From contig NC_085844.1 of the NCBI RefSeq assembly GCF_035594765.1, positions 176,654,107-176,718,106 on the forward strand: a stretch of 64,000 nucleotides of DNA. Reading direction: 5' to 3'. Within the stretch, counting starts at the first letter, position 1, and each line of letters begins with the position of its first letter. This stretch comes from Anolis carolinensis. Lineage: Eukaryota. The position numbers and the translations under genes are program-made. Shown piece by piece: positions 1 to 64,000 of this stretch. The notes beneath the pieces were generated by a model that did not search any database, had not been told where the DNA came from, and worked only from the letters and a program-made list of their open reading frames with translations.

Positions 1-429
1 GTTTTTCATGGTCATACGTAATCTGTACATTTCAAAATAAGGGGTCTTTTCATAGTAATTTACCTGGATTTTAGTAGAGTGATATATTAATTAGAGGAGA
101 TTCTGAACTGACTTGCAGCCTGCATCCTCAGTATGCAGATGAGCAAGGGGTTTCTCACTCAGCCAAGTTATTGTGAAGTAATGTGTGAATTGTCATTCAT
201 TTATAGCCAATATGACTGTGATGTGCTGGCAAATACAACAGTTGCTGTAGGACTTTCCTGTTCTGGTAGTCAGTTTGAAGGAATTGCAAAGCTGCTGTTT
301 GCCTTCAAGCTCAGGGTTGTCTTTAAAATAAAGCAATAAGAAATGAAATCTAACTCTGAAACGAAGAACCATGCTGTTCCCTAAGCTGCTTAGAAATGAA
401 AGTGACTTGCTGCTTCTCTCCTGTGGCAG

Positions 430-3400
430 GAAAGAGCCCGTATCTGATTTTCACAAACCGTCATGAAGTGCGCAAGATTGACTTGGTGAAAAGGGACTAC
501 TCCCGCATCATCCCCATGCTGAAGAACGTGGTTGCTTTGGATGTGGAGGTGGCAACAAACAGAATCTATTGGTGTGATTTGTTCTACAGGAAGATATACA
601 GGTGGGGAGATGTCACTTGGCTGACTGAGTGGCTATGTCTGGGGCTCACGTTTTGGGAGTTAAGATTTGACTTTGGCTGTTACGGTTGAGTAAGAAGGCC
701 AAGTTCTCAGCTAGCAAATGAAATTGTCATTTGGCAAATCAGTTGACTAAAGAAGACTATATGATACAGCAATTTCCCTGTAGGTCTGTCAAAACCCACT
801 GCCCTTGATAATGCGTCTATTGGACACGTGTATCTTTGGGCCAAGATGTCCTGATACATATGCTGAGACTGAATTTAATTTTGTAGAGGAATGGCACTTA
901 CTTTTTGCAGCAAGGGTAGCTATCTCTCTCTTACCTTTAGGTCTGAATACTGTTGCCCTTGAAACTGCCCCAGGTTCTCTATGTACAGACAGTGACAGGC
1001 AGGCTTCCTGTGAGCTATGAGCTAGAAAGGGTGCCTTTTGGAAATACAGTCTCAAACTAAAGTTTTTTCCAACTTTGACCAGGTAATTACACTTAAGCAG
1101 CCAGGAAGGAGTGAAAGGATATTTTGGAACCTTACCAAAAATAAAAAAGAAATAGAAAACTAGGGGCCAGGTGGCTTACCTATCAGCTGTGTACCTTGCA
1201 AATTGTATAAAGGATCTGCCCATTAACACCTGAGAATAATTTAATGTGCCATTTCTCCTAAAGCTTCTTGGCAGCCAATATCTTTCAGGCTTAAGAGCTA
1301 CACATCTGTTATAGTTGAGAATTTATTTTCCCCATCACTGCCAACTGTGACAGTCTTGCCCTGAGCCTTAGAGCTATACTAGCAGGTTGGTGTTTTGTTC
1401 ATTTTTATCATTGAGCTGCAGCTTGAGAGGTATAGGGAAGAGACTGCTGTTTCCACTGTGGGAGGTTATTCCATCTACTTTTGACATCGTCCTGCTTGGG
1501 AAATGTTATTGGGCATTTGATGAAGAGTTAGAGGGAGCTTCTCATTCCTGAGTCTACGTTTCTTGTGGGAATTTGTTGTGGAGTAAGGTTGTATTTGAAT
1601 TCGAGGGTTTTTAGTTTTGAATATTGTGATTTAATTTGTTCAGTTGTACTTTATTATGTTGTTTAAATTTTTATGAACCATCTTTAGAGAGCCATAACAG
1701 CATAACATGAAGCATAGCACTAGTATCATTTAGACATGTCAGGGAATATGGTATGAGCACCTAATTAGTGTTATTTTCCCTAGAAGCACGTAGTCCAGCA
1801 TAGGAAAGAGTAGATCATGGATCATATGTAGCCCATAAGCCCCACTTTATGACCCACATTCTCCCACAATTATTTAAAATTTTGAACTGTGTTTTACCTG
1901 AAAACAGCCAAGAGCCATGCACAAATCCACCTTGCATTCACTCATTTCTAAAAGATTGCAATATCCTCAAAATACAAAAAAGGGGGAGAGTTAAAATCAA
2001 ATTAATCAAAATAGCAAACAGAAGACATATTGTGTTGCTTTTGGCCCTGCCTCATTGGGAAATTTCTTACCCCTATTTTACAGGACGGGGTGGGGAGATG
2101 TTTAGTACTGATTCTGAAGTGTGTGCCCATGAGACATTTCCCATCTTCACTTATCGGAATGTGTACAAGCAACAAAACATATGTGCTATAAGCAATTCGA
2201 AGCAACTATTTCATCACTTACTAGAAATGAGTTATCCTGTAGTACAGCCCCATAGCAATTTCTCTCTAACAAGTGTTAACATGTCATGTCTTCTGCTCCA
2301 GCATTGTTTCTGCTACTACAGATTTATGATCATGATCTGAAAAGAAAGTAATTGAAAAGTGTCAAGATTCCATACTAATCTGGTGTCATGTGAAACATTC
2401 AGGTGTCAAAAGACTCGGGACTTTCTACATACATCCACCCATGCAAATTTGCTCAGCTTTGATCATTCCAGAATAGATAGAGTATCATATCCTCCTCAAA
2501 TGGGCAGGTAGTGCTGTGTTGGAAGCAGAGCCCAGTGGATGATCAAACAACAGGGCTAATAATAAAATACTGGTGATGATAATCTGTGTGTTTTGGAGGC
2601 ATAAGGTGTTTATACTCTGTTCTTTCCCCAGCACAAAGTTCTCATAGCACCTGACAAGTACAAGGACCAAATGAAAACATCCAATAATTGCATTAAAATA
2701 GTATGTCTCTAATCCTTCAGAGTGTGTATTTCATAAGTCTTTCAGCACCTTCTACAGCCTAAATTGACCTGTTCTCTCCAAATTGTAGATGAAAGTCTGA
2801 GGCCTCATCTACATGGCCATATAATGCAGCTTCAGAATACAGTTTAACTGCATTATATGGCAGTGTAGATCAGGGCCCAAGAAGGTCATTTGCTTATAAA
2901 GGTAAAGGTTTTCCCTGACATTAAGTCCAGCCATGTCCAACTCTGGGAATTGGTGCTCATCTCCATTTCTAAGCTGAAGAACTGGCGTTGTCTGTAGACA
3001 CCTCCTAGGTCATGTGGCTGGCATGACTGCATGGAGTGCCATAACCTTCCCTCCAAAGCAATATTTATTGATCTACTCACATTTGCATGTTGTCTGCTTG
3101 GTTGGCAGAAGCTGGGGCTAACAACGGGAGCACACCCCACTCCCTGGATTCAAGCCTACCGACTTTTCTGTCAGCAAGTTCAGCAACTCAACCCACTGTG
3201 CCACCAGGGGCTCCATTTGTTTGTGGTCAGCTAGTAATGAATTTGTAACTAAAGTCAAAGCCAAACCAGGGAGTTGTTAGTAAATAGTGTTTTGTTTGGT
3301 TTTTGGTTTTTGTTTTTTTGGGATGAATGTTGTGCTTGCATTCCTTCCTTTGATTCTCCTCTTTTCCCCCACCAATAGTTAACATCTTTTACTAACCAGA

Positions 3401-6400
3401 CCCATTCACTCTACTCCTCTTCTCTCTCACCAAGTCCTTTGGCATGTGAGGACCACTTGAAGAGGAAATGATGTTTGCCCTTTTGTAGTACTTCATGATC
3501 ATATCTTCCTTGCCAGATTCTTGCTGCTTGCCTCCTGCAAATGTTTTAGGAAGAGAGAGAAAAACTGTCCCTTTGTTTCACAGCATGTGGTGAGAAAGGG
3601 AAGTTACCTTCCATCCCACAATTTCGGTTTTTTTGAGAACACACGAAAGGAGGGAGCCCAGCAAGAAGAAAGAAGTTATGAATCTCTTCCCCTCCCCATC
3701 TCTCCATGGAGAAAAGAAAAGGCTGTTTGGCCTTTGAGATTCTGCATTGGGCCCATTGGGATTCTGCAGGAAACACACAGCAAGACACCACTGGCATAAA
3801 TAATACATTTAAAAAATAAAGTATTTCTGCAAAAATAAAATTTCCATGATAGTGGCCACCTTTTCTTATTTTTTTCAAAGAAGAAATGGTCTCATTCCTG
3901 CCATGAGCCTAGCTTTTGCAAAAAGTGCTCAGGTGTGCCTTCTGTCCCTCCTGTAATAAATAAGTAAACAAACAAACAGGATTCGAAATCAAATACTATT
4001 TTCTGTGGAGGAGGAGAAGAGAGAAAGGAAAGGTGGTTTTTCTCGCTTCCTGCTCAGTACTTTCTACAAAAAAATAAGTTGTTCTTGGAAGAGGAAAAAG
4101 AGTTGGCTCTCCACAAGCAGGGCTCTTGGTGAAATCTCAGGTCCTCGCCAGATGGATGACAGACAAACATCTAAAACAAGGAACTAGACAAAATAATACT
4201 TGTAATGTTTGTTAAAAACTATTTCTAGGAAACTAGTTTAATCTCTGGCTGTAAACCAGAGCTTGTAGTTGGAGTTTTCATCACAGTTCACCTCTTAAGG
4301 CATAGCCAGCAACTGTGACATCAGAAGAAATCACATTAAAGTGCACCAAGGAAGAGAAAAGAGACCACATAGGTAAAAAGCTTATTCAGGAAACTCTTTG
4401 GAAGGACCTAGCAAAACCACCTCTGTGGATTCCTTGCCTAATAAAACCTCATGTGATTCATGGGGTCCACCACAAGTTGATATTCAAGGTGAAGGCCCAT
4501 ACACACTCTTAGCGGATGCTCTGTAATAGTTCTCCTATAATCCTTGTGTCCTCTAGGAAGAAAAGGGCTCCCCCTCCTGCACGCTCTGAGCATCTAGAGC
4601 AGGGGTCCTCAAACTTTTAAAGCAGAGGGCCGGTCCACAATCCTTCAGACTGTTGAGGGGCCGAATTATCATTTGAGGGAAAAAAAACCGAACAAATTCC
4701 TATGCACACTGCACATATCTTATTTGTATTGCAAAACAACAACAATAACAATGAAAGAACAATACAATATTTAAAAATCAAAACAATTTTAACCAACATA
4801 AACCTATCAGGATTTCAATAGGAAGTGTGGGCCTGCTTCTGGCCAATGAGATAGTCAGGTTAATTAGGATTGTTGTTGTTGTTGTGTGTCAAGTCATTTC
4901 AGACTCTGGGAGAGCCTAAGTCTAAAATTATTTATTTATTCATTTACTACATGTATTTACTACATTTATATCCCGCCCTTCTCACCCCAAAGGGGACTCA
5001 GAGCAGCTGTATGTACATACGATATATTATTAGCATAGCACAATATTAGCATTATATATTACTATATTGAACTATACCACTATACTGTAATATTATATGT
5101 AATATATAACATATAATTAATATTATTATATGATATTATTATTAGTATTATATTGTATAAAATGGTAATATTATTATCAATATCATATGTATATACAATA
5201 TATTATATTATTAAAACTGATATAAAATATTATAAATGAGGGCGGGGGCCAGGTAAATGACCTTGGAGGGCCGCATCTGGCCCCCGGGCCTTAGTTTGGG
5301 GACCCCTGATCTAGAGGATGCAATCAATAGAATCCATGGAAGGAGTGGCACAAAACCAAATAACAAAAAGATACAAGCTACATTCACTTTTCTATCTACC
5401 AAATTAGATTTTATTTTTCTGGACGCATCTAAAGTAAATTTACCAAGGAGTAAAAGCAGGAATTATTCCAGCATGAACACGTATTTACTTATTCAGTGCA
5501 TTTTTAATACTGCTCAAGCCACCAGTGCCCCCAAAGCAAATTACATTGGATATAAACACTTAAAATATTAAAGACATGACTAAAAACCAATAAACACACT
5601 CTGTAATAACAGTCCTAAGACAAGATAATTAAAAAACAGTTTTAAAAACAGCCAGAGCAGAGATCCTAGTTTTAAGAATTTAAATCCAATCAAAATGATA
5701 CACTCGTCATGGCCTGCTGGAAACTCAGATCGGAGGTATGGAAAGAGTTCCTTGGTTGGGTTACTGCTCCAGGGAAAATGCTGTCACATGCATCTACCAG
5801 CTCTCTGCTCACCAATATTTGTAGTACAGTACTAGGTACTGGCCCAGAAGTCAAAACTGCCTTCCTCTGGTCCCTTTTGCAGTAAGAGATCAGTAGAGTT
5901 AAACAGATCCAATCCAAGAGAAAAATGAGACAAACCAAGCCTAGTGAGGCCCTTCAGCACTTAAACTTGACATTTGAACTGTGTTTTTCCTTTGAAAATC
6001 TGTAGAAGCTGCTTTTCATTTGTCACCATCAGTAATTATCTGGGTCTCCTGTCCTCAGTGCCTACATAGATAAAGCCAGCAACACAGCAGACCAGATGGT
6101 TCTAGTTGACAGTGAGTTAAACTCTCCTGAAGGCTTGGCGATGGATTGGGTCCACAAGAACATCTACTGGACAGATTCAGGAAACAAGACCATTTCTGTT
6201 GCCACTACTGATGGGAGTAAGAGAAGGACACTGTTCAGTACTAATTTAAGTGAGCCCCGAGCAATTGCTGTGGATCCAACACGGGGGTAAGTGAGAGAGA
6301 ACACTATTTTTATTGGCAAACATAGTCCTAGTTCTGCCTTGATCTTTTTTGCACATATACTATAGCATACAATGTAATCAGAGTTTCCACTATAGGTAAG

Positions 6401-9400
6401 TTTATTGTAATATTCTAACATGCAGGAACAACAATTGCCGGATACTGAGTATCATTAAGATACTGGACAGATTACTCCATGATTAATTGAGGATTTGGAG
6501 GTCACTGATTGTTAGAAATGCTAACATATGGTGGAATATCTCTTAGAGCAAGGTGTCTGTGTTATTTGTATTCTTATTTCTAGTACTATTTTCCTTTGAG
6601 TTTCACTTGTCCCATTCCAATGAGGCTTTATTTGTTCTTTGGTTTATCTAACCATTCTTAACTAAGAGTGAGAAACAGATGGCCTGCAGATCATGGGCAG
6701 CCCTTTCTCTCTCTCTCTCTCTCTTCCTTTCTTTTTGTCCCCCTATCACTACTGCCACAGCCAATTTAATAATACAGAAAGTTATGGCCTTCCATTTTGG
6801 TTCTGAATGAGCCAAGCGCTTCCTGTAGTGTTGCCAAATTGGTCTTAGGCCCTGTAACATTAGGAACAGGTGGGTATGGAGGAGCGCCTTGCTCTGTTAT
6901 TGTCATCAGCTCCCCCACCATTCTTCTCCTCTGTCATTATCAGTGAAGCAATAACTGTGTTAGATGGGGATAGATGTGGCTAAAAATTTGTAAGGTGAAA
7001 GAGGATCTTTGTCCCTATGGTACTTTGTTCTGCTCCAAGATCTGTCAAGGATTTAAGTTACAAGAGCCCTATCCCAGATCCAATCTTGCTTGTGAGTTTA
7101 TCTGCATGAATCTACTCATAAAGGTGCACAAAAAGTGTGTGCCTTGTTTTAAGAGAAAAACAACACTTTACAATGACAGTGAAGATTTTCATGTTTCCCT
7201 ACTGCTGAATTCCAGCAGCAAAAGTGATGGACATAGCAGCAAAGTGTGGCCCACTCTGCATTCAGGTAGAGATATGGGGAAATTGTCCATTCTTGCTCCT
7301 AACTAAAAAAATTTCCACTTTCATAACACTTCTTTTATACTGAGCAAAGACTACTTGATTTCCTGCTTCATGGATACTGGAGTTCCTTAAATACTGTTTT
7401 ATGGAGGCATCGCTGCTCTCAAATAAATTAATTAATCCTCTTTACAGAATCCAGTTTACTCAACATACTTTAAGTAGTTTAAATGTGTTTAAGGAGGCAA
7501 TAGTCTGTAGCATTGCAGCTTTAAATTTAAAGAAAGTGAGTGTCAGAGATCACTTGATCATGCCACAAAACCTTCCAGCATCTGCCTTCTTCTCTGTTGC
7601 AGGTTTATGTATTGGTCTGACTGGGGAGACATTGCAAAAATTGAAAAAGCTGGCTTGAACGGTGTAGATCGGCAAGTGCTTGTGACAGACAACATTGAAT
7701 GGCCCAATGGCATCACATTAGGTAAGTTTCAAAACTTTGGACCAAATCATTACAAAGTTCATAGGAACAGAAAGCTTCTTTACACCATATCAGTATTTTC
7801 TATGTTGTTTGACAACACCTCCCTGGAATTTCAGGCAAGAATCTCAAAGTTGCAGATGTGGAGATCTCTGTATCCAGGACTATTTACATGCAAAGTATGT
7901 CCTCTATCACTGAACAGTGGCCTTTTCCAAGGAGTTTGTAATGCTAACTAAGCAAGGAGGAAAAAAAACCCAATTATACAAGTCTCAGATGGGTTTTTCA
8001 CCACTTATATATATGGCCAGTCAGTTCAGTCTAATGCAAATGTTTGCTGAGGCAGCTTATCCTGAGTTTTTCCTGCTGCTTCAGCAATTTGTGTGCCATG
8101 CAAACCTCCTTCAAAATCTTTCCATGAGGCCAAACTAGATGGTACATGTGAGATGGATGATCAATCTGCACACATTCCCCAGCCGACCTTTCTCTTTTTT
8201 TTTTACTCAGAGATTCTGCAATTGGGAACAGAAAGGGCTGGATTGAAAAAAAAGAGGCAGAATAAACATTTCCCCATTACCCACAGCTGGTTTTCCACCC
8301 ACAGGCAAAATGATACAGCTTCCCTTCCCTCCTAAGAAAAGTGAAAAGCAGTTTGAAATAAAATCACAAATTTTGTCTTTCTAAATTAATTGTGTAGGTA
8401 GGTAGCGCCTTAATTAAGACTGCATTAGGTTTAGTTTTTAAACCTGATAACTGCTTATGTCAAGATTAATGCAGCTAAAGGAGGTTTCACATGTAAGACA
8501 GCTTCTTTTGTATCTTCTTGGGATTTGCCTGCTGACCCTGGTTTGGGATTGAACAAAGCTTGTCAAGTTAGTGTTCTGGATTACTGCTCTCAGAATCTTC
8601 CTATTAGCATGGGCTTTGGAAACATGAGAGATGTTGTCCAAAACAGTTAATTTACAAGCTGTGGTGTAGAAACACTAAAGTCACATTTGCAGAGAACAGT
8701 CTCCCCAGAAAGGTAAGGAAAATGATGAAGAGTTCTTCAAGATGTCAAAACAGCACAGCTTCTACTACAGTTCCCAGAAGTGACAAGACAAAAAGGCATT
8801 CAGATATAATTCTGCCTTTGTATGTTTGCTCTTCAGATTTGCTGAATCAGCGTCTCTACTGGGTGGATTCCAAACTGCACTTACTTTCGAGTGTAGATTT
8901 CAATGGCAACAACAGGAAAGTTCTCATATCTTCTGTGGATGACCTTAGCCACCCATTTGGAATAGCAGTGTTTGAGGTATGAGAACAGCACAGGGCCCTG
9001 TGTTAAATAGAAAGTAAAGTAAGGCAAAATTGCAGTAAGAATGAGAAGCAACAGGTACCAATACTGGATACAAGGAGTAATGGTCAGATTTTTGTTGTTA
9101 TGATGATAGATGAGATTGCCAGAGAAAAAAACTGGAGACAGCTCCCACATCTTTCATGGTTGTTTAGAAGAGGGAATTCCAATAGATGTTGCTTGTTACA
9201 CAATCAGATAACATCCAGCACTTGATGAAATTCCTTTTCGATTTCGCCTTTAAGGGCACAGGGAACCTTCTCCAGTTTTCACTCTGGCAACCCTAATGAT
9301 AGGACTTGTGCATGAGTAAACCTTATTCAAGAAAAGTGGTGGTGGGATATCATGGGATTAATTAGCTATGGTCAACCTCATGAGCCCACCTCAGGTGGGA

Positions 9401-12400
9401 AAATATCTGAATAATTTTGAAACAGTGTGAAGAAGACTAATATGAAAAGGTATGTGTCCTTTTAATCCTAACAAATGTAGAATAGCATGAGGCTTTGGTG
9501 GGAAAACAACCTATTTCCTCAAAAACAAGTTCAGCCTTGGAGTATCCAATTCTATGGTTAAGTGTGGGATGGTGACAGTGAGATGAAAGTATTTTTAGAC
9601 AGTTATTAGCAATGGGGATTACATTGATATAATTGGTACTTGGTGATGTGATGTTGTACACAAACCTCTGATGATAGGTTGCAACTTATTAGTGAAAAGT
9701 TTTTCACCTAATGTTTCAAGACTGCACTCCGTGTATTAGAGAAAGCTAAGGGATTTAATAGCAAAAGCATTTTGCCTGTATCATCCATTATACATTAGAA
9801 AACAAGATAAGCTCTAAATCCATATTCTCAAAAACTCTGTTTTTCACTTCTCCACAGTCAATTTTTAAAAAAGCGTTTGCCATTTCACCTTTGTCTTTAT
9901 CTTTCCGCAAAGAAAATGAAAGCTCTGTAGTTAAAAATAACCTTTTAAACTCACTTTGTCCGTTTAACGCATCTTCTAATTGATAGGTGTTGTTACTAAA
10001 TGTACCTCACTTTGAATCACAAGGAAAGATATATTTCTTAGCCCTTGGATTACCCTTCTCTACTGTTTATCCCAAACTACAAAGTTCACCTCTGTGAAAC
10101 TGTCAGGGACTTGTTATACACAGAAGCTAGCTTAATACAGGTCACACCTTTGGAGGGAGAAGGAAGATTAGCCTGGAATGCTATTTTCACTGGATGCCAA
10201 GGGATCACTCCACTTTCTAATAAATCCCCGCAAATCCTATTCAGCAACCATCATGACCACACAAGTCAGAGAAATTCGAAAGCACAAGCAGGCCTTTTAA
10301 AAAAAGGGCAGGCATGCCTGCCTTTCTGTTATGGCAGATTCACAAGTAGCCTGACCCCCTGCCTTGGGTACTTTTGATTGAGACTGCATCCTTTGTTCTC
10401 ATACAGGACATAGTATAGGACAGAAATGGGAAATGTTCAGCTTATAGTCAGGTAAAGGGTGAACTGGAAAGAGGTTGGTGGAGCAGACAGCTGAAAAAAC
10501 AGCCTTGTGTGGGGGGGGGGGGGGGCTGCTCTTTGTCCAGTGCCAGGGAAGAGGAACTTAGATTTGTCCATAGGCTTCCACACATGGAGGCGTTATCCAT
10601 TGTTTCTGACTGCCATGCACATGTGAAAGTGGTGGCTAAATGTTTTTCTTGTGGATGATGGTGACTGATGATTCCCATCCCAATGGGGTGTTGAGTCCGT
10701 TATAGGTTTAATCTAAGCCAGTGCTTTCCAAACATTTTATGTTGGTGATACACTTTTTTACATGCATCATTTTGCAGCACAGTAAATCAGTTTTGAGAGC
10801 AAACTGGAGGTTAAACCCCAACCCTTTATAAGAGTTTCGGACACATGCATAAATGGTAATAACATTTGGGGGCACCTCGCATATCATGAAAACCTTTCAT
10901 TTATATATTTAATTTTTTTAAAAAATATATGATTTGTAAGATAATAGCCTACATGTCCAAAATATACATAAGTGTATATGTGCAAGAATTTTTAAAAATG
11001 TGTAACACTGATGAAATAACAGCTTACCATTTTAATGAGATATACAAGGTTGATGGGATGAATATTTGGTGGAATATTAGATTGAGACATCAAAGGATTT
11101 TAAAGCTTCCACATTTCAGTGGTTTTGCTTATTTCACATAGACATCAAGGTCTCTCCTTATGTTCACACTTACACACTGCAGCCAACACACTAACGTGTG
11201 ACATACAGTTTGAAAAACTCTGATCTAAGGTCTAAAAAAATCTACAAGGTGCTGAATGCTAATGCTAAATTGATCCGGGACTTTGGATTGGTTATTAGAT
11301 AGGACAAAGTGCTCATTAGACTGTATTTTGTACATTATTTTTTAATATGGTATCAAAAAAATAATAGATATATTTGTTTTTGCAGGACAGGGTGTTCTGG
11401 ACTGACTTAGAAAATGAGGCCATCTTCAGTGCCAATAGGCTGAATGGTCTGGATATCTCCATTTTAGCTGAGAACCTCAATAATCCCCATGATATTGTAG
11501 TCTTTCATGAGTTGAAGCAACCTAAAGGTAAGTCATATTTCCATTATAGAGCATAATTTCTTCCAATACAACAAAGCTAGCAAAGTCTAAATCCACTATT
11601 TAGCATAGCAATATTGGCAAAACACTATATTAATAGGAAAACCCTTTGGTTTTTAAATTTGTTTTTACTATATTACTTGAAATCTCTTTGTTCTGTAGTA
11701 AGATAGACAAGATGGACTGACAGAAACAGAAAGCAAGCTCATGGGAAGGTGCCTTGGCTTTCATGGGTCTATCATTGTTTCCAAACTCTTGTGCAGTTTA
11801 GTAGAGTATTAACACGTCTGCACTGAGGAAACATTATTAACAAACCATTTAACCTACTGAAAACTAATACTCAGGTAGCTTTCGTTAGACCACAAAAATC
11901 TGCAGAAATTTGATCTTCAAAAAAAAAAGCTATATAAAAAGGAGTAACATATTATACTTGTGCATAAATCAAGACAATTTAGATAAAATTTGACTTCAAA
12001 GACCTGCATTGACTTAACCACTGGTTATGTAAGTACCATTCCTTCATTCTTATATAAAAAGGGGGACCATCCCTTTCTCTGGACAGCGTAGCAAAAGTCA
12101 AGAGCTTATTCCATCCTGGGGCAACCTAGAAGAAGCACCAGCCCCCTCTACTCTCTCCATTGTGATGCCACTTCTAGCCCTTTTGAATACCTGGGTGGGT
12201 TTATGCAACAGCAGAGGCTCTCTGGCACTTCCCCTCAAATGGAGACCTTCAGCGGTCACTTTCTCAGGAATTCCAAATAGTCCACTGGTCATGTCAAAAT
12301 CCACAAAATGTCCTTGATTTATACACAAGTAGATATTATATACAAATCCCAACACATTTAGGCTTTTTTATGCTGTGTTTCCGCCCTCTGCTGCTCATAT

Positions 12401-15400
12401 ACTGTATTTCTTCCGATTCTAAGATATGCTCCCCCCTTAAATATCTCTAAAAATGGAATGCATCTTAGAATGGAAGAAATACAATAGTATCTTTAAAAGA
12501 AATGAAATGTTTGCACAAGCTGAAGAAACAGAAAATTTTAAAGCAACACTAGGCCCGTGGACCACAGGATTTCTTTATTTTTTTTATTCCCAACAACAAG
12601 CAAAAATCCCCCACTGGGGGAGGACAAAAAGGAAAAATGGCTGCTAATGGAAGCGCGCACAAAATTTCTGTTTTTCCCTAAAGCAAGGCGTATGACCCCT
12701 CTTCAGTAAAATCTAGCAGTTATATATGTAGATGCATCTTTTTAAAAATCAGTGATTTTTTTTCACTTCTGGATTTTTATTTTTAAACAGTTTTTTTTTT
12801 GGGGGGGGGGATTTGGGAAGGGCAGTTATCAATTGGTTTCAGGGTCAGCATTGCCCACCTCTCTTTTAAGTAGACACCAGAGTGACTGGTTTTCAATAGC
12901 AGATATTACAGTAGGACTTCCACTGCGAGGAACAAAACATGGAAAGAGATTTTGTAACATTTTAAAATTTAACTATTGAAAAGAAGCTGGTAGCATAAGG
13001 TTTCATAGACCAAAGACTTGTCTACCAGGAGCAGAAACCCTAAATCAGGTTAGAAGTCACTCGTGGACATTCACACTCCAAAGACTTCCAATCCATAACA
13101 TGGAATAATGCCGATTAATCTGGTTGTATTCTACATTAGCAGAAGTCAGGGATGCTCTGGAGTTTTGCCTAAACTGTTGAGCAGCCCTACACTTTGTGAT
13201 TGAGGTCGACAGCTGGCCCAGTTCTAATTCAGAACAAGGTCCTTACAAGCCAGTGCCCACCATCCCCTTTCTCTTGCACTCCTGAAGAATTGTCCTCCTT
13301 TCCCCTGGTTGCACAGGCACCTTTGCTGATGTCTTTGCAGTGTAAGTGCCCCAGCGTAACCACCCATCTCTGATTTTGTGGCTTATGTAGATCAGCCCTC
13401 AGTCCATTTTCTCAGTAAATTTAATCTATGAAATATTACACTACCAACTTTGGTCTCTAAGTTAGTCTCTAATGTAGTATAAAGATCCCTTTGCATACTC
13501 ATACTCAAGACAAACACGACTATGTCTTTGGATTCTACCTCTGTGAGAAACAACAGCATCCTTTTTCTTGTTTTTATACTGGGGCACTGCTTTGGAATAT
13601 TTTATGTAAAACTTTACAGGAACTCTTAAATCTAAAAGAATAAAAATATTCCCACCATTTTATTTCTGTAGCATTCATTGTTGGAAATGCCTTCAGAGTG
13701 TCAGATTCAGAACTACCATAGTGGCAAAGATTTCATGGTACTGAACTTTCACAAATTACTAACAAGAACAATCAGCATAAATCCCTCTTATTTTATCTCC
13801 CCCCTTATAGCTCCAAATGCTTGTGATCCGAGCTCCCAACTAAATGGAGGCTGTGAATATCTTTGTCTTCCTGCGCCCCAGATTTCTCCACATTCCCCAA
13901 AGTATACATGTGTTTGTCCTGACAATATGTGGTTGGGCCCTGATATGAAAAAGTGCTATCAAGGTAAGAAGAGCTGTCTTCGCTCTATGAACCTTCTCGT
14001 GCCCAGGATTTGGGGCATGTTTGCATTATGTTATCAATGGAAACATGGTACCTACAATTCTGGATTCAAGTATTTCATATTTACTGTCTTTTTCACTCTT
14101 TATTTCCATAATTTCCCTTCTAAACTTCAACCATAAATCTTTTTTCTGAATGAGATTGCAGCCAATCCCTTTTTGTATTTTCTCCCACTCTAATGTATCT
14201 TTAGAAACACATAACGTATCATGTGGTAATGACTGGGGATTGATGGTGGGAATTAAAGCGATGAGAAAAGGAAAATGGGTAGTTATTATAAGTCCTGTAC
14301 AGCTAATCATATAATTGGGAAGAAGATGGTTACTTCCTGTTTCTTCAACAATCTGATATTTTCAATAAATATTTGAGTAGACAAATTGGCTATCTTTCAT
14401 AATCTTCTAAATGTGGAAGGCTTCACTTTTCCTATATTTTTAATGATCTTATCTGGTTTAGATACATTAAGTAGAAATTGTTTGGTGTAGCTGTTGCTAA
14501 CTATATATTGCTTATGTTTGCAGACCTTCCACCTACCTCAACTCATGTGCCTGTTACTACTACAACTTATTTGCCCAATTTTACTGATATTAGTACTGCT
14601 CTTATAATGACAACAACCACAACCACCACCACCATTGTTACAACCAATAGCACCAGCAACATTAGTACAGAAGGCCAAGAAACCACAACACAATTTGTCC
14701 TTGGCACTACAAGCCTCCGTTCAGAAACAACAACAACCACAACAGCAGAATCCAAAATAACGACAACTGGAAACAGCAATCTCTCCCAGCATTGTAAGCC
14801 AATATAGTCATGTTTTCCTCCCCCCTTGGAACTTGATTAAGTTGTCTGGTAATAGTGTAATATGTTTGAGTTGGGAGTATGCATAGCTTCGAGAAGGTAA
14901 AACAAGATGCTTTTATCTGCTGCCTTCCTGTTCAGACATATAAATGTTATCTCAATATGGACTTCATTGTGGAGGATCTGGTTTCATAAGCATCTTCAGT
15001 CATCCCCTTTTTTCAAATTGTTTTATAGCCTATTTTAAGGATAGCAGAGTTAATCCTGAGATTCATCCAAAAATCCCACATTGATAGATTAACCCAGATT
15101 TTTCCAAACTGATTTGAATGCTACTCCTTTTTAATGTTCCTTAAAGTTTCCCCTAGTTCTCTTTCCAATAGCCCTGCCACATAGCAATTTCTCATCTTTT
15201 TCATTTCTGAAATAGGCCTCCAATAGGCCTTTCTCACAGCACTATAAAAACTTAGTTCATATACATGACTAGCCTTGCTTTTCCAGCTTTTTTCATCATT
15301 GTGTAAGACATTCCAGGCCTAAAAAAAATTGCAATGTCCCAAATCCACTAACGGTTAACCACTGGAGTCCATACTCCAAAAGTAACTTGTGTATTCTCCA

Positions 15401-39600: not shown

Positions 39601-42600
39601 GTTGGAATCTTTTATCTTGTTAAGAGTGCATACAATTATTTATGGGTATGTTGTTTTTCTTCACTTAACTAACAGCCTGTGTTAGCAGGCTGCCTTAAGT
39701 TAAAAGTCTAATGCTTCTGATTACTGCTATAGATCAAGACATTTTGTAATGTTTTATAAGTCTCTAATGCTATTTCCCAAAAAATATGATCAGGATTTTC
39801 ATATTTATGAGGTTTTTTTGTGGAGAATATGTTAGAACTGCGTCATTCACATCCATGTATGTCTTGGCACATCTTGATCTCAGCATCAGTATTGTTTTGC
39901 ATTTGGAGTCTTCAGTTGTTTGCATATTGGTGGTAATCTACATTAATTTTGGGGTTTTTTTCCAGCTGAAATGTGGGAACTGTGGTGAAGTTTCAGAAAA
40001 ATGGCAATATCTACGACTAATGGTAAGCATCAAAATGAGAATATGAAGAATCATTTATGATGTGTGTGAAACTGAATAACTGTGTTAGGGTTGGGATATT
40101 TACTTACATACACACACTTTCAAGCAGCATCATTTATGTTTGCTGTCCATCTGACAGATCCCTTATATTTGTTTTCAGGGAAAGATTATACACTTGTGCC
40201 ATTCATAATGTGTGCAAAAGTGGACATTAAAAGTAAAATTCAGAGCTTGAAACATTTTGTGGCTTGCATGACCCAAATACATCTGTCTGGTGGTGAGGCG
40301 TTGATTATATAGTTCAAGCAGGAATTTGTTGCTATGGGCCAAGGCATGCAAATGATAGGTAAAATGCTATACAGTTGGCCCTCCCTAGCCACAGATTCTG
40401 CATCCATGAATTGCACCATCCGTGGCTTAAAAATAATTCCTTTCCCTCTCTCTTCAATTTTTCCCAAAACTTTGGTTTTACCATTTTAAACAAGGAACAT
40501 TATTTTGCTACACCATTGTATATAATCGGACTTGAGCAACCACAGATTTGGGGGTGGTGGGGGGGATCTGGAACCAAAAAATAGTGGATACCACATCTGT
40601 TTGCTTAGAAATCACTTCATGTAACAGGATTTATTCTCAAATAAGTTTATAAAGAATTGCAATCTTATAAATGATTCCATTGTCATTTTTAGAGGCCAAC
40701 TTTCTGGTGTAGCTAACATTTTAGCCAACAGTTTCCCCAGTATAGCCAGAGATCAGGGGGAAAGAGAACTTTAGCTCAAAACACTTGAAGAGGTCTAGAC
40801 TGGTGAAAATGATTATTTTTGCTGCACAAATGTTTTACCATTATATCCAACCTTGATACCATTTTCTCCTCCTGGCTGTTGTTGAGCTTTGGAACAGAGA
40901 ACAGTATAGTAAATGTCCAATGCATCTCTCTCACATATACACCGGAGCTACTTACAGTTGGCTGTCTGTAGCCCTAAACAAAATTTTCAGCATTTTGAAT
41001 CCTGAGTTCAGCATTTTGAGCTCATATGTATGGAGATTAAAATATTACTTTGTTTCAGGAAGTTTACCATTATATATACACCAGTATATGAAATATTTTG
41101 ATGAGTGGCATGGAAAATTTGGACATTTGCTGTTTGAATTTTTTTCTGTACAAGAAGTATTCTCTACTCATCCTTTGGGCAGCAAAATCCCATAGCTCAG
41201 AGTTGGACTGACATATTGACAGAGGATTATTGGTTGTGAGTGTGAGCATCTGCTACCTTGCTTTCATAGTCAGTGGGTTAGCACTGCCATCTTTTTCATT
41301 TTTTCTCCAACCCATTAAATTTGTGACTCCACATATTCACAGTGTCTTGGCTTCCTTGTATGCAGTGATGCAATGAAAAGGTTGCCATTATCTTTAGATT
41401 GGCCTGCTATGGTTGGTGAGGTATAAACATTTTAAAAAGCTTTTTGGAAGAAGTAATTGAGTATTTATTATAAGGTCAGATTTTACCTGCGGTGAGGGCA
41501 ATTCTCTCCGTTGTTATCCGTGAGCTCTTCTTAAATAAATAATAATCTATGTATGTACAGTATAACATTTTAGTCTTAAATAAAATAGCATTTCCAGTAC
41601 AGCACTGGAGTTAGACTTTTTTCTGAGGATAAGTAATCTTCCCTTCAAAATATTCTTTAGGACAGCCATCCTCTCAAAGGAGGCCGGGGGAGTGCCACAA
41701 TGGTGCAGAAATGCAAGCTGTGTTCCCGAGAAAACTCCATAGGTAGGCTGGATATTGTTCATGCAGTTGCAAGTTAAAATACATCTGATTCTTTTCAGTT
41801 TAGGCTAGACACTTACATTTTAAATATGATTTCATTAATGGAAACTACAATACAATGGTTGCACCAAAATTAAAGAATGCTTTGCCCAGTAAATGTTAGT
41901 GGTGGTCTCTGTTGCTGCTTTTTGCCTGCTGAAGGTCATTTTATTCCACAGGTTTTGTTGGACAGGAAGACAATCGCATTTTGGTTTTCATCACTTAGCC
42001 TTTCTGGTTCCAATATGTTCTTTTTATGAAATCTTAATGTTTAAAATACTGGGGTGTAGCTTCTGCTTTAGAAAGCAGGTAATGAGATATAAATAAATGA
42101 GAGACTGATTACGAAAAAATGTAGTTGAGAATTATTTTCAGGAATACTTTCTGAAAAGTGGTACCTATCACCTCTATCTTTCTGGGTCTAATTTTTGGCA
42201 AGATGCTCTGTCTGTCACGTGGCTCCCCAGCATTGTTGATTCCCACTGCTTTCTACATTTGAGGCACGTTGTCTCCCTTCCTTGCTCATAATTCTAAATG
42301 TGAAATGGGAATGGGGCATAATCCCTGCCCCAGGAGAAATATAATCCTTGGAAAAAGAGATAAATAGTACTGTTCATTTGTTTTTCTTGTAATTTGTCGA
42401 TCATTCTGTGGTTTTGTTTCCCTTTTTCATTAAAAAGTGAGAAACTCAATTTATAAACCCATTAATGTAGGATTTTATATTTAATTGCACTTAACCTATT
42501 TAAATGTAAGTATCAGTGAACTGATTTGTGCATTACATTGATACTTTTAAAATACTAATTACAGGTGATCTTTAGTACTGTCTTTTATATTTTCAGATAT

Positions 42601-45600
42601 TTTGAGTCATACAATGAAACCTTACAATGTAAGTCAAATTCCTTCTATTGTTATGGGTAATATGGCAAGTTTAATTATTTTTATATCTGGAAATGTTTAA
42701 AAGCCATAATCCAGTTAGATCCGACACCAGCAGATATCCTTCAGCCAGTCTTGGAGGAAACATATTTCCTCTTCCCTACAACACCCCCCCCCCCCCCATC
42801 CCTCCAGAGCTGACTTCTAAGTGGTTTGGATAACTATCTGTTCTCCCTCCTTACTCTCTGTGTAATACATATTTTCTTCTACCAATGCCTTTTAAATTTT
42901 GCAGTTGAATATTTTATGGCTTTTACTATGTGATGGAACTATTTCTGGGGGTGTAGAAGTGTTTTTGGTTTTTTTGCAATTGTTAGAATAGATCTAATGC
43001 ATTTTTATGGCATATGATGACCTAGGGAATATATTCTGTGTGTTCCTCCCAGGCCACATTTCTCTGATACGGAAGCTAACTACTGTTTTGGTTTAATTCT
43101 AGGCTGAAGATAATGAGACATTTAAGACGATAGTGGAGTTTGAATGCCGTGGCCTTGAACCAGTTGACTTTCAACCACAGGCAAGTTACTTCTTACAATT
43201 TTCAGAGCATCTTTCTTTGAACTGTCTATTAGACCTAAATTAATATATCTTTGGCACCAATATATCTTTGGCACTGTTTTTGTGACAATATTGAGTGAGA
43301 AAGACAACTTAAGGGCGTTATGGTGATCTTACTATATGTGTGTATGATTAGAGTTTTGACTACAGCCTTGTAATTACATAGTACTCCAAGTATACTTTTA
43401 CACCTTGTTCAGACTGAGTTAAACTAGAATGACAACAAGGGAATTTGCATACTATTGTTGATACCGATTCAACTTAATCCTAGCTTTAACCACAGATCTT
43501 GGGAGTTCAATGTCCATAATTCACTTCCATTCTCCTCTTGATTGTTTCTTACGACAATCTGATTTTACAAACCGGGGGTCATGTTCTATGCATGCAGAGA
43601 TAAGCCAGATAGTCATAATGACTTATAGCAAGTGCTATTAGAAATTATAGCTGGAATTGACAATTATATATACAGGTGGTCCCTGAGTTATGACTTGTGT
43701 ACAACTCATAGTTATGAACAGGCCTTTCCTCTCCCCGCCCCTGCCATGAAATCTTAGCACTGAGCCAAAGTGTGTCTATATCTCGCCAAACCTCCTTTCC
43801 TTTTTCTTCCTCTGGATCTCTCCACCCCCTTTCCTTTTCCTTTCTCTGGATCTCTCCATCCCTTTTCCTCTTTCTTTTTGTCGATATCTCTCCAAACCCC
43901 CTTTTCTCTTATGGATATTTTTCCAAGCCCCTTTTCTCTTTCTTCCTATCGATCTCTCTCCACCCTCCTTTCCTTTTTCTTCCTATCAATATCTCCTTTG
44001 TCTTCCCTCTACCTCTCCTTCATGTCTGACACCACTTTTATTTGCCCTGGCTCAATACTATCCAATGCTGGTATTTGTAGTTTGTTTGGCATTTTGGCAG
44101 AGAAGGCTAAAGAACTTGTAAAACCACAGCTCCCAGGATCCCATAGCAGTGAAGCAGGGCAGTTAAAGTGGTGTCAAACTGCATTCATTCCACAGCATAA
44201 GTACACCTCAAGGAAGCTGAGGCAGGATAAACAGGAGATGCTCCTGGAGGAAAGGGTTATATATTTCTATGGTTTTCCTTTCCATTGCTTGGAAGATTTG
44301 GTGTTTTTAAAACAAGGGATTCTAATTACACAAAAACTATAATGTGCACCTTTTTTGGTCAAATTACAAAGAGTGCATTTTTTGCCAGACCTGTTCTGAC
44401 TTGCATACAAATTCAACTTAAGAACAAACCTACAGAACCATCTCTTGTATGTAACTTGAGGACTGCCTGTACAAACAGCAGTGGAAGATGTTCAGCCTTC
44501 CAGATATTGAACTACAACTCCCAAAATTTCTTAACATTGGCTCCTGGGAATTGACATCCAGCAATGCCTGGAGGACTACACTTTTTCCATCCTGGTGTAA
44601 AATTTCCTTTTGAAATGCTTTTGGATGTTGCTTGTTTGTTTTTACAGCCAGCAGGGGGCAGATTTTCTTTAGCAGAAATAAGCTAAAACAGATGCATGTT
44701 GTGATACCTTAAAGTAGGGATTGGGCCAAACACAGTATTCTAGGAGCCCACAGGCGTAGGGCATTGAAGTCCAACAATATTTATAAGATTGTCCAATAAT
44801 CAGCTGGTTTTAACTTGATTGTGATGTTACCCTGAATTAGACAGCTATTAGAAGAGTGATTGTTTTGAACTACAAGTCCTGTCACTAGCTTGGCTAAGGG
44901 CTTCTGAATGCTATTTCTTTTGCTGTTGTCTTTCTGTTTGTAAGATTGTGTACATGATAGTATGAGCTTTCTATATGTTTATAGGCTGGTTTTGCTGCCA
45001 ATGGTGCAGAGTCTGGCACATCTTTCAGCGACATCAACTTGTTGGAGAAGGTACAGTCTCTGATCATATTTATCAAAAAAAATACCTTCATGCTCTCTGG
45101 GGCTTGGGATCAGAAATAGACTGTTAAACTTAAAAAAGATAGTCTTGTCCTTCCATATTCTTTGAAGTCTTGGGGTCAAAGGGATGCTGCTCCGTATTCA
45201 GTGCTTTAACCAAGCAACTTTAACCAAGCTGCTCATCTAAAAGGATCAGGATGCTTCTCTCTGAATTTTGTGGTTTTCAGTCTTTGCATTACCAGGAAAT
45301 GCCGTTAAATATATATTTCTTGTAAGTAGCACCTGCAGGGAAGCTCACATAGTCTCTGGATCACAATTGTGCATCTCAGTGTATGGCAGCTGAAGATTTC
45401 TCATTGCCATATTCCAACAACATTTGCCTTCCTAGAGCTCATTTGAGTTTTAAGCAAATTTCCCATTGACGCCAATGGGAAATTCTCATATAATTCAACT
45501 TCGAATAAGTGATTTTCATCCAACGAAAAGGTTAAACGCCCCATTCCTAGCTATTGCAAACCAGCCTTTTAATGACAAACACAAAATATGGTGTAGCTGA

Positions 45601-47026
45601 AAGAATCTTGAGACTTTAAAAATATGTTATGCTTAAAAGTTGTCTCTTCTTTAAATACATGAAACTACCTAAGATCACCAGACTTCCATTTAACTTCAAT
45701 CAGTTACAGCTATTTGGACTGTGAGCAGCTTTTCAGAGTTCATACAGCAATCTTCTTTTGGGCTTGTCTAGAGATACTGTACAATAGATGAAATCTGGTA
45801 TTTGTGTATGCAATAAGCTCCAGTAATCAGCCACAGCTTTTTGTATTTGCAAATATGCTTCTGAGTGGGGGTCAGCAACTGTGGAGGATATGAGAGTCAG
45901 GTTCTTCCTTTGTTCCCTCCAACAGACTGTGGCTGCCAATCAGCCATTTTGTAGCTGAAAATTAAATGCGACATTACTTCCAGTTCATGATCAATTTTGA
46001 GTTTTGGGAGAGTGTATTCTTTTCATTGAATCACTGTTAAGATACCTCCAAGTGTAGCTTTTTGCCTCTCATTTTCTTCAGGGTGTAGACGTCCTGGGGG
46101 TGCCCAGCAAGGAGTTAGAAGGGTGCGAAAAACCCTTGTGCTTCTCCATTGATCGCAAAGGTTGCAGTTTCCCCACTCCTACTTTCAGCATTATGTAGTA
46201 GATGACTAGCAGTAAGAATCTACTAGGGGCAACAAAAGTTTTCTTCTTAAGTAACATTGGGGTAGATGTCACCCTGCAATCATTTATTCAGATAACAGTC
46301 TTAAGATGGCAAGCAGTTCCCCTTGATTTACTATAGTAGTCTTTTGTGACAGAACTGTTATGGAGGATGTCAATCTCCTTGGGAAGCTCACAATTCACCA
46401 TCAGACTTCCTAATCTCTGAGTGTCAGTATCTGTCAATTCTGTTCCTTGGCAAGAAACCTAGTCTGTCTAGTGACTCAATAGCTTGGTAAATTTAATCCT
46501 TTCATCCGGAGTGATAGTGAACCTGTTAGTACAACTGAAGACTTCACGAGCAAAAGGTCTATTTCACTAAGCTAAAAATGTTAGCTCAAGAGCCAGTGTG
46601 GTAGACTGATTTGAGTGTTGGACTACAGTTTGAACCCTACTCGACCATGAAAAGCCTTGGGAAGTCACTTTTTTTCTCCCCAGAAGAAGGCAAAGGCAAC
46701 CCCCTCCGAAGAAATCTTGCCAAGAAAACTCCATGATAGGCTCACCTTAGAGACATTGTAAGTCAGAAATGTTAAGAAGCGTAAGGGTAATAAGATGAAT
46801 TAAAGCTGAAGCTTTCCCTGATCTTATATCAAATGCAAGACAGAATCAAACTGTGTACCTTGGAAGATCCCATATTGTAGCTTCATCCCAACATGTACAT
46901 ATAGATATAGAGACACTCAGAGCTAACATTGTCTATTTATTCCCACAGGATTGGAATGAGTATGATGAAAAGATAAAGGAATCAGTTGGCATCTATGAAG
47001 TTACGCATAGGTTTGTGAAATGCTGA
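36661..47026 (+). CDS. CZIB: CXXC motif containing zinc-binding protein (C1orf123, DUF866), 160 aa; exons 36661-36666, 36772-36855, 39966-40022, 41661-41742, 42597-42628, 43103-43180, 44985-45050, 46949-47026
   Basis: Spliced translation MGKIGLQFKATLENITNLRPVGEDFRWYLKLKCGNCGEVSEKWQYLRLMDSHPLKGGRGSATMVQKCKLCSRENSIDILSHTMKPYNAEDNETFKTIVEFECRGLEPVDFQPQAGFAANGAESGTSFSDINLLEKDWNEYDEKIKESVGIYEVTHRFVKC*. Two CxxC motifs, 483 nt in total. Intron 6 has a GC donor. Confidence 0.96.
37162..38350 (+). mobile_element. Penelope-like retroelement, 5'-truncated, with decayed RT C-terminus and GIY-YIG endonuclease
   Basis: Broken frames give IKFTIEKENEGKVSFLDVLV, VFLPYIKGTTDQI and GV*HIPCSCGQVYIGTTK..RIKEH (GIY-YIG). 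The terminal region carries a hammerhead motif. Flanked by the duplicated target gaaacaga-tgtttga / gaagcagagtgtttga. Confidence 0.9.
38257..38297 (+). ncRNA. Minimal hammerhead ribozyme motif, degenerate (G12>A)
   Basis: CCT-CTGAAGA-T-GCCTGC(CATAGAT)CTGGGC-AAAA-CG-TC-AGG. Confidence 0.6.
39290..39528 (+). mobile_element. CR1 LINE 3' fragment
   Basis: gaggctggatggccatctg...ggggttggactggatgg...caactctataattatg, a typical CR1 3' end. Confidence 0.75.
43673..44469. mobile_element. Tigger-like element containing a pyrimidine-rich minisatellite (about 43790-44025) and a Harbinger-like MITE fragment (about 44028-44210)
   Basis: TA-CAGGTGGTCCCTGAGTTA ... TAACTTGAGGACTGCCTG-TA. Confidence 0.65.
46590..46785 (+). 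mobile_element. tRNA-derived SINE with an RTE-like tail
   Basis: Head agccagtgtggtagactg...gttggact and body ggcaaaggcaacccc...aaatcttgccaagaaaactccatgatagg. Confidence 0.55.
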
Positions 47027-47095
47027 AACGTTTTGTTTTGTAAGAAATCATTTTCTGTATCGCCATGTTGTTCAATTTGTTTGTGTGCAATCTGC

Positions 47096-47101
47096 AATAA
47101 A
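47096..47101 (+). terminator. CZIB proximal poly(A) signal
   Basis: AATAAA about 70 nt after the stop codon. Confidence 0.6.
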
Positions 47102-47780
47102 GTCCTATACTTTCTACTTCACAGAAAGGTGTGGATACATAGAAAGGATCACTACATTTTAATTGATGTATATAGCAGTACGGTTGGGGCAGAAAATCCT
47201 TACCTCTTGTAATAGCTGTCTCATTGACATGAAATCATATCATAAGCCTAAGTTCTTGTCATCTTTTACATTAACACAAAAAATATAACATATTGTCAGC
47301 ATATTTGACATTTTAAGTGTGTGCTTTCTTTTTCTTGAAGGTAATGGATTTTAAAAGTGTTTCAGAGAAACATAAAGCTGTGTAAATAGCATTACACTTT
47401 TGATTAAAGTATTTTGACAGTTAATAGTGTATTTTTACTAATGTGAAAATCCTGCTCTTCTGCAATTCCTGAAAAATGCCTTCACCTTTCACTGAGGAAT
47501 AGCAGGCCTCTTATGGCTCCAGTACACCTAATGGCAATGTAATAAAATCTTGGACTCTTTATTATTTGAAGATAGCCATAAGCAGAATCCAGAGGCAAAG
47601 TTTCAGTCCTGCAGTGAAATTTTCCCACCTCCATGTTCATGTCTTTTTGCATTCTGATCCTTTTCAGGGATCATGAGGTGATTTCATAAATAGTATGGGA
47701 TGTAACACAGAGCACCAAAGAAGTTAAAAAAAAATCAGAGGAACTCCCAGCCAATAGAAGTCTGTTTTGTTAGCATAAAG

Positions 47781-47915
47781 CAGTGGTTCTCAACCTGTGG
47801 GTCCCCAGATGTATTGGCCTTCAACTCCCAGAAATCTTAACAGCTGGTAAACTTGCTGGGAGTTCTGGGAGTTGTAGGCCAAAATACCTGGGGACCCACA
47901 GGTTGCGAACCACTA
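47781..47915. mobile_element. Palindromic hAT MITE (SPIN-like TIR) between the CZIB and CPT2 3' ends
   Basis: CAGTGGTTCTCAACCTGTGGGTC / GACCCACAGGTTGCGAACCACTA with perfect TSD GCATAAAG. Confidence 0.9.
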
Positions 47916-49187
47916 GCATAAAGGCTATTAACTGTATCTGCTGTTACAGAGTAGAGACTCTGTCTTAGACCGTAAGAAAAATCAAGTCCCTAGAAGGAAA
48001 CATTCGTATTCCTCTTCTCCCCTCATCCACCACTATTCAAGAAAGCTTTTCATGCATGCAATTTTTCAGTGATCAAAAATATGGGGATTGTGTAGACCAT
48101 TTGGGATACAAATAAACAAACCTTCATTTCCAAGTTATTTATTTCAGCTGTAATTTCTCATCACAAAAACATGAATATTTAGTTCAAGATTGTTGGAAGT
48201 TCACATTTAAGTTTCACTTGAATAAATGAGGCTAAATTGTTCCCAGCACACGTTTTAGATTGATACCTAGCTAAATATAATAAGAAAAATAAGGCAGCTG
48301 TTCGAAGTGCATATCATCCTCAGTGCAACTTGTATATTTAGATTCTTTCAAATTCATTTTGTCTTTGAGGTATTAGTCTTAAGAGATCACTTGTTAAAAA
48401 CACATTTTAGAGAAGAATTAAAATGTTTGAAGTGAAGTCCAGCAGAAACTTAATGTTGGTAAGGGAGGAATGCAAAAATTGTTCTACAAACATTTTGATT
48501 TTTTTAAATTAAAAGTCTTTGAGATCTGACTCAAACCAGGTAAGTCTGAAGTCTCTAGCTTAGCCTGTTGGAAAAGTTACATGATGATAAAATTAAATTT
48601 TCTAAACAACCATCTGTACAATTAAAGCTTACTTTAACCAGAAGTCTTCCCAGTTGAAGAGTGAGATTAGTTATTCTAACAGATGTTGCTTTGATTCACC
48701 TAACTGTTTCTTATAAGTCACACACTATCACAATGTAGCTCTCTGGAGAAATAATATGAAAACTGGTATTTTAGGAAGGCCTTCACAGTTGGTGGATGAA
48801 TTTTGCTCAAAAAGATTTCATTCTTGGGATGTATTCCAACAAAAAGGCTTGATTGGGGATGTTTGAATTAGGCACGTGAACCAAACTCTCTCTATATGCA
48901 TTCATGTCGGGAACATGTCTGTTTATATTACGATTCTATTTCAAAATTATCAAATTGATGTATACATTAAGAAGGAAAGAACCCTATACAGTACATCAGT
49001 CAGCCTAAATATGGCCTGTATGCTATTGGTTAGTCCCAACCAGAGCTAGCTCATTGAATCATCTGCTGAGTCAACACATACATAAATTTAATTGATTTAT
49101 TGATTCTAGTCTAGTTGAGACAAAGAAAAAGATTTAGGCCTCAATCTTCAGTGATATGTCTTTGGCAGATACTTGCACAAAATACAT

Positions 49188-49193
49188 TTTATT
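49188..49193 (-). terminator. CPT2 candidate proximal poly(A) signal
   Basis: TTTATT on the plus strand (AATAAA on minus), about 230 nt downstream of the CPT2 stop. Confidence 0.5.
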
Positions 49194-49421
49194 TTACAAT
49201 CAGTATTAAAATTAAGTATCTGTATGAGTTTAGCTTACCAGACTCTAAACATGATTATGTTGAGACCCAACTAAAACAATTGAACACATTATTTTAATTC
49301 TGGCATTTTTTCCAGAAGTAGGTGCTAACCTGAACATCCAGCTAGAATTGTTAAAAATAATTTTCTATCTGAAGATGAACTGGTATCACCCAAGTTTTTT
49401 AAAAGCCAATCCTGTTGTGGC

Positions 49422-52400
49422 TCAGTTACTAACCTGTTTACCTTGCAGAACATTAAAAATATCGTCCAGTGACTTGTGAACACACTGGACAAATTCTTGC
49501 ACATTCCTCGCTGGATAGCCAGAAACATTACACCCAATCCAATCATTGTGTATTCCGTATCCTACACCAAAACCATCAGGGACCACTGGCCCAAATCCAC
49601 CCATGGAGACTGCAGGGCTGCTCAGAGTACTTGTGGAGAGAATGTTGTGATTAATCTGTGAATAGGCTTGGTCCTGATAAAATTCTGGTAAGGGGGTTCC
49701 TCGAGATTCCGCCACACATCGCAAGCCATACAAGTGCCGATCAAAGCCCTGGCCTGCCAACACAAAATGCAATAGTGAATAGCACTGCAAAACCAAACTC
49801 AGGCATGTTAAATTATTTTGAAGCAAATTAGCTTAACAATTTTAAACAAACATTAACATTGTTATCCATGAATTTAGGCTGCATATGCAGAAAAAAACCA
49901 GGCAACTCCTGATGGTGTTAGTTTAGAGTCTCTACTGTTTATTTGAAACTATAAACCTTCTTTTCCTCTACAAGAAGGATCAAATTCACAGATAAGAGGT
50001 ACTTATATAAAGGTTGTCTCATAAAATCTTAGGAAGCTCTCAATGTTCACAAGAGTGTACATTGACATATTTACTGCCATATTTCTAAAAGGAGAAGCAG
50101 GAATGAAGGATGAAAAGCCCTATTTAAAGTTGTCACAAAATTTGAGTGCAGTCATCCCTTTATATCACAGGCCCAGCATGCACAGATTCAACCAACCAAA
50201 GCTCAAAAATATTTTTGAAAAAATCCCAAAACAAACCTTGATTTTGTATGCATTGAGCACTACACTAATGTGTAGTCATACTCTGCTGTAGCCTTCCATC
50301 ATTTCACAGGTCCCCTGGCACTCATTTGAGCTGTTCGGTACTTTATAAAAGGAATGCCATTTTACAATGCCATTGTATATAATTGGGAGCCCTGCACCTA
50401 GAAATCAGTATCCACATGAGGTCCTAGAACCAAATCCCAGCAGATACCTAGAGCCCAGTATATTAATATTCCAGATTTCTAATGAATTTTTTCCTCTGCA
50501 ATGAAAGAAAAAGGCATTGTGTATAATGAGCTTGTAAGAAATGTCGTACTCCAGTGTGACTGGCTTCTCTGAAGGATCTATTTTGACAGCAATCTTTTTC
50601 AAACATTTAGGAAGTTGAAGATAAACTGAATAGGATTTAAAGATACTACAGAGAAGTTGAGAAAAGTTTTCATTCAAGTCATGTACTGGATATGTGAGAT
50701 TATTCAATATCTAGTGCAAATATCCTAAATGTTATCCTTAAAAGGTTAGGAGGGCTGAGCATACTTGCATTAGTAAAGAGGTGGGCTTGCTTGGTATTAC
50801 CATGCAAATTGCAGAAGAAAAACAGAACAGCTTCACATTCACACTTACCCATAGCAGCTTCTTTTGTGAGCTGGTTGTGATACTTAGAGCACTCTGCAAT
50901 CATCTGTTGAAGCTCTGCTACGCTGTGCTTGGATGACTTTCTGACAATGGCCTCTGAACATGCCTTTGTGTGAATGGAGGCAGGACGAATGGTTTCAGTG
51001 CGACCGTGTTTGAAAGCTGCAGTGCTGCACGATTCATAGGTGGCAACAGTTTGCCCATATTGCTGCAGAAAAGCCATCTGGAAGGCGAGCTGAGCAATAG
51101 CATCAGGACTGACTTTATGCTTCTTTAACATCTCCTTGCCTCCTCTTTCAAACTGATGAGCCTCCAGAGTCAATGTTTTCACAGTAGCATCAAATTTTTG
51201 TTTGGCTTGGGTAATTCCTTCTTTTAAGGCATCATTCAATTTAAAGTTCAGTTTCTGTACAGATGAGGCAGAATCAACAGCAGCAGGCTGAGACTGAGGG
51301 GTAATTGCAGGTGTCTGAGTGCTATCTTTAAACACTTCATTTTGGAATCTAAGAACAGCAACACCATCTCCCCAAGAGTGTTCAAAGTGAATTGCTGCAG
51401 TGCCGTCTTTGGCTAAAATGAGGTTGAATGACTTGTCATACCACCTATTGATGCCATCACCATGCAACATGGTATGGGACAAGTGGTTCAAGCCGTTAAT
51501 TGGAAAATCATCAAGGCACAGACAAAATATTGCTGAATCTACTTTTCTTAAGGCTTCTGCATTCCCATTTTCCAGTAGCTCCTGTCTCAACCTTGCCCAT
51601 ATGTCCCGATTTTCAGTAGTCAGACACGCAAGAGGGAATGCTGGAACTGAGCTACTGTCAGAAAGGATGAATTGTAGATGTGCTTGAATTTCTGAAGGCT
51701 TCAGTATATTCCCATCTCTATCTATCACATCAAATACATAAAAGTTTCCATTTCTAATCACCAATAAGTGCCTCTCATTTTCATCTGTAAATAGTTCATC
51801 CTTGTTAGACTTGGGCAGTCGAGCAGAATTGAAAAGCCTGAAGTACTGTGACATGTCTAGTGGGTAGGCATTCACCATGTAGGCACAAAACCATGACAGA
51901 GAAGGAGGCACAAAACGAACGAACTTTTTAAAAGCTTGAGTGTCACTTTTGGCTGGGTTCAGGTGAAAAACCTCTGGTTCTAAAATGTTAGTCCTGAGAG
52001 TCTTCAAGAATCGCAAAGCAGAAACAGTCATGTTAGTTGCCCTTGTGAGCTGATTGTTATAATCCACTTTGGAGTCAGCATTGAAAACCATGAAAGGATT
52101 GAAGTTCAAAACAACTGATTCACGTGCCCTTAGGTACATGTCAAACCAGGGACCTAACGTTGAGAGGTGGTAAAAGAAATAAAGATAGAGACCAAAAGGA
52201 GAATACATGTTATAAATGTGTCACAATCCTGAAAGAGCCATGTGATTATTGTTGGCTATAAGATGCCACATAAGATCAATTTGCAAGAGAGAAATCCAAT
52301 AAAGTTATTCTGTGGACAGAAGTGCTTCCACCTGAGAAATAAGGAGGAAGCAAACCTCCTTTCCGCCTCCCTCCTCATACACCCTCAAAATCTGGAGGAG

Positions 52401-54368
52401 CTGGGGCCTCTCTGGAGACTGACTGGGAGCAAATCACGTCTCAACAATGTCTTCTCATGTGATTCAATTCTACCTCAGGTTCCTGCAATCCAAAATGGGA
52501 CTGCTTGTTTATTCTTTGCGAATTGAACATATGACTCTTATAGTACATTGGTTTAGGATCCAATTTTACATTTAATTCCCATTCACAAATCACTCTCCTT
52601 TGGAACTTACCAATGTACTGTTTTTGAATGTGAAAATCAAAACCAAAAATAGCTTCTTTACCTTCCTGCCTGTCTGTCTGTCTCTTCTGGTCTTTCCTTG
52701 TCATCTTCCTTTATCGCTGCTGTCCTTTCCATCTTTTATACAAGTCTCAATTCCTTAGACAAGATACACTTCTAATCCCTGTCTTCATTCTATCCACTAA
52801 TGTGATTGAGTTTAGACTTAAGAACTGTAGATTATCTTCATAAATATAAGGGCTGCAAAGTAAATGTTAATAGGAGATGAAAAGTAACAATCTACACACT
52901 ACCTGTAGCATGACAAATATATTAGAAAAATTTCCAGCTTATATTCTGAAAATTCTTCTTAGTATATCTTAGTATAGTGCTGTGCTCCACAAAAGTCAGA
53001 ATGACAACAAAAATGCTTGGGGAAGTATAAAACCAAATAGTGCCTGTACTGTAAATGTCCTCTACCTTTACAAAATATTTAAAAGGAAACAGAATTAAAG
53101 CAAATGTAATCTTGGTGAAGGAACAAGAGAAAATGGGTGCCTTGTTTGAAAGTCACTCAGAGATACCAATTCATAGATCAAGATGTGTGTTCTGTCTCAT
53201 CTATGGAATACAAGCTATGACAGAAGACAAAGAGCTTCCCTCTTGTGAACACTATGAAGCACTTGTTCCTCATACTCCTCTCTGAACACACTTCTCCATA
53301 TCAAAATCAGCTAGGTTAGTTTACCTGCTCTTGCTTGCCTATCATATTTCCCATCTTCAATTGAACAAATAAATATCTTGCAACATTTGTGCTTCAGGCA
53401 ATGAAGCTCCATTTGCCTATCATCCTCCCAACCTTAACTTAAGACAAAATTTTGCAACACTTATGCTACTTCCATGTAATATCAAATGAGATAAAAGGAG
53501 AGAACAACAGAATCATGTCCCATCTATATGACAACCATTCACACACTTTCTTGTTCAATATTCTGAAGGATCTGGCTCATCTTCATTGGGGGGGGGGGGA
53601 TTAAATGTATAATAACACCAAGTGTGCATAAGTACATATACTCTCCTGGATATTTTTATAGGCACCAGCAGAATACATGCTACAGGGAAACTTTTTTGAG
53701 GACTGAATTAACATTTAAAATTGATTAAACTAAATGCTGTAAACCTTTGCTTGCTTGCTTTTCTTCTCTTTATTCACTTTCTCCTATTTGATTTGCTGAC
53801 TCCCTTCCTTGGTTGCCCTTGTCTTCTGCTGGTTGCACATTTCATGTTCTGGTTCTTTGGCAAAATATTTTTTTAAAAACACATTTCTTTTCTTAAGAGC
53901 TGAAGCATGCCTCCTTGTCTCTCTCTCTCTCATCTTGGCTGTCTTTTTAGAGGCAATTTTACTGCTGGGACTAAGCTGGATTTTCTGAAGTCTGGTGCTT
54001 GAATACTCTGTAACAGATGTACATTTATTTTGAATCAGTCACTGGTTGTAACAATCATTATTTTCCTTAAATACATAGTTTCCTTATCACAAATGTATAG
54101 TCTTTTTATTGCAACAATATATTTTCCTTTACATTAATGTTCCTGAACGATTTTACCATTTAAGAGAATAAGCAGGGCTATAACAGGCTCCATATTGTAG
54201 GACATACCACTGGCCCATGCAGTATAGTAATGTTTGCTCCAAAGGAGGCTTTGGTCTGAACTGTGGGAATTTTGGAATAAGCACACTAGTGCCACATGCC
54301 AACAAGTGGATAGAGCTATGCGTCTATGCCCTGACATCCACTCTCTCCCACATGCTCATATGTTCTCG

Positions 54369-54407
<39 letters not shown>

Positions 54408-57400
54408 ACACACACACACCCTTCTGCAGCCAGGCTCTCAAATAAACCATTAGCACCAATGGATGGTTTTAAAAGGCTCACTTCAGTGTAGGAGAGGCAG
54501 CTTTCTGAGTGTTAGTATAGTAGTGTGGATGGCTACCCATTCTTCCACAAATGCAACTGTTCTGCCAAAAAAAAACATGTTAAAACTACAGTTTTTAAAG
54601 CCTCAACTGTCATCAATGTGGAATTTAAATGCCAGATTTCTTTAGGATGAAGGAGTGGAAATCCTTTATCTCCTGTCCCCAAACAGACATCAAATCAGAA
54701 AGAAGCTGTAAAAATAGATAGAGGCTTCCAGTGAGATGGCTTATGAGTTTGTGGCCCCTTAGTTAAGGTGTATCTATAATGTAAAATTAATGCAGTCTGA
54801 CACAACTTTAACAGCTATGCTGTGGAATAATGGGAATTGTCATTTTACAAGGTATTTAGTTTTCTCTGCCAGAGTTCTGGTACTTCACCAAACTACAAAT
54901 TCTAGGATTCTACAGCACTGAGACATGACAGTTAAAGTGCTACCAAACTGCAGTGATTCTACAGTATAGATATACCACAAGTCAAATCCGATTAGCAACA
55001 TTTCTATCATACCCCAGGTGAAGTTCGTTCTTGCAAAGTGCCTAAATTTCTTTAATACAGGACAGTAGAAACAAATTGTCTGCATGTAATGAGTGTATAT
55101 GCTCTACTATCTTTTCTCTTAGGTTATGTAAACAAACACACACAGCTTATCTTTAGAACAAACATGAAATTTAGTGACTACAGCTTTAATTAGTGACATG
55201 CAGGAGTGACTGGACTATTGAGCATCCAATTTTCATGTCACCCAACATTTCCTTAAAACATAGGGGGTTTGAGCCCAATTTAAATAAACTTAGAACCAAT
55301 CTGCTGAAAACCGTGGGACATGTTCAAGAAGTCTTCTCTTAGTTCAGATCGAAGCCAATTCTTAGTTCAGTAGAGTCTCACTTATCCAACATAAACGGGC
55401 CAGCAGAACCTTGGATAAGCAAATATGTTGGATAATAAGGAGAGATTAAGAAAAAGCCTATTAAACATCAAAATAGGTTATGATTTTACAAATTAAGCAC
55501 CAAAACATCATGTCATACAACAAATTTGACAGAAGTTCATTACACATTAATGCTGTGTAGTAATTACTGTATTTACGAATTTAGCACTAAAATATCACAA
55601 TGCATCAAAAATATTGACTACAAAAATGCGTTGGATAATCCAGAATGTTGGATAAGTGAGACTCTACTGTAGTTATGTCAATTCACACAAGATATATAAG
55701 AGTGAATAAACCAGCCTACATTCTTTTGGCAGCAATAAGAGTATAATCTGACTTTAAACTAGATCACAGTGATTTCTAACTCAGCAATTTGGAGAACAGA
55801 AATCAAGAAAATAAGTTTCACAATGAGTTTCCTACCTGAAATATAACTAGTATGTTTGTTTTGCTTGTCCTGTGAAATCAACTGCTCATGTAATTCTCGG
55901 CCAATTCCTTTCTCAAATTTGGCAGCAAGTTCTTCAGTTTTCCTTTATATAAAAAAGAGAAAAAGAAATTTAGTTAAGCTGCTGTGCCTCTTCCTGAGAG
56001 GTAAAGTATCTTGATAAATACCAAATGACAACTAATCCATAGAAATCCTGTGTGATTTTCCCTTCTCCACCCTAAATCTTCTCAAATAAGTGATATGTGT
56101 AATTAGGCAAGAATATTTGGGATGCAGCACTAGAGACCTTAGCTTTCTGTGCTAGAGCACAGAAGTTGTTGTCAACATTGTGAATTAGATCCTTGGTTTC
56201 CTCTTTGTTCTTACCTGAATTGGTCATCATCTAGAAGAGGTCTTTGTGCATTCAAGTATCTTCTAATTGTATCTTCAAGTTTTGGAATTGGCAAACTAAT
56301 AAGGGAGAGAGAATTAAAACAATCTAAAAATGATGTTAAGCATTCTACTAAGCACATAAGAAAACACTTGCTCATTCAAGATTAGACTACTGAGCAATTT
56401 ATAGCTGAAATATAGGTTTAAAAGGGATTCTAAGATGATTATTATTATTTTGTTCATTTACATACTGCCATTATCCTGATAATGGGACTCAAGGCTGTTC
56501 ACAACATATTAAAAACAAAGCAACTTTAAAAATGTATAAACATGAGAATAAAGTATAAATGTAAGATTTAAAAGTTTGTAAACTAAATAATAACAAATTA
56601 TTAAAATGTGTTAAAACTCCATGAAACCCCTTAAAAATCTTCAAAACAGCACCAGACACCATCAACAGCCCAACATTTATCAATTTGTAAAGGCCTGGTG
56701 GGACAGAAATGCTCAAGGACCTCAGCATCCACAACTCTACCATGCTTCTGTAGGCAGAGTAAAAGTAAATGAGGAGGATAGTCCTTCCACTACATTCATT
56801 GCCATTACAAGTAATCGAAGGGAAAGTGTGTATTTCCCCCATGTCATGAGACCCATGAACCAAACTGGATTCAAAAGGTATCCTTATCTATCCATACCAA
56901 ACCCTTCTAAGCCATCCTCTCTTCATTTGTCCTGACACAATAGAAATATATGCAGAATTTCGACAATGAGTCTGATCTCCTCTTTCAAAGTCAGAGCCAT
57001 AGAGCTGTAAATTACGTAAGTTATAGGACGTTTCCATCAATTCAAGTCACAGTTCATGATGGACAATAGATCTTATTAGCTAAAGAGCAAACTTATCCTC
57101 TGAGCCTCAGTTCTTTTGTAGACAAAACAATATCATTCATACATAAGGAGGGGCAATTTGGGGGACAGATTTTGAAGATGAATACCAAAACTTTAGTAGC
57201 ATGTTTGGCTGGTCTCAATATGGAACAGGAGTATCCTATGCTGCAATATTTGTTGACACTCCCATGCAAGCTCATGCTGGGAAAAAGATAGGTTATAAAC
57301 TAAATAAATAAATATGTAAACTACATCAGGTTTTTGCCATCTTTGCTATCAGTTTTCTTGCTTGGAGATGGTTCATCTTGAAAGAAATACTGGAAAAAAT

Positions 57401-59718
57401 ATATTGAGAATAGGTCAAAGAAAGGTATATTTATACTGTCTGTTTTATGGGTATTTAGGAAAAATCCTCCTCGGGTAGCAGTGCCAGGAGGGAAAACAGA
57501 CAGCCATAGTGACTTAGGTTACATCTACATTGAAGAATTAATGCTGTTTGACACCACTTTAACTGTCATGAATCAAAGCCATATAATCCTGGGAGTTGTA
57601 GTTTGGTGAGACACCAACACTAATTGCCAGAGAAAGTTAAAGGCCTTGTAAAACTACAACTCCTTGGATTCCATAGCATTGAGCCTTGGGAGCTTAAGAG
57701 ATGCCAAACTGCATTAATTCTACTGTGTAAATGCACCCTAAGAAAGCAGAAAGGCTGTAGAATAGGTTGCTTGGAGCCAACAGATTTTGCTTGCCTTCCC
57801 TTGTCACTGTTGAATAAATCTGAAGAAAGGAAAATCACTTGTGTAGTGAACCAAAAGAATTATGGTGCCAGTGTTTAACTATAATCTTCACAGTATGATC
57901 CTAAGTATGATTATTTATTAAGAATTAAGCATCAATTAACAACATGTAAGGTAAAAAATCCAAAATAATTTCACTTCCTCTGGTCTTCTGCTTTTGGGAC
58001 TCATTTTTAAGGAGGTAAAAGGGCACATATTTAATTAATGTAAATGTATATGCGATAGCAATCACAGAAATCATGTCCTCCTCTTAGCACTAACCTTTCA
58101 CCCACATACAATACATGGTTGAAGGCTTTCACTAATAGCTGCAACTCAGATTGTTCTCTCACTCTCATACTAAACTCCTAATACATTTCTCATCGTGGTA
58201 CTGTATATTTTGAAAGAGGTGTTTCCTTTTTCACTGTCTGCTCTAGGAAACATAATATCCACAAAACACTGATGCAGTACTGGCCCTGATTGTTTCTTGT
58301 CTGGAATTACCCTGTCTTCTGGGTGTTGTTCTTTATTTACTGATTTTCAAGAGAAGCCATTGAAATCCACAAGCATCTGGGCAATTTCAACAGAAAGGAG
58401 GAAACCACGAAAATGAACAAAATCTGGCTACCAGTATTAAAAAAAACTTTAAAATCAGGACAGTAAATAAAAGAACAACACTCAGAAAAACAGGAGAATT
58501 TAAGACATGAAACTAGCAGGGCCAACTAACACCTCCCAACAAAGGATTCCTCCCAGGCAGGAAGCAGCCAGGCTTTGAAAATGCAAGGCTATTCAATGCT
58601 AATCAAGCTGGTCAGTTGCACCATTCACACTTGTCTCCAACAGACAGGTTATTTGTCCCACCCTGGACCTTACACAAATATATAAACCCCACTTGCCTAG
58701 TTTTCCAACAGACCCCACAACCTCTGAGGATGCCTGCCATAGATGTGGGTGAAACGTAAGGAGGGAATGTTTCTGGAACATGGCCATACAGTCTGGAAAA
58801 CTCACAGCAACCCACTGTTCCTGGTTTCAAGGTGTTATTTCCTGTCTAATTGTGCAGTTCTTTGAGGGTAGTCATTACACTCCAGAAACTTTGTTTTTGT
58901 GGCTCCACAAACTATGTTTAATTGGTTGAGACTCTATTCATTGAAAAACTATAGCAAAATGTGCTGCAGGATGTCCCGCAAAAATGAAGTTGTTTCAGTT
59001 TAATAAACTTTTCCCACGTTTTAATGAGAGAAACAATTAGAAAATGACAGTTATAACCCAGGAACAAAAATCATGTTATATAGTGATGTATATATATACT
59101 GTATGTATATGTGTGTGTGTGTGTCACTTTAATACATGACAACATTATAATGAAAAAAAGAGTCACACTTCTCTCCCATAGTATATTAATTCCCACTTTG
59201 TTGTTACACTTACCGCAGTGCCAAGTTGGAGGCTGCAATTAATTAAAATTACGGCAGTGCAACACTGTACATTTAGCACGAGAAACAATCCATTCCTACT
59301 AATGAATGAGTGTGCTTCTTGGGGTACATCCACACTGTGGAATGAATGAGGTTTGACACCGCTTGGAACTGCCACGGCTCAGGGCAATGGAATCCATAGG
59401 AGCTGTACTTTGACAAGGTCTTCTGACTTCTCCGCCAAGGAGGGCTGGTGACTCAGGACAGCTGCATTGATTCTGAGTCGTGGCAGTCCCAAGAGGTGTG
59501 AACCCCCGGTGTCGATGCTTCCTCCAAGGGAGCCCGGCGTGACCTTACCGGGGCAGGCTCTTTTGGTAATGCAAGGTGGGGACGAGGCTGCGGTGCAAGT
59601 GCTGGGGAAAGGATGTCTCCTGGCCGTAGTGCCTCCGCCGGGGCCCCGAGAGGAGAGGCGGGAGGCGGGCGGCGGGGGCTCCGCGGAAGGGCGAGGAGGA
59701 CAGGCCCAGCAGCGCCAT
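49422..59718 (-). CDS. CPT2: Carnitine O-palmitoyltransferase 2, mitochondrial, 664 aa; exons (minus strand) 59718-59549, 56295-56215, 55942-55836, 52153-50849, 49753-49422
   Basis: Exons of 170+81+107+1305+332 = 1995 nt, all GT-AG. Arg/Ser/Leu-rich presequence [19 protein letters not shown]..., followed by the motifs [17 protein letters not shown], catalytic [34 protein letters not shown] and LSTSTL. Confidence 0.97.
54373..54418. repeat. (CT)n-(CA)n compound microsatellite
   Basis: Seen directly. Confidence 0.9.
54765..54976. mobile_element. PIF/Harbinger-like MITE, same family
   Basis: aggtgtatctataatgtaaaattaatgcag...acagtatagatatacc. Confidence 0.65.
55368..55669. mobile_element. Tc1/mariner-pogo MITE, same family
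   Basis: TIR CAGTAGAGTCTCACTTATCCAAC at both ends, body similar to 35963-36301. Confidence 0.9.
57516..57738. mobile_element. PIF/Harbinger-like MITE, same family
   Basis: aggttacatctacattgaagaattaatgc...gtgtaaatgcaccct, with TTA/TAA flanks. Confidence 0.7.
58281..58814 (+). mobile_element. Penelope-like 3' fragment with an inverted 5' segment (CPT2 intron 1)
   Basis: 58350-58814 is highly similar to 37885-38350. 58281-58342 is the reverse complement of about 37995-38055. Confidence 0.85.
58721..58761 (+). ncRNA. Minimal (Penelope-type) hammerhead ribozyme motif, catalytic core intact
   Basis: CCT-CTGAGGA-T-GCCTGC(CATAGAT)GTGGGT-GAAA-CG-TA-AGG: CUGANGA and GAAA core, 6-bp stem II, palindromic ACGT stem III, GUA cleavage triplet, CCT/AGG stem I. 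Lies in the terminal region of a Penelope copy. Confidence 0.75.
58815..59085. mobile_element. Non-autonomous DNA transposon, possibly Chapaev-like
   Basis: Imperfect inverted arms gttcctggtttcaaggtgttatttcc / aaaatgacagttataacccaggaac, ending in AGTG. The family assignment is tentative. Confidence 0.45.
59321..59520. mobile_element. PIF/Harbinger-like MITE abutting the CPT2 exon 1 donor
   Basis: ggggtacatccacactgtggaatgaatgaggtttgacacc... The right arm is degraded and GC-rich. Confidence 0.6.
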
Positions 59719-60300
59719 GACAGGAGGAGCAGGAGAGCAAGAGGAGGCCGCCCTTGGGAGGAGTTTGCTCTGAGAGGAGGATGGACCAGGAAGAGGAGGC
59801 CTCTGTGCGGCGCTTCAGAGCGAACCTGCAAGGCGTGGGCAGACTTCGGCCCTTCAGGCGTTTTGGACTTCAACTCCCAGAATTCCTAACAACCTCAGGC
59901 CTTAAGCGGCTGAGGGGGAAATGGAAAAGGCCTGAGGTTGTTAGGAATTCTGGGAGTTGAAGTCCAAAACACCTGAAGGGCCGAAGTCCGCTTATGCCTG
60001 GTTGGCCACAGAAAAAGGCCTGCAATGTCCATGGAAATAAATGACAGCTCTATTGTCCAATCATTACCGACCAATCTCAGCGCGTGTCGGGCAAAAGGGA
60101 TTCGAGTGACCAATCAGCACAGCCCTTCCATAGCCCGCCCCCTCGACACAATGGACGGGACTTCTATTCTGCCTGTAGAGGACGCAGTTCTCCCTCAAAT
60201 ATAAAACCAGCCGAAGACTGGAAAACTATATAACTCACAATCCATCAGGCCTCGACGCAGGCGCATAAATTTGCTGTTGTTTTTACTGTGTGGCGGGATC
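59500..60300 (-). promoter_or_regulatory. CPT2 CpG island and promoter
   Basis: GC/CpG-rich over exon 1. CCAAT boxes at 60057, 60071 and 60110, and GC box CCCGCCCC at 60134-60141. Confidence 0.7.
59830..60000. mobile_element. Palindromic hAT-type MITE directly upstream of the CPT2 ATG
   Basis: 61-bp inverted arms (59842-59902 and 59928-59988) with one mismatch. Related to the copies at 27948-28082 and 35345-35475. Confidence 0.85.
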
Positions 60301-60829
60301 TAAGACGAAGAAGAATAGGAAGAGGAGGGATGAGTACTGTGGAGTGAAAGGAAGGTGCATTGTGGCCTCATCTACACTGACCATTTAATGCAAGTCCTTT
60401 CCACAGAGCTATATAATCCAGAATATCCCACAATACCTGCTTTGAATTGGGTTATTTGAGTCCACACTGCCATATGTTCCAGTTCAAAGCAGAAAAGGTG
60501 GGATTTTATTCAGCTGTGTGGAAGGGGCCCCAGTTTCAAATTGGTTCTGCAAATGATTCCATAGGATATCTGGAACCGGTTTGTGGCCCAGATGGTGTTT
60601 ACACAAACCCTTAAAACACATTAAGGGTTTTATTTTGCATGCTTTTGTGGGATTTTGTGGCTTCAAACTGCATAAAATGGTCAGTATAGCTGGGGCCAAG
60701 TATGGGACCTCCACTGTATTGTCTCTCGCAGTCAATTGCTGAGAAAGAAGAATGAAAATGTGTGCCTTTCTGTGTGCATTTGTGTTTTTGGTTCCCTTCT
60801 CTGTAAGTTTCCCAGACTGTTAGCTGGGG

Positions 60830-61660
60830 TCCACAGTTGACTGTAGAGACCTACTTTTAATTCGCATGTTTTTTCGTGGGGAGGACACCGATTTCCAGAT
60901 GGAAGACAGTGCTATCAAGAGTTGGGTTGACGAGCCTTCCTCCTGACACATTTCTCCCATTCGCCCACTATTCATACCTCCTCAAAATCTGTAACACTGT
61001 TGGTAACAGCTAACTTCCAGTTAAAAGCTCAAAATGCCAGAACTTCCCAGTTCTCCATGTCTATGCTACATTTTTAAAGTTTAACTTTAAGCCCATCTTT
61101 AAATCTGGGGAGACAGTGATCAGCCATTCGGACAATGTGGTCAGTCCAGCTAAGTTGATGCCAGAGAATTATCGCTTTAGGTCTGATGGTCTTTGCTTCT
61201 TCCAGAACACTGGTCTTTGTCCACCCATCTTTCCGAGAGATTTGCAGGATTTTTCGGATACAACACTAATGGAGGCATTCCAGAAGTTGGGTGTGATGTC
61301 TGTAGATGGTCCATGTTTCACAAGCGTAAAACAGGGATGGGAGAACAATAGCTTTATGAACAAGCATCTTAGTATCCCTATGAATGTCCTGATCCTCAAA
61401 CACTCTCTGCTTTACTCGAAACAATGTTGAGCTCACAGAGCTCAGACAGTGTTGTATTTCAGCGTCAATGTCTGAGGTGGCTACCAAGGTAGCGGAAATG
61501 GTCACAATTTTCTAGTGTTACACCATTAAGCTTTATTTCTGACATTGCAGAGGGGTTGGTTGATGTCTGATGGTACAGCACTTTGGTTTTTTCAATGTTC
61601 TGTGAGGCCAGGCTTTTCACATGCTTCTGCAAAACGTGTTTAAGGTGGCTTTGAATGGAC
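60830..61660 (-). mobile_element. RTE-clade LINE fragment
   Basis: ORF-track fragments FRYLGSHL and RVFEDQDIHRDTKMLVHKAIVLPSLFYACETWT. Same family as 37008-39072. Confidence 0.85.
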
Positions 61661-61839
61661 ACAGACTATATTATCATCTCTAACAGAAGTTGTTATGTCC
61701 TTTTGGCTTTCAATTTGCTAAGATTAAAGAGCTTTCCATGTTTCCAATATGTGATTTCCACACTGGTGGGAAGCTTCCCATCAACAAGGTGTGGAATTAT
61801 AACTATGAAGATGGAAAATAAGGATGGGATAATAATGCA

Positions 61840-62035
61840 AAGGCCTTCAAATTGCCTGTTGACTTATCCTGACCCTATACATTTCAGAGGCTTTTCTTAT
61901 GCAATGAATCCTCAGGTGATTTTACCAGTTCCTTCCTCTGAAATACAGTCTACAGTACCTCATATTGGTTGGTGGTCTCCCATCCAAGTATTGACTGGAG
62001 GTGATCCTGCATATTACCTAAGATCAGATACTATG
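61840..62035 (-). mobile_element. 5S rRNA-derived SINE (SINE3-type) with an RTE/BovB-like tail
   Basis: The reverse complement tctgatctt...tacttggatgggagaccacc...tactgtagact resembles the 3' two-thirds of 5S rRNA (box C TGGATGGGAG), followed by a non-rRNA body. Related body fragments lie at about 4390-4505 and 29035-29122. Confidence 0.65.
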
Positions 62036-62579
62036 TCTACACATTTTCTCTTTATACCAATAGTAAAGGTGCTTAAAGAAATGCAATCTTTCACCTAATT
62101 TGCCCTCTTGTGATAACCTAAGTGCTACTCACCCAGCCCGCGAATAGGAAACACAGTGTCTCCTTAGGCTTTCCTCTTCTTATCGTTTGCTTTAATTTTT
62201 TGATTTATTTCTAAGAGTGGAACAATCAGTAAGTGATATTCATTTGTTTCTCGTGTTGGGTGTTGCCTCGCTTTGAGATCACTCTTGTTTCAAAAATACG
62301 ACACTGCTCTGTTCTAATTTTCCAGAGTCCCTAATCTGCTTCCAGGTTCTTATTGATGTAGTCACTAATAGGATTGTTGGTATTAATTTGGAAATAATGC
62401 CAGCTACATGCTTGGTGGCTATTGGCAGAGGAGGTGACCTTGCAGGTCACCTAAGCAGCACTAGAAATGCTTTGATCTAATCTATAGCAATCCAGAGACA
62501 GCTATTCTAACAAGAGCGGCTGGTGAGGTCTCTCTGTGTATGGGATGCTGATTTGCTTCCAGAGATCACCGGGGAAAGC

Positions 62580-64000
62580 ATGGCAGTGGGCTTTGATGCG
62601 ATGTTGGCTCGGATCAAGGATGTGTGTAAAAGAAATGGTTTACTTATTCTCTCGGTCCTATCCGTCATCATTGGATGCCTCCTCGGATTCTTCCTCAGGA
62701 CCAGGCGCCTCTCCCAACAGGTGAGTGACCCAAGTAGGTGTGGCGGTGATGGTAAGAAAAAGAGTGTTTCTTATATAACAAAATTGGAGACAAAAGGCAA
62801 CTTGTCAGCCTTTCAAGGGTACATTTGAAGATAAGATGGAATTTTTGTGAAGCACGCTACTTGTCCTTAAAGAATGGAACTTTTACTGAAGAGAAGAATG
62901 TTTCAATTAGCTACATAAAATACACAGTTCCAGGGATCTGAGATCTCATAAGAACTTGTTTTATAATTATACAGGTGAATAAATGTTAGGTGTGAATTGT
63001 TTTTAGATCTTTCAAAACTGATTTTGTTGTGAATTTTTGATACTTTACAGAAAGATGGATAATATTTGAGCAAATATTTTGTCGCCTTGCAGAATACAAA
63101 GAAGTAATTCACTCTGCCATTTATTCTGAAGTAGTTAAATTGTTTTAAATAAAAACTATTAAATATTTTAATTTACAACCAAAGCATAGCCCATAATATT
63201 ACATTTTAAAAAATTAATTGTTAGAAAAAATATGAATTCATTTGCATAATTAATTTCATTTCCCCTTTCATCCAGAGTAGACTGTATGAAAGAGAAATAG
63301 GTTTATTAATATTTTTGTGAAATAATGGGATCTAATCCCTTTTTAAAGCTTCAGGTATCTAGTTGTGAACTATTTTTTATTACTAAATGCCAAATTAATT
63401 TCATTCTAAATCCTGTGATATATGGGAAGCAACTATTAAACCCAACAAAATAAGGTATAATAAGTGTCTGTCAAAGCAGATGTTCTTTATGGCTCCTGGG
63501 TTCCTTTTTGGTTTGTTCAGCCCTTTGTTAATAGTGTAAATTTTTAATATAAATATCAACCTACAAGGGATTGACATATTGCTAAAGAAATGGACAGATG
63601 TCTCTCAGTTGACAGAGCCTTTAGCACCATTCCCTCCGTCTGCACTAACAGTCAAATGATTTCTTATATTGTAATGATCACATTAACATTCAATATTATC
63701 TGATAACTTTGAGTAATATTTTGAAGTAAATGCAATTAAGACTGGGATCATATCCAAAAGAACTGTTGTTGTTGTTGGTGGTGGTGGTGTTGAAGCATAA
63801 GAAAACCCTACTATTCTTACCCAAACCACAGTACTATTTCATATTTATTTCCCATCTCTCTAATTTTCTTCTGTCTGAGCATCCACTGAGATCAAATTAA
63901 ACAGACTGCAGCATTTTAACTGTGGTTTTTTTTAAAAGAAGAGTAATAAATGTTCAAGTAATTGATACATCTCTTCATTTCACAGGAAATTAGTTATTTC
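62580..64000 (+). CDS. SLC1A7: Excitatory amino acid transporter 5 (retinal glutamate transporter), 5' part; exons 62580-62720 and 63986->64000
   Basis: Translation MAVGFDAMLARIKDVCKRNGLLILSVLSVIIGCLLGFFLRTRRLSQQ|EISYF. Donor CAG|GTGAGT, acceptor TTTCACAG. Matches the EAAT5 N-terminus and the synteny with CPT2. Confidence 0.93.

Follow-up and report, generated by a model that had tools for sequence, protein, structure and literature searches.

A minimal hammerhead motif antisense in CPT2 intron 1 of Anolis carolinensis, carried by a truncated Penelope-like element of the Poseidon_Ac family

The hammerhead motif at 58721..58761 (plus strand) belongs to a 5′-truncated Penelope-like element (PLE) copy of the Poseidon_Ac (PAc) family, inserted antisense in the first intron of a gene that we take to be CPT2; we put at roughly 0.85 the probability that it is an inert, passively decaying relic. 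Positions are those of the window, i.e., the whole 64-kb stretch of DNA analyzed. The ribozyme family is already known and has been assayed (Frangieh et al. 2024, PMC11167929).

The motif, its family and its host element

The letters and pairing of the 41-base motif were confirmed as first described (Table 1). A relaxed minimal-hammerhead descriptor gave exactly one match in the 64 kb, both strands included, and 200 dinucleotide-shuffled windows gave 0.025 matches per window, or 0 when a stem II of at least 6 pairs plus the palindrome was demanded. Searching Rfam over 56000-62000 at E≤10 returned 20 matches with no hammerhead family among them, only miRNA-type hairpins and weak snoRNA matches, all under gathering scores; its models may miss a motif without stem III. 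The folding stability of the 41-mer compared with shuffles was not unusual either (z +0.6). Since neither Rfam nor stability singles it out, the evidence for the motif is its core and its homology, not folding energy. The motif carries the CUGANGA, GAAA and UH elements, the unpaired base and the palindrome of the class, and it sits in the pLTR of a Penelope-like element: it is a real minimal type I PLE hammerhead. Chance origin was ruled out by the shuffle controls and by the genome-wide pattern count with its reversed control given below. The hammerhead search proposed in the preliminary description succeeded with the descriptor over 64 kb and was silent with Rfam, and the core, stems and palindrome listed there were upheld by the single match.

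Cervera and de la Pena 2014 (PMC4209133) describe the metazoan PLE class of minimal hammerheads, most of them single relics in truncated elements, in which A9 and 10.1 are separated by an unpaired base. The window motif shares with this class the type I arrangement, the extra base, a long stem II, a loopless palindromic helix III and the usual setting of a lone motif in a truncated copy. The G10.1-C11.1 pair, highly conserved but not absolute in the class according to that source, is G-U here, and helix I has 3 bp; the missing G10.1-C11.1 is a decay change and not the mark of another family. Small dimeric PLE hammerheads with a very short palindromic stem III and a dimer model were reported by Lunse et al. 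2016 (as cited in the review PMC6765202), but, unlike these, the window copy has no tandem partner. Non-LTR retrozymes, as described in bioRxiv 10.64898/2026.07.22.740005, are likewise non-coding DNA with a PLE-derived type I hammerhead; they consist of tandem units with at least two motifs, whereas the window holds one motif in a truncated PLE. Retrozyme identity was rejected on the one descriptor match in 64 kb and the lack of a tandem array at the site.

Compared with the PAc ribozyme, 39 of the 41 bases are identical, the exceptions being T for C at 58750 and A for C at 58758. We assign the family because the RNA given in the Methods of PMC11167929 has the same 41-mer as two full-length tandem copies, L141 and L142, which we reached in the same genome through a protein search. 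As in the published account of PAc, the ORF starts at the head of stem II, the distance from start codon to cut is 26 nt, the motif sits within the pLTR, and full-length tandem copies are present in the Anolis carolinensis genome. The window copy differs from PAc in its U11.1, A17, in-frame stop and older pLTR subfamily, and in being 5′-truncated, solitary and ended at about +95. Homology to the family across the ORF end, the pLTR and the ORF start marks it as a derived copy.

The element comprises an endonuclease C-terminal remnant, the pLTR and the first 85-95 nt of the next ORF. It matches the dispersed copies L013 and L016 at 86% over ~475 nt and the full-length L142 at 76%; since its pLTR resembles dispersed copies at 86% and full-length ones at only 76-77%, it likely belongs to an older subfamily. 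Within the remnant, which takes up the first 110 nt, 27 of 33 residues agree with 773-805 of the L142 ORF (846 aa). The Pfam GIY-YIG model matched neither the full-length ORFs nor the remnant, so that position and PMC11167929 are the grounds for the label of endonuclease end. The same ORF start, its ATG inside the hammerhead, opens 836- and 846-aa ORFs in L141-L144, among which Pfam found RVT_1 only in L141 and L142. An AT run resembling the putative promoter octamer occupies the corresponding position in four other copies. At only ~475 nt, with no tandem pLTR-ORF-pLTR and open RT-EN frame, the window copy is not autonomous; its homology ends at +85 to +95 of the ORF, short of the +172 to which the minimal insertion template extends in vitro according to PMC11167929. 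Two other copies occur in the window, both more than 20 kb from the motif and with broken cores, and the 64 kb holds no same-strand core-intact partner. In this trio the antisense copy is intact and the other two plus-strand copies are broken, three copies being too few for an orientation bias.

The motif lies on the strand opposite to the gene within the 3.25-kb first intron. Carnitine acyltransferase exons (PF00755) were placed on the minus strand at 49425-52217 by a Pfam scan, and CZIB-family exons (PF05907) on the plus strand, from ~36770 to a stop at ~47026, by a direct scan. The CZIB stop is 11.7 kb upstream of the motif, CZIB and CPT2 face each other head-on, and the interval contains 29 AATAAA/ATTAAA hexamers, a weak signal in AT-rich DNA. 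CPT2 and CZIB are presumed names, and the small exons were placed by presumed peptide motifs of these proteins. Element homology and exon placement bear out the earlier claim of a Penelope copy antisense in CPT2 intron 1. The gene order over 1-64000 is LRP8-like (+), MAGOH (+; PF02792 match), CZIB (+), CPT2 (−) and SLC1A7-like (+, from ~62500), where LRP8-like and SLC1A7-like are names that we presume from the translations. A long hairpin repeat (59831-59999; 73-nt arms, 93% complementary) of a MITE-like family with several window copies and sub-threshold miRNA matches lies upstream of CPT2, ~110 bp from its start codon. A strong donor-like GTAAGT at 59205-59220 of the minus strand, 340 nt into intron 1, is possibly an alternative 5′ splice site, or chance.

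Table 1. Features of the motif, its element and their surroundings (window positions unless another sequence is named)
Feature	Position	Strand	Basis or remark
Stem I, 5′ strand	58721-23	+	Sequence and descriptor scan
Core CUGANGA, C3-A9	58724-58730	+	CUGAGGA in the window copy
Unpaired U between A9 and 10.1	U58731	+	
Stem-loop II	58732..58750	+	58732-37 with 58745-50; 6 pairs, 3 G-U; 7-nt loop
GAAA	58751-54	+	
Loopless palindrome ACGU	58754-57	+	15.2-16.2, without loop 3
GUA triplet (GAAA-to-triplet block)	58751..58758	+	Predicted cut after A58758
Stem I, 3′ strand	58759-61	+	Helix I of 3 bp
5′-truncated Penelope-like copy (Poseidon/PAc family, likely older subfamily)	58350..58824	+	~475 nt homology
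Inverted pLTR-start fragment, same element	58280..58342	−	Matches 58461-58524; at 5′ junction
ORF C-terminus remnant (endonuclease end, by position)	58350..58460	+	Homology to L142 ORF
TATA-like octamer in pLTR, putative promoter element	58679..58686	+	Sequence
Element ORF start overlapping the ribozyme	58730..58759	+	Codon 10 (58757-59) is a TAA stop
Longer truncated copy, same family, sense in CZIB intron	37165..38353	+	Core broken, G12 to A
Third copy	35660..35951	+	2 core bases deleted, palindrome broken
CPT2 coding exon 1	59549..59718	−	Translation and GT donor
CPT2 exon 2	56215..56295	−	Translation
Inverted motif pairs, examples	G000:C1 1195059-1195152, 2003527-2003615, 2185695-2185787, 2252202-2252295		

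Intact cores are ordinary in the family

A 35-letter core-intact pattern, counted genome-wide as exact matches, occurred 21,469 times, and the reversed pattern used as control 0 times. In an unselected sample (864 kb chosen regardless of the motif; 80 alignments, 43 of them spanning the motif and 37 partial ones set aside), the core was kept in 20 of 42 copies and the core with all stems in 15 of 42, the window copy being excluded. The preliminary description was therefore right that the core is intact and overstated what this means, as an intact core is the ordinary state and the ribozyme had been published (PMC11167929). Its expectation that the family conserves the core and the stem II pairing was confirmed by alignment of the copies.

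Two of the three stem II G-U pairs are family-wide in that alignment, the closing pair being the exception: position 11.1 is C in 31/42 copies and T in 10/42, and U11.1 occurs in 5,616 of the 21,469 core-intact matches (26%) as well as in L144, a full-length ORF copy. At 58758 all 42 other copies have C. The GUA triplet has 64 genome matches and the non-cleavable GUG occurs at 47 further places (p=0.13). The change to GUA at 58758 makes codon 10 of the ORF a stop, which the earlier account had missed, as it had the parent's need of protein for cleavage (PMC11167929). The sequence suggests that G10.1-U11.1 arose by CpG loss, and both the closing pair and GUA look like decay; both had been singled out before and are indeed present, as private or decay changes rather than family features. 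Among the papers searched, none dealt with a G10.1-U11.1 closing pair. Divergence of the window copy from the family majority is 8% over 125 nt, similar to that of its peers.

Core conservation among dispersed copies was not significant (non-CpG core, 16/420 changed; elsewhere, 141/2347; p=0.085), although the trend, 3.8% versus 6.0% changed, points toward some core constraint and against the inert reading. The essential G12 was changed in 11/42 copies, as often as the non-core C11.1 (11/42). Genome-wide, U11.1 (5,616) is 1.9 times as frequent as the core-killing A12 (2,991), an excess that could reflect some core constraint; the U change is also synonymous. At the second, palindromic CpG, where the trinucleotide context is the same on both strands, the pair-breaking synonymous change (4,730) outnumbers the wobble-keeping, protein-altering one (3,749). 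Because the synonymous change is the commoner in both cases, the reading frame of the source elements is a likelier cause of the asymmetry than ribozyme function. In L143 the 836-aa ORF is intact, and the palindrome of the upstream hammerhead is broken by a synonymous change.

Cleavage, folding and plus-strand RNA

According to PMC11167929, the PAc ribozyme did not cleave without PAc protein, C3G and G8C each abolished cleavage and the double mutant restored it partly, cleavage was dispensable for insertion in vitro, and no RNA-seq reads started or stopped at the cut site. In the reading that we favor, that of an inert relic, the CPT2 pre-mRNA would carry only the reverse complement of the motif, which the motif could not cut. 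Because PLE promoters are reported in the pLTR (review PMC6765202; for Drosophila Penelope, an internal TATA-less promoter, PMC2377424), the element's own pLTR would account for plus-strand RNA more simply than read-through from CZIB. RNA started there would contain only one motif, its stem II weakened and no neighbour in cis, and probably not the full protein-binding region; the proposal for minimal PLE hammerheads is that helix III can close only with a second copy, via the palindrome. As a result, folding and cleavage would be rare. Four sequencing runs over 55500-59050 were available as assembled contigs, which are blind to strand and ends and in which other copies swamp the depth of the element; intron coverage in them was even and DNA-like in two runs and patchy in two. 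One contig, ending at the CPT2 exon 2 donor and followed by 9 unaligned letters, hints weakly at partly spliced CPT2 RNA.

Folding was predicted with models that leave out tertiary contacts and protein. The core of full-length copies is predicted to pair both with bases around the cut site and with a hairpin upstream, and a hammerhead-like fold would cost 6.7 kcal/mol in the 41-mer and 10-16 with flanks, which fits the reported protein requirement. The parent hammerheads (L141:3939-3979 and L142:3747-3787) have two predicted off-state pairings that hide the core, one involving the bases at the cut site and the other a stretch of five bases upstream. These pairings are a candidate reason for the protein dependence of PAc; the inhibitory core pairing may already appear in the RNA-folding panel of PMC11167929, and triplet-core pairing has precedent (PMC1636495).

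These predictions bear on whether the copy is chemically competent, in the sense that C17A frees the off-state, that pLTR-started RNA cleaves slowly when dimerised in trans with other PAc transcripts, and that CPT2 is unaffected. In the window 41-mer, C17A is predicted to abolish the core-sequestering CUGA/UCAG pairing, with a fold cost of 1.7 versus 6.7 kcal/mol, and the isolated 41-mer may cleave, which counts against the inert reading. GUA is a natural cleavable triplet, co-transcriptionally the fastest of four in the ELVd hammerhead (PMC1636495). With flanks the cost is 4.7-8.8 kcal/mol, under most copies (5/60 and 12/60 at or below it, in a set enriched for copies picked by likeness or GUA). 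We nevertheless consider competence unlikely, as in native flanks the 3′ strand of stem II is predicted to pair with bases 58712-18 instead. The predicted probability of stem II with 25 or 60 flanking nt is ≤0.01, compared with 0.6-0.95 in full-length copies. The stem II hairpin itself is predicted at −4.4 kcal/mol with the G-U closing pair versus −5.8 with G-C. With a shortened flank, a register-shifted stem I would hide C3-U4; the palindrome duplex is predicted at only −1.7 kcal/mol and the dimer topology at 8.7 kcal/mol above the minimum. The assayed minimal PLE hammerheads are dead as monomers and weak as dimers, the schistosome motif being inactive as a monomer and low in activity as a dimer (PMC4209133).

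An improbable extension, which we rate below competence of this one copy, is that the lock on PAc is the pairing between cleavage site and core, and that the rare GUA copies, including that of the window, are unlocked, cleave without protein and act as dispersed cut sites in antisense or intronic RNA of the host. The least probable proposal is that the host retains the motif to cut antisense RNA made by CZIB read-through or across CPT2. The read-through source suggested in the preliminary description fits in orientation, the motif being on the CZIB strand, and the two plus-strand copies nearer CZIB are broken while this one is intact (n=3), but transcripts would need to extend 11.7 kb, head-on through CPT2 and past the hexamers described above; moreover, the copy is as diverged as its peers, and the core survives in about half of all copies regardless. 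We thus retain the reading of an inert, passively decaying relic.

Related arrays and significance

Tandem PAc pLTR/ORF-start units with a full hammerhead in each occur elsewhere in the genome, as 4 x 173 bp (L146:821-1380; G000:C1, near 2.664 Mb) and 3 x 220 bp (L147:1396-1876; G000:C1, near 1.063 Mb). By their sequence these two arrays fall under the tandem definition of non-LTR retrozymes; they may dimerise in cis and could be better test substrates than the window copy. Two further tandem arrays, L145:1002-1206 (3 x 82 bp) and L148:994-1371 (3 x ~168 bp), have motifs with stem I lost or a GUG triplet, and the 82-bp unit deletes the ORF bases from the cut site onward. Many core-intact motifs on G000:C1 form back-to-back inverted pairs 20-25 bp apart, the inverted-junction form of PLE insertions (examples in Table 1).

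The motif itself is of little consequence: the ribozyme has been published and assayed, and this is one of its decayed copies. By contrast, the >21,000 core-intact copies are a natural mutant library for the question of the protein dependence of PAc, and the same library can be used to ask whether hosts purge sense-oriented intronic copies. Protein-free cleavage by GUA copies, if it occurs, would account for the protein requirement described in 2024 and would provide a few dozen candidate cut sites in host RNAs.
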